From IMG/VR virus record IMGVR_UViG_3300012979_000002, positions 56,527-120,526 of that record: a DNA stretch of 64,000 bases; one strand, 5' to 3'. Positions 1 through 64,000 of this stretch are shown one piece after another. Below the pieces are notes generated by a model, which made no database searches, was not told the DNA's origin, and saw nothing but the letters and a program-made list of their open reading frames with translations. The position numbers were made by a program, and so were the translations under genes. Numbering within the stretch: position 1 is the stretch's first letter; the number at the start of each line of letters is the position of its first letter. The stretch is from a virus. Its lineage: Duplodnaviria; Caudoviricetes.

Positions 1-634
1 AGCATGGAAGGATTTCAAATGGACAAAGAACAAACGCATCGATGAAATCATTTGTGTATCGGATACGGCAGCTACTGGATTAAAAGCTACCATGAATTAT
101 GATAGTAAGGTTATCCATAATATTTTAGACAATGATTATACCATAGAGGATGGCTTAACTTTCATAACAATGTCAAGAGCTACCCCAGAGAAAGGTATCG
201 AACGAATGTTAAAAATGGCTCAAGAGTTTAAAAAAGCCAATAAAAAGTTTGTATGGTTTGTATGCTGTACATTAGACCAAGCCGATAGAAAAATTGTAGA
301 GGCTATTAAACAGATACCAGAATTTGTAATCATCCCACCAAGCATTCATAATAAAATGCTAATTAAAGGATGCGATTATTTAGTACAATTAAGTGATACA
401 GAAAGTTTTTGTTATAGTGCCTATGAGGCATTACAACGCAATGTACCTGTTATTTTAACTGATTTCCCAGAAGCTCATAACATTGTAGATGATGGAGAAA
501 ACGGTTTTATTATAAAAAGAGATTTAAGCAATTTGGACGTAGATAGAATTTTCAATGAACGTCCTAAATCAACATATTATGTAGATAGATGTAACCAAGA
601 TTTATGGTTGCAAGTTTTTAAAGGAGAATTATAG
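1..634 (+). CDS. Glycosyltransferase family 1/GT4-like, 5' truncated by the window edge
   Basis: Frame is open from base 2 (AWKDFKWTKNKRIDEIICVSD...). GT-B C-terminal motifs: R..PEKG, ESFCYSAYEAL, VPVILTD, ENGFII. Confidence 0.85.
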   Translation, partial: AWKDFKWTKNKRIDEIICVSDTAATGLKATMNYDSKVIHNILDNDYTIEDGLTFITMSRATPEKGIERMLKMAQEFKKANKKFVWFVCCTLDQADRKIVEAIKQIPEFVIIPPSIHNKMLIKGCDYLVQLSDTESFCYSAYEALQRNVPVILTDFPEAHNIVDDGENGFIIKRDLSNLDVDRIFNERPKSTYYVDRCNQDLWLQVFKGEL

Positions 635-635
635 T

Positions 636-905
636 ATGAGAAAGACGGCTGCTTTTTGGACCGAGGACTTGCTGAATAAGTTTATAAGAGTGGCCATGCT
701 TACCCCAGAGGAAAGCGAAATAATCAGGTTGAGAATATATAGCTACACTTTGGAAGAAATAGCGGCTGCCACCGGCTTGAGTACCAGCACTGTTTCTCGC
801 AGAATAAAATTATTAAATGACAAATACGATGAAGTGGAAGTAGAATATGGGTTCCCTCATAGAACCAAATTAATTAAGATGGATAAAGATGAGTATCCAT
901 CTTAA
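636..905 (+). CDS. Sigma-70 region-4-like HTH DNA-binding protein
   Basis: LTPEE..I..LR....TLEEIAAATGLSTSTVSRRIKLL. Confidence 0.8.
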   Translation: MRKTAAFWTEDLLNKFIRVAMLTPEESEIIRLRIYSYTLEEIAAATGLSTSTVSRRIKLLNDKYDEVEVEYGFPHRTKLIKMDKDEYPS

Positions 906-920
906 TTTTTTTTGCCTTTT

Positions 921-1046
921 TATCATTTCTCTATCACTAGTTTATCATAATTTTATTAAGTTCTTTTCATAGTTTTATCATTATCATATCAAAAGCTTGC
1001 GAACCCTTGTAAATAAAGGCTTCGCAGCTCTTTTTTCTTTTTATCA
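921..1046 (+). repeat. TATCA pentamer array phased at 11 bp
   Basis: TATCA or a one-mismatch variant at 921, 932, 943, 954, 965, 976, 987 and 1042. Confidence 0.75.
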
Positions 1047-1113
1047 TTTTTTATTAAACTGCTACTATATGAGTGAAAGATAAAAAACAAAAAAAGAAAA
1101 GAGGTGATACAAA

Positions 1114-1365
1114 ATGTTTATAGGTAGTTTTTTTAGGGTACGCGACAGAACTGAAGCGGAACGAGCAATACCTACAGGGACAGGCTCTACAATTATATTT
1201 ATAGAAACCGAAAATAAGTTGTATGAGAAGAATAGATATGGAATGCTATTAGAGTATAATTTAGGCTTGTCCCCTAATGCTGAGCTTGATAAGCGTCTAA
1301 CCGAATTGGAGACCGCTTTTAAAAAATTAAATGAAGAACTAGGAGGAACACAAAATGAGATTTAA
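1114..1365 (+). CDS. Hypothetical protein with C-terminal coiled coil
   Basis: GAGGTG RBS; overlaps the next gene. Confidence 0.75.
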   Translation: MFIGSFFRVRDRTEAERAIPTGTGSTIIFIETENKLYEKNRYGMLLEYNLGLSPNAELDKRLTELETAFKKLNEELGGTQNEI

Positions 1366-1600
1366 CCCACAAACACTAATGCAAATGATGGTACAAAGAG
1401 ACCCTGGACTAATGCAACGCTTTCAACAATTTCAACAAATGATGCAGAATAGTCCACAAATGCAACAACAGTATATGGCTTTCCGTAAGGATATAGCTAA
1501 CAACCCACAAATGCAAGACCAGGCGGTGAAGAGTGTAATTGATAAAATTAACAATTTACCACCAGCTGGGGGACCAACACCCCCAACAAACATTGGATAA
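1355..1600 (+). CDS. Gln/Met-rich small protein
   Basis: AGGAGG RBS; low-complexity Q/M/N/P sequence. Confidence 0.75.
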   Translation: MRFNPQTLMQMMVQRDPGLMQRFQQFQQMMQNSPQMQQQYMAFRKDIANNPQMQDQAVKSVIDKINNLPPAGGPTPPTNIG

Positions 1601-1658
1601 CACTTACTGGGCCCAGTCAAGTTTATCATATATATAGGAAAAGGAGGAAGGAAACACT

Positions 1659-2240
1659 ATGGAAACAATGAATGGAATTATGCCAGTATATAATATGGCA
1701 GACAACAACACTAATCGATGTGGATTTGGAGGAGGAGACGACTGGATTTGGTTATTAGTCTTCTTCGCTTTAATGGGAGGAAATGGCTTCGGATTTGGTA
1801 ACAATGCTAGCGCAGTTACATCAGATTTCTTATTAAATCAAACTAGCCGTTTAAGCGAACAAATCTTAACGCAAGCTAATGCTACTAATCAAGGTATCTG
1901 CGATTCTACTTATGCTATTAATAATAGTTTAAAAGATTTGGGGGCACAATTATCTCAATGCTGCTGCGACAACAGATTTGAGATGTCTCAAGGCTTCTGC
2001 GGAGTAAACAGAAACATAGACAACCTAAGATACGAAATGGCAGAAAAATTCTGTGCAGTTTACAACAATCAAGCTAGAGACACAGCTCAAATCTTACAAG
2101 CTATTTCAGACAAAGGATACCAAGAACAAATTAGAGAATTAGAAAGAGATAATTTAGCATTATCTCAACGTAACCAAACTACAACCATTTTATCAGCAGT
2201 CCAAGATATGTTAAAAAACAGCGGAACTATTTCAGCGTAG
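1659..2240 (+). CDS. Conserved-type phage hypothetical protein (Gly-rich hydrophobic N-terminus, CCC-containing coiled coil)
   Basis: GFGGGDDWIWLLVFFALMGGNGFGFG, QCCCD, heptad-rich; strong RBS. Confidence 0.8.
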   Translation: METMNGIMPVYNMADNNTNRCGFGGGDDWIWLLVFFALMGGNGFGFGNNASAVTSDFLLNQTSRLSEQILTQANATNQGICDSTYAINNSLKDLGAQLSQCCCDNRFEMSQGFCGVNRNIDNLRYEMAEKFCAVYNNQARDTAQILQAISDKGYQEQIRELERDNLALSQRNQTTTILSAVQDMLKNSGTISA

Positions 2241-2243
2241 ATA

Positions 2244-2720
2244 ATGTTTAAGACTTACATGGACCGCATTTACGATAGATACCACACGGAAACTACGATG
2301 CACGATACAATAGCAATTATATCAGAGATTATGGAAGAAGTGAGAGTAAAGGATGAGAAGATATATAATGACATGATTTGCAAGTTAAAAAAGTATATGT
2401 ATAAAGTTAGTTTAGAGGAAGCGGAAAGTATAGTTGCTAATATGTGGAACGAGTATGGTGTAAAAGGTGGTCGATGGACATACGACCAAGTATGTGAAGT
2501 TGCCAAACAATACTCTATACCCGAAACGATAGATAGGTGTGAGTTATATGTCGTAATGAATATGTGGGCTACGGACTATCAAAGAACCATGCAACACTAT
2601 GGTTTAGACGATAGGGTAGACATTTATTTAATGTTCAGTTGTGATTGGCTAACAGATTGCGACTTTGGTAAAGGTAAAGTATATAAATACTTTGTAGAAA
2701 TGAAGAAAGAGGATGAATAA
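2244..2720 (+). CDS. Hypothetical protein
   Basis: Follows the upstream gene by 3 nt; terminator follows. Confidence 0.75.
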   Translation: MFKTYMDRIYDRYHTETTMHDTIAIISEIMEEVRVKDEKIYNDMICKLKKYMYKVSLEEAESIVANMWNEYGVKGGRWTYDQVCEVAKQYSIPETIDRCELYVVMNMWATDYQRTMQHYGLDDRVDIYLMFSCDWLTDCDFGKGKVYKYFVEMKKEDE

Positions 2721-2738
2721 TCCTCTCTTTCTTTTTTT
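2705..2738 (+). terminator. Rho-independent terminator
   Basis: AGAGGA-tgaataa-TCCTCT followed by a T-rich tail. Confidence 0.6.
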
Positions 2739-2758
2739 GAGTAAAAGGCGTAAGTTTA

Positions 2759-2771
2759 TACTATATATTAG
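2759..2771 (+). promoter_or_regulatory. Putative late-promoter motif TACTATATATTAG
   Basis: Identical copy at 16360-16372 and partial copy at 1063-1070; each lies just upstream of a late gene. Confidence 0.5.
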
Positions 2772-2800
2772 GGAAAGAAAAATCAAAGGAGGTATATGTT

Positions 2801-3994
2801 ATGGCAAAAATGACAGACAAAGAAAAGATTGCTCGCATTGAAAAGGCGCCAAAAGAAATGCAAACTATGGTAGCCAAAGCCTTTATTAGAGAGGACATTG
2901 ACAATGAAAATATTCAGTTCCTATTTAATACTGACACAATCGAACAATTAAATGACCCTAACGAAGATAGTGGGGTAGAAAACATTAACGCTGAACAACC
3001 GCAAGGAATCGGAGCAGGTGAATTTTTCGTTAGAACTTACAAACCTAGTAACAACAAGAACTTTATAACTACTGGGTCTGGCGGATGGAACACTTGTATC
3101 AAGGGATATCCTATGGACGCTAACGCGAATGTATTGGCAAACTGTGTAGGGTATGCTAGTGGACGCTTCAATGAAATCATCAATGAAGCAAGAGGAACTA
3201 CTGGATGCGCTTACAAAGGTTTAAACTGTAATGCAGAGTGGTTCATTGAAAGAGCAAACCAAGCTGGATTGAAAACTGGTTCAACTCCAAGAGTTGGAGC
3301 TATCATGTGCTGGCAAAAAGGTACAGTAGATGGCGGAGGCGATGGAGCCGGACATGTTGCTATTGTTGAAAAAGTAAATAGTAATGGAACTGTTTATACA
3401 TCAGAATCAGGTTATGGCTCAACAGCATTCTGGAACCAAACGAGAAGTAATTCTAATGGAAGATGGGGAAGCGGAAGTGGATACACATTTAGAGCTTTTA
3501 TTTATTTACCTAGTGATGTTCAAAAGGTAGTAGATGGAGCAGTTAATCCACCAGCACCAACACCTACACCTGGACCAAGTGGTAAGTTTGAAATTGGAAA
3601 TAAAGTAGTCATTAATGGACCTTTATATTATACAGCAAACGATACAACACCAAATGGTTCAGTATCAAATAAAATAACTACTATCACTCGCAAAGCAGTG
3701 GGGACAGCTCATCCTTATAATACTGAAGGAGATTTAGGATGGATGGATGAAAGTTCAATCACTCAATATGTTGAACCTGCACCAGTACCTACTAAAACAT
3801 TAGAGATAGGTAATACCGTTAAGATTGTAGGGACTGGAAACGGTAGTTCATATGGTACATCAAATACCGCTTATGGTATCGGATGGACTAGACAAATTTT
3901 AGACATCTATGAGGGCAGACCTTACCCTTATAGAGTTGGTAATGCAACTGGTACTACAGGTTTTTATAAAGCCAGTTCGTTACAAAAACAATAG
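2801..3994 (+). CDS. Endolysin: CHAP domain, Pro-rich linker, two SH3-like cell-wall-binding repeats
   Basis: NCVGYA..R, GAIMCW, GHVAIVEKV, SES. Confidence 0.9.
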   Translation: MAKMTDKEKIARIEKAPKEMQTMVAKAFIREDIDNENIQFLFNTDTIEQLNDPNEDSGVENINAEQPQGIGAGEFFVRTYKPSNNKNFITTGSGGWNTCIKGYPMDANANVLANCVGYASGRFNEIINEARGTTGCAYKGLNCNAEWFIERANQAGLKTGSTPRVGAIMCWQKGTVDGGGDGAGHVAIVEKVNSNGTVYTSESGYGSTAFWNQTRSNSNGRWGSGSGYTFRAFIYLPSDVQKVVDGAVNPPAPTPTPGPSGKFEIGNKVVINGPLYYTANDTTPNGSVSNKITTITRKAVGTAHPYNTEGDLGWMDESSITQYVEPAPVPTKTLEIGNTVKIVGTGNGSSYGTSNTAYGIGWTRQILDIYEGRPYPYRVGNATGTTGFYKASSLQKQ

Positions 3995-4017
3995 ACTAGA
4001 AGAGGGAGGAATATTAA

Positions 4018-4323
4018 ATGATAACAGTTCAAGAAAAAACTGTCGATTTAACAAACTATAACTCTGAAGACCTATTTATTAGCAAGGCAGACGGAGGCAC
4101 TCTTTATATTCAATTAGAAGGAGATGCCTCTATTAACCTTACTGGTAAAAATTCAGAACTAGAAACTTATGTTAGCTTACCAGTAGTTAATATGAGTACA
4201 TTTGTTAAAACAGACAACATTACATCAGCAGGGTTCTATATGTGTGTAATTGGTGGTTTAGACCAAATTAAAATGGAAGCCAACGGTTCAGGGAAAATGC
4301 ACTGGAAGGTTATGGGTGATTAA
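4018..4323 (+). CDS. Hypothetical beta-rich virion-associated protein
   Basis: RBS; late-operon context. Confidence 0.65.
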   Translation: MITVQEKTVDLTNYNSEDLFISKADGGTLYIQLEGDASINLTGKNSELETYVSLPVVNMSTFVKTDNITSAGFYMCVIGGLDQIKMEANGSGKMHWKVMGD

Positions 4324-4325
4324 TC

Positions 4326-5570
4326 ATGGCAGTAGATGTATTTGCAAGAGCCCTTGCCGTGGCAGCTAGTGATGGAGCCAAAGTAGATTTAAGTAATTAT
4401 TATACAAAAGAAGAAGTAGACAACAAAGGATTTGTTCCTACTTTTATGTGGGACGGTAGTAGTAGTGAAGACAATCCTGACAACCTTCAACTATTTACTG
4501 ATTTTTATAAAGCTTGGGAAGAATATAATGGAGAAGTTCATTTAATGGCTACGACTCCACATTCTCAAAACCCTGTTTATATGGCTTTGAGCGTTCAACG
4601 TGACTTGCCTCATGGAGGGAAAGACTATTTTTATTTTTCATCAACGACGGATTGGTGGAGTTCAGAAGACTGGGATAGCGAAGAATGTCAATTCTATCAA
4701 AAGTCTGCTTCTGCCATTTTCAGAAATGGAGAGTGTATAGAAGTTTCTGAGCTAGGTGATTATGAACTTAACTTTAACTATTTATCAACTACAAGAGTAT
4801 ACGGTGGAGGAGATTACTACAGCCCAATTTCTGACGGAAGTCCAGTTTCTAAGGGGTATATGGTTGAGGTTTTACAGGATGGAACATATTCTGTAAGTCC
4901 AGAACAATTAGAAGAAAAGTTTCAAACTTTAATAACAGAACCAATTCTTACCGTTGAGGAAACAGAAACAGACGAAATAGAGTTTGTTGCTTATGAACCT
5001 GAAGAAGGCGGAGAATATGATTTCGTTTATGAAGATAAATGGTGGGGTTCAGGGTATAGGTCTAACAACGGAGCACATGATAACTCTTATGCTCTTGGAA
5101 AGTTTATACTTAATAACCCAACTGATAAAACTCTTAGATGTTCAATTGACTATGATTTAAGTTGCGCTGTTGGAGATACAGCGGTATTTTCAGAACTAGA
5201 TACCGAAGTGGCAGCAAACAGCTGGAATGATTACACTAACGTTCGTAAAGTAATCACAGGAGAAACTTATACTTATGGTTCAGTTACATACGATTTAACA
5301 CCAGGAGAACACTTTATTACCTTTAAATATATGGTAGGCTGGAAAGACGAAGGTGAAGGCGAAGAAGATTCATTACTTGTTTCTTATGGTTGGACACATG
5401 GAGTGGTTCAAGAACATCAATTAGCCACAGAACAATTTGTAAAAGATTATGTTGCAGCTAACGGTGGAGGAAGTGGTGAAAGTTATACTAGAGAAGAGAT
5501 TGACGAAAAAATAGGAGACATCAATTCTATTTTAGCTACCATAGTAACTCCTACAGAAGAGGAGGCATAA
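4326..5570 (+). CDS. Acidic putative structural/receptor-binding protein
   Basis: DLSNYYTKEEVD and YTREEIDEKIGDI fibre-type motifs; beta-sandwich-like segment GEHFITFKY. Confidence 0.65.
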   Translation: MAVDVFARALAVAASDGAKVDLSNYYTKEEVDNKGFVPTFMWDGSSSEDNPDNLQLFTDFYKAWEEYNGEVHLMATTPHSQNPVYMALSVQRDLPHGGKDYFYFSSTTDWWSSEDWDSEECQFYQKSASAIFRNGECIEVSELGDYELNFNYLSTTRVYGGGDYYSPISDGSPVSKGYMVEVLQDGTYSVSPEQLEEKFQTLITEPILTVEETETDEIEFVAYEPEEGGEYDFVYEDKWWGSGYRSNNGAHDNSYALGKFILNNPTDKTLRCSIDYDLSCAVGDTAVFSELDTEVAANSWNDYTNVRKVITGETYTYGSVTYDLTPGEHFITFKYMVGWKDEGEGEEDSLLVSYGWTHGVVQEHQLATEQFVKDYVAANGGGSGESYTREEIDEKIGDINSILATIVTPTEEEA

Positions 5571-5573
5571 AAT

Positions 5574-6827
5574 ATGGCTACCACAGAACAATACTTAAAA
5601 GAGATTATAAAACAAAAAGAAACGCTAGCGCAAACCCTAAAAGATAATGGTGTTGAGGCACAGAGCGAAGAGACCTTTAATACACTAATACCAAAAACAA
5701 GTACTATCAGACCAGAGCCAGAGCAAGGTTTCATAGTTGAAGAATGGACTAAACAAACTAACTCTGGTTCGAAGGTACCTAAAATAATTAGAACTATAGG
5801 ATACGAAGTATTACCAACCTTTGGTTTTGCTTGCATATCACCAGGTTTTGGAAGTCCTTGCGGATTTACTGGAGATGTAACAGAGGTTTACTTAAATGAA
5901 GGATTAACAGATACAGGACGTTATGCCTTTTATTCATCTGCAGGAACTTCATCTGTTAATAGATTAAAAACAGTTCATTGGCCTTCTACCATTCAAAAGA
6001 TAGGGTCTTATACTTTCTATAATAATGGTAAATTGGAAATGAGCGAATTACCTGAAACAATTACATCTATTGGTTCATATGCTTTTTACAACTGTGATAG
6101 CATTACTTTTAAAAATATACCAGATGCAGTTAATTCGATTGGTGACTATGCTTTATGCTCTTCAACAGGATTAACAGAATTGACTTTGAATGTTGAGTCA
6201 GTTGGAGACTATGGGTTATATAACAATACTAATTTAACCACTCTCCATTTTAAGAAGCCAGTATCACTTGGGGCTAATGCTTTATATGGTAATTCCAAAT
6301 TAACAAACTTAAACACTGAGAATATTATTACAGCAGGGTCTAACGCTTTTGCTAATGTACCATTAGAAGATTTTAAATTTGATAGTTGGGAAAGTACAAT
6401 ACCTAAATTAGCATTTTCTGATGTACCAACCCTAAAGATAAAAACTTTACCAGCACATATTACTGGTTTAAGAGATGGTAGTTTTAGAAATGACAAGGGT
6501 ATTACTCAATTGTCTTGTTATATTACCAACGCTTCTGATGGTTCTAGTTACTGGTATCCTTTTAGTGGATGTTCTAATATTAAGGCTTTGTATTTTGCTG
6601 CGCCTTGGGATACTCCAACACAAACTAGAAGTCGTTATATAGGTTCTGGTTGTACAGGATTAAAATATTTATATATTAATATGCCTAGGGCTGAAGTTGA
6701 AGCTATGTCTGGTTATAGTTATAAATTTGTTAACAAGGCAGCTCAAGAAGTTACAATCATATGTAATGATGACGCTGACTGGATAACTAAAGAAGAGTTC
6801 GATGCTATAGATTGGACTACTAGATAG
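5574..6827 (+). CDS. BspA-type leucine-rich-repeat protein (LRR_5)
   Basis: Repeats such as LPETITSIGSYAFYNC and IPDAVNSIGDYAL. Confidence 0.85.
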   Translation: MATTEQYLKEIIKQKETLAQTLKDNGVEAQSEETFNTLIPKTSTIRPEPEQGFIVEEWTKQTNSGSKVPKIIRTIGYEVLPTFGFACISPGFGSPCGFTGDVTEVYLNEGLTDTGRYAFYSSAGTSSVNRLKTVHWPSTIQKIGSYTFYNNGKLEMSELPETITSIGSYAFYNCDSITFKNIPDAVNSIGDYALCSSTGLTELTLNVESVGDYGLYNNTNLTTLHFKKPVSLGANALYGNSKLTNLNTENIITAGSNAFANVPLEDFKFDSWESTIPKLAFSDVPTLKIKTLPAHITGLRDGSFRNDKGITQLSCYITNASDGSSYWYPFSGCSNIKALYFAAPWDTPTQTRSRYIGSGCTGLKYLYINMPRAEVEAMSGYSYKFVNKAAQEVTIICNDDADWITKEEFDAIDWTTR

Positions 6828-6839
6828 GAGGTATAAAAC

Positions 6840-7259
6840 ATGTTAGATGCTATATTAACAACTTTAAAAATTATGGGTTGGTTAGGTGTTGTATTAGCAC
6901 TTGTAGTAATAGTAAATACAGTATGCGGTACAGTATTTAACATCAGCTCTAAGAAAGAAAATTTCTGCTGGAAAAGATTATTAAAAGGTTTAGGAAAGTC
7001 ATTAGTTTTTTATATAAGCGCTACCTTAATGGGAGTTGCTTGTACAATGCTACCTTACATTAATGAAATGATTACTAAAGCTTTCGGTACAGTACTACTT
7101 TCAAATGATATTTTAACTACACTGTCTAGTGTAGGAGTTTTAGGTGTGGTAGTAGCTGCTATCGTATCGCTAGGTAAAAAAGCTATCGCAAATGTGGTAA
7201 AGTTAGCAAACATGGCTTACGAAACAGAAGAAATTACTTGGAAAGTAGAAGAAGAATAA
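6840..7259 (+). CDS. Putative holin
   Basis: Three hydrophobic helices, F.WK.LLKGL.K motif, charged C-terminus. Confidence 0.7.
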   Translation: MLDAILTTLKIMGWLGVVLALVVIVNTVCGTVFNISSKKENFCWKRLLKGLGKSLVFYISATLMGVACTMLPYINEMITKAFGTVLLSNDILTTLSSVGVLGVVVAAIVSLGKKAIANVVKLANMAYETEEITWKVEEE

Positions 7260-7277
7260 AAATTAGGAGGCACAAGA

Positions 7278-8150
7278 ATGGGCATTTATAAGAGAGTAAA
7301 TAAAACTTGTGGGAACCCAGGAGACTTGTATGCCAATGTAAGAGAAGATAGTAATAAGGCTACTGTTCATACGCCTTATGGTACTAGAGTATATCAAAAA
7401 GTATCAAAAGACCAAATGGACGAAGACTTATTAATGAAAATAAAATCTAACCCAAATCTATCAATGGCGGAGTTAATGCCGTTCATTGATGCTTTGGGAG
7501 ATTATATTTTCTTAACAAACAAGCCTAAAATTAATGGTGTTGTTTTAGAAGGAGATAAAAGCACAGAGGATTTAAAAATCTACAGTAAGGTCGGTGCTGA
7601 CATTGTAACCTTTACCGATGGAGAAACATTACAAGAAAAATATGACAATGGTAGTTTCGGTAATGGGGCCAATGATTATGCCAAATTAAACAACAAACCT
7701 ACAATCAATGGCATTGTATTAAATGGAGATTTAACTGCTGCGAGTCTAGGTATCATTGATGATACCGCTCCTTCAACTCAAGGTACTTGGTCATCTGCTT
7801 ATATTAAACAGCAAATTGATACTGCCCCAGCGGTTATTACTTCAATAAGCGGCACTGATGAAAAGCCTATCATTGCTGCGGACTTGCTTTTAGGCTCATA
7901 TGTTATATCTGGAAAGATACAATCAAGTCAAAATAATGTGACCACAATCAGAGTATCAAAACCAAGACAATATATAGTAAATAGAGATGTAGAAGGTACT
8001 ACTGTGTTATGGGAACAAAACCCATTCGCAGCATCACAATACTATATAGTATTTTACCACGAAGGTCCAGACGCACCACAGGAGAAGACCATAGACGTGG
8101 TAACTAAGGCTGACTTAGAACAAGCTAAATTAGACTGTGGTAATTTCTAA
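7278..8150 (+). CDS. Tail-fibre-associated protein
   Basis: Repeated L.NKP.ING..L.GD motif; TWSS; C-terminal LDCGNF. Confidence 0.7.
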   Translation: MGIYKRVNKTCGNPGDLYANVREDSNKATVHTPYGTRVYQKVSKDQMDEDLLMKIKSNPNLSMAELMPFIDALGDYIFLTNKPKINGVVLEGDKSTEDLKIYSKVGADIVTFTDGETLQEKYDNGSFGNGANDYAKLNNKPTINGIVLNGDLTAASLGIIDDTAPSTQGTWSSAYIKQQIDTAPAVITSISGTDEKPIIAADLLLGSYVISGKIQSSQNNVTTIRVSKPRQYIVNRDVEGTTVLWEQNPFAASQYYIVFYHEGPDAPQEKTIDVVTKADLEQAKLDCGNF

Positions 8151-8169
8151 TTAAAGGAGGAAAATAAAA

Positions 8170-9846
8170 ATGGCAAATATTATTAAAATTAAAAGAGGGC
8201 TAGAGGCCAACTTAGCAAATTTAACCTTACAACCAGGTGAATTAGGAGTAACATTAGACACTCAAAAATTATATGTTGGTGATGCCAATGGAGTTAAACA
8301 ATTAATTAAAGGTGCCGCTGCTGGTGTAGTAGAAGCTGCTGATAAATTATCAACAGAAAGAACTATTGCTATTAGTGGTGACGCTACAGGTAGCGCTTTA
8401 TTTGATGGTTCAAAAGATGCTACAATCGCTTTAACATTAGCTACTAGCGGAGTTGCTGCTGGAACTTACAATAACGTAACAGTTAATGCTAAAGGTTTAA
8501 TCACTAGTGCTACTAACGTAGTTTACAAAGTTGAAGACATTCAAGGATTACAAGACGCATTAAACTTAAAAGCTAATGCAGCTGACGTTTACAAAACTAC
8601 TGAAACTTACAGCAAAACTGAAGTAGATGCTAAAATCGATGCTAAAGATTCATTACCTAGCCAAGAAAATAACGCAGGTAAATTCTTACAAACTGACGGA
8701 AGCAAAGCATCTTGGGCTACAGTAGACTTAAGTTCTAAAGCTGACGTAACTGCTGTAAATGAATTAGCAAACACAGTTGCTACAAAAGCAAACGCTGCTG
8801 ATGTTTATACACAAACTCAAGTTAATGATTTATTATCACCAATCAATGCAAGTTTAGCAGACAAAGCTAACGCTGACGATGTATACACTCAAGCAGAAGT
8901 TAATACATTATTAAATGGTAAAGTAGATAACGAAGACATCTATTCTAAAACTCAAATCGATTCTATGGTTGGAGAAAAAGCTAACTCAGCTACAACTTTA
9001 GGTGGATACGGAATCACTGATGCTTATACTCAAACTCAAATTGAAGAAAAATTAGAAACAAAAGCTAATAAATCAGATGTTGATACAGCATTAGCTACAA
9101 AAGCTGCAGCTAGTACAGTAGAAACTTTATCTACTAATGTAAGTACATTAGATAGTAATAAAGCTGACAAAGCAGAAAGCTTAGAAGGATATGGAATCAA
9201 AGACGCATATACTAAAACAGAAGTTGACGGTATGGTTGCTGGAACATTCCACTTCAAAGGTGAAAAAGATTCTTTAGAAGAACTTAACGCTTTAACAGGA
9301 ATGAAAGAAGGAGACGTTTACCAAGTTAAGGACAAAGAATATGCTTACAATGGTAAAAGCTGGGTTGAATTAGGTTTCAACATTGATTTAAGTGCTTATG
9401 CTACAACAGCTGGAGTTGCTGAAACATATGCTACTAAATCATCTGTAAACACTGAATTAGCTAAAAAAGCTAACAGCGCTGATGTATATACTAAGGGAGA
9501 AGTTGATGGACAAGTTGAAACTATCAATGCTAACATCAATTTAAAAGCTAATAGTGCTGATGTATATACTTCAACTACAGTAGATACTAAATTAGCTAAC
9601 AAAGCTGACAAAGCTACTGATTTAGCTGGATATGGTATCACAAATGCTTACACTAAAACAGAAACAGATAACTTATTAAAAGGAAAGGCTGACAGCGCTA
9701 CTACATTAGCTGGTTATGGAATTACTAACGCTTACACTAAAACAGACATCGATGGTAAGTTTACAACAGTTAATAACAACATTAATGCTAAATTAGACGC
9801 TAACAGCGTTATAGATGGAGGAGAATTCGGCGCTACAGCTGAATAG
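8170..9846 (+). CDS. Tail fibre protein (Mtd_N-like N-terminus, repetitive shaft)
   Basis: IKIKRG...L.PGELG...DT.KLYVGD; repeats KAN.ADVYT and TL.GYGITDAYTK. Confidence 0.85.
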   Translation: MANIIKIKRGLEANLANLTLQPGELGVTLDTQKLYVGDANGVKQLIKGAAAGVVEAADKLSTERTIAISGDATGSALFDGSKDATIALTLATSGVAAGTYNNVTVNAKGLITSATNVVYKVEDIQGLQDALNLKANAADVYKTTETYSKTEVDAKIDAKDSLPSQENNAGKFLQTDGSKASWATVDLSSKADVTAVNELANTVATKANAADVYTQTQVNDLLSPINASLADKANADDVYTQAEVNTLLNGKVDNEDIYSKTQIDSMVGEKANSATTLGGYGITDAYTQTQIEEKLETKANKSDVDTALATKAAASTVETLSTNVSTLDSNKADKAESLEGYGIKDAYTKTEVDGMVAGTFHFKGEKDSLEELNALTGMKEGDVYQVKDKEYAYNGKSWVELGFNIDLSAYATTAGVAETYATKSSVNTELAKKANSADVYTKGEVDGQVETINANINLKANSADVYTSTTVDTKLANKADKATDLAGYGITNAYTKTETDNLLKGKADSATTLAGYGITNAYTKTDIDGKFTTVNNNINAKLDANSVIDGGEFGATAE

Positions 9847-9862
9847 TCCTCCCCTTTTTTTA
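9817..9862 (+). terminator. Possible terminator
   Basis: GGAGGA...TCCTCC followed by a poly-T run. Confidence 0.4.
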
Positions 9863-9886
9863 TTACAAAATTAAGGAGGGACAAAG

Positions 9887-10567
9887 ATGTCAAACATAAT
9901 TAAATTAAAAAGAGGGTTATCTTCTGACATCGACACCCTTACCCTTGAACGTGGGGAATTGGCATTAACAACCGATACGAATGAAATTCTATCGGTTAAC
10001 GATGCCGGTGTTATTGAAAGTATAACTCCTCATCTATTAGACAACAATAAAATTAAAGAACAATACTTACCAGAGTTTAGCAAAGAAAATACAACTTACA
10101 CCTTAACAAAAAATGGTAACACTATTGCTCTTACAGGTAGCGATGGTTCTAGTTCTACTATAAAGGACAGTGACACTATACCTACCGTTGATAACAAACT
10201 AAGTGGCACTTCTACAAATGCCATACAAAATAAAGTAGTATATGAAACAATTAATAGCCTACCAAAAATATATATGGGAGAAGACGAACCGACTGACCTA
10301 AGCGTATTGATATGGATAGACACGGCAGATAAAGTATTAATTACCTTCACGGTACATAGTGAAACTTTTACGGCTGAGGAAAATATGACTTGGGGTGAAT
10401 GGATAGCCTCTGATTATAATCCATACTTAGGCGACAGCATGGGATTCATGGATAGCGGAATCGTATATTATGCGACAGGATTAATCCAATTACAGGGTAG
10501 TGGTGTAGCCGTACGCTCAGAGCATATCATTGAGCCTAATGGCGTATATACAGGTATGGCTTTCTAG
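9887..10567 (+). CDS. Tail fibre/adaptor protein
   Basis: IKLKRG...GELA.TTDT N-terminus; shaft motifs shared with neighbours. Confidence 0.75.
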   Translation: MSNIIKLKRGLSSDIDTLTLERGELALTTDTNEILSVNDAGVIESITPHLLDNNKIKEQYLPEFSKENTTYTLTKNGNTIALTGSDGSSSTIKDSDTIPTVDNKLSGTSTNAIQNKVVYETINSLPKIYMGEDEPTDLSVLIWIDTADKVLITFTVHSETFTAEENMTWGEWIASDYNPYLGDSMGFMDSGIVYYATGLIQLQGSGVAVRSEHIIEPNGVYTGMAF

Positions 10568-10577
10568 GAGGTAAATA

Positions 10578-12404
10578 ATGTCAAAATTAAAAATTAGAAA
10601 TACAGACAATACTTTTTCAGAAGTGGCAACTGTCGATTATGTTGACGAAAAGATAACAGAAGCTGGAGCTGGAGTTACTTATTCTTTAAGCAAGACAGGT
10701 TCAACAATTAAGTTAACAGGGTCTGATGGTTCAACCAGTACGGTAACCGATTCAAATACTACTTATTCAACAGGGAATGCTAGTTCTGCAGGTTTAACAA
10801 AATTATATACTGGCACTGGTACTAATACCGATGGGTCTATGACTCAAAATGCCATCAAGTCTGCGCTAGATGGCAAGGTGCCTACAACTCGTACGGTTAA
10901 TGGCAAAGCCTTAAGTAGCAATATTACTTTAGGCGCTGCAGATGTTGGAGCAGACGCTAGTGGTGCGGCCAATACTGCATTAACTAACGCTAAGTCATAT
11001 ACTGATACTCAAATAGCTGCTCTAATTAACAGCGCTCCTACTACCCTAGACACTTTAGGGGAAATAGCTAGTGCCATGTCTGATAACATGGAGGTTGTAG
11101 AAGCACTAGAAGCATCAATTGGTAACAAAGCAGATAAAAGTGCAATCCCTACAAAAACATCTCAATTAACAAACGACAGCGGTTTCAAGACCACTGATAA
11201 TAATACCACTTATACAATTTCAAAAAGCGGTTCTACAATTACTTTAACTGGTAGTGATGGAAAGACTAGTACGGTAACAGATTCTGATACCAATACTACA
11301 TATAGCGAAGCTACCACTTCTGCTGCGGGGCTAATGTCAGCTGCAGACAAGACTAAATTAAACGGAATAGCGACAGGAGCAAATAAAATTACAGTTGACA
11401 CAGCACTTAGCTCTACGTCTACCAATCCAGTACAAAACAAGGTAATCAATACCGCTTTAGCAGGTAAGGCAAACACTTCGGCAATCCCTACTAAGACTTC
11501 ACAATTGACAAATGATAGTGGATTTAAAACCACAGACAATAATACAACTTACTCTTTATCTAAATCAGGTTCAACCATAACGTTGACCGGTAGTGATGGT
11601 TCAACTACATCTGTAACAGATGCAGATACGAATACAACATATTCGGCTGCTACCACAAGTGCTAATGGGCTAATGACTTCAACTATGGTTACTAAACTTA
11701 ATGGAATAGCAACCGGTGCAAACAATTATTCCCATCCAACAACAAGTGGAAATAAACACATACCTTCAGGTGGTTCATCAGGGCAAATCTTAAGATGGTC
11801 AGCAGATGGAACAGCTACATGGGGAGCAGACAATAATACAACCTACAGTGCGGCTACTACAAGTGCTAATGGATTAATGACTAGCGCAATGGTAACTAAA
11901 CTAAACGGTATCGCCGCAGGGGCTCAAGTTAATAATGTTGTTGTAGCAACATCTGCGCCAACAGCATCAACGGCTCAAGTGTGGATAAACCCTAATGGAC
12001 AAACATCTATTAGTAATTTACAATCTCAAATCGATGCCTTGTCAGCAAAATTACCAACAACCATTTTTGATGGAACTCTTCAAGGAGGTCAATCAGTTAC
12101 TCTATCTGGAGTTAAAAGATACATTGAAGTCCATTTTGCTATTGAATTCGGTATGATACAAACTGGAGTTGCAATACTGGATACAGCTGAAACTTCTGCA
12201 GATAATGTGTTTGGTTCTGTAGTATGGTCTCCTATGGACGAAAGTACAATTAACTCTTTTTATGTATGTGAATGCTACTACCAAAAAAGTACAAAAAAAT
12301 TATACCACAAAAGAACTGGATATATAGGTTTCCCAAGCGGAAGTTGGACAGATAGAAATGCTAGAGATGGGTATAGAGTATATTTGGTAAGAACATACGA
12401 TTAG
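10578..12404 (+). CDS. Tail fibre protein
   Basis: Repeats SKSGSTITLTGSDG, AGLMSAADKTKLNGI and KTSQLTNDSGF. Confidence 0.85.
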   Translation: MSKLKIRNTDNTFSEVATVDYVDEKITEAGAGVTYSLSKTGSTIKLTGSDGSTSTVTDSNTTYSTGNASSAGLTKLYTGTGTNTDGSMTQNAIKSALDGKVPTTRTVNGKALSSNITLGAADVGADASGAANTALTNAKSYTDTQIAALINSAPTTLDTLGEIASAMSDNMEVVEALEASIGNKADKSAIPTKTSQLTNDSGFKTTDNNTTYTISKSGSTITLTGSDGKTSTVTDSDTNTTYSEATTSAAGLMSAADKTKLNGIATGANKITVDTALSSTSTNPVQNKVINTALAGKANTSAIPTKTSQLTNDSGFKTTDNNTTYSLSKSGSTITLTGSDGSTTSVTDADTNTTYSAATTSANGLMTSTMVTKLNGIATGANNYSHPTTSGNKHIPSGGSSGQILRWSADGTATWGADNNTTYSAATTSANGLMTSAMVTKLNGIAAGAQVNNVVVATSAPTASTAQVWINPNGQTSISNLQSQIDALSAKLPTTIFDGTLQGGQSVTLSGVKRYIEVHFAIEFGMIQTGVAILDTAETSADNVFGSVVWSPMDESTINSFYVCECYYQKSTKKLYHKRTGYIGFPSGSWTDRNARDGYRVYLVRTYD

Positions 12405-12416
12405 GAGGTTTTATAA

Positions 12417-13142
12417 ATGGCAACATTAATACTGAATTGTGACGGTACAGCCAATTCTTTTGAAAATAATGCGAACATAAGAATTACATATACCGCAGGT
12501 GGTGGTAGTGTCACCGTTACAGAAATTGAAGGGATGAGAACCGATGGCTATTCTTCATATGAGGATGTTTCTCAAACAATTCAAATAACGGTTGGGGGAG
12601 TAGCAAAAACAGTTAGTGTTGGTAGAGTACGCTTTATGTCGGGGTCTTCTTATTCCTCATGGAATGTAACCGACACAACCTGGACAGAATTAAGTGGAAA
12701 GGTAAGTATCAAGGTGGGTGGTTTAACTCACTGGTCTGGAGCGGCTTATTACAATAAGACCTTTACTAGTACATCAGATGCTATAGATGCGGGTTCTACG
12801 ATACGGGTTATAACCTATGACGCAAACGGAGGAACGGGAGCCCCATCTCAACAAGAAAAAAAAGATGATGTAAGTCTCACCCTAAGTTCTACCAAACCAA
12901 CCCGTACCGGTTATACCTTCCAGGGCTGGTGTATGAGCCCTGAAGGGGTGGGTACTATGTATAATGCTGGTGGTACTTTCACTCAAAATGCAAGCTTAAC
13001 TCTGTTTGCCATATGGAATTTTGTACCTATGGTACAGGCCAAATCAAACAGCTCTTGGGTAGGCGGAGATTTACAATATAAATCAGGCAGCTCGTGGCTA
13101 CCTGCTTCAACTATAAAACTAAAAACGAACGGAGACTTTTAA
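12417..13142 (+). CDS. Virion protein with an InlB B-repeat/Listeria-Bacteroides repeat
   Basis: ITYDANGGTGAP...PTRTGYTFQGW...LFAIW. Confidence 0.8.
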   Translation: MATLILNCDGTANSFENNANIRITYTAGGGSVTVTEIEGMRTDGYSSYEDVSQTIQITVGGVAKTVSVGRVRFMSGSSYSSWNVTDTTWTELSGKVSIKVGGLTHWSGAAYYNKTFTSTSDAIDAGSTIRVITYDANGGTGAPSQQEKKDDVSLTLSSTKPTRTGYTFQGWCMSPEGVGTMYNAGGTFTQNASLTLFAIWNFVPMVQAKSNSSWVGGDLQYKSGSSWLPASTIKLKTNGDF

Positions 13143-13161
13143 TGGAGGTGAATAAACAAAC

Positions 13162-15252
13162 ATGGCAAATACAATTAAAATCAAAAGAGGTCCTAGTGCA
13201 AGTCTAGCTTCAGTATCATTGCAGCCTGGAGAAATGGCTTACACTACCGATACAAAAAAATTATATATATCAAACACAGATGAACCTATTAATAATAACA
13301 CTACTTATTCTATCTCTAAGTCAGGTTCAACTATTACCTTAACTGGTAGTGATGGAAGTAAAACTACTGTTAGTGATAGCAATACTACTTATAGTGATGC
13401 CACTACTAGTGCTAGCGGTTTAATGACTGCTACTATGGTAACCAAATTAAATGGTATTGCTACTGGAGCAAATAAAACAACAGTGGATAGTGCTTTGAGC
13501 AGTACTTCTACAAACCCAGTACAAAATAAAGTAATTAATTCAGCGTTGGCAGGCAAAGCGGATACTAGTGCTATACCCACCAAAGTTTCAGAATTAACTA
13601 ATGATAGTGGTTATAAAACTACAGATACTAATACAACTTATACCTTAACTCAAGATAGTTCAGATGGTCATAAAATTACATTAACACCATCTTCAGGAAC
13701 AGCAACTACAATTACTATCCCGGATAATAACACCACTTATAGTGCCATGACAGCAGCTACTTCAAGCGCAGCTGGTAAAGCAGGTTTAGTACCCGCTCCA
13801 GCCGCCGGTAAGCAAGCATCATTTTTAAGAGGTGATGGTACTTGGGTAGTACCAACTAATACCACTTATAGTAATATGACTGCTGCCACATCTAGTGCTG
13901 CTGGTAAGGCTGGTCTAGTACCAGCTCCAGGAGCAGGAAAACAAGCTTCCTTCTTACGTGGGGACGGGACTTGGGTTGTACCTACAAACACCACTTATTC
14001 AGCGGCAACTACAAGTGCAGCTGGGTTGATGTCTGCAGCAGATAAGACTAAATTAGATGGTATCGAAACAGGTGCTGACACAGTTTCTTTTACACAGTCA
14101 TTAACCAGTGGTACTCAAATTGGTACTATAACTATTAATGGAACGGCGACAAAACTTTATTGTCAAACAGATACAAATACCACTTATAGTGCAGCCACTA
14201 CTAGTGCAGCAGGATTGATGAGCGCTGCTGATAAAACTAAACTAGATGGCATTGCAACTGGGGCTAACAAATATAGCCACCCTACTTCTAGCGGTAATAA
14301 ACACATTCCTTCTGGAGGTTCTAGTGGTCAAATTCTTCGTTGGTCTGCTGATGGAACGGCAGTTTGGGGAGCTGATAACAACACCACTTATAGTGCAGCT
14401 ACTCAGTCAGCTAATGGTTTAATGTCAGCGGCCGATAAAACCAAACTAGATGGTATAGACACTGGCGCAACTAAAAATACAGCCAGCTCTACAACACCAA
14501 AGGCAGCAGGAACAGCTTCCGTAGGTAGTGAAACTACTTATGCTCGTGGTGACCATGTTCATGCGGCTCAAACAACGGTTAGTGGAAACGCAGGGAGTGC
14601 TACAAAATTAGCAACCGCTAGAAACTTCACAATCGGTAAAACAGCCAAATCATTTAACGGAACTGCAGCTGTATCTTGGACGCTAGATGAAATTGGTTCT
14701 AATGTATATGTAGGAACCAGTGCTCCAAGTGATGCTGACGTAGATGTTTGGATAGACCCTACGGGTTCAGTTAACCTAAGTGCTTTATGGAATAGCATTT
14801 ATCCAGTAGGTGCTATTTATATGTCAGTTAGTTCTACAAACCCTGGAACATTATTCCCAGGCACAACTTGGACAGCATTACAAGATAGGTTCTTGGTTGG
14901 AGCTGGTAACTCATATGCAGTTAATGCTACTGGTGGACACAAAGACTTACAATCACACACCCACAGCATTCCAGCATTAAGTGGTACAGCAGCAGCTAGT
15001 ACACACACTCACGTTGTAACCACAAAAACAACTACATATGCACAAGGTTCTCAATCTTCTTGGAGATGTTTATCTTGGCCTGGAACTAATGCTGACTATT
15101 CTCAGACAGTAACTACAAACAATGGTACAGCCGATGGTTCACATACCCATAGCGTTACTACAACAGCAAACACATCTGGTTCTACCGGTGCTGGTAATGG
15201 CGGAAACTTGCCACCATACTTAGCTGTTTATATGTGGAAGAGAACTGCATAG
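13162..15252 (+). CDS. Long tail fibre with gp10/collar-like C-terminal domain
   Basis: IKIKRG N-terminus; shaft repeats; IYPVGAIYMS, DRFLVGAG, HTH repeats, NLPPYLAVYMWKRTA. Confidence 0.85.
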   Translation: MANTIKIKRGPSASLASVSLQPGEMAYTTDTKKLYISNTDEPINNNTTYSISKSGSTITLTGSDGSKTTVSDSNTTYSDATTSASGLMTATMVTKLNGIATGANKTTVDSALSSTSTNPVQNKVINSALAGKADTSAIPTKVSELTNDSGYKTTDTNTTYTLTQDSSDGHKITLTPSSGTATTITIPDNNTTYSAMTAATSSAAGKAGLVPAPAAGKQASFLRGDGTWVVPTNTTYSNMTAATSSAAGKAGLVPAPGAGKQASFLRGDGTWVVPTNTTYSAATTSAAGLMSAADKTKLDGIETGADTVSFTQSLTSGTQIGTITINGTATKLYCQTDTNTTYSAATTSAAGLMSAADKTKLDGIATGANKYSHPTSSGNKHIPSGGSSGQILRWSADGTAVWGADNNTTYSAATQSANGLMSAADKTKLDGIDTGATKNTASSTTPKAAGTASVGSETTYARGDHVHAAQTTVSGNAGSATKLATARNFTIGKTAKSFNGTAAVSWTLDEIGSNVYVGTSAPSDADVDVWIDPTGSVNLSALWNSIYPVGAIYMSVSSTNPGTLFPGTTWTALQDRFLVGAGNSYAVNATGGHKDLQSHTHSIPALSGTAAASTHTHVVTTKTTTYAQGSQSSWRCLSWPGTNADYSQTVTTNNGTADGSHTHSVTTTANTSGSTGAGNGGNLPPYLAVYMWKRTA

Positions 15253-15266
15253 GGAGGTTATAAAAT

Positions 15267-16313
15267 ATGGCATTATTTAAAAGTACAGGTACGGTTTATA
15301 CGAGAAGTGGGTCCTCTTCTTATAATACACAAGGTGACGGTAGAACAGCTGCCGATTTCCACTACTCTCAAAACCAAGCAAACAACGTAACTACTATATC
15401 TTTCCAACCGGTTGCATATTTCTTTTCTGCAGCCGGTGGAGGTTCATCTAATACCTTCTCAATCACTGCTACCGCTAAAGTAGTAATGAATGGGAAAACT
15501 GTCACAAAGAGTTCAACTATAAGTAAGTCAATACCGGGAGGTACAGCTACTGTATGGTCTGGTATGGTTACAATAGGTGACTTCCCAATGACAGACTCTG
15601 GTACTGGTACCGCAACTATCACTTTAACTTCTAGCGCAGTTAAATGTGATGGTTCGACTCTGGGAGGAGCTTCTTCAAGAAGCACTACCTTTACTTATAC
15701 ATTCCCAACGATTACCAGAAATTATACAGTATCGTATAACGCAAATGGTGGAACAGGGGCACCAAACAGTCAAACTAAAACTTATGGGCAAACACTAACC
15801 TTAAGTTCCACAAAACCTACTAAAGCTAGTACTACAGCTACGGGGTACACAGTTACATTCAATCCTAATGGTGGTACATGTGGCACCCCCTCCGCTACCA
15901 GTACCAAAACAACGAACTACTCATTTTCATCTTGGAACACTAGTTCGGATGGTACTGGGACTTCTTACGCAGCTGGTGGAAGCTATACGGCGAATGCTGC
16001 AGTAACTTTATACGCTCAATGGACTTCGTCAACAGTTAATGGCAGCGTTAATTTACCTACGGCTTCTATGGGCGGTTACATATTTTTAGGCTGGTCTACT
16101 TCTACTACAGGGTCTGTATTAAGTGGCTCTACTTATACGCCGACCAGTAATGTAACTCTATATGCTAAATGGCAATTAGTACCTAAGATAGCGCGGGTGC
16201 ATGCTCGCTCGGGTACGTCATTTGTTAGTGACCCATTGGTAAAAGTAAAGGTTAATGGTAATTGGCATGTCGTTACAAATATAAAAACCAGAAACTCAAA
16301 TGGGAACTTTTAG
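15267..16313 (+). CDS. Virion protein with nested InlB B-repeats
   Basis: VSYNANGGTGAP, VTFNPNGG, TLYAQW, TLYAKW. Confidence 0.8.
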   Translation: MALFKSTGTVYTRSGSSSYNTQGDGRTAADFHYSQNQANNVTTISFQPVAYFFSAAGGGSSNTFSITATAKVVMNGKTVTKSSTISKSIPGGTATVWSGMVTIGDFPMTDSGTGTATITLTSSAVKCDGSTLGGASSRSTTFTYTFPTITRNYTVSYNANGGTGAPNSQTKTYGQTLTLSSTKPTKASTTATGYTVTFNPNGGTCGTPSATSTKTTNYSFSSWNTSSDGTGTSYAAGGSYTANAAVTLYAQWTSSTVNGSVNLPTASMGGYIFLGWSTSTTGSVLSGSTYTPTSNVTLYAKWQLVPKIARVHARSGTSFVSDPLVKVKVNGNWHVVTNIKTRNSNGNF

Positions 16314-16340
16314 AGAGTAATTTTACTCTCTTCTTTTTTT
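16313..16340 (+). terminator. Rho-independent terminator
   Basis: GAGAGTAA-tt-TTACTCTC followed by a T tract. Confidence 0.7.
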
Positions 16341-16397
16341 ATTTTAAACCCATAAACCCTACTATATATTAGAGCGAAGAACAAAGGAGGAACGTGT

Positions 16398-17015
16398 ATG
16401 TATAAAATATTAACAAGACTACATACTCTTAAGCCAGGAAACTTCCATTATCACATGGTAACAGACGCTAATGGAGAATTAGTAGAATTCCAAGCAGAAA
16501 CTAAAGAAGAAGTTGAAATGGAAGCCATTAAAATCTTACGTCATGTAGGATGTATGGATTTAAGAGTAATTGAAGAGCATCCATATTATGTAGACATACA
16601 ATATGGTACAGATGAAGATTTTGATTATGATAACGAAGAAGCAAGGGCATTGGCTCTTGTAGAATATATCGGTTGGGGAGATTTAAGAATCTCAGACAAC
16701 AAACCTTTTTCAGTTGATATGATTTGGGGGGAAAGAGAAAAAGATGAAACCCGTTACACTTTAAGTATTACAGGACCAGAGTCTTGTGTATTTGAACCAA
16801 ATTACATTGACAATATTATTCCCGGCACAAGTAAAGTTGTAGGTGTAACTTTTACTGAGCCAGTTAAGTCGTTCCACTTTATCATTAATGGAGAGAGAAG
16901 TGAATGCGTACCTGGTTGGATAGATTATACTTATATAAGCGACCAACAATGCGTATTAACTTTCAATGCCATTGACCAAAACTACGAAATACAAATTGAA
17001 GTGGATACAGAATAA
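16398..17015 (+). CDS. Hypothetical protein with internal repeat
   Basis: Two copies of G..DLR(V/I); strong RBS. Confidence 0.7.
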   Translation: MYKILTRLHTLKPGNFHYHMVTDANGELVEFQAETKEEVEMEAIKILRHVGCMDLRVIEEHPYYVDIQYGTDEDFDYDNEEARALALVEYIGWGDLRISDNKPFSVDMIWGEREKDETRYTLSITGPESCVFEPNYIDNIIPGTSKVVGVTFTEPVKSFHFIINGERSECVPGWIDYTYISDQQCVLTFNAIDQNYEIQIEVDTE

Positions 17016-17038
17016 TATAAAAGGAAAGGAGAATAGAT

Positions 17039-17434
17039 ATGAAACCAGTAACACGCGAGTTAATTTATTTATACCATCCTAGGGAAATAGATTGGATGGG
17101 CTATGAGCTAAGGTCAATTACAGACCTGACCTATCATCACATTGTTAAGAAAGAGCATGGCGGTAAGCTGACGCTTGATAATGGTGCGTTGCTCCGTGGG
17201 GATACTGGGCACGAATACTTGCACATCATAGAGGGCAAGGATTTGGACATGTACATTTATATTAACAACTTATTAAAAACAATCAACACGCAGGGATACA
17301 ACCCTACGAAAAGACAATTATTAGCCATCAGAGCAATACTAGAACAATTTGAGAGAGAACATTGCTCGGACCGTACATCAAAAGGGAAACCGCTAATAAG
17401 AACAAAATATATAGAGGGAAGAAAGAAATTGTAG
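17039..17434 (+). CDS. HNH-type endonuclease
   Basis: TYHHIVKKEHGGK...DNGALL....HEYLH. Confidence 0.7.
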   Translation: MKPVTRELIYLYHPREIDWMGYELRSITDLTYHHIVKKEHGGKLTLDNGALLRGDTGHEYLHIIEGKDLDMYIYINNLLKTINTQGYNPTKRQLLAIRAILEQFEREHCSDRTSKGKPLIRTKYIEGRKKL

Positions 17435-17466
17435 GGAAGGGTAAAAACTTCCCTACTTTTTATTTT
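17432..17466 (+). terminator. Rho-independent terminator
   Basis: GTAGGGAAG-loop-CTTCCCTAC followed by a T tract. Confidence 0.7.
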
Positions 17467-17482
17467 AAGGAGGAGAGAGCGA

Positions 17483-20400
17483 ATGGAAGTATATGTAAAA
17501 GAATCGCTACATGTTTTAGACTATCAAGACCAAATAGTAGATAGTATTTTTATATCGGACGACCACACGACACCAGGCTATGCCTATGAGATTAATGTGG
17601 TGGAAGCAAATACTGGTTATAGTGATTTAAGTTTTAGTATGCCTAATACTATTATTAACGACAAAGGGGAATCAGAAAAGAATCCTCGCTTGGGGTTATT
17701 AACACCGCTAGTTAAATTACGTTACCATAGACAGGTATTTTATAAAGGAGAAGAAACTATAGTAGTTCGTGAACCAGAAGGTTATGGTGATACCGTTACT
17801 TATGTTGACAAAGAATATTCTAACGCGTACCCTAACAACATCATTGAAAATTATATAATGGACTATATAGTTCAACCAGTAGACAAAAGGAGAGAGGGCG
17901 TAGGTATTTCCACTAAGTTTACAGCTATAGACTATCCTAGATTTAATTTGAGTAAAAAGAAAGTTGGTTTAACTATAGCCACTGATACCGTTACCAAAGA
18001 AGAATGGTCTTTATTTACAGATAGACCATTAGATGTTGCTGGGACTATTAAATATGTAGAATGGGATAGCAACTTAGCACAAAAAGCTGGTACCTCTAAC
18101 ATATCAAATGAATGGTCTCCAGTTAACGCCGAAGATTATCCTTTGACCAAAGATAATATTACTAAATTAATGGATAGCACTAGCGAATGGCCTTATGGTT
18201 TATTAGCCACAGCTTTTTATTGGAGAATAAAAGGGACATCTCGTTACGAAGGACAATTATATAAAGATGGAAGTTTTTTAGTTTTACATCTATACGACTT
18301 TTACAGTCTTAGTGATGATAAGGTAGACCCTGACAGACACATTAGATACAAAAACGCTAGCGACCAAGAAATACTTCACTACGGGTATGACTGGACGCAA
18401 TTGCATCCTTCTGACAACTACCTATGTCCTAACAAAGCGGACAACTATTTATCTCACATATTAGAAGGAACCAATTGGGACGTTGGTTATGTGGAAATCG
18501 TTACCAAAGACATTCCTAAACCTAATGCAGAAGACCCTAAGGTAGAGCAAAAGACAGAGTCAGCACCTATGACTTGCAACATTAGCGTAAGCAACGGTAA
18601 CTGTTATAATGCTATTACTGCTGTGTGTCAAGGTTTACAATTATATCCTATTTTTGATTGTATCAAACGTACAGTATCTTTAAGAGCCTTCTCAGGAAAG
18701 AATCACGGGTTAGTTTACCGTTTGGGCTCTAACTTAACATCTAATAATGTAAAAACAGATGGAGATAAAGTTATTACTAAATTATATGTAAATGGGGGTA
18801 AGGATTATAACGGAGACGCCAACATAAACATTGGTGATGCTACTCGTTCTTTTGAAGATAAGGGTAACCCAGACGAAGCAAAACCATGGAACCCAAATGA
18901 CCCTAGATACATCATTAAGCGTAGTCCGTATGGAACAAACTACATTTATAATTTCAAGTGGATGTTTGACAATGGTTGGATGACCCAAGACCAAATTACA
19001 GGACTATATGAAATTAGCCAAAAAATTAATGACGAAAATAAAAAGTTCATTGGACCTTATACAGAGGATAGATTAAGAACTTTACAGGAATACAACGATG
19101 CTGTAAACAATTATGACTTGTCGCAAGGAGAGTACCAATCTATACTAAATAGTATGATGAATAAATACTACAAAAAATATGGACAATACAGCGAGGGTAT
19201 GCTATATGCCTTCCACAAAGCACCTTTAGGCTTGCATGAGAAAAATGGTAAAAATTATTTATGGATAAGACATTGTTATAAATGTGGCAAAACTGAATCA
19301 GTAGAAGGAGCAAAGCAACCTGATTTAGTTTGTAGTGCATGTAAGGCTTCTAACAAAGACTTGCCAGAAAGCCAAATGCCATTAGTACAAGTAGACGAGT
19401 TATACATTCCTGTATATAATGATTACAGAGAGAGTATTACTCCGCCACCTGCTCCAGAATATCCTTATGGTACTCCAGATGGTAAGTACCAGGATGTAGC
19501 TTACGAACCTTACATTAAAGGAGATTATTTAAAATTAGTTGGAACTCTAGATAGATACACAGATGACTATCCAGAGGACCCAGAAAAAGATAGTTTTGAC
19601 ATAGGATACTATGAAAGTAAAGTATATATCACTAGACCTATTGATATGACCGGAGAAGATTCAATCGATGGTTATGATTACATTATGAACAATGTGTACT
19701 TAAGGGCGTCTAGTGGACACATCGAAGAATGGAACAATGACATAGATGCAACGAAAGCGACATCATTTATTTATCATTACGGGAAGATGCTTACGAACCT
19801 ACGCATAGTAAATGAATGCCAAGAAAAATTAGACAAGCTTCAAGAGCGTTATGACACTTGGAAAGCTGAAGATGATAGATTGCATGCTTTAATTCAAGAC
19901 GCTTACGGAGATTACATCGTAGAAGGAACTTATACTAATAGCGAACAACCTTATGTAGGATTACTATTTAGAGAAGGTATGGAGGCTTCAGACAAGTTTG
20001 CCGTACCAGAAATTACTTATACATTAGATGTAGTTGACTCTAGTGGATTAGTTGAATACAGACAACCGAACGTAACCAAATATGCTTGTAATTTATGCCA
20101 CCATACAGTTATATATCCTATAACAGTATGTCCTAGATGTGGTCATACAGGCATTGAACAGTACGAAGATACTTATAATGATTTGGTTCATACATTACAT
20201 AGCGTGGGACAGATTATTCCTAAAGCAGGAGACTATGTTACAGTTTACGATGAACCAATAGGAATGTTTGGGGTTCCAGCTCTTATTACAGAAATTAGTA
20301 GAACTCTAGACAATCCAATTAATAACAAAATTAAATTAGATACTTCATATACTGACGATGAAGAATTGGTAGGAAATATTATTACAGCAACGAACACTGT

Positions 20401-22174
20401 ATTAAGCAATGCAGACATATATGCTCGTACTGCTGTGTTAAAGGCTGATGGGACTATTGATAGCGCATCATTATCTCAATCATTAAACGACCCTAATGCT
20501 AACATTAGTATTGTGGGAACTAATGGTAACATGTTATTAACTGGTAGCGCTTTACAATTTACCGACCCAGCCGACAGTACTAGAGCAATGAAATATACTG
20601 GTACTGGTATATTTAGTACTACCACACTAGAAGAAAATAACGAAGGTACTTTATGGACCAAAATGATTACCCCAGATGGTATTAATGCTAATTATATTAA
20701 TGCAGGGGCAATTGATACTCAACAAATTACTATTATGTCAGGTTTAACTGCTAAGGTTATTATGGATGAATATGGTTTGGCTATTAAAGATAGAAGTAGC
20801 GTAAGCCATCACCTTAAATCTTTTGATAAAGCCCAGGCTTTAACTGATGCTGATTATGCTAGCAATTGGGGCAAAGAAAATAACTTGGCTGGATTTATAG
20901 GAGTAGATAAACAAAAGAATCCTCTAATATATACTAAAGGATTTTTAGTAGCGGAAGAGGGTAGTAATATAGCTAACTGGATTACAAGTAAAGATGGCTT
21001 CTACCATTTAGATGACAAAAGCAACAAAGACCTATGGTTAAGCCCAACTGGTTTAACAGGAACAGTTAATGGCAAAGAAAAACAATTTGCTTTATATGCT
21101 AACGGTAATTTTGGTGTAGAAACAAATGGTATATTACACGCCACAGGAGCTAACATTAGTGGTAAAATTACAATTACTGACGCGGCTTCAGATATAAACC
21201 AAGGAACTATCGCAGGCTTTACTGCTGGTACTAATGGATTAGCAAAAGGACGTATAGTATTAAGTCCAACCGGAGGAGCTATTAAAGCATCTGTAAATAC
21301 TAAATACACCTGTACAAAAAACAATACCCACGTATTCACTAACTATTTTGATTTAAAAATAGTAGATGGTGCTCTTAAGTGTCCTACATGTGGAGAAGCT
21401 GTTACAGCTTCAGACGGCAGTGGAGAACGTTCTGACTGGGCTATATTCGCCAATGGTAATTTTGGTGTTACTACTAGCGGGCATTTATATGCAGCAAACG
21501 CTGACATTAGTGGGACTGTCAAAGCAACATCTGGTGAGTTTAAAAATGCCACTATAGATAATTGTACTATGACAAATTGTAAGATTGGTGCTGGTCAAAT
21601 CACTTCTGGTACATTAGACCCAGTTCGCATTCCTAACCTTAGCGCTGATAAGATTGATGGGGGTACCATTACTGGTTCTCATATTCACTTAAATAGTGGA
21701 ACTTTAAAATTATGTAAATCTGGTCATGCAGAAATCACGAACGGCACAGGCTTCTTTTCTATGGGACCTAAAAGTTCTTGTTCTAAAGCGGTAGCCGTAA
21801 CTCATCCTTATGTCAGCGGACTAAACGTGGCTACGCAGGGTTCTAATAGCGGAGGTATATCATTTAGAACAGGTACATCTATTGAGGGTGTAGGTGATGA
21901 GGGAGCTCATATTAGCATGAATTCCTCTAGCAAACTGGAAGTACATAGTAACGGTACAGTAAATATTAAAGGTACCGATATAGCAATCCAAGCTGTATCT
22001 ACAGGAGGCGGGGACAAAGGTTACTTACGTCTAGGTATAGCTGAATTAAGATTAGGGGCAGAAGGAGCTCCGACATATAATACTGGACAAAGCACAAGTG
22101 TAAAAGTTATGGTTGGAGAAGATTCATACAAAACTTTATATTTTGAACACGGTATTTTGTTTAAAGTATCATAA
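17483..22174 (+). CDS. Large tail/central-spike (Tal-like) protein
   Basis: 1563 aa; ITKLYV.GG tail motif, coiled coil, ITPDGINA.YI.AG.I and beta-repeat C-terminus. Confidence 0.8.
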   Translation: MEVYVKESLHVLDYQDQIVDSIFISDDHTTPGYAYEINVVEANTGYSDLSFSMPNTIINDKGESEKNPRLGLLTPLVKLRYHRQVFYKGEETIVVREPEGYGDTVTYVDKEYSNAYPNNIIENYIMDYIVQPVDKRREGVGISTKFTAIDYPRFNLSKKKVGLTIATDTVTKEEWSLFTDRPLDVAGTIKYVEWDSNLAQKAGTSNISNEWSPVNAEDYPLTKDNITKLMDSTSEWPYGLLATAFYWRIKGTSRYEGQLYKDGSFLVLHLYDFYSLSDDKVDPDRHIRYKNASDQEILHYGYDWTQLHPSDNYLCPNKADNYLSHILEGTNWDVGYVEIVTKDIPKPNAEDPKVEQKTESAPMTCNISVSNGNCYNAITAVCQGLQLYPIFDCIKRTVSLRAFSGKNHGLVYRLGSNLTSNNVKTDGDKVITKLYVNGGKDYNGDANINIGDATRSFEDKGNPDEAKPWNPNDPRYIIKRSPYGTNYIYNFKWMFDNGWMTQDQITGLYEISQKINDENKKFIGPYTEDRLRTLQEYNDAVNNYDLSQGEYQSILNSMMNKYYKKYGQYSEGMLYAFHKAPLGLHEKNGKNYLWIRHCYKCGKTESVEGAKQPDLVCSACKASNKDLPESQMPLVQVDELYIPVYNDYRESITPPPAPEYPYGTPDGKYQDVAYEPYIKGDYLKLVGTLDRYTDDYPEDPEKDSFDIGYYESKVYITRPIDMTGEDSIDGYDYIMNNVYLRASSGHIEEWNNDIDATKATSFIYHYGKMLTNLRIVNECQEKLDKLQERYDTWKAEDDRLHALIQDAYGDYIVEGTYTNSEQPYVGLLFREGMEASDKFAVPEITYTLDVVDSSGLVEYRQPNVTKYACNLCHHTVIYPITVCPRCGHTGIEQYEDTYNDLVHTLHSVGQIIPKAGDYVTVYDEPIGMFGVPALITEISRTLDNPINNKIKLDTSYTDDEELVGNIITATNTVLSNADIYARTAVLKADGTIDSASLSQSLNDPNANISIVGTNGNMLLTGSALQFTDPADSTRAMKYTGTGIFSTTTLEENNEGTLWTKMITPDGINANYINAGAIDTQQITIMSGLTAKVIMDEYGLAIKDRSSVSHHLKSFDKAQALTDADYASNWGKENNLAGFIGVDKQKNPLIYTKGFLVAEEGSNIANWITSKDGFYHLDDKSNKDLWLSPTGLTGTVNGKEKQFALYANGNFGVETNGILHATGANISGKITITDAASDINQGTIAGFTAGTNGLAKGRIVLSPTGGAIKASVNTKYTCTKNNTHVFTNYFDLKIVDGALKCPTCGEAVTASDGSGERSDWAIFANGNFGVTTSGHLYAANADISGTVKATSGEFKNATIDNCTMTNCKIGAGQITSGTLDPVRIPNLSADKIDGGTITGSHIHLNSGTLKLCKSGHAEITNGTGFFSMGPKSSCSKAVAVTHPYVSGLNVATQGSNSGGISFRTGTSIEGVGDEGAHISMNSSSKLEVHSNGTVNIKGTDIAIQAVSTGGGDKGYLRLGIAELRLGAEGAPTYNTGQSTSVKVMVGEDSYKTLYFEHGILFKVS

Positions 22175-22212
22175 AAAAAAGAGAAGGAATAAATCCTTCT
22201 CTTATTTTTTTT
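22173..22212. terminator. Bidirectional terminator at the convergence of the late and replication arms
   Basis: A-tract AAGAGAAGGA-ataaa-TCCTTCTCTT T-tract. Confidence 0.8.
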
Positions 22213-22221
22213 ATTTTTTGC

Positions 22222-22295
22222 TGGCGTGAAACGATTTTTTACTTTTTTAATATAATTATATTAAAAAATATTTTTTAACGAAATACGCTAGTTAA
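22222..22295. repeat. Dispersed palindromic element, copy 1
   Basis: 26-bp perfect palindrome at 22243-22268 with AAATACGCTAGTTAA arm. Confidence 0.7.
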
Positions 22296-22526
22296 AAATG
22301 CTTTTAATTTTGGTTTTTTATTTTTATAAATTTTATTTTTTTTAATTTCTATTGAATGGTTGCACTGAGGACAGTCCACGTATCTTAGATAAAAGAAATC
22401 TAGACATGTTGGGCGGTATACATCCTCACCTTCATATAGAAAGATACATCCACACTTACGGCACTTTTTAATATACCTGTGTGGAGCAGGAGGAAGTTTT
22501 TTTCCTTCCCTAATTATCTCCCGCAT
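22275..22526 (-). CDS. Small zinc-ribbon protein
   Basis: CRKCGC...CPQC. Confidence 0.7.
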   Translation of the reverse strand: MREIIREGKKLPPAPHRYIKKCRKCGCIFLYEGEDVYRPTCLDFFYLRYVDCPQCNHSIEIKKNKIYKNKKPKLKAFLTSVFR

Positions 22527-23272
22527 CTTTTATCTCTCCATTGGTTGTAAACATCATAACGCTTAGCTAATGTTTTTTGCACTTCCAATGGTTGGTCTTT
22601 CATTAAGTTATCATAGAAACCACAATTAGTATATTCAGGACATCCTCCACATCTTACGCATTGAGGAACGCAAGCCCAGTAGATGTCTTCGTCATATTCT
22701 CTAATAGCCTCTAGCACAGCTGCCCAGTATTTACGAGTTGTAGGGTCTGCTGCTGTACACAATCTTTTTTCACTAATATTAATTAATGCTTGAATGTTAG
22801 CGTCCATTTCCATAGGTACCGGTGCCATTTGAGAACGCTCTTCTCTTTTTACACCTGTTCTATCTTCCCTAGATGTACCGATGAATTTTTCACAACCTTC
22901 ATGGTGTCTTACAAAGTGTGTAGAAATAGCGTAAGGAATTTCTTCCCACTTCCAACTTACTTCTCCTCTACGAATAGGACTGTGTTGGCATAATAATAAT
23001 TTTCTTTTCCATTCGTGAGATGGTTCTTTATCTCCAGCTTCTTTTGAAATTGTTGTCATACAGGCTGACTTGATTTTTTTCCAGTTAATGTCAAAGTCAG
23101 TAATTCTTACTTTTATATTTTCCATTTTATTTGTCTCCTTTGTTGCTATATGTTTTGCTGAAAACCCAGTGTAGGTTTTCTCGTATGGTGCTAGCACAGT
23201 AGCGATATCAGTAAAGTCCTTCATAGTGGTGGTTACTGGCCCTTGCGGGGTGTATATCACTACCTCGTACAT
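22514..23272 (-). CDS. thyX: Flavin-dependent thymidylate synthase (possible internal start at 23125)
   Basis: HSPIR, STHFVRH, RLC motifs; nucleotide-metabolism cluster. Confidence 0.8.
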   Translation of the reverse strand: MYEVVIYTPQGPVTTTMKDFTDIATVLAPYEKTYTGFSAKHIATKETNKMENIKVRITDFDINWKKIKSACMTTISKEAGDKEPSHEWKRKLLLCQHSPIRRGEVSWKWEEIPYAISTHFVRHHEGCEKFIGTSREDRTGVKREERSQMAPVPMEMDANIQALINISEKRLCTAADPTTRKYWAAVLEAIREYDEDIYWACVPQCVRCGGCPEYTNCGFYDNLMKDQPLEVQKTLAKRYDVYNQWRDKRCGR

Positions 23273-23556
23273 TATTCCGTTCCCTCTCTATCTTGACGCA
23301 ATTCTATAACTGCTAGAATGGCATAGTTAGCCATGTCTAATAAAGTATCCTCTATTTTTTCATCGTTGACTAAGGCCGCTTGTTTTGATAAAGTTCTAGC
23401 CCTGTTCAATTTATCTTCTAATCTTACCAAGAATGATACCAAACCATATTTTTCATAAGTGTCGTGCACAGAGTCTCCATAGTCGGTATTCTTGGTAACA
23501 TAAAGATTGTGTAGATAATCTATTAGTTCTTGGTGTAGCTGAAATTTATGTTCCAT
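23272..23556 (-). CDS. DUF1599/nucleotide-modification-associated domain protein
   Basis: KNTDYGDS, RLEDKLNR, DTLLDMANYAIL. Confidence 0.85.
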   Translation of the reverse strand: MEHKFQLHQELIDYLHNLYVTKNTDYGDSVHDTYEKYGLVSFLVRLEDKLNRARTLSKQAALVNDEKIEDTLLDMANYAILAVIELRQDREGTE

Positions 23557-23557
23557 C

Positions 23558-23995
23558 TTACACTCCTGTGCTGCCGAATCCACCTTCGCCTCTATCGGTA
23601 ACTTCTAATTCGTCTACTTCTACCATTTCGGCTGTGAAGTAAGGCATAAATACTAATTGAGCTATTCTATCTCCGTGGTTAATAACTCTAGCTTCTTGTG
23701 AGTCGTTATGAATGGCTACTATATACTCTCCAGTGTAGTCTTCGTCGCATACGCCAACGCAATTGGCTGGTCTTAAGCCTTGTTTTGTTGCCAATCCACT
23801 ACGAGCAAAGATAGCTCCAAACATTCCTTCTGGTGGGCATACTGCTATCCCAGTTCCTACTTTAACAGTCTCTCCTGGTTGAATAGTAATTGGTTCGCTT
23901 ATATAAGCATATAAGTCGTATCCTGCAGCTTTTTCGCTACCTAATTCTGGACAATGTGCGTCCTCGTGTAATTTCTTAACTCTAATCGTTTTCAT
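23558..23995 (-). CDS. dut: Trimeric dUTPase
   Basis: AGYDL, RSGLA, GVCDEDYTGE, RIAQ, RGEGGFGSTG. Confidence 0.95.
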   Translation of the reverse strand: MKTIRVKKLHEDAHCPELGSEKAAGYDLYAYISEPITIQPGETVKVGTGIAVCPPEGMFGAIFARSGLATKQGLRPANCVGVCDEDYTGEYIVAIHNDSQEARVINHGDRIAQLVFMPYFTAEMVEVDELEVTDRGEGGFGSTGV

Positions 23996-24107
23996 TGATT
24001 GTTTCCTCCTGTTTTTCTATACATGATGGGCATAATACTTTCCCTTCGTGTCCTTTACAATAATCAAATTTGCCACAACTGTCGCAAGCATCTTTATACT
24101 GTTTCAT
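23982..24107 (-). CDS. 41-aa zinc-finger protein (not in the ORF track)
   Basis: MKQYKDACDSCGKFDYCKGHEGKVLCPSCIEK...; TAATG coupling to the upstream gene. Confidence 0.7.
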   Translation of the reverse strand: MKQYKDACDSCGKFDYCKGHEGKVLCPSCIEKQEETINEND

Positions 24108-24349
24108 TAGTTCTCACCCATATAAAAGTCAATCCATCCGGCCTTAACTATTCTCACTTGGTTATTCATACAATGAACGCAATTTTCATCGTACGCCTTA
24201 CAATAATATTCTAATTTATTGTCAAGGCTCTTGTTTTTGTTTACAATGTATTCTACATCGTCTTGCCCTGGTATTGTTACAGCCACATAGGCATCCAGGT
24301 TGCTCTCTTTCGCTTTAGCGAATATTTCTCTCAGTTTCTCTCTTGTCAT
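24107..24349 (-). CDS. Hypothetical phage protein
   Basis: RBS; KL.YY..AYD motif. Confidence 0.75.
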   Translation of the reverse strand: MTREKLREIFAKAKESNLDAYVAVTIPGQDDVEYIVNKNKSLDNKLEYYCKAYDENCVHCMNNQVRIVKAGWIDFYMGEN

Positions 24350-24361
24350 AGCATTTCTCCT

Positions 24362-24529
24362 TTACTTATTTCTAAACAGCAATGCTGTATATAACAAACT
24401 AGCTCCAACCCATTGCAAACTAGTAGGCCAATCGCCTTTGCTAATTAAGTTAATAATTAGACTACCTAAAGCTCCAGCTACCATCATGCCTGGGAACACT
24501 AGTTTTAATACATTAATTATGTTGTCCAT
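24362..24529 (-). CDS. 55-aa membrane protein (not in the ORF track)
   Basis: GGAGG RBS; two hydrophobic segments. Confidence 0.65.
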   Translation of the reverse strand: MDNIINVLKLVFPGMMVAGALGSLIINLISKGDWPTSLQWVGASLLYTALLFRNK

Positions 24530-25014
24530 AATACAGTGCCTCCTGTTTTATTACTTTCTTGGACATCTATTATTCTTTGATTGGCTGACCCTCTAAAAGG
24601 CAAACTTATATCTCTTTGTTCTAAGATGAACGGTCCGTCTATCATAACATCAACATAATCTAACAACGGATGGCCAATGATGTTTTCATAAATGCACCCT
24701 GTGTAAAGCCATATTTTTACATCAGGTCTTATTTCTTTTACTTTTTCACACAAAGGTATTACAACTTGAGGGGAATAAATTGGGTCTCCTCCAGATAGCG
24801 TTAGTCTAGTGGCGTATGGGGTATTTTGAAAATAAGTAATAATTTCATTATACACTTCTTCAGTATACTCCTTACCCCCTGTCTTAGACCAAGTTTCTGG
24901 GTTTTGGCAACCCTTACAATGATGGGGGCAGTATTGAGTAAAGAATGTTAGCCCTACCCCCTTACCATTGTTAAAGTCGTCTTTAATTAGACCTGCGTAA
25001 CGCACTATTCCCAA
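24517..25014 (-). CDS. nrdG: Anaerobic ribonucleotide reductase activase
   Basis: CPHHCKGCQNPETW, SGGDP, DGPF, FRGSANQR. Confidence 0.95.
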   Translation of the reverse strand: MGIVRYAGLIKDDFNNGKGVGLTFFTQYCPHHCKGCQNPETWSKTGGKEYTEEVYNEIITYFQNTPYATRLTLSGGDPIYSPQVVIPLCEKVKEIRPDVKIWLYTGCIYENIIGHPLLDYVDVMIDGPFILEQRDISLPFRGSANQRIIDVQESNKTGGTVLWTT

Positions 25015-27197
25015 TCCTTTAATTGTTTACTATGCTTGTAACGCATTTCTGTTTCTTGTTGTTTTCCTTTGTTGAAAGCAGTTTTATAATTACCAGTTAA
25101 GTATCCAGTAACTCTTCTTAGTTGTTGTATATTTTCACTATCACATTCAGGACAGTGGTCGTTAAATTCGTCACAGTATCCACAATCTAAACAAGTATCG
25201 TTTGGCACATTGATAGCAAAATATGGTATGTCTTTATCCATAGCATAATTTACTAATGTTTCTAATGCCTCTAAGTTGTTTTTTGCTCCACTGTCTAATT
25301 CAACATAAGTAATACAACCAGCATTTGAGAAGCCAGATAGTTCAGCCTCAATGTCTATTTTTTCAAATGGCGACATTTTCTTCCATACTGGAACGTGGGT
25401 GCTGTTAGTAAAATATTCTTTGTCGCTAACATTTTGAATGTTGCCGTATTTTGCTCTGAACTTTTTCATAGCAGTGTGGCATAAATTTTCTGCTGGGGTG
25501 TAATATACACCAAAGTTTAGACTTAATTTTTGCTTAAACTCTTTGCAACGCACATTAAATAATTTCTCAATGCGTTTGGCTAATTCCATACCTTCTGGAG
25601 TAGTATGGTCTTTGCCTATTAATATTTGTAGGGTTTCTGCTAAACCTAGTTGACCTATTACTAGAGTTCCGTGTTTCATGGCACTCTCTACAGTTTTACC
25701 ATCGAAGCCAGCCATTAAACCGTTTTCATACATAAATTTGGCTGATGAAATTGGTTGTTGGCAAATCCAACGATAGCGCTCAACTAACATATCCCTTGCT
25801 TCGAGAATCTTCTGGTCTAATAAGTCCATAAACTTCTCTACATCTCTGTCAGCTTCCATAGCTAATGTAGGCATAATAATAGTAACTGGAGCTATGTTAC
25901 CTCTCCCATCTTTTAAGAAGCCTAGTCCATTAATGTCGAATCCATTATATGTTCTACATCCCATAGTGCTTACATAAGTCTTAGGGTCGTTTTTGTCATA
26001 CCCCTCATTAACGCTCCAATCTACATTGGCATAATTAGGGTATAGTCTTTGTGCTGTTGATTTCAATGCTAGTTGGTATAGGTCATAATTAGGTTCCCCT
26101 TCTTGACGGTTTACTCCTTTCATACATTGGAATATACCACAAGGGAAGATGGCAGTTTTATGCACTTTTCCTACGCCTTTAATACAACCTTCTAATAATG
26201 CTTTAGTTACCATTCTACCTTCTGGTAAAGTACAGGTTCCATAATTGATAGAGGTAAAAGGTAATTGGTTTCCGCTACGGCTTTGTAATGTATTAAGATT
26301 ATGATACATTCCTTCAACCGCTTGCATAAGTTCTTTTTCGGTCTTCGCTAGAGCGTAGCGATACGATTTTTCGTAAGCTCTGTATAACTCACTATCAATA
26401 GGTAAGGTGTCATCATAGCCTATTAGCTCTGCCTCGTCAATGTAAGTCATTCCATCTCTAAAATGTTTAAAGAAAGATTTTCTAACATAAGGCACCATAG
26501 TCCAGTCAATGTGGCTGGCACTCACTCCTCCGAATTGTTGTAGTGATTGTAATTGGAAAATCACTGCCACTAATTGGAATGCTGTGTTGATAGAGTTTGC
26601 AGGTCTTACGTCTGTTTGTCTGGTATTAAAACCATTTGCTAACAAGTCATCAAATGGAATTGTTAAACAATTGTGCATACCCACTGCATAACTATCTAGG
26701 TCGTGGATGTACACTTCGTTGTTTAAGTGATTGTTTCTTGCCATATCACTAATTAAATAGTTTAAGGCATAATCTTTCATCAATTCGCTACGTGCTTCTC
26801 CCATACGACCACCAAACGAATGTTCGTCTAGGTTGGCGTTTTGGTTTTGCACATTAGTAGCCATTAACTTTTCTTCTATGTTTTTCATTAAGTCTGTATT
26901 GCGAGAACGCATTTTGCTTCTTTCATTCCTATATACTATATAAGCTCTCGCTACATCCTTACGGTCGGTATCCATTAACAGGTTCTCCACTCTGTCTTGG
27001 ATTTCCTCTACCGTTAGAGGTTTCTTTGAAGTTAGGGCTTCTTTTTCTATTTCATTCCCTATTCTTCTAATTTTTTTGACTCCAGCCTTAGTTAGGGTGC
27101 CGTCCACCGCTACGAAGGCTTTCTTAGCCGCTTCAATAATTTTTTGCTTGTTAAATTTCTCTTCGCGACCATCTCGTTTAATAATATAAGATGCCAT
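25005..27197 (-). CDS. nrdD: Class III ribonucleotide reductase with ATP cone
   Basis: IKRDG ATP cone, IHDLD, MGCRT, TPAENL, RRVTGYL; start moved to the ATG after GAGGAGG. Confidence 0.97.
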   Translation of the reverse strand: MASYIIKRDGREEKFNKQKIIEAAKKAFVAVDGTLTKAGVKKIRRIGNEIEKEALTSKKPLTVEEIQDRVENLLMDTDRKDVARAYIVYRNERSKMRSRNTDLMKNIEEKLMATNVQNQNANLDEHSFGGRMGEARSELMKDYALNYLISDMARNNHLNNEVYIHDLDSYAVGMHNCLTIPFDDLLANGFNTRQTDVRPANSINTAFQLVAVIFQLQSLQQFGGVSASHIDWTMVPYVRKSFFKHFRDGMTYIDEAELIGYDDTLPIDSELYRAYEKSYRYALAKTEKELMQAVEGMYHNLNTLQSRSGNQLPFTSINYGTCTLPEGRMVTKALLEGCIKGVGKVHKTAIFPCGIFQCMKGVNRQEGEPNYDLYQLALKSTAQRLYPNYANVDWSVNEGYDKNDPKTYVSTMGCRTYNGFDINGLGFLKDGRGNIAPVTIIMPTLAMEADRDVEKFMDLLDQKILEARDMLVERYRWICQQPISSAKFMYENGLMAGFDGKTVESAMKHGTLVIGQLGLAETLQILIGKDHTTPEGMELAKRIEKLFNVRCKEFKQKLSLNFGVYYTPAENLCHTAMKKFRAKYGNIQNVSDKEYFTNSTHVPVWKKMSPFEKIDIEAELSGFSNAGCITYVELDSGAKNNLEALETLVNYAMDKDIPYFAINVPNDTCLDCGYCDEFNDHCPECDSENIQQLRRVTGYLTGNYKTAFNKGKQQETEMRYKHSKQLKDWE

Positions 27198-27198
27198 T

Positions 27199-27909
27199 TT
27201 ACTGTTCCTCCTCTTGGGCGTTCTTGTTGTAGGCACAAATACCATAAAATCCTAAGAATATGGACTCGCTTTCGTCCTCAGGGATATCATCCTTGAAAAT
27301 GTTTTTTGCTCGTGTTATAGCCGCCTGTTTCTGTTCTGCTCTTTTAGAGCCATAAATATGATTATATGCTCTCCATTCGTCTGCCATAGCGGTGATTAAA
27401 TCCACATCTAATTCTTGGATAATGGTATATCTCAATACGCCCTGTAACATTGCTAATTTTTTGAATAGCACGGGGTTCTGTTGATACTGTATATCTTCCA
27501 GTATTACACATTTAATATTATGTTCACTAATAATTCGTGCTACCTCTGCTTTTAATTCATGTACCCTAACAAAAAAATCTTTCTTCTTGTCTATGTTAAA
27601 ACTTTTATGTCCTAGCAACTGTCCTTCCCTGTTAAATAGGGACATGCCTGTGGTGTATGTTGCGGCATCTAAAGCCAAGAAAAAGGGGGTTGTATCCTTA
27701 ACATCTACGGCGTGTAGATGCTGGCATTCTAAACATTCAAAGTCAGTTTTAATTAAGTAATCTACACTACCGATAATCTGATGTCTGTGGTTAACGCAGG
27801 CACAAATCATTTGGCTATCTTTGTTTTGGTAGTCTTCTATGTTAAGGATTTCAACCCCTAAATGTTGAGCCATTAATAATAAGTTATTCTGTTTCTGATT
27901 TAGGCTCAT
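27199..27909 (-). CDS. Zinc ribbon fused to a RuvC-like Holliday junction resolvase
   Basis: C...H...CLEC; LALDAAT..TG, VILEDI, DESESI. Confidence 0.75.
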   Translation of the reverse strand: MSLNQKQNNLLLMAQHLGVEILNIEDYQNKDSQMICACVNHRHQIIGSVDYLIKTDFECLECQHLHAVDVKDTTPFFLALDAATYTTGMSLFNREGQLLGHKSFNIDKKKDFFVRVHELKAEVARIISEHNIKCVILEDIQYQQNPVLFKKLAMLQGVLRYTIIQELDVDLITAMADEWRAYNHIYGSKRAEQKQAAITRAKNIFKDDIPEDESESIFLGFYGICAYNKNAQEEEQ

Positions 27910-28108
27910 CTAATACTTCATCCATAGTTTGAGTATCGTTTTCTTCTTTTTCTTTCTTTTCTAAATAAGCAATGTATTTATCTAAATCGTCAGCATAGTC
28001 CGTTAATCTTTTGTTATGAACTGCGTTCGCTGCTAGAGTGTGTAACACTTCCTCCAAAAGCGTAACGGCTTCTGCTTTGGTCATAATATTTCCGTCTTTG
28101 TTCTTCAT
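27884..28108 (-). CDS. Hypothetical protein
   Basis: AGGAGG RBS; overlaps neighbours. Confidence 0.6.
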   Translation of the reverse strand: MKNKDGNIMTKAEAVTLLEEVLHTLAANAVHNKRLTDYADDLDKYIAYLEKKEKEENDTQTMDEVLDEPKSETE

Positions 28109-29243
28109 AATTTGAATCTCCTCCTATAAAGACCCACTCCTCACAATCGAGGTTGGTCCTTATCCAATCTTCTAGTCTTACCATTAACGGTGTCATCCCA
28201 TAGTTTTTAAAAATGTAATCATACCTATCCTCGCCTGTGTGAATAAGTTCTTTGGGCACCCCTAAGCGTAAATAGGAAATGTTAAATACATACTCGTAGT
28301 AAGACATATAATAAGGTTTTTCTATTAGGTAATTAAAAGCATACTGAGCAAGGTCAAACTCATTGGTAAGGAAATGAAAATCACGCATAGGCATTAGGCG
28401 TAATTTGTATTGGGTTTTAAAGTTATAGTAATTCATCAGCAACAGAGTACGAAAGTACTGGTTTGCCGACAGGGTTTGTGATAATTCAACGAAGACAACT
28501 ACACTTTTTTTACATTCTTTGCTTATAATCTTTTCTACAAGCCAACTAATAACCTCGTTAATCTCCGTTGCGTATAAAGTTTTTCTCATTGAAGCATATT
28601 TTGATGAGTTTAACACCTGCTCTAATATATTAGTATCATTCAGCTGACTAATGTCAAGTGTCTGTGCAAACATAAATTTATGCCCCTTGTCTAAAAGTTG
28701 GTTGTAGTAATCCCACTTGTCCTTGTTATTCAGGATATCCAATGGATTGTCATAAATACAATGATACTTGGAAGTGGGAAAATCTTTTTTTAATTCTTCG
28801 TCCTCTATAACTTCATATAACCTTAGCGGTTTATATTTACTTTTAATTACCATCTTATCTATTTTCCATGCTATCTTATGGCTAGGATGCTCCAAAGAGA
28901 ACATCAGCATATTATTATAGCACGTAAAATCCGGTTCTAAAAATTGTGTTTCCCTCATAAAAGGGCGGGCTGGCTTTTGCATAAAGCCTGGGCCAAACTC
29001 CTCCACTGGGAGTTTATAATAGTTTTGTATCACGCTCGATGGGTGTGGTAGTCTGGTAGATTGTTTAAATACATATATTTTATCATACTGGGCTAGGTTG
29101 TTGTATGACAGCGATGATACCAGTCTGACGCTCACGTTTTTGTCGTTACGATAGTAAGCATACATAACACCTAAATCATAGTTAGGCGTTTTATACCAAC
29201 GCTGTCTTAATACATCATAATCTACTAAGCCGATTGCTATCAT
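28014..29243 (-). CDS. Radical-SAM-family-like protein lacking CxxxCxxC
   Basis: N-terminus IGLVDYD..PN..L....AYY..YDKIY..K..GPGF..PDF..Y; TAATG coupling to dnaE. Confidence 0.5.
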   Translation of the reverse strand: MIAIGLVDYDVLRQRWYKTPNYDLGVMYAYYRNDKNVSVRLVSSLSYNNLAQYDKIYVFKQSTRLPHPSSVIQNYYKLPVEEFGPGFMQKPARPFMRETQFLEPDFTCYNNMLMFSLEHPSHKIAWKIDKMVIKSKYKPLRLYEVIEDEELKKDFPTSKYHCIYDNPLDILNNKDKWDYYNQLLDKGHKFMFAQTLDISQLNDTNILEQVLNSSKYASMRKTLYATEINEVISWLVEKIISKECKKSVVVFVELSQTLSANQYFRTLLLMNYYNFKTQYKLRLMPMRDFHFLTNEFDLAQYAFNYLIEKPYYMSYYEYVFNISYLRLGVPKELIHTGEDRYDYIFKNYGMTPLMVRLEDWIRTNLDCEEWVFIGGDSNYEEQRRKYYDQSRSRYAFGGSVTHSSSERSS

Positions 29244-32200
29244 TAGTCATCAGCTCTGTATCTAGTTATATTTAACAATCCACAATCGTCTATGTCTAAC
29301 ACCCTATAGAACGGATATAAATCTTCGCTTTGTCTTCCTCTTGCCATAAATTGGTCACCACTCCTGTACCCGTTTACAATTAGACGAGTACCTCTTTTAA
29401 ACCAAGACCTCTCGATTATTTCTTTCTTATTTGTTTCCTTGTTCAGTTGAGATAATTGCTTATCATATTTACTATACTGTTCGGCTACACACTTAACATT
29501 TACCACTCCATGAGGAGTTAATAAGATAACGGTGTGTTTATAACTACTTTTATCCAGTACTGTGCCACAAATAGTTTTAAGAGCATAGATAGGAACCTTA
29601 CGCCCCTTATACTCTTTCTGCTCTTTAGGGGTAGCAATTTCACTTTCCTTATAGAAATCTACAAAAGTAAATTCAGGATGATAGGTGTTAGCCAAATCGT
29701 GGTCGTGATAATAAAAACCTAATGTGTCCATTTCCCAAGTTGAGAGGCTACCCTTACAGTAGTTATGCCATACTTCGTCTATTTCTGCCTCATGTAGTTT
29801 GGCTATTAATTTCTCTTGGTTGCGGTTCATATAATCTTTTAACTCGGCCATGCGCTCTTTGTATAAAGTATCCCACAACTTAATAGGAATGTAAGTTCCT
29901 TGTTTGTTGGTACTTAGATTGCTAACATCAAAATTCTTACTGAAATAATCATAAGCCCGGTCATCTAAATAGTAGTCTTCGCCCTTCTTATTTAGTTTTA
30001 AATACTTATTAAAATTAAACAAATACACGAATTTGGATTTGTTCTTCGGCAAGACATTATAATTAATTAACCCATTTACATTTGCTAGAGTTAACTTATT
30101 TTTCGCTGGGATTAATGATGATATATACTCATACAATAATTCCTTACGGCTCTTGTTGCTTTCCAGCTTATCAAAACAACCAGCCTTAATTAAAGCTATC
30201 GCTTGTACTTTAGAGGCTCCCGTTTTTTCCAAAAAGTCTTGGAAGGAAGTATAAGGACGATTGGTAATAATTTTGTTTGTAATTTCATCACCTACATCAC
30301 TAATACCTTTTAGTCCATAAATAATTGTATTGGTTTCTTGGTCCGGTGTAAAACCAAAACGAGCTTTATTTACATCCGGCAGTTCTACATTAATGCCCTG
30401 TTTTTTAATTCTCCCTATGGCCGCACTTAACTTACCATAGTTTGTTATTCCACCACTCTCTTCGTCTGCCCCACCACTGTTTACAGTTAAGCAGGCTGTT
30501 GCCCAGTATATCGGTGGAAATAATATATTTAGGTTCATTTCTTGTAAAGCTATCAATGAGTACGCCACCGTATGTGGAATACTAAATGAATAACCCAACT
30601 GTCTTTTGATTTGGACATCCCAAATATATTTTAATATATCTTTACTTACTCCATGCTCAGCTCCTGTATTAAAATACTCTTCACGAGCAGAAGTAATTTC
30701 TTTCATTTTCTTCTTTGCTATAATCTTTCTAATTTTATTAGCGTGCGGTACATCATAATTAGTAAACTCAGGTATCATAACCGCTAACATTGCGGACTCT
30801 TGACTTTCTAATACGCCCCCATAGTCTTTCATAAAGTTATATAAGATTTTCTTTTCAGTCTCAGTGGCATCTAAGTCGTAAATCTCTTTCTTAATTAACT
30901 CTGGATGTTGCTTGTATATAACATATTCCTCTGTTGGAGTCTTCTGTCCTTTTTCCGGTACCAATCTCATCAGCGAGTTAACCGCTGCCATTTGAGGAAT
31001 ACTCTCAGGTTTAACTAATGATAAACTCTGTTTACCAACTGTTGAGTCCATCTGGAATATATCTATAATCTCGTTACGCCATACTTTATGCCACATTTCT
31101 GGGTTGTCTCTTATCAACACATCGGGGTGTAAGTATTTATCATAAGTGGCTTTTAGATTACCTTGCCATTCAATTAAATTATCTTCCAACAATAAATCTA
31201 ATGTAGTGTGGATTTTATCTAATGCTTCAACTGATAAACAGTCCATTTTTAATCCACCCATATATTCTGTATCTCCTAAATCAAACTGAGTAACCTCAGT
31301 TCCGTTTGGAGCTTTCATCATTGCATTATAAGTATAAACTGGTACATTAAAAATTACATTACCACAGGCATGAATACCTAATTGACATACTAGCCCTTCA
31401 ATACCTTTTACTACATCCAAGTATCCTGGATACTTATTAAATTCGGCTATTAATTGACGGATAGGTTTTCTATCCTTTTCAGCATTCCCTTCTAAACAAT
31501 CTTTCAGTGGCCACAAGAAACCTCTCTCTTGAGGTATCATAGTAGCTAGATACTGAGCGATGTCTACATCTATTCCTAAACCTCTTGCTGCAGTAAGTAT
31601 TGCAGAACGAGTGCCCAAAGTCCCAAATGTACATACACATACGCTATCTCCACCATCGGCTTGAGCTGCTTCCTTAATCTTCTGTAGAACCACTGGTCTT
31701 CTACGACCTTCTGAGTCTACATCAATGTCGGGTAGCTCTATCTTGTTTCTTTCCAAGAAACGCCAATGTGGAAGATAAATACCTTGTTCTAGTGGGTTCA
31801 TTTGTGTTACACCAATTAAATAGTTAATTAACATAACCCCCGCAGAACCACGAGATATACCAACCAATGATTCTGCTTTATTCCACATAATTTGAATAAT
31901 GTTACGAACCATCAGCAGATAAGAACTAATGGGTTGCCCTAGTCTTTCTGATACCAGCCAACATTCTGTCAGCTCCTGCTCCAATCGCTCTAGATACTGT
32001 TCCTTCTTGTCGGATTTTAATTTCATAGACGATAACTTCATTAAACCTAAATAGATTAGATAGTTGTCGTCCTCCGAAGCTGAGGACATATATTTATTAA
32101 TGTATTCAAACTTAGGTCGTACCTTGATGCGACCAAAGACTACTTTCCACTCAGGATGATAGCGCCTATCATCACTTAAGTGAGGTACAATCTGAGGTTG

Positions 32201-33085
32201 TGATAAATCGTATTGTGAAATTTTGGCGTTAATTTCATTTGTATTAGCAAACAATTGTTCTAGGGTAGTAGTGTTAATGTAATCGTCCATCAGCTCCTGT
32301 ATTTCAGCAGGAGTCATCATATAAGTATACTGATAGAACTCAGCTGTTTCACGGTCTCCGTCCTTACTATTTAAAAACGCTGCGTGAACTTCTCTATCTT
32401 CTTTTTTCATATAATGGCTGTCGGTAGTTACGATACATTTTGTATTTGTTCTATTACCAATTTCTAACAACCACTTGTTGTATTCTATTTGTTCTTCATA
32501 TCTAGCGGGCTGTACTTCTAAATAGAAGTCATCCTTAAATATGGTTTTACACCAAGTAATAAAATTGATAGCCCCATCTACATCTTTACTACTGAAACAA
32601 TTGCCCAGCCATCCGCCTATACAAGCACTGGCTGCTACCAAATGTCCTGGATTGCGACCAACTATTTCTTCTATGTCTTTATAGTAGGTTGGTACTCGGG
32701 TCAAGAACATTGTGAATGAATGCTGCCATGCCCTACTAGACAACTCTCTAAGTTGAGCATGTCCTTCTTTATCTTTTGCTAATAAAATAAAGTGGGGGAA
32801 TTTTTCTCCTTTTTGGTATGTCTCGGCATCTAAACCATTTCGGCATAAATAAATCTCATTACCTAAGATTAGTTTAAATTCCTTCCACTTGTCATCGTCT
32901 TTACATTTTTGATTATAATATCGTAATGCTTTGATATGAGCAGACAACGCTTCGTGGTCTGTAATAGCCATACCACTTAAGCCAATGTCATAAGCATACT
33001 GAATTAAATCTTCTACTTTGTTAATACAGTCAAGTAATCTTAAGTTACTATACTCTGTATGGTTGTGCAAACTTGTATAACTCAT
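29243..33085 (-). CDS. dnaE: DNA polymerase III alpha subunit
   Basis: PHP motifs HNHTEYS/ITDH; SRGSAG, PDIDVD, GIHACG, KMDCL, GYSFS..H..AY. Confidence 0.97.
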   Translation of the reverse strand: MSYTSLHNHTEYSNLRLLDCINKVEDLIQYAYDIGLSGMAITDHEALSAHIKALRYYNQKCKDDDKWKEFKLILGNEIYLCRNGLDAETYQKGEKFPHFILLAKDKEGHAQLRELSSRAWQHSFTMFLTRVPTYYKDIEEIVGRNPGHLVAASACIGGWLGNCFSSKDVDGAINFITWCKTIFKDDFYLEVQPARYEEQIEYNKWLLEIGNRTNTKCIVTTDSHYMKKEDREVHAAFLNSKDGDRETAEFYQYTYMMTPAEIQELMDDYINTTTLEQLFANTNEINAKISQYDLSQPQIVPHLSDDRRYHPEWKVVFGRIKVRPKFEYINKYMSSASEDDNYLIYLGLMKLSSMKLKSDKKEQYLERLEQELTECWLVSERLGQPISSYLLMVRNIIQIMWNKAESLVGISRGSAGVMLINYLIGVTQMNPLEQGIYLPHWRFLERNKIELPDIDVDSEGRRRPVVLQKIKEAAQADGGDSVCVCTFGTLGTRSAILTAARGLGIDVDIAQYLATMIPQERGFLWPLKDCLEGNAEKDRKPIRQLIAEFNKYPGYLDVVKGIEGLVCQLGIHACGNVIFNVPVYTYNAMMKAPNGTEVTQFDLGDTEYMGGLKMDCLSVEALDKIHTTLDLLLEDNLIEWQGNLKATYDKYLHPDVLIRDNPEMWHKVWRNEIIDIFQMDSTVGKQSLSLVKPESIPQMAAVNSLMRLVPEKGQKTPTEEYVIYKQHPELIKKEIYDLDATETEKKILYNFMKDYGGVLESQESAMLAVMIPEFTNYDVPHANKIRKIIAKKKMKEITSAREEYFNTGAEHGVSKDILKYIWDVQIKRQLGYSFSIPHTVAYSLIALQEMNLNILFPPIYWATACLTVNSGGADEESGGITNYGKLSAAIGRIKKQGINVELPDVNKARFGFTPDQETNTIIYGLKGISDVGDEITNKIITNRPYTSFQDFLEKTGASKVQAIALIKAGCFDKLESNKSRKELLYEYISSLIPAKNKLTLANVNGLINYNVLPKNKSKFVYLFNFNKYLKLNKKGEDYYLDDRAYDYFSKNFDVSNLSTNKQGTYIPIKLWDTLYKERMAELKDYMNRNQEKLIAKLHEAEIDEVWHNYCKGSLSTWEMDTLGFYYHDHDLANTYHPEFTFVDFYKESEIATPKEQKEYKGRKVPIYALKTICGTVLDKSSYKHTVILLTPHGVVNVKCVAEQYSKYDKQLSQLNKETNKKEIIERSWFKRGTRLIVNGYRSGDQFMARGRQSEDLYPFYRVLDIDDCGLLNITRYRADD

Positions 33086-33115
33086 ATCAGGTCCTCCTAT
33101 AATATTATATCATAT

Positions 33116-33394
33116 TTAGCCAGTTCTGGCAAATCTTTCTTTATTACAAATGTCTTTGTAGTTCTTGAATGGACAGATGTTAATAGACCACTCTCCACAT
33201 TCCCATTCTCCATACCAGGTTTCACTACCATCGTCTTCTTTAACAGTGTGAGAAGTCTTATAGTAGGTTTTGTTTTCTTCGTCATACAACAAAGTAGACA
33301 GGTATTGTTTACGAGATGTGGCGCTGTCACATATCATTGACATGGCTGACGAGTGCCCGTCCATTTCAAAAGTTGCTGTTATATAATATTTCAT
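33116..33394 (-). CDS. Hypothetical protein
   Basis: AAGGA RBS. Confidence 0.6.
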   Translation of the reverse strand: MKYYITATFEMDGHSSAMSMICDSATSRKQYLSTLLYDEENKTYYKTSHTVKEDDGSETWYGEWECGEWSINICPFKNYKDICNKERFARTG

Positions 33395-33454
33395 TTTGTC
33401 CTTTCTTTAAAAAATATTTTTTAAAAATATAATAAGCGATTTAAGCCTATTTTT

Positions 33455-33527
33455 AAGCGTTTTACGCTTGGTTAAAATATTTTCTAATATATTTATATTA
33501 TTTAAGCGTTTTATTCTTCTACGCTTG
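33455..33527. repeat. Dispersed palindromic element, copy 2
   Basis: TAATATATTTATATTA at 33485-33500 with TACGCTTG arm at 33520. Confidence 0.6.
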
Positions 33528-33735
33528 CTTTTTCGGTTTCTTCAGCTATTTCGGCAGTAGGCACTGCTTCTTGTAATTCTTCTACCATTCCTCTTAATTC
33601 TTTGGAATAGTCTTTAAGGTCTGCAATAATTTTTGCTACATTTAATCCAGTGCTGTACGGGTGCCCTAAAATAGCCTCTGCATCCACCAAGAAGGTGTCT
33701 AAATTATTAATTGCTTGTAATATTTGTGCTTTCAT
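33511..33735 (-). CDS. Hypothetical protein
   Basis: GGAGG RBS. Confidence 0.65.
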   Translation of the reverse strand: MKAQILQAINNLDTFLVDAEAILGHPYSTGLNVAKIIADLKDYSKELRGMVEELQEAVPTAEIAEETEKASVEE

Positions 33736-34189
33736 TTGTATCCTCCGTATTATTTTCTTTTAATTCTTTTTGAACCTTAGCGTTATCAGTTTCCTTTTCA
33801 AAGTAAATGTTAATTAAAACTGCAGCCTTCCCTTTTGCAAAGTCTGCAATAGTAATTTCTTTCGTGTTAAAATTAAGCTCGGTTACATCTATCTTTGTTT
33901 CCCCATTAGCATTTATCATATAAGTATCACTGTTAATGTATAAACGCAATACGCTTTCTTCTAGTTCAAATGATTGATGCTGGGCTGTGATGTATCCTTT
34001 TTCTTTTGCATGCTCTAGAAACTCTTGTGTTCTAGGATGGTTTCTATACAAAAAGATTTGCAAATTCTTTCCCCCATCCAAATTATGAGTTTCTACATAA
34101 AAGTCCAGTTTACCACGAATGTTTTTTGAATATAACATTTGACGACCCATATAGTCTTCTATCTCTAGTTTGTTTAGTATAAATCCCAT
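33707..34189 (-). CDS. Hypothetical protein
   Basis: Overlapping operon. Confidence 0.7.
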   Translation of the reverse strand: MGFILNKLEIEDYMGRQMLYSKNIRGKLDFYVETHNLDGGKNLQIFLYRNHPRTQEFLEHAKEKGYITAQHQSFELEESVLRLYINSDTYMINANGETKIDVTELNFNTKEITIADFAKGKAAVLINIYFEKETDNAKVQKELKENNTEDTNESTNITSN

Positions 34190-34410
34190 GCGTCATCTTC
34201 TCCTTCTAATACTCTTTCCACGATGTCTTCTAATCGTAGATTATAATAAGTATACAGTAAATGATGAACTTTGTCAATGATTTGTTCTAATTCTTTGTTA
34301 GATAAATCTATACTGCGGTCGTCGTTACTTAGTAAATGGTATATGTATAAATCTACCACAGATATGTTTTGGTCCTGAAGGTCATAATAGGCATTAATTA
34401 GTGCGTCCAT
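34174..34410 (-). CDS. Hypothetical protein
   Basis: GGAGG RBS; overlap coupling. Confidence 0.7.
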   Translation of the reverse strand: MDALINAYYDLQDQNISVVDLYIYHLLSNDDRSIDLSNKELEQIIDKVHHLLYTYYNLRLEDIVERVLEGEDDAWDLY

Positions 34411-34759
34411 TTTCTACCTCCAGCGCTACTAAAATGTCATTGTCTACTACCTGAGTTTTTAGTACAACTTCTATAGGACTCTGAGCCAAGTAGTCTAATA
34501 ACAATTTAGTCTTGCCTGTTATCCCGTTTTGTAAATCTAAACTGCTAGGCACAGCGTTGTTCATTCCTGGGATGCTACGTAGCATTTCATATTCGTCAAC
34601 TATAATCTTAAGAGCAGCCAAGTAACTGTGGAATGAAGAGATAGGGTCTTGCGTATCAAAGATTACACCATTAATATATGGTTGAGTCTTTAACGAAATC
34701 TTAGTTCCCTTCTCAGCGAGAGTTCCAGGTCTATAAAACTTTTTTGTTTCCTTTGACAT
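34394..34759 (-). CDS. Hypothetical protein
   Basis: AAGGAGG RBS; sigma-A-like promoter upstream (TTTACA..TGATATAAT). Confidence 0.75.
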   Translation of the reverse strand: MSKETKKFYRPGTLAEKGTKISLKTQPYINGVIFDTQDPISSFHSYLAALKIIVDEYEMLRSIPGMNNAVPSSLDLQNGITGKTKLLLDYLAQSPIEVVLKTQVVDNDILVALEVENGRTN

Positions 34760-34840
34760 ATTTTCCTCCTTCTAATTTTCTTTCATTATAATTATATCAT
34801 TTTTTTGGTATTTTTGTAAAGAAAAAAGAACTCAAAAAGA

Positions 34841-35146
34841 CTAATTTTTTTCATAAGTCATTTTGAATTCTTCGTAAGCTAATGCTGCTAGTTCATCCTT
34901 AGATAAAGTAGTCTTGAAATTAATGTTGTTATCTTTTAAAGTTTCTTGTAATTCTTTTACGCTATGTTTCATAAAATAGTCTTTTAATAGCGAATTGTAT
35001 TCGTCAATTAACTCAACTATAGCCTTAGAGTTCTTAATCTTATCCGCAGCTGTTTTAATATAATCTACTTGCCAACTCTCAGGTACGGCAACTAATTTGT
35101 CTTTCTTTAACAATACTGTTATTAGCCAGTTTTTAAATGATTGCAT
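34841..35146 (-). CDS. Hypothetical protein (C-terminus resembles SAP/HeH)
   Basis: AGGAGG RBS before MQSF; SVKELQETLK..NI......KDEL. Confidence 0.65.
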   Translation of the reverse strand: MQSFKNWLITVLLKKDKLVAVPESWQVDYIKTAADKIKNSKAIVELIDEYNSLLKDYFMKHSVKELQETLKDNNINFKTTLSKDELAALAYEEFKMTYEKN

Positions 35147-35154
35147 TGGTCCTC

Positions 35155-36900
35155 CTAAAATGCCATGTCCCATATGTTTTGGGCTACATGCTCTTTTGTA
35201 TCATAATCTTTAACTATAAATTGTAATCTACCTATGTTGTATGATTTGTCTATGTCAAATTCCCCTACAACATCTAGATTATATTTTTCACCATTAGATA
35301 GAGCTTCAGCTAATTCTGGTTCATTAAACATTACCACATCATATTTGTCGCAATTTATTTTAATATGTTGCCCTTCCGCTCCCATTAATTCAAAACGGTC
35401 GGTTGGAATGTCTGTTATAACTCCTAATGGTTTTTCTACTCCATGTGACCATATATTGTCACGAGCCATAATAGTTGCTATTTCTTTATTTACTAAATTG
35501 TAGCGACTTATCATATCTACCATATATAAATTAACATTAAAATCTATTTGGTCTAACACCGAGTTTAAATGAACTTTAAACTCTGATAGTAAATCACTAT
35601 CTATACCTATACCAAAAGCAAATGCGTGTCCTTCGGCCATCTCTACTCCGGTAATGTCTTTGATGGCGTCTTTGAGATTGGTTAACCCTTCAGCCGCCCT
35701 GCCTCTTACACTACCTCTGTATTGGTCGATACCCTTGCCATCTATGTAACGCCTTAATAGAACTACTGGTTTGTTTGTTTGACTTAGTAGTTTATTCGCT
35801 ATTAACCCCGACAACTCAAATGTTAAGTCTTGGTCTTCGTCTACATATACTATTGAGTTATGGTCGTCATCCCCAATTTCTTTGTTAATGATACCTACAC
35901 TACGAGTCACAGCTGTAGTTTGTCTCTTTTTAGCATTGTCGCATAATCGCACTGCTTCTTCATACATAGGAACCTCTTCGTCTTCTGCTCCTTTTTTACT
36001 GCTAAAGGTTAAAGTCATAGGCGACACCAGTGCTGTGAATACTGCATGCTTTTGTGCCATTGTACCTAGACGAATAATTGAGTTAATATTCGGTCCTATT
36101 ACCCATCCTATATCCTTTATACTAGGCTCTGGGTTTTCCATATTATAATGTGCCTTTTTTATTAGAGCCATTAAGAATGGATGCTCCGCAATATAACGAA
36201 TGCCTGTCGTAATGATTTGTTTATTCTCTAAACTAGAAATGTCCATTACATCTGCTACGATACCACAAGCTGCTAAGCTATACAGTTTCATTGGGAAGTT
36301 TATGCCATATACACTAAAGTAAGCCTGTACAAACTTTAACGCCACCCCAGCACCGCTTAACGCAGGGTTAGGATAATTTAATTGACTGCTAACTATAGCT
36401 ATGTCATCGCTATGTTTTCCATAATCAAAGTCGTTGGAAATTTCGTGATGGTCTAGAATAATAATCTTAGTTCCATTCTCTAATAGTTTTATATGCTCTT
36501 CTTTTTGAGAACTGCCGGCATCAGGTACAATAATTAAATCTACATCGTCAGAGATGTCTTTTAATTCTATTCCGTGTTCCTTGCCTGGATGTAATACATA
36601 ATCTATCGTGTGCCCTTTACTAATTTGATTAAGCATATTCAAAATAATAGCTCCACTAGTATAACCATCCATATCACTATCTACCACTACCAGAATGTTC
36701 GCCTCTGGATTTGCTAATGTGGTATGTAATATATCTACTGCTTTTTTCATATTGTCCATAGACAATGGACTGTGTTCATAAGCCTCGTGAGGATATAACC
36801 ATTTCACCGGGTCTTCTATTCCTCTGTCGCTTAATAAATCATATAAAGCCAATTCGGAGTTCTCTTCATTATAGTTCTTCGTTCTCAATTGGTATTTCAC
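35155..36900 (-). CDS. recJ: RecJ-like DHH single-stranded DNA exonuclease
   Basis: DSDMDG, HG, ILDHH, SGAGV, ADVMD, RGSVR, GHAFAFG. Confidence 0.9.
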   Translation of the reverse strand: MKYQLRTKNYNEENSELALYDLLSDRGIEDPVKWLYPHEAYEHSPLSMDNMKKAVDILHTTLANPEANILVVVDSDMDGYTSGAIILNMLNQISKGHTIDYVLHPGKEHGIELKDISDDVDLIIVPDAGSSQKEEHIKLLENGTKIIILDHHEISNDFDYGKHSDDIAIVSSQLNYPNPALSGAGVALKFVQAYFSVYGINFPMKLYSLAACGIVADVMDISSLENKQIITTGIRYIAEHPFLMALIKKAHYNMENPEPSIKDIGWVIGPNINSIIRLGTMAQKHAVFTALVSPMTLTFSSKKGAEDEEVPMYEEAVRLCDNAKKRQTTAVTRSVGIINKEIGDDDHNSIVYVDEDQDLTFELSGLIANKLLSQTNKPVVLLRRYIDGKGIDQYRGSVRGRAAEGLTNLKDAIKDITGVEMAEGHAFAFGIGIDSDLLSEFKVHLNSVLDQIDFNVNLYMVDMISRYNLVNKEIATIMARDNIWSHGVEKPLGVITDIPTDRFELMGAEGQHIKINCDKYDVVMFNEPELAEALSNGEKYNLDVVGEFDIDKSYNIGRLQFIVKDYDTKEHVAQNIWDMAF

Positions 36901-38011
36901 CGACTGCTTCCTCCTCGTTGTTATTTTCTCTTGTAAAGTTGGAAATATTTTTACGCTCTCTATATAATTTAGAATACACTTGTCGCCCTCTATCTATTGG
37001 GGCATCTTTATTTCCCAACTGGTCTCCATCCCAATCATACATAATATCCACATCAAATCCCATGTCCTGTATTTTAAAACCTTCCTTAACCATCTTGTCT
37101 AAACCATAAAAACGGTTTCCATCTTCGTCCCAGTCATTATCCATAGCTAGGACTATTTTTTCTACTCCGGCTTCTTTTAAAATGTGGGCGTGGTAGTCAC
37201 TAAATGAACTACCTCCTATGGCAATTGATTTGTTTTGTGTGAAATACGAACCGTGTTTTAATACGGACTTTTCAGCCTCATATACTATAACTTCTTTCGC
37301 CTTCTTAATTACTTTTTGGTTTTGATAATAACCATAAGCTACCATCATTTTTGGATAATTATATAATTCTTTATTATGCCACAGTGGCATATACTTTCTA
37401 TGTTCTTCAATGTCTTTTTGATTAAAGTTTCTTACCTTGATACCGACCAATCTACCTAGATGGTCAATGACAGGAAATACTATACGATTGCGCACCATAT
37501 CAAATCTCACACCGAAGTTGACCAAAACATCATAATCTATCCCTTCTTCTAACCAAGGCGCCAGGTACTTGGGTTGTTGTGTAAAACATTCCAAGACGTG
37601 TGGATTATATACAGTTAATTGGTCTGTCCAATCTTCGGTTACTTTCTTTGTCTTTTTAATGGCAGGGTTTTGTATTACTGCAAAACCATGCTTCATCCTC
37701 TCATTTACTATTGAGTCTAATAAGGTGTAAGCTTGCGCGTATGTAGCTTTGACGCCGCGAGCCTTGTAAGTGTTTAATATCATTTCATATATATTCATAG
37801 CCTTACAACTTGTATAGCAATAAAACTTTTTACTACTCTCGTAATAATATAATTTACGAGATGGGTTACTAATTAATTCGTTGTGACAAACGGTAGGAAA
37901 GATAAGACAATCATTGCCATATCTAACCTCACTCTCTGACACCCCTAAATGTTCCATTAATCGTATTACATCTGATGTGTTTAGTTTTGTTAATAAAATA
38001 TCACCATACAT
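36869..38011 (-). CDS. DNA primase (zinc finger + TOPRIM)
   Basis: CH...YCYTSC; RIVFP; VYEAEKSVL; AMDND. Confidence 0.85.
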   Translation of the reverse strand: MYGDILLTKLNTSDVIRLMEHLGVSESEVRYGNDCLIFPTVCHNELISNPSRKLYYYESSKKFYCYTSCKAMNIYEMILNTYKARGVKATYAQAYTLLDSIVNERMKHGFAVIQNPAIKKTKKVTEDWTDQLTVYNPHVLECFTQQPKYLAPWLEEGIDYDVLVNFGVRFDMVRNRIVFPVIDHLGRLVGIKVRNFNQKDIEEHRKYMPLWHNKELYNYPKMMVAYGYYQNQKVIKKAKEVIVYEAEKSVLKHGSYFTQNKSIAIGGSSFSDYHAHILKEAGVEKIVLAMDNDWDEDGNRFYGLDKMVKEGFKIQDMGFDVDIMYDWDGDQLGNKDAPIDRGRQVYSKLYRERKNISNFTRENNNEEEAVGEIPIENEEL

Positions 38012-39591
38012 TATACTTCTACTCTAATTTCCTGTCCAAAGTTTTCGTAAGGGTCTTCATTGCTAGTTTGCTTAGGTGCCACTACAAACCCTCCAACTTT
38101 ACTTGCTTGCTTTATCTGCACTTTAACACTATTGAAATCAATAGGGTCGTTGCTTCTGTCTGTTACAAAACAGTCGTATGTTCTACAAGTACCTAAATCT
38201 ATATATCTCCAGATACGGATTGCTGTCCATTTACCACGACGGTTTTTATATATGTCGGTTATAAAGTTAGGTTCATATGTTCCTAGTTTTAAGGCTAATG
38301 CTTTTCCCAACTCTTGCTCGGCTGGATTCATTGGCAGGGTAATAGCCCCTATGTCAGCTTTATCTGCTATCGCCTTAGAACCACGAATTAAGTTTTGGTT
38401 TTTAACCTCTTTCTCTTCATAATCTCCATTCAGCTGAGTAGCTGATGAGATGTGAATGTTTAATTCGTTTGCCAAGTTTTTTAATGTATCAGAAACCAAC
38501 ATTAATACGACATCATCACGAGTTTGTTTATCCCTACCATCCATCAGTCCGGCAGTGATATGTATGTAATCGTAAAAAACATATTCTACATCATTTTGTA
38601 GTACGTGCTTTTTAATGGTTGTTCTTATAATTGGTATAGTTGGATTTGGCAAGAACTCCAGTAGGATGTTATCATGTTGCATTAAATACTGTATAGCTAA
38701 CTCTACTCTCTCTTGCTCATTCCCACTATACTTATTGTTTAAAATCTTATCTTCATTTACCCCTGAAATGTAGGCTAGTATTAATGTTTGCACTTCTGCA
38801 TGTTCCAACTCAGTTGTAATAAACAATACTCTATTTTCCATACCTGTATTTTCCCATTCATCCGTCTCGGTATTATACCGTAAAGGGATGGCTAACTTAC
38901 AAGCATTACCAACCATACGTCTCGATTTACCAGTACCTGAAGCACCAGAGTCAATATATAGTTTTTTCAGTCTAGCTCCACGGGTAACTGTATTATACAT
39001 TTCTCCCTCTAATGGAAGACCAACTTCCGGTATTGTTTGTAATGAACGATACAGCTCCTCAATACCTTCTGCTGCGTTAATACAACTTTTCTCTAACAAG
39101 TTTTGATACTTGTTTTGAAGATTATTTATTTTGCTCTCATAATGCTTAAACATATCTTCTATACTTAACGCATTAAAACGAGCCATCTGTTTTTCAAATG
39201 CCTCGGCGTTCAAAGTTTTATCATAGATGTCCGAGGTATCTATACCCATCTTAGCAAAATCTCTTAATAGAGTGTGCTTTTTTACTGATGAGTAATTGTA
39301 TTCAAAGTTTAAAGGCGTTTCATCATTACATACTTGATACAACACATCCATACCACCATCTTGTATGAACTTTTCGTACATCCCTTGCTGTTCTTTGAAA
39401 TATGCTACTATGTCATTGATGTCTATGTTATTATTACCTAAGGTATATAAATTATACAGGGCTGTATAAATAGCCTGGTACTTCTTTTCATAGAAATCTT
39501 CTAAGCGCAAAGGATACTCTGGTGATATGATTAAATTATTATCACAGTATATCGCCGTCAATACTTTTTCTATACTACGAGAATTATACAC
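38011..39591 (-). CDS. Replicative DnaB-like helicase
   Basis: GASGTGKSR, FITTEL, FYDYI, ATQLN, GSKAIADKAD, KNRRG. Confidence 0.9.
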   Translation of the reverse strand: MYNSRSIEKVLTAIYCDNNLIISPEYPLRLEDFYEKKYQAIYTALYNLYTLGNNNIDINDIVAYFKEQQGMYEKFIQDGGMDVLYQVCNDETPLNFEYNYSSVKKHTLLRDFAKMGIDTSDIYDKTLNAEAFEKQMARFNALSIEDMFKHYESKINNLQNKYQNLLEKSCINAAEGIEELYRSLQTIPEVGLPLEGEMYNTVTRGARLKKLYIDSGASGTGKSRRMVGNACKLAIPLRYNTETDEWENTGMENRVLFITTELEHAEVQTLILAYISGVNEDKILNNKYSGNEQERVELAIQYLMQHDNILLEFLPNPTIPIIRTTIKKHVLQNDVEYVFYDYIHITAGLMDGRDKQTRDDVVLMLVSDTLKNLANELNIHISSATQLNGDYEEKEVKNQNLIRGSKAIADKADIGAITLPMNPAEQELGKALALKLGTYEPNFITDIYKNRRGKWTAIRIWRYIDLGTCRTYDCFVTDRSNDPIDFNSVKVQIKQASKVGGFVVAPKQTSNEDPYENFGQEIRVEV

Positions 39592-39608
39592 TATAATCCC
39601 CCTTTCGT

Positions 39609-40106
39609 CTAATCATAATTAAAATCTATCAATCGTTTCTTAGGTTTGTTATGAACTATGGTGACTATGTCTTCTGTTTGACTAACCCCCAAATCTTTTT
39701 TCTGCTCTATCTCTGCTGTTTTGGTATAAGTGTTGGTGACATTCTTATAATAAGCTTTTGCCTTTTGATAAATGTATGGTACTATGCCGATACCTTTATC
39801 TCTGATGTCATTACCTTTGACAATACAATGGTATTGTAAAGTATAATAGATGCCCATATAAGTCATACCTTCATCTCTATATCTTTTGATTTGGGAACCA
39901 ATCGTTCCCCAGTCTGGTTTTTGGGGGTGATACAGCGTTTGTATTAAATCTGTCACCTTACGATATTCTTCGGTCTCTTTCTTTTCTTTTTCGTAATTTG
40001 CTTCATAACAAGTAGTATGAGCATACCGCCTACCTACTTTGGTATATTCGGTACGCTCTCTACTAAATTCTTCGTTACAATATAAACACTTAACCTTAGC
40101 GGCCAT
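39609..40106 (-). CDS. Zinc-binding replication-associated hypothetical protein
   Basis: CLYC...H..C; GIGIVPY; directly upstream of the helicase. Confidence 0.7.
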   Translation of the reverse strand: MAAKVKCLYCNEEFSRERTEYTKVGRRYAHTTCYEANYEKEKKETEEYRKVTDLIQTLYHPQKPDWGTIGSQIKRYRDEGMTYMGIYYTLQYHCIVKGNDIRDKGIGIVPYIYQKAKAYYKNVTNTYTKTAEIEQKKDLGVSQTEDIVTIVHNKPKKRLIDFNYD

Positions 40107-40107
40107 C

Positions 40108-41124
40108 TTATAGTTCTTTTAATTCAGCTAACGCTGCTTCAACTAAGTCTTGTTGTGCTGGAGTTGCTTCAGTAATTTTCTTACCTGCTCCTAAGTATTG
40201 TTCTATGATGGAAGTCATAGATTCAGCTAAGTCGCTTTCTCCTGCTACAATTCTTTCTTTAAGTTGATTGATAGTTGAGGTTACATCTTTATAAACTTCT
40301 GTAAAAGTTCTTTTCTTAGTAGCTTCTTCTACTACTTTTGCTTCCTCTAAAATTGTTTTGTTTTCAGTTGAGATTTTTACTCCAGCAGATAACATTGCTT
40401 CATCAGCACTTTGAACTGCTTTGACTAATTCATCATAACTAAAATTAATTTTAATAGGTAATCCCTCTCCATAACGAGACCCGGCTTCAATTTCAGTATT
40501 ACCATATACTCCTCCACGAAGATATGCTACTGATTTATTTCCACCATTACCATCGGCTTCTTCAGCCACGAACATATATACGTCTACCAAACCAGAAATA
40601 ATTTCTTTAGGTCTCTTGTCTAATGCTGGTGTAATTCCGCTATGATTGATACCCATAGTATCAATGTAATCTTTTTTCTCTGCGTGAGCAATAAAGATTA
40701 GAGTATAACCCATTTGTCCTAATGTATTAATTACATCTTGGAACTCATCACGTACAGCTCTATATCCTTTACCAAATGCCAAGTCAGTTAAGTCTTCAAT
40801 GTCTTTTTGTGTCTTAACAAACTTTTCTGCACATCCCCACATTAATGGGGCTGTGTCGATGATTACTGTATCGTAGATGTCACGCACTTCTTGTTTCTTT
40901 AATTGTTTAGCGTAGTTTTTCATATCTAACCAAGATGTTACTGGTACTGCTTTTACCCCATCAATTAAATTGTACCCTGGTTCAAATGCTAATAATAGTG
41001 GTTTGCTAAACTGACAAGCTACAGTAGTCTTACCAGTTTTAGCACCTCCATACATAAAGAACATTTTGCCTTGAACCCCGGCTTTGACCTTATGCTCTTC
41101 TACTTTTAATAAATCTAATGCCAC
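40108..41124 (-). CDS. Sak4-like AAA_24 ATPase/recombinase
   Basis: YGGAKTGKTT, VIIDT, FGKGY, IFIAH. Confidence 0.85.
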   Translation of the reverse strand: MALDLLKVEEHKVKAGVQGKMFFMYGGAKTGKTTVACQFSKPLLLAFEPGYNLIDGVKAVPVTSWLDMKNYAKQLKKQEVRDIYDTVIIDTAPLMWGCAEKFVKTQKDIEDLTDLAFGKGYRAVRDEFQDVINTLGQMGYTLIFIAHAEKKDYIDTMGINHSGITPALDKRPKEIISGLVDVYMFVAEEADGNGGNKSVAYLRGGVYGNTEIEAGSRYGEGLPIKINFSYDELVKAVQSADEAMLSAGVKISTENKTILEEAKVVEEATKKRTFTEVYKDVTSTINQLKERIVAGESDLAESMTSIIEQYLGAGKKITEATPAQQDLVEAALAELKEL

Positions 41125-41136
41125 TATTTATACCTC

Positions 41137-42009
41137 CTAGAATAATAAGTCAGCGCCTGCTGTTTTATTTGCTGCTGCTGTCATTTGAGCTCTTGCTTTA
41201 TATTTCTCAGTGATGTCATTGTTTTGAGCAACAATTAAACTTTGTAAGTCTTTTAAAGCATATCCGCTCTCTGCTCCGTCTTCTGCTGGAGTACCTGCTG
41301 TAATTTTTAATAAACGAACTGTATTTGTATAAGTTTGTTTAATAGGTTCTCCGAATCCTAGTTCTTTTTCTACTACTCTTTCGTGTTGTTCATAAATGAT
41401 TTGACCACATAAAGTAACTAGGTCTCCAGGTCCATAGTTTGTGTTAATATAATTTACAGCCTCAGGGTCATCAAATCTTAAAGTTAATTCATTTACTTTA
41501 TTACCATACCCTACATTTAATAATTTTAAATCGTAACTGTCTGTGCTATTACCTTCTCTATCAACAACCTCTTTAATTGAAGCAATAACTCCTTGCACTT
41601 CGAAACTGTTTTGGTTTATAGCATCGCTTGCTGCAGCTTTAATAAAAGATGCACCAATTCTCCAATTACTAACTACTTTGTTGTCTCTTTCAGAGTAAAA
41701 ACTATTATCTTCAATACGAGCATTGCTAATAGCTACTTTAGGTGCTTTTTGAATACCTACAGTTCTAGCTGATTGTAATTCCACTACTTTAATTAATCTT
41801 TCGTATAAAGTGTTTTTCTCTCCTGTGTTTTTTAATTCATATGCAAACACTGATACAGGGATAACATAGTCGTTATCTGTCATAACTTCTAATTCTCCTG
41901 ATAAGTATTTACGACCATTCTTGTCTACTTTATTTTCTAATGTGTTATCCATTAGAGTCCCTTGAATGGTTACTTTGTTTAACATTTGTTTTAATTCTAC
42001 TTTTGCCAT
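41137..42009 (-). CDS. Single-stranded DNA-binding protein (tandem OB-fold type)
   Basis: N.V.I.G.L OB start, second F.V.G.I repeat, C-terminal DLLF; next to the Sak4-like gene. Confidence 0.65.
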   Translation of the reverse strand: MAKVELKQMLNKVTIQGTLMDNTLENKVDKNGRKYLSGELEVMTDNDYVIPVSVFAYELKNTGEKNTLYERLIKVVELQSARTVGIQKAPKVAISNARIEDNSFYSERDNKVVSNWRIGASFIKAAASDAINQNSFEVQGVIASIKEVVDREGNSTDSYDLKLLNVGYGNKVNELTLRFDDPEAVNYINTNYGPGDLVTLCGQIIYEQHERVVEKELGFGEPIKQTYTNTVRLLKITAGTPAEDGAESGYALKDLQSLIVAQNNDITEKYKARAQMTAAANKTAGADLLF

Positions 42010-42046
42010 ATGTCCTCCTTAATTGAATTACGAATTAATTGTATCA

Positions 42047-42298
42047 TTATTTTTCGTCTTTGTCAATACTATTTTTCATTTCTGTTAAAGTTTGTTCTTC
42101 CCCGTCCGGTGTTAGTCTAAGTTTGGTGCTCTCAGCGAAAGCATCTAAGTCTACAAAACCTACACGTCCGTGTTGATGAAACAATCCAAAATTCATATTT
42201 CGTAATGTTTCAGAACCATCTATTAAAGAACTTACGTCCGCGACTAGTTGTCTTACGGCATCCATATGGTCAGCGGTATATTGAGCTTCTTTTTCCAT
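42047..42298 (-). CDS. Hypothetical protein
   Basis: AAGGAGG RBS; promoter upstream. Confidence 0.7.
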   Translation of the reverse strand: MEKEAQYTADHMDAVRQLVADVSSLIDGSETLRNMNFGLFHQHGRVGFVDLDAFAESTKLRLTPDGEEQTLTEMKNSIDKDEK

Positions 42299-42435
42299 AG
42301 TTATATGTCCTCCTTGATTTAATTACATTCATAGTATAACATAGTTTTATAGTTTTGTAAATAGTCTGTGAAAATTTCTTTTGAAAAATTAAAAAAAATT
42401 AAAAGTGAAAAGTCCAAAATAAACACCAAAAAATA

Positions 42436-42510
42436 TAGCGTATTTCGCTGAAAAATATTTTTTAATATAATTATATTATAAACACCATTTGAGCAAAATA
42501 CGCTAGTTAA
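42436..42510. repeat. Dispersed palindromic element, copy 3 (fully symmetric)
   Basis: TAGCGTA-N20-TAATATAATTATATTA-N20-TACGCTA. Confidence 0.75.
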
Positions 42511-42541
42511 TTTTGTTTAAAAGGTTTACCACTTTATACCC

Positions 42542-42569
42542 AAAAAAAGAGATGTCTTACTGACATCTC
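42542..42569 (-). terminator. Rho-independent terminator of the Ubl transcript
   Basis: GAGATGTC-agtaa-GACATCTC-T7. Confidence 0.8.
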
Positions 42570-42804
42570 CCTAAACTATAAAAAGAATGGAGCGACGACA
42601 AGATAATTTATTAAATATATCTTGTCCCCAAACTAATCCTCCTCAATCTACCAAGATTTTTTATATGTCCTTCTGAAGTCAGTATAAAATGTATTATTAT
42701 AAAAATTGTACGCTCCAAAAGTTCATATAGTTATTTGAACTTATCTTAAAGGGAAGGAGAAGAATTAACTTCTCCTTTATATATTTAAGAGTAAGTTGTA
42801 AGGA

Positions 42805-43026
42805 TTAGTTACCTTTAATCATTTTAGCAACTGTGATGTTTTCGCCTTGTCTTGGTACATATGTTGCTTCTCTAGCAACTCCACCAACTGTGATTTGGTA
42901 TCCGTTGATGCTTTCTCCGTTGAATGCTGCTGCGAATAATTCAGCAACTGTTTCAGTTCCGTGACTGATAACTGGGTTAGCTCCTCCTGGTACTTTTGTA
43001 ATAACTAATGAATAAACTGTTTCCAT
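42805..43026 (-). CDS. Ubiquitin-like (beta-grasp) protein
   Basis: 73 aa with beta-grasp pattern (TVAEL, ITV.G, GE.ITV) and C-terminal KGN; next to E1 and JAB. Confidence 0.8.
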   Translation of the reverse strand: METVYSLVITKVPGGANPVISHGTETVAELFAAAFNGESINGYQITVGGVAREATYVPRQGENITVAKMIKGN

Positions 43027-43085
43027 ATGAAAATTTTCCTCTCTTTCTTAATTTTTTTAATCAATAATTTTTTATTGACAATATA

Positions 43086-43117
43086 ATTATATTATAATTT
43101 ATTGCCATTTGTGAAGT
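43086..43117 (-). promoter_or_regulatory. Promoter of the Ubl gene
   Basis: TTCACA-18-TATAAT with shared ACTnnnCARAWGG motif. Confidence 0.6.
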
Positions 43118-43146
43118 TTTTTTTTGAAAGTTTTTACTCAAAATTT

Positions 43147-43884
43147 TTAGAATAAATCATCTTGAGCAACCGGAACTTCTTCTTCTATTACTTCACTTAC
43201 TTCAAAACTTTCTTCGTATTTATTATAATAATGGTCAAATATGGTTTTGAAATAATAAGTTCCAACACGGTCCATAACTAAGTCAATGAATTGAACTATC
43301 ATTAATGAAGCCGTTTGTAATACTACTGGTAGAACTGTGATTGATGTTCCACATGCTGATACTTCTGCATTGTCGTCATCATAGAAGTCTACTTCGTATT
43401 TACTAAAATCTTTGACACTCATATCAAGTGAATAAACTCTTGCTTGGTCAGAACCTAATCTGCTTTCCCAACAATGTAAAATGTTTTTATTTTCTTTAGC
43501 TGCCATCCAAAGTTCTTTACGAACTTTCATACTGTCAACTAATAAAAATACATAACCTGCCATTTCGTCAATACCTTTGTGCTCATCATCATGAACTGGT
43601 AACACAGCACCAGTATTAACATTTACGACTATGTTAGGATTAATTGCTTTTATCTTTTCCGCTAAAGCTTCTGCTTTTAGTTTTCCCAAGTCTTCAGTGT
43701 CATAGTACTGATTTGGGATGTTGTGAATTTCAACATCATCAAAGTCATATATATTTAACACCGGACAACCCATTCTTGCTAACATCATAGCTACGAATGA
43801 ACCTGTAGCACCCACTCCTATAATATGAATTGGATGCTTAACATTGTCTGGTGAAAATATTTCAATGTGTCTGGATAAATCCAT
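43147..43884 (-). CDS. ThiF/E1-like activating enzyme
   Basis: IIGVGATGS, DFDDVE.HN..NQ, GK.K, LVDS...R, ESRLG, candidate catalytic Cys in SACG. Confidence 0.92.
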   Translation of the reverse strand: MDLSRHIEIFSPDNVKHPIHIIGVGATGSFVAMMLARMGCPVLNIYDFDDVEIHNIPNQYYDTEDLGKLKAEALAEKIKAINPNIVVNVNTGAVLPVHDDEHKGIDEMAGYVFLLVDSMKVRKELWMAAKENKNILHCWESRLGSDQARVYSLDMSVKDFSKYEVDFYDDDNAEVSACGTSITVLPVVLQTASLMIVQFIDLVMDRVGTYYFKTIFDHYYNKYEESFEVSEVIEEEVPVAQDDLF

Positions 43885-43936
43885 TTCGTATTCTCCTTTC
43901 CTTTTTTCTTTTGTAATTTTTTTTAATTACAAATAA

Positions 43937-44073
43937 ATTATAATATTTTTTAGTGCCTTTTGAAAAGTATTTTTTTCATTTTTTTCTAAAAAATATTTTG
44001 GTCATTTAAAAGTTTTTCTTTTTCTTTTAAATTACAATAATATTATAATATATTTTTTGACCTTCTGTATAGT
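43937..44073 (-). promoter_or_regulatory. Tandem promoters upstream of E1
   Basis: Two -35/TATAAT pairs, each with CARAAGG. Confidence 0.55.
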
Positions 44074-44095
44074 TTTTATCCATTACAGAAGACCG

Positions 44096-44152
44096 TATTT
44101 TATAATATTATATCCGTCTCGCGATACGGGACAGATATAATACTACAAAATA
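44096..44152 (-). other. 23-bp RNA hairpin between JAB and E1
   Basis: Fully paired on the minus strand with three G-U wobbles. Confidence 0.65.
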
Positions 44153-44213
44153 AGTAGTATTACAGCCAGCAGTGCTAGCCAAATTATAAAGCCCACATTA
44201 GGAGGAGTGCGTA

Positions 44214-44930
44214 TTAAGCTACTCCTAATATGTCTTGCCAGTAGTTTGGGTCGTTTAAGATTGTATCAAAATCAGACACGTACCTAACCTCTATGTCTTC
44301 TAACATGGGCTTTGTGTCGTTTTTTTTGTTTTTCCCTCTATTACTATATACGGTTCTACTAGGACTAGTTACTGGTGTTGAAGTCTTTGCTGGAGTATAA
44401 GCCTTCTTGCTTACTTTGTCCTTAATCTCTGCCTCAATTTGTGCCTTAAGCTCATTGATACGAGGATTGTAAACTTGTAAGTCTGCTTGGTCCATATGTA
44501 TTTTAATACCGTGCTCATAATCAAAGATGTCAATGTGGTATTCTCTTTTCTTGTTTGTAATTAAACGAATAAACCAAGGGTTACCATCTTTAAAGTATTC
44601 CATTTGAGAGTCGTCTTGTCCTGATGGAGTTGGACTCATGTTAACATGAGAGTGTCCCCAACATTTAATTTTAACTTGTTCCTCAACTGGAGTTTCATTC
44701 CAAAATTCTATTAAAGCCATTGGGTCAATTTCGGTTGTAGTTCCATTAACCTCTTGCTTTAATAAAACGCAGTCAGTAATTAGGTAACCAGTATTGCCAA
44801 CTTTCTCTACGAAAGCTAGCCAACCAATCTCACCATCTGACAAATCACAATACATTTCCATCTTAGCTTTTGCTTCAGCCTTGATGTATAAGTCATATCT
44901 ATTATCTAAAAACGCAACTGTTTTAGCCAT
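44214..44930 (-). CDS. JAB/JAMM metallopeptidase (deubiquitinase-like)
   Basis: EIGWL...WGHSHVNMSPTPSGQD = E...HxH-x7-S-x2-D. Confidence 0.9.
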   Translation of the reverse strand: MAKTVAFLDNRYDLYIKAEAKAKMEMYCDLSDGEIGWLAFVEKVGNTGYLITDCVLLKQEVNGTTTEIDPMALIEFWNETPVEEQVKIKCWGHSHVNMSPTPSGQDDSQMEYFKDGNPWFIRLITNKKREYHIDIFDYEHGIKIHMDQADLQVYNPRINELKAQIEAEIKDKVSKKAYTPAKTSTPVTSPSRTVYSNRGKNKKNDTKPMLEDIEVRYVSDFDTILNDPNYWQDILGVA

Positions 44931-46245
44931 TGCTGTTCGCTCCTTTCATTATTTCTTCGTATAGTGCTGGGTCTTTTTCTTCCAATACCTTTAAGAAAGT
45001 ATCGTCTTTACCATTATACGACCCAGTATTTGATGAAGTATAATTGGTGTTTAAATCACGGAATGAGATGTTATTCTCTCTTTTCCATTGTAAGAACTGT
45101 GGAATAGACATGCGTCTAATACTTTCGTCTTCTCTGCGATTTGCCACAAAATCTTTTAATATATCTAGGGCGGCACAATATACCATTTCCCCTGCATCAT
45201 TATAAATTGGATACCACCATACTTTTCTTCCTGCGTAGTCTCTTATGTTTGCAGTAGTTAGATACTGTTTCAAACACATAAAGAAGTACTCTAAACCATG
45301 TTCGGCTGTGTGAGCTATAACATCGTTCATTTCCCCTCCACAGAAGTGATTCTTTCCAAAGTGTGGATAGCCTATAGTACTCCAGTTATTTACTGAAAAC
45401 ATATCATCAAAACTATTGTCTAGAGTTTCAATGAACTCTGGTTTGAAATCTGGTCTAATTCTAATACGAGTAGCCACCATTCCAAAATGACCACCTGAAT
45501 AAATATGTTTTGCTGTTTCATATAAATACTTGTTGTTACGGAAGTCATCCTCTGGTATGAATTTCCCCATAGGTTCTGATGTATAAATAGCCATAGGCTT
45601 TAAAGTTAAAATTATACAATCTCCCTCAAGCTCTGCTGTTTGTATCATATTTAGATACTCTAGGTCTTTTAGGGTAATTTTTCTACTACATACTTTTCTT
45701 TCCTTAGACAATGCTTTAATGCTTTCATTAATAACTTTTAATTCGGCTGGTATCGCCTTATAACGATTAGCAAACTGTTTGTATTCGTCTAACTTGTCAA
45801 GATGACTAATTAAACTCTTGTCATCAAAAGCTAGAGCATCATATACAGTATTGCTTAATTTATATTCTCTACTATCATCTTTGTCATTAAACTTAATAAC
45901 CTTGTATTTGATTGTAGGAATTGCCATCCTTAAGTCATCTAAGAATAATCTAAGTTCTAACTTAAATGATGACTGCTCTATTGTCTTATCATAGCCAGGT
46001 AGAGCAGTTAGTATCCATATGTCGGTTATTCTTTCCTGTTTAATGAAAGTAATATAATCGTGCAGTCTAGTAGAAGCATCGTTTCTAAATGGTCTTTTAG
46101 GGCTTTTGTTGTGATTAAGGTCTAACCCTAATACTGTTTGCCCGTGTTGTTTAAAACACCCCATCATATAAACAATGTAGCTTTTCATACGACTGTCTTG
46201 ATTACTAGTGATTAAGTAGTTATCTCCTATCTTTAATTTTATCAC
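44923..46245 (-). CDS. Putative E2-like (UBC-fold) protein with N-terminal domain and coiled coil
   Basis: YPHF.....CGG followed by helical segment ending QYL...N, typical of prokaryotic E2 PH-x-C; stop overlaps the JAB start. Confidence 0.6.
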   Translation of the reverse strand: MIKLKIGDNYLITSNQDSRMKSYIVYMMGCFKQHGQTVLGLDLNHNKSPKRPFRNDASTRLHDYITFIKQERITDIWILTALPGYDKTIEQSSFKLELRLFLDDLRMAIPTIKYKVIKFNDKDDSREYKLSNTVYDALAFDDKSLISHLDKLDEYKQFANRYKAIPAELKVINESIKALSKERKVCSRKITLKDLEYLNMIQTAELEGDCIILTLKPMAIYTSEPMGKFIPEDDFRNNKYLYETAKHIYSGGHFGMVATRIRIRPDFKPEFIETLDNSFDDMFSVNNWSTIGYPHFGKNHFCGGEMNDVIAHTAEHGLEYFFMCLKQYLTTANIRDYAGRKVWWYPIYNDAGEMVYCAALDILKDFVANRREDESIRRMSIPQFLQWKRENNISFRDLNTNYTSSNTGSYNGKDDTFLKVLEEKDPALYEEIMKGANSNG

Positions 46246-47983
46246 GGATTACCTCTCCTTTCATGTCCCCATAGTTAAAAGTAATACGATTAGTTTTAGC
46301 ATCATAATACTTTCTTAATGGGTATTCTCCGATAAGAACCAATTCGTTTTTGTCTTTACGACATTGAACTGTGGCCATAACTCTCACCATAGCCTTAGTT
46401 TCTTGAATTGGATTAATTCTTTGATTATTTATTGAATTAATTATAACATTTTGAGGCTCCACGTGTAAAGTTTTATAATAATTATTTTTAGTTTTTTTAT
46501 CCATTTCAACTTGAGGAATTGCCATACACTTAGAAAAGTCAAAGTGATTTACATAAGAAGCTAAGCCTTTATATTCTTCCTCTAGTCTAGCCTTCATTCT
46601 CTCATATGATTGTACAACCTGAGCATCCATGTTAGCTGTGGCTTTAGTACAAAACTTAAACCAAGTTGATAATATATCATCGTCTCCTTCAGGAGTTATA
46701 TTATTTTGTAAAAAGTCAGGATACTGTTGAAGAACTTCTCTTAGGTGAGCTACATAATCATCGGTATAAACTTGACCAACTTGTGCGTCAATTAAACGAC
46801 TAACCCACTCTAAAGCTCTAAGTTGTATCTTATCTTCATTAACTGGTATAATTAAATCTAGATAATATGTAGTGCCTGGTGAGTGAACATTTAATGGGAA
46901 TGCCATTTTTCTTTGTTTACCCTTATGACTTACTAAACAACTTATTTGTCCTTCCATACGAGTTCCGCCATTACTCATTCCAAGATGACCTGTAGAATAT
47001 AAAATCTTATCCTTTCTTATAAAATGTAAAATAACCTTATTTAATTCTAAAATTAAGTTATTACTATATACCGTAAAGAATAAATCTTTATTGTTGGCGA
47101 ATTGACACAATACAATTAAACGAGCATTTACTTTTTCTTGCCAGTATTTAATGTAAGGTGCAGACTCTTCAAAGCAAGTATTGCCGTCATATACAACAAT
47201 TGAGCGACCAATACGAGCTACTCTTACCCTATTCTTATACATTAGCCTAAAATAAAACTCTCCTTGACGGCCTGCTACAAATTGTGATGCTAAGAATGGA
47301 GGAAAAACATTATCAACTGTAGAAGCCCCTAATAAATTAACACTAGGACCATCTAATGCTGATACTATATCATCAAACCATTCTAAATTCATTTTTACTA
47401 ATGAACCTCTGTGATACACTTTATCGTTTCTTACACCAACTCTTACTGCTATATTATTTTCTACATTATAAAAACGAATTAATTTCTCTAGTGTTAAATT
47501 ACTAGAACCTAATATAAGCTGGTCTCCTTTTAAGTCCAAATTAACATTTCCAATTTGAATAACAACATCGTCAGGCATACCTGGTCCTAACCATGCTCCT
47601 CTAATAGCACTAGCTCCTCTTAATATATTCTTTAAGCTAGCTAAGAAACCTCCGTTGCGATTAAAAGTCATACCTTCTAAATCTAGAACCATTTGATAAT
47701 ACATATGGTTAGTTGCATTGTATTCTATTTCTTGAGTTTTGCTATATACGATTGGTTGAGTTTTTAATTTATCTATATGAGATAAAACTTCTGCTGCTGG
47801 TCTTAATCCCTGTGTAGCGTGTCTTTCTTCATAAGTATTCTTAATTAAATCTAAACCTAAGTTCTTAATTTGTTCCATAGTACCAGGTCTAGTAGTAATT
47901 ATTCTTAATACTAGCTGGTGTAATAATGGTGTATTGTAAGTGTATTCGCTAAAGTGATTTATTGATACTTTTACTTCTTTCAT
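46220..47983 (-). CDS. Large hypothetical protein coupled to the E2-like gene
   Basis: 587 aa; AGGAG RBS; 26-nt overlap with the next gene. Confidence 0.75.
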   Translation of the reverse strand: MKEVKVSINHFSEYTYNTPLLHQLVLRIITTRPGTMEQIKNLGLDLIKNTYEERHATQGLRPAAEVLSHIDKLKTQPIVYSKTQEIEYNATNHMYYQMVLDLEGMTFNRNGGFLASLKNILRGASAIRGAWLGPGMPDDVVIQIGNVNLDLKGDQLILGSSNLTLEKLIRFYNVENNIAVRVGVRNDKVYHRGSLVKMNLEWFDDIVSALDGPSVNLLGASTVDNVFPPFLASQFVAGRQGEFYFRLMYKNRVRVARIGRSIVVYDGNTCFEESAPYIKYWQEKVNARLIVLCQFANNKDLFFTVYSNNLILELNKVILHFIRKDKILYSTGHLGMSNGGTRMEGQISCLVSHKGKQRKMAFPLNVHSPGTTYYLDLIIPVNEDKIQLRALEWVSRLIDAQVGQVYTDDYVAHLREVLQQYPDFLQNNITPEGDDDILSTWFKFCTKATANMDAQVVQSYERMKARLEEEYKGLASYVNHFDFSKCMAIPQVEMDKKTKNNYYKTLHVEPQNVIINSINNQRINPIQETKAMVRVMATVQCRKDKNELVLIGEYPLRKYYDAKTNRITFNYGDMKGEVIRDKIKDRR

Positions 47984-47998
47984 ATTTTCACTCTCCTA

Positions 47999-48271
47999 TT
48001 ATCTTCTGCTTAAGTATCTAACCAAATGATAATCACTAATGATTGTCTTTTCTGGTGATAAGTAAGTTTTCTTTTTCATTTTTGGGTGGTTAAATTCTCT
48101 ATTACATCTTTTTCTTTTTGTGGTTAATTTCTGAACCACTATGTTATCTTCTTCATCAAAATCTACTATGATAGCCGGTCTTACTTTTTCCATGTTGCCC
48201 GGTGTTGCATAAGGGAAATGGACTAGCCATATATCCCCTACACATGGTTCTCTAGTAGTTCTTGTGGTCAT
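47999..48271 (-). CDS. PemK/MazF-like endoribonuclease
   Basis: VGDIWLVHFPY.......K.RPAIIV...V..LTTK. Confidence 0.75.
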   Translation of the reverse strand: MTTRTTREPCVGDIWLVHFPYATPGNMEKVRPAIIVDFDEEDNIVVQKLTTKRKRCNREFNHPKMKKKTYLSPEKTIISDYHLVRYLSRR

Positions 48272-48659
48272 ATAAGTATATCTTCTCTTCATTTTCATCT
48301 ATCTCCCATATTCCAGTATTTGGGTGTTGTTTTAATTCCCCAAACGCCTTAGCCAATACTTCATCTATTCCTTGATTTAACATTCCTACAGGTAAAGCCT
48401 TGGCATATTTTTCTAAATCGTCTATTAAATATAATCCATACACTCCTTTGTTGTGCAAGATTACTAGACGATGTCCTACATCGTATGGTTGTATAATGAA
48501 CATCCAAGTATTAAATAAGGTATCTAAGTAAGTACCGTATGTGTTTTCTGGATGGTTCTTAACATTCCATACAACTGAATGTGGTGTAAGTGGTTGTGCA
48601 GATTTTGACGATAGTAGTTTTTTAGTTATATACTTATTAAATCTTAGGTTGGGTGTCAT
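48252..48659 (-). CDS. Hypothetical protein
   Basis: TAATG coupling. Confidence 0.7.
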   Translation of the reverse strand: MTPNLRFNKYITKKLLSSKSAQPLTPHSVVWNVKNHPENTYGTYLDTLFNTWMFIIQPYDVGHRLVILHNKGVYGLYLIDDLEKYAKALPVGMLNQGIDEVLAKAFGELKQHPNTGIWEIDENEEKIYLYDHKNY

Positions 48660-49240
48660 TAGTGAATACCCACTATCCATTCTTTCCTACGATTTTTAAC
48701 CACTTCACTTAAATCTATTTCTTTGTCATCCACGGTAACCTTTTGTATTGAGAATAATTTACTTAAGGTTTGGATGTTGTTTATATGTTCATTACCACAA
48801 ATGGATGTGTGCATAGGTGTTTGACCATACACTGGCATCTCATCATATTCTATTTTCTTTGCTTCATCAAGTTTTAATAAAACTCCTTTTTCAAATGGTG
48901 TTAACATATGTTGCACTAAATCATAAGCCGCCATCTCATTTTCAGGAGCATTACACATTCTTTTTAACACATTGTTATATGCTTTTGTGCTTTTAAAGAA
49001 TATAAAACCACTAAATTCCTCTCTCAAAGCCATAATTGGAAGATTATTATATATTTCTTTGTTAGAAATAGCTTTGTCATTATGGTCTTCCAACTGAACG
49101 ATGAAATAATGAATGGCAATTTTCTTCACAAACTTGATAGCAAGTTTTGGATACTTAGTCGTCAGTTTAACTGTGAAGTCTTTATATGACCCCGCGTGTA
49201 TTAAAACTGTATGACTGATAAAGGCTGGAACTTTTGCCAT
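48659..49240 (-). CDS. Hypothetical protein
   Basis: Downstream of a TTGAAA-18-TATAAT promoter. Confidence 0.7.
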   Translation of the reverse strand: MAKVPAFISHTVLIHAGSYKDFTVKLTTKYPKLAIKFVKKIAIHYFIVQLEDHNDKAISNKEIYNNLPIMALREEFSGFIFFKSTKAYNNVLKRMCNAPENEMAAYDLVQHMLTPFEKGVLLKLDEAKKIEYDEMPVYGQTPMHTSICGNEHINNIQTLSKLFSIQKVTVDDKEIDLSEVVKNRRKEWIVGIH

Positions 49241-49288
49241 CTTATCACTCTCTTTCTTTTTTTATTTACATTATAATTATAATATATT

Positions 49289-49906
49289 TTAGTGGCGTCT
49301 TTCAAGTTTTTTTTCACCTAAAATAGCAATTTTAAACTTGTACATGTCTAGCCCTAAAATGGCATCTATACAATACACTTCACCATTGTCGCGATTTACT
49401 ATGTCTATTTCACTTTCTTCTTGAAATAGAAAGCGTGTATGCTCGTCTAAGTTAAGTTGGTATGTATTATTTGTAATACTTTCTCTGTGCAATAGCTGCA
49501 GGTCCTCTTTGTTATTTAATCTAGTCCCGGTATTAAACAAAGTCCAGTATCTTTCCTTCACACTTAACATATCATAAAAGAAATATACGCCCCTAGTTTT
49601 ATCTTTATACAAATCTAACAAAGCATCTCTAAAGTCTGCTTCCTTTTCTATAAAGATAAATTGGCTGTCTTCTTGGTGCATGGCTAAAAACGAGAAGTTG
49701 TCCAATACAAATTTACAGATTTCCTCTTTGGTTTTTTGATAGTCCATAACTGTCAACATTACAAAATGAAAGTCAGCGTCCAATTTAGGTTCAGTAACTT
49801 TGTAGTGAGCTGTAATTTCAGTGAACTGAGTAAAGCGCTTTTGCTCCATTAGAAAATAGGGGTATAGTTCTTCATCAAAAAATAAAGTAAAAACACTATA
49901 TCCCAT
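49289..49906 (-). CDS. Hypothetical protein
   Basis: TAATG coupling. Confidence 0.7.
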   Translation of the reverse strand: MGYSVFTLFFDEELYPYFLMEQKRFTQFTEITAHYKVTEPKLDADFHFVMLTVMDYQKTKEEICKFVLDNFSFLAMHQEDSQFIFIEKEADFRDALLDLYKDKTRGVYFFYDMLSVKERYWTLFNTGTRLNNKEDLQLLHRESITNNTYQLNLDEHTRFLFQEESEIDIVNRDNGEVYCIDAILGLDMYKFKIAILGEKKLERRH

Positions 49907-50649
49907 TAGATATATCCTCTCGCTTTGTACCAAGCTGTCATAGTATCATACTCATCATCATAAGCATCATCATCGTCCCAGGGATTGCTGCTATTAGGAT
50001 TACAATTAGTAAGAGCTAAACTCATTTGTTCAGGTTTCTTTATTGGAACATCCTCATCCTCTTCCACCCCGTCTAAGTCAGGGTCTAATATTACTACGAA
50101 AAAGCCACAATCCTCTATTAATACAGGCCACCATAGAGTTTCTCCACGGTTCCCTTTATATGATACCATATTTACATCATTAGAAAATAGCACATCTATG
50201 TTGCCAGACAATGACATCATAGGTTGTTCTTTCTCTATGTTATAACTAATGTCCTCTGGTTTGATGACTACTTTGTATTCTTCGTAGTAGTGCTTTAATA
50301 ATACGCTTAGCTTTTCTATCTCAGTAAGCATATCACCAATAAAACATTGACCAGCGCTTGACCAGCAATATATATCACTAATTTCTTCTAATGTGTCGGG
50401 TGTAAGTAAAACACCGTTTGTATATTCTTCGTGTACAGCTAAGGCACCTGTAACATCCATTACATCCTCAGCAGTTAATGCGTCAGCTGACAAAGCAACC
50501 GACTCAATTTCCGCAATGCTATACTCAGGGTCGAATAAGCAAGGGAAAGATTTAATTATAATAAATTCATCGCATTGCCACTTTTCCAAGTCTTTTGTTG
50601 GAAGAAAAATGACATAGCGTACATCTAAGTATTCTAATTCTTTGGGCAT
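49906..50649 (-). CDS. Acidic hypothetical protein
   Basis: AGGGGAG RBS before MPKEL; promoter upstream. Confidence 0.7.
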   Translation of the reverse strand: MPKELEYLDVRYVIFLPTKDLEKWQCDEFIIIKSFPCLFDPEYSIAEIESVALSADALTAEDVMDVTGALAVHEEYTNGVLLTPDTLEEISDIYCWSSAGQCFIGDMLTEIEKLSVLLKHYYEEYKVVIKPEDISYNIEKEQPMMSLSGNIDVLFSNDVNMVSYKGNRGETLWWPVLIEDCGFFVVILDPDLDGVEEDEDVPIKKPEQMSLALTNCNPNSSNPWDDDDAYDDEYDTMTAWYKARGYI

Positions 50650-50748
50650 ATTAACTCCCCTTTCTTTATTTATTACAATAATATTATATCTAATTTTGCT
50701 GTCTTTTGACAACTTTTTAAAATAAAAAAGAGCATTAAAAACGCTCTT

Positions 50749-51389
50749 TTATTCTACATAAACATTATAGGTATAGACTTCATATTTTCCATCACTAACA
50801 AACAGGTCAATTATTTTATTAGTCATACATGCCCCGCAGCTATCTAGGATAATTCCCGGATAGGTTTCGCCATTGATGGTGATGTTAACTTTGTCGTAAT
50901 AATTGTAGTATTTTATATATCCTAGCCTTTCGTTGTATTTAGCACAACCTCCTGACTTGGATTTTAAACAGGCATTCGTAGCTCCTGCTAACACTACTCG
51001 TCCTTGGTACTCGTACCAACCTTTACTATTGATTTGAAAATCTTTCTCGCAAAGCCCGGTACCTGTACATGAACCTGTATTACAATTATCTCCAGACCAG
51101 AAGCTGGTTAACTTATAGCCCGAGTTTAGTTTTTTTTTAAGTCTTTTATTTGGCTCTCTAATGATGTAATAGTTTTTTGCTGTTCTGCTACTTTGTTGGT
51201 TTGAATTACCAACTCTGCTGCCAAAGCTTCATACTCCGTTTGCAGATTTTCTTTATCTACAAGACAGATTGCTTCCCTTTCTTTATATAGATTATTATGA
51301 GTCGCTAGTTTTCCAAACAACACATAGTTCAAACTTAAGGAACATACTAAGACGATACCTAAGAATGTTCTAATCATTTGTTTTTTCAT
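50749..51389 (-). CDS. Membrane-anchored coiled-coil + 3D-domain protein, split by a -1 frameshift at A_AAA_AAC
   Basis: ORF1 (51126-51389) is TM + coiled coil; the -1 frame continues YKLTSFW...ILDSCGAC...IIDLFV. Confidence 0.65.
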
Positions 51390-51612
51390 TTTTAACTATT
51401 TCTCCTATTTGGTGTATCATATCTTCCAACACCTTTTTATCTTCCTCGCTTATATCCTTTGGAATATAACGAGATAGTTTGCGTATCTTCCCTGTCATAC
51501 ATAGGTCAGCCATTTTTTCTAACTTACCTAGACTAGGTTTTTTATTTTTTGGGTACGCTCCCAATTCCATCAACTTATCGCAATACTTTTGTATGGCTAG
51601 TAATAAGTCCAT
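51370..51612 (-). CDS. Hypothetical protein
   Basis: GAGGTG RBS. Confidence 0.7.
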   Translation of the reverse strand: MDLLLAIQKYCDKLMELGAYPKNKKPSLGKLEKMADLCMTGKIRKLSRYIPKDISEEDKKVLEDMIHQIGEIVKNEKTND

Positions 51613-51706
51613 ATAACACCTCTTTCATTTTTATATTTTATTTTAAAATATAATTAAGCGTTTTAAGGTGGTTTAAATACCTCTATTTGCTTCGTAATAA
51701 TTATTC

Positions 51707-51754
51707 TAATATATTTATATTAAAAAACCAAATTATCGCTCTACGCTAGCTTAA
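51707..51754. repeat. Dispersed palindromic element, copy 4
   Basis: TAATATATTTATATTA with TACGCTAG arm at 51742. Confidence 0.6.
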
Positions 51755-51769
51755 AATGCTTTAAAAAAT

Positions 51770-51801
51770 AAAAAGAAAAAAGAGGTACTAAACAGTACCT
51801 C
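51770..51801 (-). terminator. Rho-independent terminator
   Basis: GAGGTACT-gttt-AGTACCTC followed by a T tract. Confidence 0.8.
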
Positions 51802-51804
51802 AAT

Positions 51805-52069
51805 TCCCCAGGTCCCTGTAAAGAATAACCGTTAGCCAGTCATCTAACATACAGTCGTTAATGATGAAGTCGCCATACCGTTCTGGGTCATCACTCCCAT
51901 AGCGATACAACTGGGCTATATATCAGTGTATAGACTGGGTGAATAAATATATAGAAACACAAGGAAACAACAGCACAAGAAATGCTTTAAAAAATATTGT
52001 TCCTTGAATTGAAAGCAGTAAAAGGAAAGGTAAGTGAGAAATACTGCCCTCAATTCAGGGAATAATATT
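51805..52069 (-). ncRNA. Putative structured RNA(s) downstream of the 384-aa gene
   Basis: 28-bp hairpin at 51993-52069 plus a CCCAG/CTGGG-closed GC-richer domain before the terminator. Confidence 0.4.
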
Positions 52070-52082
52070 CCCTTACCCTTGA

Positions 52083-53237
52083 CTACTTATCTGCGTTGAC
52101 TTTTTTAGTTTCTTTTTTCTTTGGTGCGAATGGATTAGTTCCTCCGTTAAACATAGATAGCATAGCGATAGTTGATAAACTGTCGTTATCTTTATCTCCT
52201 TTTAACATCATAGCTAATGCCATTGGGTTAGACCCTAAGTCACCATTGCTTAATGAACTAAATAACATCATTTGAGTTAAGTCGCTATTCTTGCCTTCCA
52301 TTAAAGCCATTAACATCATTGGGTTGCTGAATAAGTCTCCAGCTGATGCGAAGTTATCTCCAAACATAGAGAATACTTTTTGGAAGTATTTAATACCGAA
52401 CATAGTAGATTTTGGTATTAACACAGTTTGAGTGCAAGTTTCATAATCTACTGCTTTAATTTCATTAGTAGTATCTACGATGAAATAAGGTTTACCTTCG
52501 TGTAAAACAGTGTCTCCTACATTTACCTCTACTGCTGGTAATAAGAATAATGCGTCTTTAATGTCAAATAGCATGTTGGTTACATCTACGAATTCGTTAT
52601 TGTCTTTGTTATATACAACAAATTTACCGTTGTTTTGACTAACAGCGATACCATTCATAGATAATTTGAAGCGGTCGCTTCTAATTTTTCCGAAACCTAA
52701 GTTTCCAAATAAATTATCCATAGATTTACTTTCCTCTCTTTCGTCAGTACACATTGTGCATACTTCTTCTTTTCTTAAATCTTCTAAATATGCTAAACCT
52801 TTTTCAGTTAGAACATAATAGTCGTCGTCCTCATCATCATAATCTCTATCGCATAAGTCGCTATAAAGACTATCAATTTGAACTAAACGGTCATCTTCGT
52901 GTAGTTCTATAACTCCTACACTTACTACAAACAATTTATTGTGTGTAGCACATACATAACCTTGCTTGATGTTATATAATTCTAAGTCTGATTGGTTCAG
53001 AAATAAAGGAGTATATGATGTTGCAGGTATTGTCCCAGTATCTCTAAGTTGTTTAATGATTGGTTCAACAGCATACACATCTTCTAAGATGTTTGATACT
53101 TGACCTATAGGCATATCATCTTTAGCACATATAAGACCGGCTACTAAATCCACTTTGTCGTGAAAATATACTTGCCCATCAAATATGTCGTTTCTTTCAA
53201 TGACTACATAAGCATCTCTTAATATTTTTTCTGACAT
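52083..53237 (-). CDS. Hypothetical phage protein with NPM-rich C-terminus
   Basis: Own promoter and RBS; LSMNGIAV, NPMMLMALM repeats. Confidence 0.8.
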   Translation of the reverse strand: MSEKILRDAYVVIERNDIFDGQVYFHDKVDLVAGLICAKDDMPIGQVSNILEDVYAVEPIIKQLRDTGTIPATSYTPLFLNQSDLELYNIKQGYVCATHNKLFVVSVGVIELHEDDRLVQIDSLYSDLCDRDYDDEDDDYYVLTEKGLAYLEDLRKEEVCTMCTDEREESKSMDNLFGNLGFGKIRSDRFKLSMNGIAVSQNNGKFVVYNKDNNEFVDVTNMLFDIKDALFLLPAVEVNVGDTVLHEGKPYFIVDTTNEIKAVDYETCTQTVLIPKSTMFGIKYFQKVFSMFGDNFASAGDLFSNPMMLMALMEGKNSDLTQMMLFSSLSNGDLGSNPMALAMMLKGDKDNDSLSTIAMLSMFNGGTNPFAPKKKETKKVNADK

Positions 53238-53346
53238 ACTTGTTTCTCCTTTCTATATTATTTGTGTAATATAAAAAATGTTCTTTTTAAATTACAATTA
53301 TATTATAATATAAAAATGAACCTTCTGAGAACTTTTTAAACCTTTC

Positions 53347-54190
53347 AAAAAGTCCTTTGAAAATAAAATAACTTCGGGAGGACTATTGGATACCTCCAAG
53401 TCTTTTTCAAGATAACCGTGTATTCAGTCATAAAGTAAGGACCAGTACCTTACAAGCGTCGCATGGATTGGAGTAATATGTACCAAAACTGTTAAAACTC
53501 TCTGGTTTGTTCAGTTTCATGTTCCACATTTGTAATAATGGCTTTATTATATGCCCATGAGCCACACCGTTATACACGATTTAACACGCTTCAACCATCA
53601 GCACTCACTTACTTTCGTATTCCCGGCACGGTCATACTAAGTCTTGTGCCCGGTCGCCCATCGACCTTCCTCTTACTCATTATGCCTTCGCATACTCGCA
53701 TCAGTTCAACGACTTATTGACGGTGTTCCAACCGTTGCTACGTACCCGCTTACAGCATCCACTGTTTTTAGCGTACCGGTCCCCCGGGATATGTATCTTC
53801 CAGCACATATCAATGACATAATGAAAGAGTATAAGGCTACTACACGCATCCACTCTGGCCGGAGTTTCAGCATAGTGTGTAGAGAGGAGTGGTTACCTCC
53901 AACATATAATGTTCCTCCTTTTTCTTAACTACTACGGATTTATGCACGCTGCCCATTGCTTCCTTATTTCAACCGCGCTAGGTCTTGCCTTTGGATTGTT
54001 TGCGACGCCAACTCGCACATCTCCTTTGACCTCGGAATCAATGGCACCTTACACTTGTTATCTCGACAGCCCCTCTCCCTCGTTCTTCCGAACTCCTGAC
54101 GTAGCTTTTGGCATCGTGTGAAAAGGCACTCTTAGGGCGAGACCACCCTTGTTCGAGTAACAAAGTTATTTTATTTTCAAAGAACTTTTT
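53347..54190 (-). ncRNA. Large structured ncRNA (~790 nt) enclosed by a 28-bp leader/trailer stem with a boxA-like sequence
   Basis: No credible ORF; raised GC; many hairpins; inverted repeats at 53347-53374 and 54163-54190; own promoter. Confidence 0.7.
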
Positions 54191-54205
54191 AATTTTACAC
54201 TTAAA

Positions 54206-54234
54206 ATTATATCATAATTTAGACCTAATTTCAA
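54206..54234 (-). promoter_or_regulatory. Sigma-A promoter of the large ncRNA
   Basis: TTGAAA-17-TATAAT with extended TG. Confidence 0.8.
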
Positions 54235-54262
54235 GTCTTTTGAAATATTTTTTTATAAAAAA

Positions 54263-54336
54263 TGGAGGGCCCAGTAGGAGTTGCACCTACGCTCAGGGAG
54301 TTGCAGTCCCTTGCCTTACTACTTGGCTATAGGCCC
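54263..54336 (-). tRNA. tRNA-Cys(GCA)
   Basis: Cloverleaf, anticodon loop CTGCAAC, encoded CCA. Confidence 0.9.
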
Positions 54337-54344
54337 AGGAAGTA

Positions 54345-54848
54345 TTACTTGATTAAATCTTGAAGTAATACTGGTTTGTAGTCCCAAAGTTCTACACAAG
54401 CACAAATATGGTTTTCGTCATTAGTTGGTTTGTCATGTTGGTGACCATAAATGTTTAAATAATGTGTATCCTTTTCTGGCACTCTGTGGTGTGAGAAGTG
54501 AATAGTTTCGTTTAGGTCGTCAAAGTGAATAATGACTTCCTCTTTATAAACTTGGATAAACTGTCCTTCAGTATAAGTAGATTTAGACCCGTGGTCATGA
54601 TTACCCATTACTAATATTTTTTTACCTTTTAATTGTTGACCCCATTTAATGATGTCCTCTCTTGACCCTAGGGCAAAATCCCCTAGACAAATAACAGTAT
54701 CATCATCGTGAACAACGGAGTTCCAGTTTTCAATGAGAGCCTTGTTCATTGACTCCACATTGACGAAAGGTCGATTGCAATACCCAATAATGTTTTCATG
54801 TCCCAAATGCAAGTCAGAACAAACATATACTTTTGACATACGAATCAC
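54345..54848 (-). CDS. Calcineurin-like metallophosphoesterase
   Basis: SDLHLGH, LGDF, GNHD, GHQH. Confidence 0.9.
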   Translation of the reverse strand: MIRMSKVYVCSDLHLGHENIIGYCNRPFVNVESMNKALIENWNSVVHDDDTVICLGDFALGSREDIIKWGQQLKGKKILVMGNHDHGSKSTYTEGQFIQVYKEEVIIHFDDLNETIHFSHHRVPEKDTHYLNIYGHQHDKPTNDENHICACVELWDYKPVLLQDLIK

Positions 54849-54896
54849 TCCTTTTTTAATTTATTACAATAATATTTTATCAAATTATTTAGCGTT

Positions 54897-55412
54897 TTAC
54901 AAGTCTTTTAGTTTAGAAAACGCAGCTCTAAATTCGTGAAAACCAAGACCTGTGTATGTGTCGCATTTAATTAGTTTGTCTTTCAAGTTATCCATGTCGC
55001 TATCGTCATCTAAGATAACGAAGTTTGGCCATTGGTCCCCATAATTATTGTTTAAGTAAGTTGTAATCTCCATACCTCTAGTTCTATCAGGGATATAACT
55101 TAAAGATGGAGTACATCCTATGATTTCTATTTCGGGCAATAAACCACTGTTAGTTAGTGTTTCTTTTAGTTCTTCTAAGGTTAAAGATGTTCGCCAAGTA
55201 GATGATATGACTATTTTAGCACCGGTTGTTTTACACAACAGGTTTAGCCACATAACCGCTTGTCTATTTGAAACTCTTTTATGGTTAGGACTGTTAATAC
55301 AATAATAAAAGCCATCTTCATCAGGGGAAGGTCTCCCTCCCTCAATGGGTTCGGTATCTACAATGATTGTATTTAATACCCCATCTATGTCTAAAAAGAT
55401 TAGGTTATTCAT
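54897..55412 (-). CDS. HAD-family phosphatase (Swiss-army-knife RNA-repair type)
   Basis: IFLDIDGVLN, IVISSTWR, RG.EI, ILDD. Confidence 0.85.
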   Translation of the reverse strand: MNNLIFLDIDGVLNTIIVDTEPIEGGRPSPDEDGFYYCINSPNHKRVSNRQAVMWLNLLCKTTGAKIVISSTWRTSLTLEELKETLTNSGLLPEIEIIGCTPSLSYIPDRTRGMEITTYLNNNYGDQWPNFVILDDDSDMDNLKDKLIKCDTYTGLGFHEFRAAFSKLKDL

Positions 55413-56301
55413 TAGTCCACAACCTTGGATACATATACTCTCTAACTGCGGCTTTACGACTATCTTTAATAAGATAATCAACTAAAATTTCTAGTAGAAC
55501 TAATGGATGGGCATTTCTGCCTTCCAATTTGAAATTAGAAAAACCCATAGGAATGTAAGTATTTTCTATATCTAATGGAGAGATGTAGTGATTTTGAGTT
55601 CGAGCCTTTGCATAAGAACAAACTCCCCCATCACAAAAACTAAAACTAGTTTCCAGTCCAGACTCTAGCTGATTACGAGATGTTTCCTTGTAATGCTCTG
55701 CCTTGTTTGGACAGTCTGCATAGCAGGTAGAATTACATAATAATTCACATTTGTCTTTATGCTCTATGTTGTTTAAAAAATCAAAATCTCTGTTGTGGCT
55801 AAGGTCCAAAACGGTTAGGTAGTAATTTTTATTTATTTCTTCAAGTTGCTTGTCTTTGTCAGTTATTGTCTTTGTAGTTGAAGAAATGTAACGATACCTG
55901 TCACCATACTTATCACGCAAATGTTTCTCTAATGCTGGGCTATTACAAATAATTTCGTTATGACCAGTACAGAAAATGTCTGCTACCAAATTACAATAGG
56001 TGTCTAATGTATGTTGTTCTTCTAAAAGACAGTTGGTGAATGTTAAACGAACAGGTATTTGATGGTATTCCATAAATTCCCTGATACTTTCTAACTGCAC
56101 TTTATTTGGAGCAGGTATCATAACATTATTACGCCCTCCGTTCCAAATACAATTTGGAGCACCATAAATGGAACCAAATTTTACATTGTCTTTTAATACA
56201 CTACCGTCTGCCTCAAGCATTTCCATAAAAGGTTGCCATATAACACCAAGTTCAAAAATGCCTGGCAAGTGAAAAATTACCTCTTTACTATATCCTTCCA
56301 T
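55405..56301 (-). CDS. U32-peptidase-like Fe-S protein (possible RNA hydroxylase)
   Basis: ELL.N..C...C, FKLEGR; start moved out of the tRNA. Confidence 0.6.
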   Translation of the reverse strand: MEGYSKEVIFHLPGIFELGVIWQPFMEMLEADGSVLKDNVKFGSIYGAPNCIWNGGRNNVMIPAPNKVQLESIREFMEYHQIPVRLTFTNCLLEEQHTLDTYCNLVADIFCTGHNEIICNSPALEKHLRDKYGDRYRYISSTTKTITDKDKQLEEINKNYYLTVLDLSHNRDFDFLNNIEHKDKCELLCNSTCYADCPNKAEHYKETSRNQLESGLETSFSFCDGGVCSYAKARTQNHYISPLDIENTYIPMGFSNFKLEGRNAHPLVLLEILVDYLIKDSRKAAVREYMYPRLWTNE

Positions 56302-56317
56302 ATTATCACCTCTAAAA

Positions 56318-56394
56318 TGGCGTCCCCATAGGGATTCGAACCCCAAACCTTTTGGTCCGTAGCCAAACGCTCTATCCAATTGAGCTATGGAGAC
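56318..56394 (-). tRNA. tRNA-Arg(ACG)
   Basis: Cloverleaf, loop CTACGGA, encoded CCA. Confidence 0.93.
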
Positions 56395-56397
56395 ATC

Positions 56398-56588
56398 AAT
56401 GGGCAGGATTTAAACCCGCCCCATGCGAGAAAAAATGAAACTTATAGGTCAGGGTTCCCGGGCCGCCTGTTCCGGGATACGACACATCGGCTCAATAGCC
56501 AGAAGAAATTATCCGTCTAACTAACAATCTTACGATTGGCCTACCCTTAAGCAGCATTGCTGCCGGCACTGGAAGCGGACTTTCCTAG
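56398..56588 (-). ncRNA. Putative structured RNA ending in a T-arm mimic
   Basis: Hairpins GCAGC/GCTGC, CAATC-GTAA-GATTG, CCCGG/CCGGG and GGGCGGG-TTTAAAT-CCTGCCC. Confidence 0.5.
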
Positions 56589-56589
56589 T

Positions 56590-56823
56590 TTAACCCTGTC
56601 TGTGTAAAAGTTCTTGATAACGCATTTCTACTGCCTTAGCTCTATCTTCTACATCTAAATCCATAGTGTCAGCTATAGCTCTAAGTTTTAATTGCCAATC
56701 GGCATATTTCTTCGGACCATCGTCCTTGGTTCTATATACTATTTTGTTTTCTACCACTTCTTCTTTTGGTTTATTGAAGAACGGTTTCTTTGGTTTCTTG
56801 TGATACTTGTTTCTTGGTTCCAT
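56590..56823 (-). CDS. Basic hypothetical protein
   Basis: AAGGAGG RBS; TTGACA..TGATATAAT promoter. Confidence 0.75.
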   Translation of the reverse strand: MEPRNKYHKKPKKPFFNKPKEEVVENKIVYRTKDDGPKKYADWQLKLRAIADTMDLDVEDRAKAVEMRYQELLHRQG

Positions 56824-56892
56824 ATTTTTCCTCCTTTATCATTTCACAATAATATTATATCATATAAAAATGTTTCTGTCAATTATAAAAAA

Positions 56893-56966
56893 TGGCAGGG
56901 GCAGTAGGAATTGAACCCACATCCACGGTTTTGGAGACCGTCATTCTACCTTTGAACTATACCCCT
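56893..56966 (-). tRNA. tRNA-Trp(CCA)
   Basis: Cloverleaf, loop CTCCAAA, encoded CCA. Confidence 0.93.
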
Positions 56967-56978
56967 ATGAAAGAAGGA

Positions 56979-57311
56979 TTAAATCTCCTTCATAATTTTT
57001 TCATACTCAGTTTTAATTTCTGCTTGCTTCCTATCAGCCAAGTCTTTTATATAAGTTAATCTATTAACTTCATCTGTCCACTTGGCAACAATAATGTTAG
57101 CAAACTTTAAGTCGTCTTCAGCTGCTTTGCTTAGCTTTTGGTAATATTTATCCCAAGCTCTAGTATTTGCTATACTAATACCTAGTTCTTCATTCCAAGT
57201 ATCAGTTTCGTGACAAATTGCTTTACCTCTTACGCATATACCGTTAGCTTCGTTAGTTAATACTACCACTGCTATACGCTTTTCAGCATTAGTAAAAATC
57301 TGTTTTCTCAT
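56979..57311 (-). CDS. Hypothetical phage protein
   Basis: G.A.CH..D.WNEE.G..IA motif; AAGGAG RBS. Confidence 0.75.
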   Translation of the reverse strand: MRKQIFTNAEKRIAVVVLTNEANGICVRGKAICHETDTWNEELGISIANTRAWDKYYQKLSKAAEDDLKFANIIVAKWTDEVNRLTYIKDLADRKQAEIKTEYEKIMKEI

Positions 57312-57324
57312 TGGTTCTCCTTTC

Positions 57325-58266
57325 CTATCCACGATAGCGAATAGTGAATGTATCTGTTGTTCCTGCAGTCGCATAGCTGTATACCCTCATTCCTTCAGCA
57401 TCATTAAACCAAATGCTTTCTGGTGTTGGGTCATTAGGCTTAGTCGCAGTTATTGTTTCTTCTTCGTCATCTTTTGGATAGTCTTCTATTACTAGCACAT
57501 TTACTTTCTTTGTGTAATTAGTGCAACCATCTATAGCAATCTTATTTCCATTTACCACAGGTGCGTGTTCGTCAGTGTTACCATAACTTACAATACCCCT
57601 TGGTTCTGTTGGTTCTAAGAAATATAGAAAATTACCTAATTCTTGTGGCTTATACCCATGCTCTTTCATTTGATTTCTTACACGAAAAGCATGATGATGC
57701 CCTATAACTACTCCTTTGTTATGAACATTATGGATTTGTTGGAAACTGTCTTCTATGTCCCATAACATATAATGTTCATCGGTATCTTTCCAGTTTTCTA
57801 AATTAGGATTGATGCCGGCATGACAAAAGATAAAGTTCTTTGTTTCAAAGTATAAAGGCATATTTTTAAACCATTCCAATACATGCCCCGGAATATTCTT
57901 GCGTGCTTTATCTACCAACTCTGGGTTGAATAGATTTTCAGTTATCCCGGTGAAGCTTTGGATGGTTGCTCCTAAACCGTTATGTAATATATTAAATAAT
58001 ACGAACTCCCCATCCATTCCTTTCTCAAGATATTCTTGGAAGAAACAATCATGGTTCCCCTTAATTGCTATGGTATTCTTAGGGCGTTCTTTTAAAAGTC
58101 TATATATATCTACACTTTTTGGTCCGCGGTCGAAAGCATCTCCACAAGACACTAAGAAATGTCTAGGGTTATTTTTATCATAACCAGCTGCTAGTAACGC
58201 CTCCCTTAAGGCGTCAAGTTCACCGTGTACATCGCTAAAAACGAAATATTTATTAGTCTGTTTCAT
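57325..58266 (-). CDS. Metallophosphoesterase (Ser/Thr-phosphatase-like)
   Basis: SDVHG, GDAFDRG, GNHD, HAG, GHH. Confidence 0.9.
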   Translation of the reverse strand: MKQTNKYFVFSDVHGELDALREALLAAGYDKNNPRHFLVSCGDAFDRGPKSVDIYRLLKERPKNTIAIKGNHDCFFQEYLEKGMDGEFVLFNILHNGLGATIQSFTGITENLFNPELVDKARKNIPGHVLEWFKNMPLYFETKNFIFCHAGINPNLENWKDTDEHYMLWDIEDSFQQIHNVHNKGVVIGHHHAFRVRNQMKEHGYKPQELGNFLYFLEPTEPRGIVSYGNTDEHAPVVNGNKIAIDGCTNYTKKVNVLVIEDYPKDDEEETITATKPNDPTPESIWFNDAEGMRVYSYATAGTTDTFTIRYRG

Positions 58267-58291
58267 ATTATCACCTACTTAATTCTAAAAA

Positions 58292-58397
58292 TGGGGGAAG
58301 TAAAGGCCCTGATTTATCTTTGCCCTAGCCTGATATATTCAAGCAAAAAGCTTTCGGTTTAGATAAGATAGCGTTATTCACTTATACCTTTACTTCC
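58292..58397 (-). ncRNA. 106-nt CCA-terminated RNA with an 11-bp terminal stem
   Basis: 5' GGAAGTAAAGG pairs with CCTTTACTTCC, followed by C-CCA. Confidence 0.55.
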
Positions 58398-58408
58398 GTT
58401 TTTTTGAA

Positions 58409-58479
58409 GGCCATCCGCTGGATTTGCACCAGGTCCCCTGATTAAGCGTCAGGTGCTCTACTATTAAGCTACGGACGAC
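58409..58479 (-). tRNA. Atypical tRNA-like element (anticodon CTT, G33, 8/4 stems, no CCA)
   Basis: D-arm GCTT-AATAGT-AGAGC; CCTGA-CGCTTAA-TCAGG; CTGG-TGCAAAT-CCAG. Confidence 0.55.
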
Positions 58480-58483
58480 ATAA

Positions 58484-58881
58484 TGGTGGAGATGACGAGA
58501 GTCGAACTCGTGTCCAAAAACTTCTCCATATTATTACTTTCTTACAAGTTTAGTCTAGGTCGTTCTATCTTAATCCCCTACTACCTATACAATCTTGGGG
58601 TTAAGCTTTGCTTGAAGTAGTTCAATAGATACATCAGCAAAGAAATGTATTCTATTGTCTGTCCTTGAAGAGTAGAACCTTCTATGTTTTTGCTGACAGC
58701 TTACTGCTACTCGCATAGAAGTGTTGCTTAGGCGTATACTACGCTATTAAAAGAGAATAAAGATTTAACTTTATTAGCAACTCTTGAAAAAATGTTTCCA
58801 TTTATTTGTTTGTTTGGATAAGGCTCCCGCCACTTGTTTCATAATACTTTGATGCTCCTGTCGAAACCAGAATACATCCCC
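58484..58881 (-). ncRNA. ssrA: tmRNA
   Basis: 5' GGGGATGTATTCTGGTTTCGAC; 3' GAGTTCGACTCTCGTCATCTCCACCA; tag ORF at 58799-58728. Confidence 0.92.
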
Positions 58882-58888
58882 ATAAAAT

Positions 58889-58965
58889 TGGTAGCAGCAG
58901 TTGGAATCGAACCAACAACCTTCGGGGTATGAATCCGATGCTCTAGCCAATTGAGCTATGCTGCC
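58889..58965 (-). tRNA. tRNA-Met(CAT), elongator-like
   Basis: Cloverleaf, loop TTCATAC, encoded CCA. Confidence 0.9.
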
Positions 58966-59022
58966 ATAATAATAAAAGGGAGAAGGAGAGTGACCTCCCT
59001 CTCCCAAGAAGAGTGAAGGCAT

Positions 59023-59082
59023 TCAAAGTGGGAGGGACTTGAACCCCCATCTTAATGTTTTTCCTTATTAAACTACCACTCG
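59023..59082 (-). other. tRNA-like element lacking the anticodon arm
   Basis: GAGTGG/CCACTT acceptor, GTTT..AAAC D-arm and GGGGG-TTCAAGT-CCCTC T-arm, with only ~8 nt between the arms. Confidence 0.55.
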
Positions 59083-59089
59083 ATTAAAG

Positions 59090-59565
59090 TTTGCCGGCAA
59101 GTTCGTTGAACCTACTGTTATCTCCCACAACTCGGAGCGACACCCTCGTAACCGATAATTAACCACTAGATACCGTCAGGCCGATACTTAGGAATTAACT
59201 CTTTGAACACTTGAATATTTCTTATACAGAGTTTCTTTCTCTGGTTTAGCCATTCTTAATTCTATAAACTTATATTTTATCAGAGGTGTGCCCTACTAAC
59301 TTCGCAGGGTTCATACAATGATTGTTTGGAATAAATTCCGTGTAATACATTATACTCGCTTCGTTAATATTATATAATTAATGGTCGGCTGACTTGAATA
59401 CACAAGGGTGATTAGTCCTCATTCATTCGTATCTCTCTACCAAACTACGATGTTTTGTTGTCGCCTATCCATCCTAAGACGCTTTACTTTCTTTAATGGA
59501 CTCGGGTATCTTTGTCATCTGTATAACGGTCTCAAAGCATTTCCTCAATGAAATCGTCTTAATTT
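59090..59565 (-). ncRNA. Putative ~470-nt structured RNA at the head of the tRNA/tmRNA transcript
   Basis: No credible ORF; promoter at 59580-59609 directly upstream; several hairpins. Confidence 0.45.
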
Positions 59566-59624
59566 TTTTTACTGAAATAATTATATCATTTTTTAAAACC
59601 TTTTTTCAAGTCTTTTGTGAAAAA

Positions 59625-59939
59625 TTATTTTAAAAAATATTTGCGTAGGTATCTTCTTTCACCATCTACTTTCATAGAAACCGGTTCAGTTTTACCTATT
59701 AAGTCTTTACGACACATTGAAGCCACTAAAGTGTTAATACTTTTAATGTTCATATCCATTATTATTTCAACAAATTCAGCTTCTCCGATGTCTTTAAGCA
59801 ATTCACTTTCTTGTAAGTCTTCGTTTTCTTCTATATAATCTAAAATTGTATAAGAAGTAATGGCATTCTTTTCGCCTTCAGCGTCTAGTGCCTTAAATAC
59901 GGCGTATACAATTTTTGCTTTGTCGCTCAATGTATCCAT
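59625..59939 (-). CDS. Winged-HTH-like protein
   Basis: LSDKAK.V...SINTL..SMCRKDLI.KT; resembles 62347-62571. Confidence 0.65.
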   Translation of the reverse strand: MDTLSDKAKIVYAVFKALDAEGEKNAITSYTILDYIEENEDLQESELLKDIGEAEFVEIIMDMNIKSINTLVASMCRKDLIGKTEPVSMKVDGERRYLRKYFLK

Positions 59940-59948
59940 ATTTACCTC

Positions 59949-60161
59949 CTATATAATTTTGGCATCTATAATGAAACTTCCTACTTCAGTGCCTTCCTTA
60001 AATAATTTCTTTTCTTTACAATTACATTCCATTTTTCTAGCCTTAGCAAAATCCTTTACTAATTCTAGAACTTCTTGTTTCTTAGTTCCAACTTCTCCTG
60101 TAATGGAATATTTCATTTCATCAAAGTATAAATCTATGTTGGCATAATACTTTTTATTCAT
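59949..60161 (-). CDS. Hypothetical protein
   Basis: Promoter and RBS upstream. Confidence 0.65.
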   Translation of the reverse strand: MNKKYYANIDLYFDEMKYSITGEVGTKKQEVLELVKDFAKARKMECNCKEKKLFKEGTEVGSFIIDAKII

Positions 60162-60263
60162 AAAAACACGCCCTTTCCTTTTTAATTTTTTTTATTTTTT
60201 GTGTTTTTCTAAAATAATTATATTATAAAATGCTACGATAAATCAAGTCTTTTTTTAATTTTT

Positions 60264-60473
60264 TTATTTTAAATTACTTTCAACGATGTCGTTGTAGAAT
60301 TTACAAGTTTGTTTATACATTGCATCTGCTTGTACCTTCGCAGCTTTGTGTATCATTTTGTTGATAGCACGCATTCCGAAGAATACAATTAGTTTTGCTT
60401 TCAAACTTTTATTATGTCTGTAGTCACTGACTTCGTTAATTTTGCGTAAGAAAGTTTTATTATCCATGAGCAT
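60264..60473 (-). CDS. Hypothetical protein
   Basis: AAGGAGG RBS. Confidence 0.65.
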   Translation of the reverse strand: MLMDNKTFLRKINEVSDYRHNKSLKAKLIVFFGMRAINKMIHKAAKVQADAMYKQTCKFYNDIVESNLK

Positions 60474-60484
60474 CCTCCTTATTC

Positions 60485-60860
60485 ATTGAATTGACAGGGT
60501 AATGGATTTAAACCATAACAGGTCCATTACCCTACACCTCCGTCGGTCATGATTCCAACCGCAGTGCTTCGAGTCTCCCACCTACTAACCCAACCCATCC
60601 CGGGTTTCTGGAAGTGTCTTAATTTAGGGGCGTCAAAGATTTTATTAACACATCTTATAAGTCTGCATTAACTACCCATCACTTACATTTTAGCCATCTA
60701 GTAGTATTTCGTCTCCCGGCGGTATTCCATTCAACTAATAAAATATCAGCACTAAAACTTCATATAGTAGGGTATGGTCTCCAACTCCTAAGCGCCAGCA
60801 CATTCCCCAACTTGGTCACTTGCCAAGTTTCTCATTTGAAAATTTCTTTTCAAATTTGAT
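60485..60860 (-). ncRNA. Putative structured RNA or leader with a 3' T-loop mimic
   Basis: Promoter at 60867-60895 (TTGAAA-17-TATAAT); AGGGTAATGG/CCATTACCCT stem; ATGG-TTTAAAT-CCAT. Confidence 0.45.
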
Positions 60861-60925
60861 AAATCAATTATACTATAAATTTTTCCAAATTTCAAGTTAT
60901 TTTAGAAAATTAATACTTAAAATTT

Positions 60926-61045
60926 TTATCTATTCTTATAATGACACTTGTCTAAGGTACATTTTCCTTTACCTGTATTGTAATTACATCTTTTATTAGG
61001 ACAAGTTCTTTTGATGCCAAGTATCTTCTTTATTTTCTCTATCAT
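60926..61045 (-). CDS. 39-aa Cys-rich protein (not in the ORF track)
   Basis: MIEKIKKILGIKRTCPNKRCNYNTGKGKCTLDKCHYKNR; AAGGAG RBS. Confidence 0.6.
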   Translation of the reverse strand: MIEKIKKILGIKRTCPNKRCNYNTGKGKCTLDKCHYKNR

Positions 61046-61059
61046 TATAATCTCTCCTT

Positions 61060-61400
61060 TTTTAATTACAAATTAAATGTATCATAATCTACTTCCATTT
61101 GTAAAGTATAATTTTTATTTTTTGGTCTAAAAATAATTTACATACTAATTATATAATTATATAGCTCCTTCTGTAAAGTATAAAAAATTATAATTTGGGA
61201 CTTGACAAAATACTATAGTAGTATATAAAATATAATTAAGTAAAAATAAAGTAAATTAATACTTGACAATTACTTCCACTTTATATTATTTATTTTTAAT
61301 CTTTATATATATAATAAAAAATAAAGAAAAAATATTTTTTACCATTTCTTTAGTATTTAGACTTGTAATCAGGTATATGATATGATATAATTGATTTACA
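61060..61400. promoter_or_regulatory. AT-rich divergent promoter region
   Basis: Leftward CARAWGG promoters; rightward TTGTAA-17-TATAAT (61363-61391) and TTGACA boxes; strand switch. Confidence 0.65.
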
Positions 61401-61442
61401 AAAGAAAAAAGAACAGACTATAAAAGAAAGGAGATAGTAAGT

Positions 61443-61748
61443 ATGTGGGATTTTATTACAGGATATATATTTGGAAGAAACCTTAATAGAGTAAGAAAGG
61501 AGATAGAGTATGAACCTCCTGTTATTACTCCTATTGAAGAAATAGTAGAATTACCAAAAATGACTAAGTATGTTGCTATACCAGAAATTACAGACTTTGA
61601 AGCAACACTAGAAAAATCTTTTTTAGACTACGAAGAAAATAAATTATGTTTAATTTGCAAACACGGACATAAATTTTACTATACTGAAGTAGAAGCATAT
61701 GAAGCACAAACTACTTGGGGTGAGTCAAAATTACAAAATCGCATTTAA
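61443..61748 (+). CDS. Hypothetical protein
   Basis: AGGGAG RBS. Confidence 0.7.
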   Translation: MWDFITGYIFGRNLNRVRKEIEYEPPVITPIEEIVELPKMTKYVAIPEITDFEATLEKSFLDYEENKLCLICKHGHKFYYTEVEAYEAQTTWGESKLQNRI

Positions 61749-61808
61749 AAGACTTGAAATGTGGAAGTAAAATAATATATAATTTATTTGTAATTCAAAA
61801 AGAAAGAG

Positions 61809-62135
61809 ATGATGGAAATGGACAAAGACTTATTTATTAAGACTATAAACTTTATGAAGCATCTAAACGAAGAAAGTGAAGAGTTTAATAATCTACTACA
61901 TAAGATAGACCCTGAATTTGGAGGGGGATATATTCATAGTGATACATTAAACTTCTTAACTGATTTGTTAAAAGAGTTGGTGGGCGATACATATGACCAA
62001 ATATCTTATTTTCTTTGGGAATTAGATTTTGGAGAAAAGTATTATGATGGTTGTGTTGTTGACACAGTGAATAATACGAATATACCTCTTGCTACAGCAG
62101 AGGACTTATATAACCTTATCCAAAGTGAAAAGTAA
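61809..62135 (+). CDS. Hypothetical phage protein
   Basis: YF.WELDFG...L.TAEDLY motif. Confidence 0.75.
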   Translation: MMEMDKDLFIKTINFMKHLNEESEEFNNLLHKIDPEFGGGYIHSDTLNFLTDLLKELVGDTYDQISYFLWELDFGEKYYDGCVVDTVNNTNIPLATAEDLYNLIQSEK

Positions 62136-62144
62136 TTTTTACTT

Positions 62145-62227
62145 TTCTATAAGACAATGGGGATGCAGTAAGCCGGAAGCAAGTGCGCAAACCGTAATTC
62201 TGTTCAGGCGTCCATTGTTTTATAGAA
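62145..62227 (+). ncRNA. Small structured element with a 16-bp closing stem
   Basis: TTCTATAAGACAATGG/CCATTGTTTTATAGAA with a G-U pair on the + strand. Confidence 0.4.
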
Positions 62228-62346
62228 GGGTAAAAATTTAGTAAAAAAATTAAAATTTGACTTGATTTTTACTCCAAGAAATGATATAATTGATTTGTAA
62301 ATAAAAAAAGAAAGGAAAGACTTTAAAAGTCTTAGGGTGAAACCAA

Positions 62347-62571
62347 ATGAAATTAACAGAAAAGCAAGAAAGTATTTTAGAAATCTTAAAAGAAAACTTT
62401 GCAGAAGGAGCATTCGCAGAAGAAGTCGTTACTAAAACAGACGGATTGTCAGTAGCATCAGTAAGAGCAACTTTAAGTTCATTAGCAACTAAAGGTTTAC
62501 TTACTAAAACAAAAGACATCTACGAAGGCAAAGAAAAAACTAAGTTCACTGTAAAAGAAACAGCAGAATAG
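62347..62571 (+). CDS. Winged-HTH-like protein
   Basis: LTEKQ..IL..LK...SV..TL.SL..KGLL; promoter TTGATT-17-TATAAT at 62262-62290. Confidence 0.75.
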   Translation: MKLTEKQESILEILKENFAEGAFAEEVVTKTDGLSVASVRATLSSLATKGLLTKTKDIYEGKEKTKFTVKETAE

Positions 62572-62819
62572 TATCGTGGCATCAGCATAACTAGGGCTGT
62601 ATAAGTCCCAACCCGAGTTTAAATTAAGTTCTCGTATATAAAACAGTTAATCGTTAGCACGCAGGGCAATCGTAATTCCCTCCCATTTTACACAAATTTG
62701 TTGGGTGAGGACAAATTGTATCCACGACGGATATAGTCGAGGTTGTGGGTTAACCAGATACCCGCTGTTAGTATCACAAAAGAATACAGACTGCTCGTCC
62801 GTATCGGGCAGTCTTTCAT

Positions 62820-62910
62820 GACCACATACTCAAGAGGCCGAAGAGGAGAGTTTGCTAAACTTTTAGGTCGGGTTTCCGGCGCGTAGGTTCGAATCCTACT
62901 GTGGTCGCCA
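62820..62910 (+). tRNA. tRNA-Ser(GCT)
   Basis: Long variable arm, loop TTGCTAA, G73-CCA. Confidence 0.92.
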
Positions 62911-62952
62911 TTTTATATTTTGTGAATTAACCAAATACTATATAAATAACCT

Positions 62953-63029
62953 GTCCTCTTAGCTCATCTGGATAGAGCATGGCCCTTCTAAGGCCAGTGT
63001 GCTAGGTTCGAGTCCTAGAGGGGACGCCA
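62953..63029 (+). tRNA. tRNA-Arg(TCT)
   Basis: Cloverleaf, loop CTTCTAA, encoded CCA. Confidence 0.93.
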
Positions 63030-63035
63030 GTTGAA

Positions 63036-63191
63036 CGGGAAGTATGTCGTAATATCAGCGGCACCTGCGAGGGAGCAGGAGTGGGTAATAATGCTACTTG
63101 TTGTAAGACCAGGCCGACGAATGTCGCAACCCCTTATGAGAGGATAGATGAATAACCATACATCTTGGTGTAAGTCCAAGTTTCCCGACCA
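63036..63191 (+). ncRNA. 156-nt RNA with a tRNA-like acceptor stem, T-arm and CCA, but a novel body
   Basis: CGGGAAG/TTTCCCG-A-CCA; CTTGG-TGTAAGT-CCAAG. Confidence 0.65.
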
Positions 63192-63199
63192 TTTATTAT

Positions 63200-63290
63200 G
63201 CAGAGTTGGTCGAGTTGGTTTAAGGCACCGGTCTTGAAAACCGGCGTACGGGAGACTGTACCCTGGGTTCGAATCCCAGACTCTGCGCCA
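63200..63290 (+). tRNA. tRNA-Ser(TGA)
   Basis: Long variable arm, loop CTTGAAA, G73-CCA. Confidence 0.93.
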
Positions 63291-63295
63291 GTTAT

Positions 63296-63373
63296 ATGGA
63301 GTATGGTGGAAATGGTAGACACGCAGGATTGTGGCTCCTGTCATTGTGGGTTCAAGTCCCATTACTCCATCCA
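63296..63373 (+). tRNA. tRNA-His(GTG) with atypical A-1/U73
   Basis: Cloverleaf, loop TTGTGGC, encoded CCA. Confidence 0.85.
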
Positions 63374-63384
63374 TTGAGTTTATT

Positions 63385-63505
63385 AAGCGAGGAGAAACCT
63401 CACCTTATGATTTATGTTAGTGAGGTAGAAAGTTAAATAATCGTCGGTTCAACTCCGGCTCGCCGGTTTACGGCGATGGTGAAGAGGCAAAACACGCTCC
63501 AGCTT
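63385..63505 (+). ncRNA. Circularly permuted tRNA mimic (YrlA/Y-RNA-like architecture)
   Basis: Closing stem, then T-arm, looped acceptor hairpin and D-arm in that order. Confidence 0.55.
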
Positions 63506-63531
63506 TATATATAATGTTAAGAGGTGTAACT

Positions 63532-63912
63532 ATGATTAAAACTTGTATACTTTGTAAACAAGAATTTGAAACTATACCAAAAGGTCATACTCGCAAATAT
63601 TGTTTTGATTGTGTACCACAATATGAATTAGGTAATCGTGAACAACAACAATATGCGATGAATGTTAAACATAGAAGAATAAAAGAGCATCTCGTAAATT
63701 ATAAAGGTGGTAAATGTCAAAGGTGTGGTTATTCAAAAAGTTTAGATGCTTTACATTTCCACCATCCAGACGATAACAAAGAGTTTGGAATAGCTGCTAC
63801 CTTCCACAGTCTTGAAGACTATGAGAAAGAGGTAGATAAGTGTGAATTATTGTGTAGTAATTGTCATGCCGAAGAACATGAAAAACTACGAAATGGGTTG
63901 TTAGCTCAGTAG
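63532..63912 (+). CDS. HNH endonuclease
   Basis: C..C, GGKCQRCGY, LHFHH, LLCSNCHAEEH; stop lies inside tRNA-Lys. Confidence 0.9.
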   Translation: MIKTCILCKQEFETIPKGHTRKYCFDCVPQYELGNREQQQYAMNVKHRRIKEHLVNYKGGKCQRCGYSKSLDALHFHHPDDNKEFGIAATFHSLEDYEKEVDKCELLCSNCHAEEHEKLRNGLLAQ

Positions 63913-63970
63913 GTAGAGCACAGCACTTTTAATGCTGGGGTCCAGGGTTCAAGCCCCTGACAACCCACCA
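63895..63970 (+). tRNA. tRNA-Lys(TTT)
   Basis: Cloverleaf, loop CTTTTAA, encoded CCA. Confidence 0.93.
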
Positions 63971-64000
63971 GATTAGACAAATAATGATTAACATATATAG

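Follow-up and report, generated by a model that had tools for sequence, protein, structure and literature searches.

A predicted ubiquitin-like conjugation module with a minimal E1 and an E2-like protein in a gut phage genome

The locus and its setting

The window analysed here, a stretch of 64,000 nucleotides from the 120.5-kb genome of a gut phage (IMG/VR record IMGVR_UViG_3300012979_000002), contains five open reading frames that adjoin the DNA-replication genes of the phage (Table 1). They encode a ubiquitin-like tag precursor (Ubl), an E1, a JAB peptidase, a 440-aa E2-like protein and a 587-aa protein, and lie, all on the minus strand, where a first-pass annotation of the sequence had placed five co-oriented neighbours; the frames proved real and their order is kept among relatives. 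Gene order is identical in all close relatives with sufficient flanking DNA, and is kept across a phage clade with genomes of 110-130 kb; as the catalytic residues are also all invariant, the five-gene arrangement is far beyond chance.

Table 1. Features of the module, in window coordinates.
Feature	Position	Strand	Basis
Structured non-coding element, conserved, immediately 3' of the Ubl gene	42538..42723	minus	18 distinct copies, fold z-score, compensatory changes
Ubl tag precursor (73 aa), ThiS/SAMP2-like beta-grasp protein	42805..43026	minus	Family alignment, Pfam ThiS, SAMP2 profile matches
Sigma-70/sigma-A-like promoter site, directly upstream of the Ubl gene	43086..43115	minus	Motif match (11 of 12)
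Minimal stand-alone E1, ThiF/MoeB fold, 245 aa, predicted homodimer	43147..43884	minus	Pfam ThiF (E 1.2e-23), invariant columns, UBA5 alignment
Promoter-like site upstream of the E1 gene (second copy at 44042-44071)	43937..43966	minus	10 of 12, conserved in relatives
JAB/JAMM metallopeptidase, 238 aa, predicted tag maturase and de-conjugase	44214..44930	minus	Pfam Prok-JAB, JAMM residues
E2-like protein, 440 aa	44923..46245	minus	AlphaFold2, VIA-align, invariant H295/C302
Subclade-specific 587-aa protein, candidate E2 partner or target adaptor	46220..47983	minus	AlphaFold2, homologue alignment, complex prediction

The gene of the 587-aa protein overlaps that of the 440-aa protein by 26 nt, and the latter, which has a GTG start with a strong Shine-Dalgarno sequence ahead of it, overlaps the JAB gene by 8 nt. 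The E1 gene is set off by 329 bp and the Ubl gene by 120 bp, each with promoter-like sites of its own, so that the coupling earlier proposed for the three overlapping genes stands for these and does not extend to E1 and Ubl. The promoter-like site upstream of E1 falls in invariant columns of an alignment of eight intergenic regions. Such sites are as numerous in the region as expected from shuffled sequence, so only the position of the site upstream of the Ubl gene is informative. The structured element on the other side of the Ubl gene (fold z-score -5.1), which falls beyond the coordinates given at first pass, has two mutually exclusive folds, ends in an intrinsic terminator, had no match in Rfam, and is absent from a sister subclade that retains the whole module. 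The phage genome is rich in tRNAs, with 28 tRNA genes, and in other RNAs.

Components and distribution of the module

The family matches place the tag among ThiS/SAMP2-like beta-grasp proteins, in keeping with the beta-grasp-like Ubl ending in K-G-N of the first-pass annotation. Pfam ThiS was matched by 14 of 30 family members (best E 6e-7), the family profile reached SAMP2 structures with E values of 0.005-0.06, and the window Ubl alone gave no significant match in Pfam. Its C-terminus reads K71-G72-N73, with Gly72 as the predicted mature end; G72 is invariant in the family alignment, K71 and N73 nearly so. In all but one of 76 distinct Ubls, [KR]-G precedes N or A and 0 to more than 200 further residues, none has a free C-terminal Gly, and at least seven relatives contain two to three head-to-tail Ubl units, each ending in [KR]-G before N or A, as polyubiquitin-like precursors. 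Because the Gly is capped throughout and some precursors are polyubiquitin-like, trimming of the tag by JAB is implied at the sequence level, which supports the earlier proposal that JAB removes the residue after Gly72. The metal site of JAB is complete (E34, H93-x-H95, S103 and D106), as had been noted, and these five JAMM residues are all invariant among homologues down to 39% identity; the match to Pfam Prok-JAB (E 1.7e-4) was below the cut-off.

The E1 matched Pfam ThiF above the cut-off and carries R5, a GxGxxG motif at positions 23-28, K70, D117 and the predicted catalytic C178 in S-A-C178-G. C178 is invariant in the family alignment, with S-x-C-G in 82 of 87 sequences. The nucleotide-binding motif and the SACG cysteine were thus correctly recognised at first pass, but the ATP site is not fully canonical: in the alignment to UBA5, Asn58 occupies the position of Arg in the UBA5 motif N-x-x-R, and Asn is found at this position in 85 of 86 family E1s. 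The CxxC motif is absent from 84 of 86 family E1s, and the window E1 is without a Zn site.

The 440-aa protein was modelled with AlphaFold2 (pLDDT 92) as an alpha/beta N-terminal domain (residues 7-129), a coiled coil (145-180), a UBC/RWD-like domain (187-348) and a helical C-terminal part. VIA-align scored it with Z 4.6-6.1 against many E2s and RWD domains, values below the level that the program terms distinctive and equally attained by inactive RWD domains; roughly half of the 50 best fold matches both span residues 187-348 and belong to E2 enzymes or RWD-type domains, and the matches include UBE2E1 (3bzh_A, Z 5.7, rmsd 4.0, 110 aligned) and UBE2W (8a58_A, Z 4.9, rmsd 3.1, 95 aligned). Foldseek gave nothing significant for this protein, nor did the Pfam E2 families match it. 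In the motif Y-P-H295-x6-C302, H295 and C302 are invariant in 98 sequences and down to 15% identity. We therefore assign a UBC/RWD-like domain with C302 as putative catalytic Cys at moderate confidence, which upholds the original reading of this protein as E2-like. Across the E2-like proteins the catalytic domain stays the same, while total length varies from 132 to 1690 aa.

Among 59 distinct JAB-anchored phage clusters, an E1 was found in 58, an E2-like protein in 58, a Ubl in 55, and all three within 7 kb in 53, a recovery inflated by the E2 and Ubl profiles having been built in part from the same loci. The 80 loci show 18 gene arrangements, so the linkage of Ubl, E1, JAB and E2 survives shuffling, and its co-occurrence across phages is confirmed. 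The family is also present in some Patescibacteria chromosomes; the proposal of a full pathway carried by the phage thus stands for its complete set of Ubl, E1, E2 and JAB, while the family is not purely viral. Identity among relatives is 82-93% for Ubl, 79-95% for E1, 63-76% for JAB, 44-59% for E2 and 22-33% for the 587-aa protein; this gradient and the size range of the E2s are as expected if a fixed chemistry were combined with changing recognition parts.

The 587-aa protein falls outside the conserved core and is subclade-specific and fast-evolving. Its AlphaFold2 model (pLDDT 80) is beta-rich, and it had no Pfam match and no informative fold match, nor any to a RING, HECT or RBR E3, in a VIA list filled by its coiled coil, with the other domains barely sampled. 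Homologues share 17-41% identity with W441, F442 and C445 invariant, and the C-terminus is basic. A complex with E2 was predicted with a score of 0.57 (best control 0.00), the runs agreeing in at least 60% of contacts at a partner pLDDT of at least 76. Of 80 solved pairs 58 attain the mark applied, and of 110 mismatched pairs 2 do; since scores up to 0.60 include only 7 of those solved pairs but both mismatches, the support for binding is weak. The idea of an E3 or adaptor thus gains a weakly predicted E2 complex, but for a protein outside the conserved system. It is quite conceivable, if somewhat less so than a partnership, that this is an unrelated early gene standing upstream of E2 by chance: no more than 11 of the 59 clusters contain it (2 of 38 at 60% identity), a gene without detectable homology fills its slot in the sister subclade, the early genes flanking the module are equally syntenic, and the conservation of its last residues is not independent, as these overlap the ribosome-binding site and start of E2. 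Against a chance neighbour stand the 26-nt overlap, the predicted complex, weak as it is, and the fact that in both subclades E2 is directly preceded by a large gene with a coiled coil and a P-x-P motif at its end.

Relation to known bacterial systems

In the anti-phage Bil systems (BilABCD; types I and II, the latter CEHH/6C), E1 and E2 conjugate a JAB-trimmed Ubl to lysines without an E3 (10.1101/2023.09.26.559546). The phage module resembles them in that Ubl, E2, JAB and E1 each have a gene of their own, in its cysteines on E1 and E2, the lack of an E3, and a Ubl capped past the reactive Gly for predicted trimming by JAB; the Bil order Ubl-E2-JAB-E1 occurs in 13 of 80 related loci. Membership was rejected on the E1, which in Bil comprises IAD, AAD and CYS domains with a structural Zn and here is a single ThiF domain, and on the E2, in which Bil C138 is followed downstream by H151 whereas the invariant phage His lies seven residues before the Cys. 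Moreover, the phage E2 has extra domains, the tag is ThiS/SAMP2-like and ends in K-G before N, and the genes belong to a phage core set and not to host defence.

The PRTRC cassette (TIGR03734-03742), which from its description we take to be operon type 6d of Iyer, Burroughs and Aravind 2006 (PMC1779556), likewise combines, on mobile DNA, a small stand-alone Ubl with a conserved C-terminal Gly, a ThiF-size E1, a JAB and a Cys-bearing E2. Among the members of ESM Atlas neighbours of the E2 domain, 11-13% contain Prok-E2_D, a lead only; Prok-E2_D was found in none of 23 genomes. Against the PRTRC models of NCBIfam and Pfam, the E1 scored 27.1 bits on TIGR03736 (cut-off 144.75), Ubl, JAB and E2 had no match, and PRTRC A, B and C were not found. 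In 6d a JAB-N domain precedes JAB, for which the phage protein, with its catalytic Glu at residue 34, has no room; ParB is linked in PRTRC/6d, and PF02195 had no match in the complete genome. Membership was rejected on these grounds. In the 6d E2 the His follows the Cys, and in the phage E2 it precedes it. PRTRC/6d also includes an extra conserved protein that is largely alpha-helical; the 587-aa model is beta-rich.

The host-encoded Bub operons (6E/DUF6527) also have a JAB cutting directly after the Ubl Gly and multi-Ubl proteins (PMC11601596), but their E1 and E2 have no catalytic Cys, and they use Tyr/Ser oxyesters, fused genes and a DUF6527 protease. The phage family keeps C178 and C302 invariant and its genes separate, each of its tag units ends in a [KR]-G site of its own before N or A, and DUF6527 was not matched by Pfam among the five genes; membership was rejected. 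Type II CBASS was rejected too: Cap2 and Cap3 offer the E1, E2 and JAB activities predicted here, but Cap2 is an E2-E1 fusion with the CD-NTase as modifier, whereas the phage has a separate E1 and E2 and a dedicated Ubl, and the matches of PADLOC E1-E2 models are confined to the N-terminal ThiF core. Among eukaryotic enzymes, the His-Pro-His-type motif before the catalytic Cys of human UBE2W aligns with the E2 family profile at a non-significant E of 0.4-0.5, a mechanistic hint only; UBE2W modifies N-terminal amines.

Proposed pathway and alternatives

From the genes, their motifs, conservation, predicted folds and co-occurrence we infer a chemistry and a target, and consider it likely that the phage owns a working Ubl conjugation pathway of an undescribed family; a literature search found no paper on this phage module. 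The tag precursor would be made from its own promoter, and JAB would cut past Gly72, removing Asn73 or, where relatives have them, extended tails or additional tag units. The homodimeric E1 would adenylate Gly72 and then form a thioester on Cys178, from which the tag would pass to Cys302 of E2, where His295 would stand in for the HPN Asn. E2 would attach it to an amine of a target protein without a RING or HECT E3, and JAB could undo the link. Targets are probably chosen by the variable parts, namely the N-terminal domains of E2 and, for this subclade, the 587-aa protein acting as bound partner.

The same relay could serve a nucleic acid, lipid or small metabolite as acceptor, or E2 be another Cys/His acyl-transfer enzyme on a UBC-like scaffold; Atg8-type lipidation is a precedent. 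The position among replication genes in an RNA-rich phage, the structured RNA adjoining the Ubl gene, the basic C-terminus of the 587-aa protein and the atypical ATP site of E1 all speak for it, but the sister subclade keeps the whole module without the RNA element and the characterised Bil set makes lysine conjugates, and we hold it unlikely. Fainter still is the prospect of a decoy, in which the phage JAB strips host tags and Ubl, E1 and E2 soak up parts of host Bil- or CBASS-type systems with no productive tagging: host conjugation systems do act against phages (PMC11601596) and related cassettes exist in some bacterial chromosomes, yet all four catalytic centres are strictly conserved over very diverse phages, the K-G end before N is unlike the tags described for Bil and Bub, and a full relay is superfluous for a decoy.

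A sulfur-carrier pathway, with ThiF adenylating a ThiS-like protein towards a thiocarboxylate for thiolation of tRNA, a cofactor or DNA, seems most improbable. JAB unmasks the Gly of a sulfur carrier in Mec/CysO and QbsD/QbsE, the tag is nearest to ThiS/SAMP2, the E1 is ThiF-sized, there are 28 tRNA genes, and an IscS-type gene lies elsewhere in 4 of 44 module-bearing genomes. On the other side, the absence of ThiG, MoaE, cysteine synthase and rhodanese genes, earlier noted for the neighbourhood, holds for the whole genome: these (the synthase as PALP) and IscS-type and TtcA/TtuA-type (PF01171) genes were not found in the complete 120.5 kb, with positive controls, though the host might supply such partners. 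TtcA/TtuA-type and rhodanese genes were likewise found in none of the 44 genomes, the tag has a single Gly after Lys instead of Gly-Gly, and 58 of the 59 clusters include an E2-like Cys protein.

Given protein conjugation, we favour a host protein as target, of defence or housekeeping and early in infection, in an evenly balanced judgement; the replication proteins of the phage itself seem a lesser possibility, and a rival phage a rather unlikely one. Takeover, counter-defence or exclusion of rival phages, as suggested at first pass, would be candidate purposes. More speculatively, a lytic-type phage clade may turn a core early ubiquitination-style pathway on its host, with E2 and the fast-evolving 587-aa protein as a two-part ligase, lacking a eukaryotic-type E3, that tags specific host proteins so that defence is disabled or the cell redirected.

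To our knowledge, only host-encoded systems (Bil, CBASS Cap2 and Bub), with an anti-phage role shown or proposed, have so far been tested for Ubl conjugation in bacteria. The kind of system is already known; the conservation of the phage-encoded family and its wide spread in uncultured phages, along with its presence in some Patescibacteria, suggest that phages run protein-tagging chemistry of their own. As a four-gene system with named catalytic residues and cleavage site, it could be rebuilt in E. coli, and the minimal E1, the His-type E2 and the polyubiquitin-like precursors also bear on the evolution of ubiquitin systems. Tagging of host proteins by phages, if true, would run opposite to the direction known for bacterial ubiquitination.

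Genome setting and distribution of the module

The window belongs to a complete phage genome of 120,526 bp, bounded by direct terminal repeats and encoding 28 tRNA genes, which lie in arrays, and a tmRNA; close relatives are uncultured phages of 110-130 kb. The module occupies the minus strand directly upstream of SSB-like (YorF), AAA, helicase and primase genes. Upon re-reading of the window, all five ORFs of the first-pass annotation, with their motifs and overlaps, were found as claimed. The gene order 587-E2-JAB-E1-Ubl recurs in every close relative with sufficient flanking DNA. E1 and Ubl are set apart from the upstream trio (587-E2-JAB) by 329 and 120 bp and are each preceded by their own promoter-like site, with that of E1 kept in relatives. 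Relatives were also retrieved via the neighbouring AAA gene; all five with sufficient DNA carry the module, as far as the contigs extend, as expected of a core gene set.

The PemK/MazF-like gene next to the module (Pfam E 1.5e-4; PHROG 1936 E 2e-6) is 60-74% conserved in the subclade and has no obvious antitoxin. Downstream, HNH endonuclease genes or remnants were repeatedly inserted directly after the Ubl gene (loci L021, L124, L038-L040 and L003). No match to RVT_1 (retron coupling) was obtained in the window's genome. In loci L005, L009, L015 and L017, TGA is found in frame at homologous positions of the SSB, helicase and 165-aa genes, i.e. TGA would be a sense codon in part of the clade, given its in-frame occurrence in essential genes. 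TGA is the stop of 1 of 110 long ORFs in the window's genome, and its usage hints at a host group of Bacilli/Mollicutes-like type. No RNA run was among the sequencing runs listed as carrying the sequence; the DNA runs, at shares of up to 0.34, came from animal gut, manure or viral metagenomes. A DNA-pattern match, L170, was in an unrelated contig and was regarded as chance.

A JAB profile search yielded 80 viral loci, corresponding to 59 clusters at 90% identity. E1 was present in 58 clusters, an E2-like gene in 58 and a tag in 55, with all three within 7 kb in 53; these counts lean high, because the same loci supplied part of the training set for the E2 and tag profiles. The module occurs in 18 gene arrangements. 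Among 185,579 species genomes, 16 contigs matched: one is of phage-genome length and carries the same cassette as the window, another sits among phage-like genes, and several Saccharibacteria/Kaiserbacteria copies sit among cellular genes, one of them on a 1.2-Mb contig near a gene that we read as rpoB-like. The module family is therefore mainly, not solely, viral; in an E1 tree, these cellular copies are interspersed with viral rows at two or more positions. The bacterial MAG contigs with the module among cellular genes are mostly from Patescibacteria (L128, L132, L133, L135, L137, L139); some carry poly-Ubl precursors, and L132, L133 and L137 have a regulator-like gene upstream of the module. 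The GenBank phage collection contained one weak unannotated JAB match and no cultured close member, and the literature covered, which mostly excludes subscription journals and includes a jumbo-phage review (PMC7824862), describes no phage-encoded Ubl-E1-E2-JAB system. What is new is the architecture of the E2 in this clade, the 587-aa protein as a candidate partner and the RNA element downstream.

Features located in the window and in loci of relatives
Feature	Locus	Position	Strand	Setting
Structured non-coding element, terminator at end	Window	42538-42723	(-)	Directly 3' of tag gene, before replication genes
AT-rich stretch flanked by 8-bp inverted repeat	Window	42436-42505		
PemK/MazF-like gene	Window	47999-48298	(-)	Directly upstream of 587-aa gene
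tmRNA	Window	about 58484-58881	(-)	
HNH endonuclease gene or remnant	L021	11371-12087		Directly after Ubl gene
E2-like giant	L051	1801-6873		Phage contig
E2-like giant	L096	3597-7514		Phage contig
E2-like giant	L092	9643-13092		Phage contig

Tag, JAB, E1 and E2-like protein

Queried alone, the 73-aa tag had no significant family match. Its family profile matches SAMP2 structures, and in an alignment of 30 relatives, 14 members match Pfam ThiS and Gly72 is invariant. The tags of close relatives end in K-G-N, K-G-N-L or K-G-N-V-A, each at a genuine TAA stop, and that of one distant relative bears a 52-residue tail. Among 76 distinct tags, [KR]-G followed by N or A is found in 75 and a free C-terminal Gly in none; at least seven relatives carry two or three tag units head-to-tail, every unit terminating in the same [KR]-G/[NA] site. 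At the sequence level, an unchanging Gly before a dispensable tail is the pattern of a precursor needing cleavage. BilA was shown to be a precursor that must be cut (10.1101/2023.09.26.559546).

The JAMM motif of JAB had been described as complete, and indeed all five residues of the metal site are invariant. E1 scores above the Pfam ThiF cut-off and retains R5, GxGxxG, K70, D117 and C178; S-x-C-G is present in 82 of 87 family members, and a CxxC motif is almost absent among 86. The nucleotide-binding motif (GxGxxG) and the SACG cysteine (Cys178) of the first-pass annotation hold, but the ATP site departs from the canonical one: Asn58 is aligned opposite the Arg of the UBA5 N-x-x-R motif, a change common to 85 of 86 family members. 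Conservation this strict would indicate a modified, putatively active site and not a decayed one.

The AlphaFold2 model of the 440-aa protein, based on an alignment with 98 homologues (pLDDT 92), comprises, from N to C, an alpha/beta domain, a coiled coil, and a beta-meander flanked by helices. Of the 50 best VIA-align rows, about half fall on residues 187-348, at low Z (4.6-6.1); 15 of these name an E2 or Atg10, and we take the remainder to be mostly kinetochore or FANCL RWD-type domains. Foldseek gave no match in the PDB at E<=0.001 and only two uncharacterised phage proteins in a viral library, and a Pfam search of E2-family members matched no E2 family. The cysteine of the previously noted YPH-x6-C motif proved conserved, with H295 and C302 invariant among homologues down to 15% identity. 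An iterated profile ties the E2-like domain to the gene adjoining JAB in nearly all distant loci (motif P-H-x(5-9)-C-x-G) and aligns at its His and Cys with the active-site motif of UBE2W, though at E 0.4-0.5. As fold, motif and context combine, with no line strong singly, the 440-aa protein is likely an E2.

The 587-aa protein and the DNA 3' of the tag gene

The 587-aa protein was found in 11 of the 59 clusters, and its gene evolves fastest among the five. For its AlphaFold2 model (pLDDT 80), VIA and Foldseek returned no informative structural match and the ESM Atlas no usable one; a protein database search, insensitive in that it missed known homologues, found two. In the sister subclade, the same slot holds a gene of 395-430 aa without detectable homology (E 0.26), and in both proteins a coiled coil precedes a P-x-P motif close to the C-terminus. 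W441-F442-C445 are invariant in 587-aa homologues; conservation of the terminal residues is not independent, as these overlap the E2 ribosome-binding site. An inactive E2 paralogue was unsupported (HHalign against E2 profiles, E 0.25-0.31). Prediction of a complex with residues 1-405 of the E2 gave a score of 0.57 (best control 0.00), with contact agreement between runs of >=60% and partner pLDDT >=76. The mark for this score was attained by 58 of 80 solved pairs and 2 of 110 mismatched pairs; of these, just 7 of the solved pairs and both of the mismatched ones scored <=0.60. We give roughly even chances that the 587-aa protein binds E2. That it is an unrelated neighbour of E2 has a substantial chance, short of even, and a substrate without stable binding is improbable.

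The non-coding element, known from 18 distinct copies, has a fold z-score of -5.1 and allows two mutually exclusive pairings of its 5' segment. Its long-range fold has double-sided changes in 8 of 15 pairs, a count that none of 500 shuffles reached, though several of the changes stem from the two rows that diverge most. The 5' arm and loop of the terminator are complementary to an upstream hexamer, and a Shine-Dalgarno-like stretch is present with no conserved ORF. The element retains its place despite insertion of an HNH-like gene after the tag gene, and is confined to the subclade with the 587-aa protein, being absent in the sister subclade. An Rfam search of 41900-52100 gave chance miRNA matches only and left it unmatched. 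Our guess is an attenuator between module and replication genes. The AT-rich core of the adjacent stretch is retained in both subclades, and the stretch is a candidate replication origin or operator.

Proposed conjugation, the sulfur-transfer alternative and the target

In the proposed relay, JAB would trim Asn73 from the tag, E1 would adenylate Gly72 and then carry the tag on Cys178, and E2 would receive it on Cys302 and pass it to an amine of the target, a linkage that JAB could reverse. We infer this chemistry by analogy with Bil, which the module would resemble in its working; the module is not a Bil, as its E1 is single-domain and its E2 His precedes the Cys. Type II Bil corresponds to operon type 6C (10.1101/2023.09.26.559546). 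PRTRC/operon 6d has a similar layout, but the phage module fails its family scores, is without JAB-N and has no ParB. Bub and CBASS were ruled out by their defining fusions and residues.

A working protein-conjugation pathway in the phage is probable. A sulfur-carrier pathway in its place is unlikely, because an E2-like Cys protein is nearly always present and sulfur families are absent. No ThiG, MoaE, PALP, rhodanese, IscS-type or TtcA/TtuA-type family was found in the genome of the window's phage, so that the lack of ThiG, MoaE, cysteine synthase and rhodanese, first remarked near the module, extends to the whole genome; rhodanese and PF01171 were found in none of 44 module-bearing genomes searched. 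For sulfur transfer speaks an IscS-type gene in 4 of the 44, all of the sister subclade. These genes, in phages G006, G007, G008 and G009, are full-length and of IscS/NifS type (Aminotran_5); that of G006 lies ~90 kb from the module.

For the preferred conjugation pathway, a changing target, most likely in the host, is suggested, since the chemistry is conserved while the recognition parts vary, with E2-like proteins spanning 132-1690 aa. Two E2-like genes per locus occur in L055, L060, L095 and L070/L093; the second of L060 is without the catalytic motif, resembling an inactive E2 variant. The giants, of 1149-1690 aa, are encoded on phage contigs of 117-180 kb, and their extra domains may point to the targets.

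What the first reader, a model, noticed from the sequence alone, without database searches (positions are those of the whole stretch)
53347..54234. ~790-nt noncoding RNA packaged like an rRNA, with boxA and a 28-bp processing stem
Seen: a near-consensus sigma-A promoter (54206-54234) drives a leader AAAAAGTTCTTTGAAAATAAAATAACTT that pairs over 28 bp (one G-U) with the trailer at 53347-53374. The stem encloses a GC-enriched, hairpin-rich, ORF-free segment next to a tRNA array. Established: GTTCTTTGAAAA is the boxA/processing-stalk sequence of Bacillota rrn operons, and the large RNAs GOLLD and ROOL occur in phage tRNA clusters. Inference: a large ornate RNA, possibly GOLLD-class or new, that borrows host Nus antitermination and RNase III maturation. 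The interior does not read as 16S or 23S rRNA.
Basis: partly seen in the sequence, partly recalled or inferred. Interest (0 to 1): 0.82.

Follow-up and report, generated by a model that had tools for sequence, protein, structure and literature searches.

The report
New giant phage RNA, packaged like rRNA
A 120-kb gut/rumen phage carries a gene for an intricately folded RNA of about 800 nt that matches no catalogued RNA family and is framed by the promoter, boxA signal and end-pairing helix that its likely hosts use to make 16S ribosomal RNA; its job is unknown.

Summary
A near-consensus host-type promoter, a GTTCTTTGAAAA box and a 28-bp leader/trailer pairing with one G-U enclose 788 nt of GC-enriched DNA with no conserved reading frame.

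The RNA is real. I found 24 distinct homologues in related gut and rumen phages. On 21 full-length copies, 209 predicted pairs are 98.6% paired. Of these, 126 show compensatory changes, against 16-27 in shifted controls. Two pseudoknots also covary.

No Rfam 15 family matches the window or its homologues, so it is not GOLLD, ROOL, OLE, an intron, RNase P or rRNA.

The rRNA-style packaging holds up. In four Clostridia genomes that I examined, the rrn leader has the same layout: promoter, boxA-like sequence, and boxA inside the 5' strand of the 16S leader-trailer helix. In the phage family the boxA half of the helix is fixed in sequence, while the distal half varies freely.

Nus loading, RNase III cutting and the RNA's function remain inferred. 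The niche is the same as for GOLLD and ROOL: a phage tRNA island.

This scan has noted boxA plus leader-trailer designs before in other, unrelated phages. None resembles this RNA in sequence.

The parts
54263..54336 (-). tRNA-Cys (GCA) directly upstream. A tRNA precedes the RNA in every homologous locus that extends far enough.
54206..54234 (-). Host sigma-A/sigma-70-type promoter TTGAAA-17-TGaTATAAT, preceded by an A/T-rich UP-like tract (about 54235-54256). The promoter is conserved across the family.
   Evidence: The UP-element reading rests on the consensus as I recall it and was not tested.
54174..54185 (-). boxA-like GUUCUUUGAAAA, inside the 5' strand of the terminal helix. It is the only exact copy in the genome.
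54163..54190 (-). Leader (5') arm of the leader-trailer helix.
53375..54162 (-). Body of the structured RNA: about 33 helices, long-range closing helices (54046-54065 with 53408-53428; 53942-53950 with 53455-53464; 53901-53910 with 53546-53555), many invariant unpaired blocks, and two variable hairpin regions (53472-53536, 53429-53454).
53853..53864 (-). Invariant CUCCGGCCAGAG hairpin whose 6-nt loop CGGCCA contains the palindrome GGCC. It was used as the search anchor. It is a possible loop-loop contact, which was not tested.
53757..53760 (-). Pseudoknot 1, 5' side: a tetraloop that pairs with 53465-53468.
   Evidence: 3 of 4 pairs change on both sides; found post hoc
53465..53468 (-). Pseudoknot 1, 3' side.
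53595..53599 (-). Pseudoknot 2, 5' side: pairs with 53537-53541 across three covarying helices.
   Evidence: 4 of 5 pairs change on both sides; found post hoc
53537..53541 (-). Pseudoknot 2, 3' side.
53347..53374 (-). Trailer (3') arm of the leader-trailer helix.
53302..53331 (-). Separate promoter (TTCTCA-18-TATAAT) of the downstream 384-aa gene. No intrinsic terminator lies between the RNA and this gene.
52083..53237 (-). Syntenic 384-aa protein of unknown family, downstream of the RNA in most members but not all. Whether it is a partner is unknown.

Best explanation
This is a discrete gene for a large, stable, intricately folded non-coding RNA. The body is about 790 nt and the primary transcript unit about 850 nt. 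It belongs to a family not in Rfam. It is carried by a clade of roughly 110-130-kb phages of gut and rumen Bacillota, always beside or inside their tRNA genes.

The gene is built as a copy of the host's 16S rRNA transcription and processing unit. A strong host-RNA-polymerase promoter comes first. An rrn-type boxA follows within about 15-40 nt of the start. The boxA-containing leader pairs with a trailer about 790 nt downstream.

Proposed mechanism (inferred, not shown). Early in infection host RNA polymerase starts at the promoter. NusB/S10 bind the nascent boxA and convert the polymerase into an rrn-type antitermination complex. This protects the long untranslated transcript from Rho and keeps the leader near the exit channel until the trailer emerges. 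The 22-28-bp leader-trailer helix then forms and clamps the fold. It is cut by a double-strand RNase (RNase III), which frees the RNA from the read-through transcript into the next gene.

The mature RNA then acts in trans as a structural RNA or RNP in the phage's tRNA, tmRNA and RNA-repair island. This is the same niche as GOLLD and ROOL. What it binds or does is unknown.
For: A real, selected structure:
- 24 distinct homologues were found.
- On 21 full-length copies, 209 pairs are 98.6% paired. 126 have changes on both sides, against 16-27 when partners are slid. 0 of 500 shuffles reach the observed values.
- Two extra pseudoknot helices covary.
- No conserved ORF exists in any code.

Not a catalogued family:
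- No Rfam 15 match other than tRNA and tmRNA in the window at gathering score, at E<=10 on the region, or at E<=1 on seven homologous loci. ROOL was also searched separately.

rrn-type packaging:
- The promoter matches 11/12 plus TG.
- The boxA differs by one base from the 13-nt B. subtilis rrn consensus AUGAUCUUUGAAA, which binds NusB by NMR (PMC13753749).
- In 4 of 4 complete Clostridia genomes the rrn leader runs promoter, small hairpin, boxA-like sequence. That boxA lies inside the 5' strand of the helix that pairs 27-71 nt after 16S.
- The phage boxA 12-mer occurs once in 120.5 kb.
- Across the family the boxA half of the helix carries 3.1 bits of variation on the 5' strand and 4.9 on the 3' strand. 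The distal half carries 10.6 on each strand. The boxA half is therefore constrained in sequence, not only in pairing.

A discrete unit linked to tRNAs:
- No terminator follows the RNA, and the next gene has its own promoter.
- In the two most divergent members the RNA sits inside tRNA arrays, one of them without the 384-aa gene. One member has no promoter and directly follows a tRNA.
- GOLLD and ROOL share the phage tRNA-island context (10.1101/2024.12.08.627333).
Against: There is no expression, end-mapping, Nus-binding or RNase III data, and none can be obtained with these tools.

Two of 23 members carry CUUUCUAAAAG or CUCUCUAAAAG in place of the boxA, with a compensating trailer. The helix, not the box, is therefore the universal feature.

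The exact 13-mer is not the rrn boxA of the Clostridia genomes I sampled, which have GGUCUUUGAAAAG, GAACCUUGAAAAU and similar. The host is unknown.

The promoter-proximal hairpin seen in rrn leaders is clear in only about half of the family and not in the window's copy.

The family is narrow. Part of the sequence conservation may reflect limited divergence, since the neighbouring proteins are 40-65% identical.

The function is pure inference from context.
Confidence: 0.7

Rival explanations
1. It is a cis-acting leader. On this reading the element's job is to load an antitermination complex and/or regulate the downstream 384-aa gene and later genes, like a processive-antitermination leader. 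The folded RNA would not be a trans-acting product.
For: No intrinsic terminator lies between the RNA and the next gene. The 384-aa gene follows the RNA in most loci. boxA-loaded polymerase would read through downstream.
Against: The downstream gene has its own conserved promoter. The terminal helix encloses the RNA as a closed unit. About 800 nt with more than 120 covarying pairs and two pseudoknots far exceeds any known antitermination leader. In L097 and L082 the RNA lies inside tRNA arrays. L097 has no 384-aa gene downstream, and L082 is followed by a tRNA before the locus ends. In L115 the RNA is fused to an upstream tRNA transcript.
Confidence: 0.12
2. It is a highly divergent member of GOLLD or ROOL that the Rfam models are too narrow to detect.
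For: It shares their niche (phage, tRNA island). Its size matches GOLLD at about 800 nt. It comes from rumen and gut, as ROOL does.
Against: No hit appears to either model, even at E<=10 with relaxed filters on a 1.3-kb query, nor in seven homologous loci. ROOL scored 6 candidates in the whole genome and none passed. The literature describes GOLLD and ROOL as distinct in sequence and structure from each other, so a shared niche does not imply homology.
Confidence: 0.05
3. The terminal helix is simply the closing stem of the fold. On this reading its resemblance to boxA is a by-product of an A/U-rich helix, and no Nus factors or RNase III are involved.
For: Two members keep the helix but not the box. 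The helix is A/U-rich. The sampled Clostridia rrn boxes differ by 1-3 bases from the phage box.
Against: The boxA half is nearly invariant while the adjacent half of the same helix varies freely, and the 5' strand is more constrained than its partner. The 13-mer differs by one base from the NusB-binding B. subtilis box. The placement of promoter, box and helix copies real rrn leaders. The 12-mer is unique in the genome.
Confidence: 0.2
4. It is not a functional RNA at all, but a decayed gene, an intron remnant or an rRNA fragment.
For: None beyond the absence of annotation.
Against: There is pervasive compensatory covariation. There are no SSU, LSU, intron or RNase P hits. No ORF remnants are conserved. 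The promoter is conserved.
Confidence: 0.01

Closest known systems
GOLLD and ROOL RNAs (large ornate phage/prophage RNAs; Weinberg 2009 and 2017; cryo-EM nanocages, 10.1101/2024.12.08.627333)
   Same: It is encoded by phages beside or within tRNA islands. It is hundreds of nucleotides long (GOLLD is about 800 nt) with elaborate covarying secondary structure and pseudoknots. Its function is unknown. It comes from rumen and gut.
   Different: It does not match either covariance model. It is closed by a long leader-trailer helix carrying an rrn boxA, which I did not find described for GOLLD or ROOL. Multimer formation is untested.
Bacterial rrn operon leader: boxA/Nus antitermination complex plus the RNase III leader-trailer helix of pre-16S rRNA (PMC10250234, PMC13753749)
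   Same: It has a strong sigma-70-type promoter and a boxA close to the start. The boxA is embedded in the 5' strand of a helix that pairs with sequence just behind the enclosed RNA. I saw the same layout in four Clostridia rrn operons. The helix covaries.
   Different: The enclosed RNA is not rRNA, since there is no SSU or LSU match. It is a single RNA rather than a 16S-23S-5S series. The owner is a phage. Nus binding and RNase III cutting were not tested.
Kayvirus (Staphylococcus phage K) lnc001 and lnc002: abundant long non-coding RNAs next to tRNA genes (PMC9241854)
   Same: The phage is related to Herelleviridae, since the neighbouring phosphoesterase is closest to those of Bacillus Herelleviridae at about 40%. 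The RNA is long, non-coding and beside tRNAs, with its own early host-type promoter. It is uncatalogued in Rfam.
   Different: The family profile finds no sequence similarity in the phage K regions, and there is no boxA-like box there. The phage K RNAs have expression data but no published covariation model. This RNA has the reverse.
Other phage boxA plus leader-trailer designs noted earlier by this scan (phiEco32-like coliphage 0.9-kb RNA; tRNA arrays framed like rRNA)
   Same: The design principle is the same: a phage RNA or tRNA block behind a host-type boxA and bracketed by a covarying long-range helix (AI notes, not checked here).
   Different: The phages and hosts are different. No sequence resemblance to this RNA was found in the scan's index.

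Membership tests
GOLLD RNA (Rfam) | Match to the family covariance model (conserved 3' core) | tested here: not met
   cmscan of all 4227 Rfam 15 families gave no hit. It was run on the window at gathering score, on 53100-54400 at E<=10, and on seven homologous loci at E<=1. My two guessed accessions were wrong families and are not counted.
GOLLD RNA (Rfam) | Phage or prophage location near tRNA genes; length about 800 nt | tested here: met
   described for GOLLD
ROOL RNA (RF03087) | Match to the family covariance model | tested here: not met
   In a dedicated search of the whole phage genome, 6 candidates were scored and none reached E<=10. That search rang in no control genome, so it is weak on its own.
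OLE, HEARO, raiA, group I/II introns, RNase P, SSU/LSU rRNA, tmRNA | Match to the respective Rfam models | tested here: not met
rrn-type transcription/processing unit | Sigma-70-type promoter followed closely by a boxA matching the host-phylum consensus | tested here: met
   The promoter is shown. The boxA compares with the B. subtilis consensus and with four Clostridia rrn leaders, at 1-3 differences. The true host was not identified.
rrn-type transcription/processing unit | Leader-trailer helix enclosing the RNA, maintained by compensatory change | tested here: met
   The helix has 22 aligned pairs, 15 with changes on both sides, and 99.6% of cells are paired.
rrn-type transcription/processing unit | NusB/S10 binding to boxA and antitermination | not testable with these tools
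   This needs a binding or transcription assay. The only indirect support is that the boxA half of the helix is sequence-constrained.
rrn-type transcription/processing unit | RNase III cleavage within the helix | not testable with these tools
   The helix is 22-28 bp of uninterrupted duplex, long enough for RNase III by established knowledge. No cleavage data exist.
rrn-type transcription/processing unit | Encloses ribosomal RNA | tested here: not met
   There is no SSU or LSU match. It therefore works like an rrn unit but is not one.
Kayvirus lnc001/lnc002 | Sequence homology | tested here: not met
   nhmmer with the family profile against both phage K regions gave no hit at E<=10.

The most novel reading that the evidence does not exclude
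A third class of giant ornate phage RNA that is a true 'pseudo-rRNA'. It would be transcribed by the host's rrn antitermination complex and matured by the ribosome-biogenesis RNases. It would then assemble, alone as a multimer or with host ribosomal or phage proteins, into a particle that acts on the translation or tRNA machinery during infection.
Probability: 0.2. Interest if true: 0.9.

Novelty: new variant of a known kind. Interest (0 to 1): 0.78.

Why it matters
Very large, intricately folded bacterial and phage RNAs are rare. The known ones are GOLLD, ROOL, OLE and a few others, and all still lack a known function. Here is another, with unusually clean covariation support: more than 120 compensated pairs from only 21 sequences.

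It comes with an explicit biogenesis hypothesis, that the phage borrows the host's pre-16S rRNA packaging. This makes it directly testable by NusB/S10 binding, RNase III cleavage and cryo-EM of the in-vitro transcript.

It also bears on a general question: how do phages make long untranslated RNAs without Rho termination and misfolding? Together with the scan's other boxA plus leader-trailer cases, it suggests that rrn-style cassettes are a recurrent phage solution. If the RNA forms a cage or an RNP acting on ribosomes or tRNAs, it would help explain why such RNAs live in tRNA islands.

Tried and rejected
- **Rfam accession guesses.** RF01998 and RF01687 turned out to be other families and are discarded. 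GOLLD is covered by the all-family scans.
- **Isolate phage genomes.** blastn in distant mode against 50,697 phage records gave no match.
- **Wider family search.** Two further motif scans of IMG/VR returned only the same 8 contigs plus chance hits in GC-rich coding DNA. A profile search with the 384-aa protein again returned only those 8. The genome-contig scan found one hit. It is a 119,960-bp contig in a MAG and is probably the phage itself.
- **Exact phage boxA in host rrn operons.** I asked whether the exact phage boxA 13-mer marks rrn operons in Clostridia. The matches were ordinary coding sequence or a CRISPR array, not rRNA. I then read real rrn leaders instead.
- **Slot replacement.** I asked whether related phages carry GOLLD, ROOL or another boxA-helix cassette downstream of the phosphoesterase gene. 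Nothing was found in 80 loci for the helix signature, or in 20 loci for Rfam.
- **Homology to phage K lncRNAs.** None was found.
- **The 384-aa neighbour as a partner.** It has no Pfam or PHROG family, and the ESM Atlas returns only viral hypotheticals with a poor model. I dropped it.
- **Hidden ORF under recoded stops.** One antisense frame is open for 250 codons if TAA is read as sense, but this is not conserved in the homologues.
- **RNase P resemblance.** From memory, GGAAAGUC-AUG resembles RNase P CR-I. The strand order is reversed and no RNase P model matches, so I treat it as coincidence.

Full report
**What is in the sequence**

All features lie on the minus strand. A promoter TTGAAA-17-TATAAT with an extended TG runs 54234->54206. 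A/T-rich DNA lies upstream of it, directly behind tRNA-Cys at 54263-54336. The leader AAAAAGUUCUUUGAAAAUAAAAUAACUU (54190-54163) is complementary over 28 nt, with one G-U, to 53374-53347. The arms are 788 nt apart. This is the best long-range inverted repeat in the 64-kb window.

The enclosed DNA is 44-50% G+C against about 34% around it. It has no long ORF and folds better than shuffles, with z = -5. GTTCTTTGAAAA occurs exactly once in the whole genome. The window is the right half of a complete 120,526-bp phage record with direct terminal repeats.

**Is it a real RNA?**

The downstream 384-aa gene led to 8 related IMG/VR contigs. Each carries a full-length homologue of the region in the same place, with nhmmer E-values of 1e-101 to 1e-134. 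A motif taken from an invariant block (CTCCGGCCAGAG...TAGTAGC) then found 23 confirmed copies in metagenome contigs. One of those contigs is labelled human gut. The same motif found one copy in a 119,960-bp contig of a MAG. After removing duplicates there are 24 distinct sequences.

On the 21 full-length ones (alignment A1, 73% mean column identity), RNAalifold predicts 209 pairs in 35 helices. Counting these pairs gives the following:
- 98.6% of cells form a standard pair, against 87% after shuffling and 39-47% when partners are slid.
- 126 pairs have changes on both sides, against 16-27 when slid.
- No shuffle out of 500 reaches any of the observed measures.

An all-against-all scan of the unpaired columns found two further helices that cross supported helices. 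One is a tetraloop pairing with a distant strand. The other is a 5-bp helix spanning three others. Seven of their 9 pairs are compensated. They were picked post hoc, so they are less certain than the nested helices.

No reading frame is conserved under the standard code or with TAA read as sense. In the window's copy no long frame opens under TAG or TGA recoding either. This is a genuine, strongly selected, multi-domain structured RNA.

**Is it a known RNA?**

It is not, as far as the tools can see. Scans against all 4227 Rfam 15 families return only tRNAs and the tmRNA in the window. They return nothing on the region at E<=10 and nothing on seven homologous loci at E<=1. ROOL searched on its own also finds nothing. 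That excludes GOLLD, ROOL, OLE, HEARO, raiA, introns, RNase P and rRNA as modelled.

It has no relative among 50,697 isolate phage records. I found no paper in the held library that describes it. The large IMG/VR survey of structured RNAs reports elements averaging 67 nt.

Phage K of the Herelleviridae has two abundant, uncatalogued long non-coding RNAs beside its tRNAs (PMC9241854). They share neither sequence nor a boxA with this family.

**The rRNA-style packaging**

Three lines of evidence support the boxA reading.

First, the box resembles known boxA sequences. The family's box, (A/U)UGUUCUUUGAAAA, differs at one position from the B. subtilis rrn leader consensus AUGAUCUUUGAAA. That consensus was shown by NMR to bind B. 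subtilis NusB (PMC13753749). The 12-mer also opens a primer of a mycoplasma-detection PCR (PMC3019172); that this primer targets the 16S-23S spacer is my recollection, not stated in the passage I read.

Second, I read four real rrn operons from complete Clostridia genomes. Each has:
- a TTGACA-17-TATAAT promoter;
- a short G+C-rich hairpin;
- a boxA-like GGUCUUUGAAAAG, GAACCUUGAAAAU, GGACCUUGAAAAA or GGACAUUGAAAAC, placed 86-188 nt before 16S.

RNAduplex shows that this box lies inside the 5' strand of the helix that pairs with sequence 27-71 nt after the 16S 3' end, with dG of -33 to -48 kcal/mol. The phage RNA has exactly that layout.

Third, the family itself shows a sequence constraint on the box. 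Within one continuous helix, the 12 box-half pairs carry 3.1 bits of variation on the 5' strand and 4.9 bits on the 3' strand. The partner toggles A/G opposite fixed U. The nine distal pairs carry 10.6 bits on each strand.

There are caveats. Two members have CUUUCUAAAAG or CUCUCUAAAAG with a compensating trailer. The promoter-proximal hairpin is clear in only about half of the members, and not in this window. The exact phage 13-mer is not the rrn box of the genomes I sampled.

**Context**

The usual gene order is as follows:
1. a HAD 'Swiss-army-knife' RNA-repair domain protein;
2. a 167-aa metallophosphoesterase;
3. a tRNA;
4. the RNA;
5. the 384-aa protein.

The window also holds 10 tRNAs, a tmRNA and another phosphoesterase within 10 kb. 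The link to tRNAs is the constant feature. In the two most divergent members the RNA sits inside tRNA arrays with tRNAs on both sides. In one member it has no promoter and starts 2 nt after an amber-suppressor tRNA.

No intrinsic terminator follows the RNA, and the next gene has its own promoter. The RNA must therefore be cut out of a longer transcript if it is to exist as a unit, which fits a processing helix.

The host is unidentified. Several features point to Bacillota:
- host-type -35/-10 promoters;
- strong Shine-Dalgarno sites;
- the boxA type;
- nearest isolate relatives of the phosphoesterase in Bacillus Herelleviridae at 40% identity;
- a MAG bin whose order-level sample shares a genome (G012) with the class-level sample drawn around a MAG titled Candidatus Scatomonas, which I take to be Clostridia, despite its 'Bacteroidaceae' title.

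**Mechanism**

Shown here:
- the structure;
- its selection;
- its novelty relative to Rfam;
- the architectural identity with pre-16S packaging;
- the sequence constraint on the box.

Inferred, not shown:
- NusB/S10 load on the nascent box and make host polymerase Rho-resistant over about 850 untranslated nucleotides;
- the complex holds the leader until the trailer appears, as proposed for rRNA (PMC10250234);
- RNase III trims the helix;
- the product is a stable trans-acting RNA or RNP.

The function is unknown. The shared niche with GOLLD and ROOL, which form RNA-only cages, makes a structural or encapsulating role the leading guess. An invariant hairpin loop containing the palindrome GGCC (53853-53864) is a candidate contact, but nothing tests it.

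**Comparison and novelty**

It works like an rrn unit but is not one, because there is no rRNA inside. It occupies the niche of GOLLD and ROOL but fails their models. I file it as a new variant of a known kind: a new family of large ornate phage RNA, with a host-rRNA-type expression and processing cassette that I did not find described for such RNAs.

This scan has noted boxA plus leader-trailer designs before in other phages, namely phiEco32-like coliphages and several phage tRNA arrays. Those are unchecked AI notes on unrelated DNA. None resembles this RNA in sequence. One paper cited there (PMC3709561) is, by its abstract, about T7 Gp2 and udk rather than boxA, so I do not use it.

**Verdict**

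A real new RNA family is close to certain. The rrn-type biogenesis is likely, at about 0.6-0.7. The function is open.

Noticed in passing
L115:9696-9783 (minus), a relative's locus: A tRNA with anticodon CTA (an amber suppressor, which ARAGORN calls 'Pyl') lies directly upstream of the RNA, which starts 2 nt after it with no promoter of its own. This relative may read TAG as sense.
   Followed up: no
L121 (CAZLVK010000007.1, 119,960 bp) = G002:C7: A contig the size of the whole phage genome is binned in a MAG titled 'uncultured Bacteroidaceae'. Yet the sample drawn from the MAG's order shares a genome (G012) with the class-level sample drawn around a MAG titled Candidatus Scatomonas, which I take to be Clostridia. 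The title or the bin is probably wrong, and it should not be used as a host assignment.
   Followed up: partly
L143-L146 (rrn operons of four Clostridia genomes): In all four, the rrn leader boxA-like sequence lies inside the 5' strand of the 16S leader-trailer helix, just after a promoter-proximal G+C-rich hairpin. The 16S-23S spacers carry a second box (ACAUUGAAAAC or ACCUUGAAAAC).
   Followed up: partly
window 52083-53237 (minus): The syntenic 384-aa protein has a variable N-terminal part, an acidic DYDDEDDD stretch, a well-conserved core (residues about 166-300) and a Met/Leu/Ser/Asn/Pro-rich repetitive C-terminus (SNPMMLMALM..., SNPMALAMML...). It has no family in Pfam or PHROGs, and the ESM Atlas model is poor.
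   Followed up: partly
L155 (phage K NC_005880.2, 13595-14229 minus; lnc001): By eye, the ends of the published phage K lnc001 region can pair (AUAGGUGUUAGACA with UGUCGGACACCUAU). This abundant tRNA-adjacent phage RNA may therefore also be closed by a terminal helix. It has no boxA.
   Followed up: no
L091 and L099 (both from Ga0310690_10000302, 113,304 bp): One metagenome contig carries two copies of the phosphoesterase-tRNA-RNA region that are only 77-94% identical. It looks like an assembly joining two strains at the contig ends rather than a true duplication.
   Followed up: partly
window 54345-58266 (minus): The RNA sits in an RNA-maintenance island: a 167-aa phosphoesterase (phrog_547), a HAD_SAK_2 RNA-repair domain protein, a 313-aa calcineurin-like phosphoesterase with a weak match to an RNA-ligase PHROG, several tRNAs and a tmRNA.
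   Followed up: partly

Follow-up and report, generated by a model that had tools for sequence, protein, structure and literature searches.

A structured RNA gene of probable tRNA-Pro descent, with an 81-nt arm in the variable region, in the tRNA cluster of a gut phage

Inside the main tRNA cluster of a gut phage, two ordinary tRNA genes flank a 156-nt element that ends in CCA, and the question arises what kind of RNA it specifies. The element lies at positions 63036-63191 (+) of the window, which here means the whole stretch of 64,000 nt that was analysed, i.e. the final 64 kb of a 120,526-bp IMG/VR record that carries a 123-bp terminal repeat and is estimated to be complete. A preceding inspection of the letters (the sequence-only reading) had proposed a new class of RNA in which the top half of a tRNA is joined to an unrelated body of ~115 nt closed by GTATG/CATAC, and which may be aminoacylated in the manner of tmRNA. 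The analysis described here points to a gene for a conserved, structured RNA, with a phage tRNA-Pro gene as its ancestor; as a statement on structural and evolutionary identity, this is assigned a probability of about 0.7.

Cultured phages are only distant relatives of this phage; its DNA polymerase and that of SPbeta-like Bacillus phages share 41% identity. Near-identical contigs of the stretch originate from pig-gut and manure metagenomes, and contigs covering parts of it from bovine-gut and other animal gut samples. Among RNA sequencing runs, none matched more than 0.04 of the words sampled from the stretch. The position of the element between two normal tRNAs was confirmed. Upstream is tRNA-Arg(UCU) at 62953-63029 (+), which is CCA-ended and recognized by ARAGORN and by the Rfam tRNA model (56.2 bits); downstream is tRNA-Ser(UGA) at 63200-63290 (+), also found by both programs. 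A 6-nt spacer (GTTGAA) separates the CCA of tRNA-Arg from the element, and an 8-nt spacer (TTTATTAT) separates the CCA of the element from tRNA-Ser. No promoter-like or terminator-like sites were seen between tRNA-Arg, the element and tRNA-Ser, and co-transcription with the neighbouring tRNAs appears likely. With 48.7% GC the element stands out from the window (35.7%).

As the sequence-only reading had predicted, canonical tRNA finders were blind to the element. ARAGORN made no call on 63036-63191 by default, in intron mode, or with thresholds lowered to 80%, and Rfam returned no match to it either at the gathering score or at E<=10. When thresholds were relaxed to 70%, ARAGORN made calls that contradicted one another and were discarded: an Ile(tat) tRNA interrupted by a 73-nt 'intron' and two opposite-strand calls, namely a tRNA and a permuted tmRNA flagged 'Tag not identified'. 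On the full record the program listed 28 tRNA genes, but the terminal repeat makes one gene appear twice. The 27 distinct genes serve all 20 amino acids and include a normal tRNA-Pro(tgg), so that the element fills no decoding gap.

The minimum-free-energy structure of the window copy (-46.9 kcal/mol) is a full cloverleaf with one long extra arm. Its stability is modestly above that of shuffled sequences (z-score -2.0; five of 200 shuffles were equally stable). All parts are given on the plus strand. The acceptor stem pairs CGGGAAG (63036-63042) with TTTCCCG (63181-63187) in seven pairs, one of them G-U, and places C1 opposite G72 as is typical of tRNA-Pro. It is followed by the discriminator A73 (63188) and the encoded CCA (63189-63191). 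A U8-A9 linker (63043-63044) leads to a D-like hairpin (63045-63063) with a 6-bp stem and a loop, AATATCA, that lacks the GG of normal D loops. The adjoining anticodon-like arm CCTGC/GCAGG (63064-63079) has five pairs and a 6-nt loop, GAGGGA, at 63069-63074. The T arm CTTGG/TGTAAGT/CCAAG (63164-63180) consists of a 5-bp stem and a 7-nt loop, the latter being non-canonical: U54 and A58 are retained but GU replaces UC at positions 55-56. At the position of the variable arm, 81 nt (63081-63161) form a basal helix, a conserved 7x7 internal loop (AATAATG at 63087-63093 opposite ATGAATA at 63148-63154), a long helix and an apical GAAT tetraloop (63119-63122).

Sequence and fold thus bear out the 7-bp acceptor stem, the A discriminator, the encoded CCA and the 5-bp T arm of the sequence-only reading. 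However, the D and anticodon arms that it held to be replaced are both present as hairpins, and the body is itself related to tRNA: a complete cloverleaf accounts for about 75 of the 156 nt, and the 81-nt arm is the sole addition to it. As to the closing helix, the letters GTATG (63042-63046) and CATAC (63157-63161) are indeed there, but they are not paired in the minimum-free-energy fold and such a helix would share G7 with the acceptor stem. An acceptor-plus-T-hairpin pattern is frequent by chance (2,213 matches, 32 of them NCCA-ended, in a script search of both strands of seven records totalling 1.52 Mb) and hence proves nothing by itself; the case for the element rests on its exact tRNA-like spacing and on covariation.

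Comparison with the tRNA genes of related phages indicated where the cloverleaf comes from. The 5' acceptor strand CGGGAAG is identical to that of tRNA-Pro(UGG) in relative G003, and the tRNA-Pro genes of the clade all begin with CGG and finish with CCG-A-CCA. The anticodon stem CCTGC/GCAGG and the AG after it recur unchanged in tRNA-Pro(UGG) of relative G009, where the loop reads TTTGGGA as opposed to GAGGGA in the element. With filters off, covariance model R2 of the element aligned to ordinary tRNAs with the arm deleted, and tRNA-Pro(tgg) was the best non-self match in five of five tests. The five tRNA-Pro(tgg) genes scored 27.3, 27.7, 26.5, 25.0 and 23.5 bits and any other tRNA at most 20.2: in locus L083 tRNA-Pro reached 27.3 bits and the next tRNA 20.2, and on G004, G003, G010 and G009 the tRNA-Pro genes took the top four places (27.7-23.5 bits) ahead of a next match at 19.8. 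Since R2 ranks tRNA-Pro first, the supposedly unrelated body is better described as a remodelled tRNA-Pro core with one added arm. Judged by these sequence comparisons, the core of the element derives from a phage tRNA-Pro gene, an assignment to the tRNA-Pro lineage that concerns ancestry and not function. Proline identity elements described for E. coli include C1-G72, A73, G35, G36 and G37 (PMC9976931), and the window copy possesses C1-G72, A73 and GGG (G35-G36-G37). Binding of ProRS or of another tRNA-Pro-specific factor is therefore possible for the window copy.

Homologues were sought in loci surrounding a conserved 74-aa gene upstream of the tRNA cluster, and a single one emerged: positions 981-1138 of L086, a metagenome contig of 1,187 nt (56.3 bits, E 8e-14). 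The contig shows the order 74-aa gene, leader, tRNA-Ser(GCU), tRNA-Arg(UCU), element, tRNA-Ser(UGA), and the homologue occupies the same slot as the window copy, Ser(gct)-Arg(tct)-X-Ser(tga). The surroundings are well conserved between window and L086 (74-aa gene 83%, leader 84%, spacer 81%, tRNAs 95-100% identity, with tRNA-Arg(UCU) identical in 77 of 77 nt). The identity of the element itself, in contrast, amounts to 55% in the model alignment and 65% in a global alignment.

Despite this divergence the fold was maintained. In a comparison of two sequences whose alignment was fitted to the model, 17 of the 47 pairs had changed on both sides and were still paired, and 95.7% of the cells were standard pairs. 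Sliding the 3' partners by one to three columns lowered this value to 37-50% with zero to two two-sided changes, and in none of 500 shuffles were the observed pairing values reached. All eight helices are retained in L086, the four of the cloverleaf included. Two of the seven acceptor pairs are changed on both sides. The D-like stem has two compensatory changes and one one-sided change, the anticodon-like stem has two compensatory pairs, and three of the five T-stem pairs are compensatory, with six of the seven T-loop positions identical. In the 81-nt arm eight pairs, located in helices 5 and 7, are altered on both sides; its internal loop is identical in 11 of 14 positions and its GAAT tetraloop throughout. 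Unpaired columns are better conserved (66% identical) than paired ones (48%), the best-retained being U8-A9, which is the same in both copies, the loop AGGG, the internal loop AAUA/UGAAUA, the GAAU tetraloop and the T loop UGUAA(G/A)U. With the cloverleaf core enforced, L086 forms the same long hairpin at -50.0 kcal/mol, compared to a minimum free energy of -50.7 kcal/mol; its folding z-score is a modest -1.4. A MAFFT/RNAalifold analysis from sequence only recovered the acceptor, the core of the D stem and the apical hairpin; the T and anticodon arms were misaligned and not recovered. The two copies further differ by indels of 1-2 nt, which argue against a coding reading.

These data bear on the notion that the element is a decaying tRNA-Pro pseudogene with a chance insertion and devoid of function. 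Such a history would be in line with the loss of canonical D- and T-loop residues and of a 7-nt anticodon loop in a phage that has a normal tRNA-Pro, and also with the fact that most relatives are without the element and that it has been replaced in near-identical strains (see below). It is nevertheless very improbable, given that 17 compensatory pairs preserve every helix at 55-65% identity between flanks of 81-100% identity, that loops are better conserved than stems, and that a tRNA-like GC content is maintained in an AT-rich genome. The body being conserved in L086, the element is not the decayed or intron-bearing tRNA with an unconserved body that the sequence-only reading had named as its own refutation.

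The 3' end of the L086 copy reads TCGCCCG-C-ACA, i.e. it has C73 and lacks CCA (CACA where the window copy has ACCA). Its acceptor stem starts with U1.G72, and its anticodon-like loop, AGGGG, is only 5 nt long. This copy retains G72 and GGG but has U1 and C73, and it lends no support to the binding of ProRS or of a tRNA-Pro-specific factor. In six related records, 138 of 140 tRNAs have an encoded CCA. That one of the two copies lacks it argues against an essential role of encoded CCA and, by the same token, of a shared charged state, and aminoacylation is doubtful as a conserved feature; CCA could be added post-transcriptionally in copies of the L086 type.

The same homologue weakens the original proposal of a tmRNA-like, aminoacylated RNA with a tRNA top half and an unrelated body. 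An acceptor stem, a T arm, A73 and CCA are present as this proposal demands, and the element was called neither as tRNA nor as tmRNA or any Rfam family. Yet the D-like and anticodon-like hairpins covary and derive from tRNA-Pro, only one of the five GTATG/CATAC pairs can form in L086, and L086 has C73 without CCA. The hallmarks of tmRNA (RF00023) are also missing: position 3:70 is G-C rather than G3:U70, and neither a tag frame with a resume codon nor pseudoknots were called. Moreover, an ordinary tmRNA is already encoded in the window at 58484-58881 (ARAGORN, Rfam). An RNA of this new type accordingly has little probability.

Could the element be a decoder of proline codons after all, for instance a frameshift-promoting tRNA-Pro? 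Suppression of +1 frameshifts is a property of tRNA-Pro variants whose loops are enlarged. Opening of the closing C-G pair would extend the anticodon-like loop to 8 nt in the window copy and to 7 nt (CAGGGGG) in L086, and both loops contain GGG. The window copy additionally displays C1-G72, A73 and CCA, in agreement with proline identity (PMC9976931). Measured against canonical tRNA (RF00005), the cloverleaf with its 7-bp acceptor, D, anticodon and 5-bp T stems is in place, but a 7-nt anticodon loop with U33 and a three-base anticodon, the elbow residues (D-loop GG, T-loop UUCRA) and a score at the threshold of tRNA finders are absent. As folded, the anticodon-like loops are of unequal length (6 nt in the window copy, 5 nt in L086) and both lack U33, the T and D loops are without the elbow residues that ribosomal tRNAs retain, L086 combines U1.G72 with C73 and no CCA, and an arm of 81 nt would be unprecedented in a decoder. 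Because a 5-6-nt loop without U33 is found together with remodelled D and T loops, decoding on the ribosome is very unlikely, and an unusual proline decoder is quite improbable. The element is probably a look-alike of tRNA and not a decoder.

Excision of the 81-nt arm as an intron, to yield a functional tRNA comparable to those with the 'enigmatic introns' of Lak phages, is very improbable. Insertions have been reported in tRNA genes of gut phages (PMC6784885), and a second tRNA-shaped gene of the present genome has an insert of ~65 nt in its anticodon loop. The insert of the element, however, is in the variable region between the anticodon and T stems, not in the anticodon loop. After its removal the anticodon loop would still have 6 nt and the D and T loops would still be non-canonical, and consequently no canonical tRNA would be restored. 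The Rfam search of the element brought up no intron family, group I included, and ARAGORN in intron mode (-i) was blank down to 80% thresholds. Finally, the structure of the arm is itself conserved.

Apart from L086, searches for homologues were negative. With R2 the element was absent from 61 related virus records (13 records plus 48 relatives found via the polymerase; several loci were searched in part only) and it was likewise missing at 22 further loci containing the 74-aa gene. Covariance model R1, run on 14 records, matched only the element's own record. Against a cultured-phage collection of 50,697 records, blastn with the window copy gave one spurious match (E=6) and with the L086 copy none; in 11 related IMG/VR records it produced only chance matches of 14-19 nt, and nhmmer and short-word blastn on seven records and eight loci found nothing but the element itself. 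Motif searches were equally negative. In viral contigs, the T-arm 17-mer had three chance matches with no tRNAs nearby, a three-motif pattern and the pattern AGGG..GGTAATA..TGAATAAC had none, and an 18-mer of L086 had one chance match (L183) without a match to the model. A two-motif pattern was not found in metagenome contigs, and a scan of genome contigs gave a single chance match (L102) accompanied by neither tRNAs nor a model match. Several candidates from relatives were rejected. The 'top-half' structures at G010 104957-105128, G011 84006-84163, G009 82808-83049 and G010 95258-95424 were not homologues by R1 or R2, and gaps of 165-250 nt beside tRNA-Ser(tga) or tRNA-Arg proved to be small AT-rich reading frames with GGAGG-ATG starts instead of RNAs.

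The order of tRNA genes differs widely among relatives, and the slot of the element varies even between close strains. In assembled contigs from four metagenome runs, one pig-gut contig spans 62998-63222 with a single difference. In runs X7 and X11, contigs bridge tRNA-Arg to tRNA-Ser with different letters in between; gaps between contigs (X3, X7, X11) were not counted as absence, and only these bridging contigs of X7 and X11 were used. In X11 the flanking tRNAs show zero and two differences and the slot is filled by ~84 other letters; one loose end in this run resembles the 3' end of an ordinary tRNA. Replacement in near-identical strains characterizes the slot as an exchangeable cassette and the element as dispensable for the phage.

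Several further features of these genomes were recorded. The non-coding leader at 62572-62819, which extends from the 74-aa gene to the first tRNA, is 84% identical in L086 and ~70-74% in G003, G004, G009 and G010; it may contain the operon promoter or another structured RNA. Between tRNA-His and the HNH endonuclease gene that follows, positions 63374-63513 hold a T-arm-like hairpin (GTCGG/TTCAACT/CCGGC), and contigs of three runs span 63371/63377-63517 with 3-12 differences; this could be a tRNA remnant or the relic of a homing site. Next to tRNA-Met, the Rfam tRNA model matches 59024-59082 (-) with 35.7 bits where ARAGORN makes no call. ARAGORN is likewise silent on a 79-nt R2 match (18.8 bits) at L054:1461-1539 in relative G004, between tRNA-Asn and tRNA-Ile. 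Beside tRNA-Cys, ~1 kb (53238-54262) has many stops in all six frames and no Rfam match, and is ~71-72% conserved over its full length in G009, G010 and G004, making it a candidate for a large non-coding RNA.

Other observations relate to regions outside the window. Directly after tRNA-Met, at G000:C1:7086-7228 of the same genome, lies the second tRNA-shaped gene referred to above. It has canonical D and T arms in addition to the ~65-nt anticodon-loop insert, and is called Phe(gaa) by ARAGORN in intron mode. Its homologue in relative G004 (~L054:11703-11860) also follows tRNA-Met and shows compensatory changes in the acceptor stem. The mutually similar multi-hairpin elements G010 104957-105128 (~L066:4957-5128) and G011 84006-84163 (~L071:4006-4163, minus), each of ~160-170 nt, are placed between tRNA-Lys and tRNA-Phe. 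They have an 8-bp closing helix beside the T-arm-like TTAGG/TGGGAAT/CCTAA, end in TTTT without CCA, and did not match the model of the 63036-63191 element. In two relatives the polymerase genes (L010:501-4337 and L014:501-4340) are interrupted by eight and three in-frame stops, respectively, and the tRNA clusters of several relatives include tRNAs whose anticodon is CTA or TCA (e.g. L083:5422-5498 and L097:4710-4805). A stop codon has probably been reassigned in parts of the phage clade.

What might an RNA of this kind do? The best reading is that of a non-decoding tRNA-Pro mimic or scaffold that is processed like a tRNA. RNase P would cut at 63036, and the 3' side would be trimmed by the machinery that matures tRNA 3' ends. 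Excision by the tRNA machinery would make the core a scaffold for processing and stability and, at the same time, a tRNA-like docking surface. The working surfaces would be the conserved single-stranded parts, namely the AGGG loop, the UAA/GAA-type internal loop, the GAAU tetraloop and the UGUAARU T loop. As its most likely role, the mimic of tRNA-Pro would engage a tRNA-binding protein in place of the ribosome; candidate partners are a host defence nuclease directed at tRNAs and an enzyme specific for tRNA-Pro.

Part of the neighbourhood is relevant in this respect. Amid the minus-strand tRNAs and the tmRNA, Pfam identified the HAD domain of 'Swiss Army Knife' RNA-repair proteins at 54900-55481 (-) and a metallophosphatase at 57328-58266 (-); a frame at 54348-54848 (-) looks phosphoesterase-like by eye but has no Pfam match. 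Together, the three suggest an RNA-repair module. Phage tRNAs have been proposed to serve as counter-measures to host defences that cleave tRNAs (PMC10264068). A role as mimic or decoy would fit this proposal as well as the nearby tmRNA and RNA-repair-type proteins and the fast divergence of the element, and is put forward tentatively. A more elaborate version is doubtful: the core might recruit a factor that recognizes tRNA-Pro (ProRS, TrmD, EF-P) or serve as bait for a host nuclease that cleaves tRNAs, with the arm as an effector or protein-binding module. The element would then be a natural tRNA-scaffolded regulatory or anti-defence RNA, and phage tRNA clusters would be breeding grounds of fast-evolving mimics. 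If so, the divergence of the element (55-65% identity, compared with 81-84% in adjoining non-tRNA DNA) would reflect an arms race. In either version, a mimic or decoy would bring an RNA into the conflict of phages with tRNA-targeting host defences.

Irrespective of its role, the element affects how such regions are annotated. Phage tRNA clusters are usually described as tRNAs separated by empty gaps; the gap studied here holds a conserved, structured descendant of a tRNA of a sort that standard finders miss. We propose that a tRNA-Pro gene was duplicated, its anticodon loop disabled and its elbow loops remodelled, and that an arm grew from the variable loop. Along with the second tRNA-shaped RNA of the genome, the element suggests that phages harbour a wider range of uncatalogued RNAs, for which covariance models would be worthwhile.

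Among known RNAs, class II tRNAs (Ser, Leu, bacterial Tyr, Sec) have a fifth helix at the same position as the 81-nt arm, flanked by 1-2 unpaired nt. In contrast to these, the core of the element comes from the class I tRNA-Pro, its anticodon loop is reduced to 5-6 nt, and its arm alone is 81 nt long, while the entire Ser, Leu and Tyr tRNAs of this genome measure 84-91 nt. With tmRNA the element has in common only the acceptor/T-arm module at the ends of a larger RNA and, presumably, tRNA-like processing; it is set apart from tmRNA by the lack of G3:U70, a tag frame and pseudoknots. In Lak megaphages, tRNA genes of gut phages contain conserved 'enigmatic introns', which tRNAscan in eukaryote mode places in the anticodon loop (PMC6784885). 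As far as that description goes, the element differs in that its insert is a variable-arm hairpin whose removal would not yield a normal tRNA. A literature search of limited scope found no tRNA-Pro-derived RNA with a giant variable arm. tRNA folds that carry passenger RNA are represented by engineered tRNA scaffolds and by the tRNA-linked pre-miRNAs of murine gammaherpesvirus 68, in which, as is proposed for the element, the tRNA fold serves the processing and stability of an attached hairpin. To our knowledge, no passenger of this kind comes from a phage, and those described are carried within the anticodon stem or follow the tRNA. The element would represent a natural case of a tRNA fold acting as carrier for another RNA domain.

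The nearest counterparts are the species 1 (rnaC, 139 nt) and species 2 (rnaD) RNAs of phage T4, the 'RNA species I and II' named in the legend of a T4 map (PMC2330249). These are stable RNAs; like the element, they come from genes of ~140-160 nt located amid phage tRNA genes, and rnaC shares with the element a T arm beside the terminal helix and hairpins in between. Sequence and structure do not indicate homology: rnaC scores 12 bits with R2, within the range of ordinary T4 tRNAs, and its fold includes a canonical T arm (CCGGG/UUCGAAU/CCCGG) as opposed to the T loop UGUAAGU of the element. Unlike species 1, the element has kept the D-like and anticodon-like arms of tRNA-Pro and bears its extra RNA at the variable-arm position. 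To speak of a new RNA class was thus an overstatement: this tRNA derivative and T4 species 1 RNA belong to one general type. A tRNA-shaped stable RNA in a phage tRNA cluster is known from T4; in the element the tRNA-Pro origin is well resolved, and the architecture, with its truncated anticodon loop and 81-nt variable arm, is unusual.
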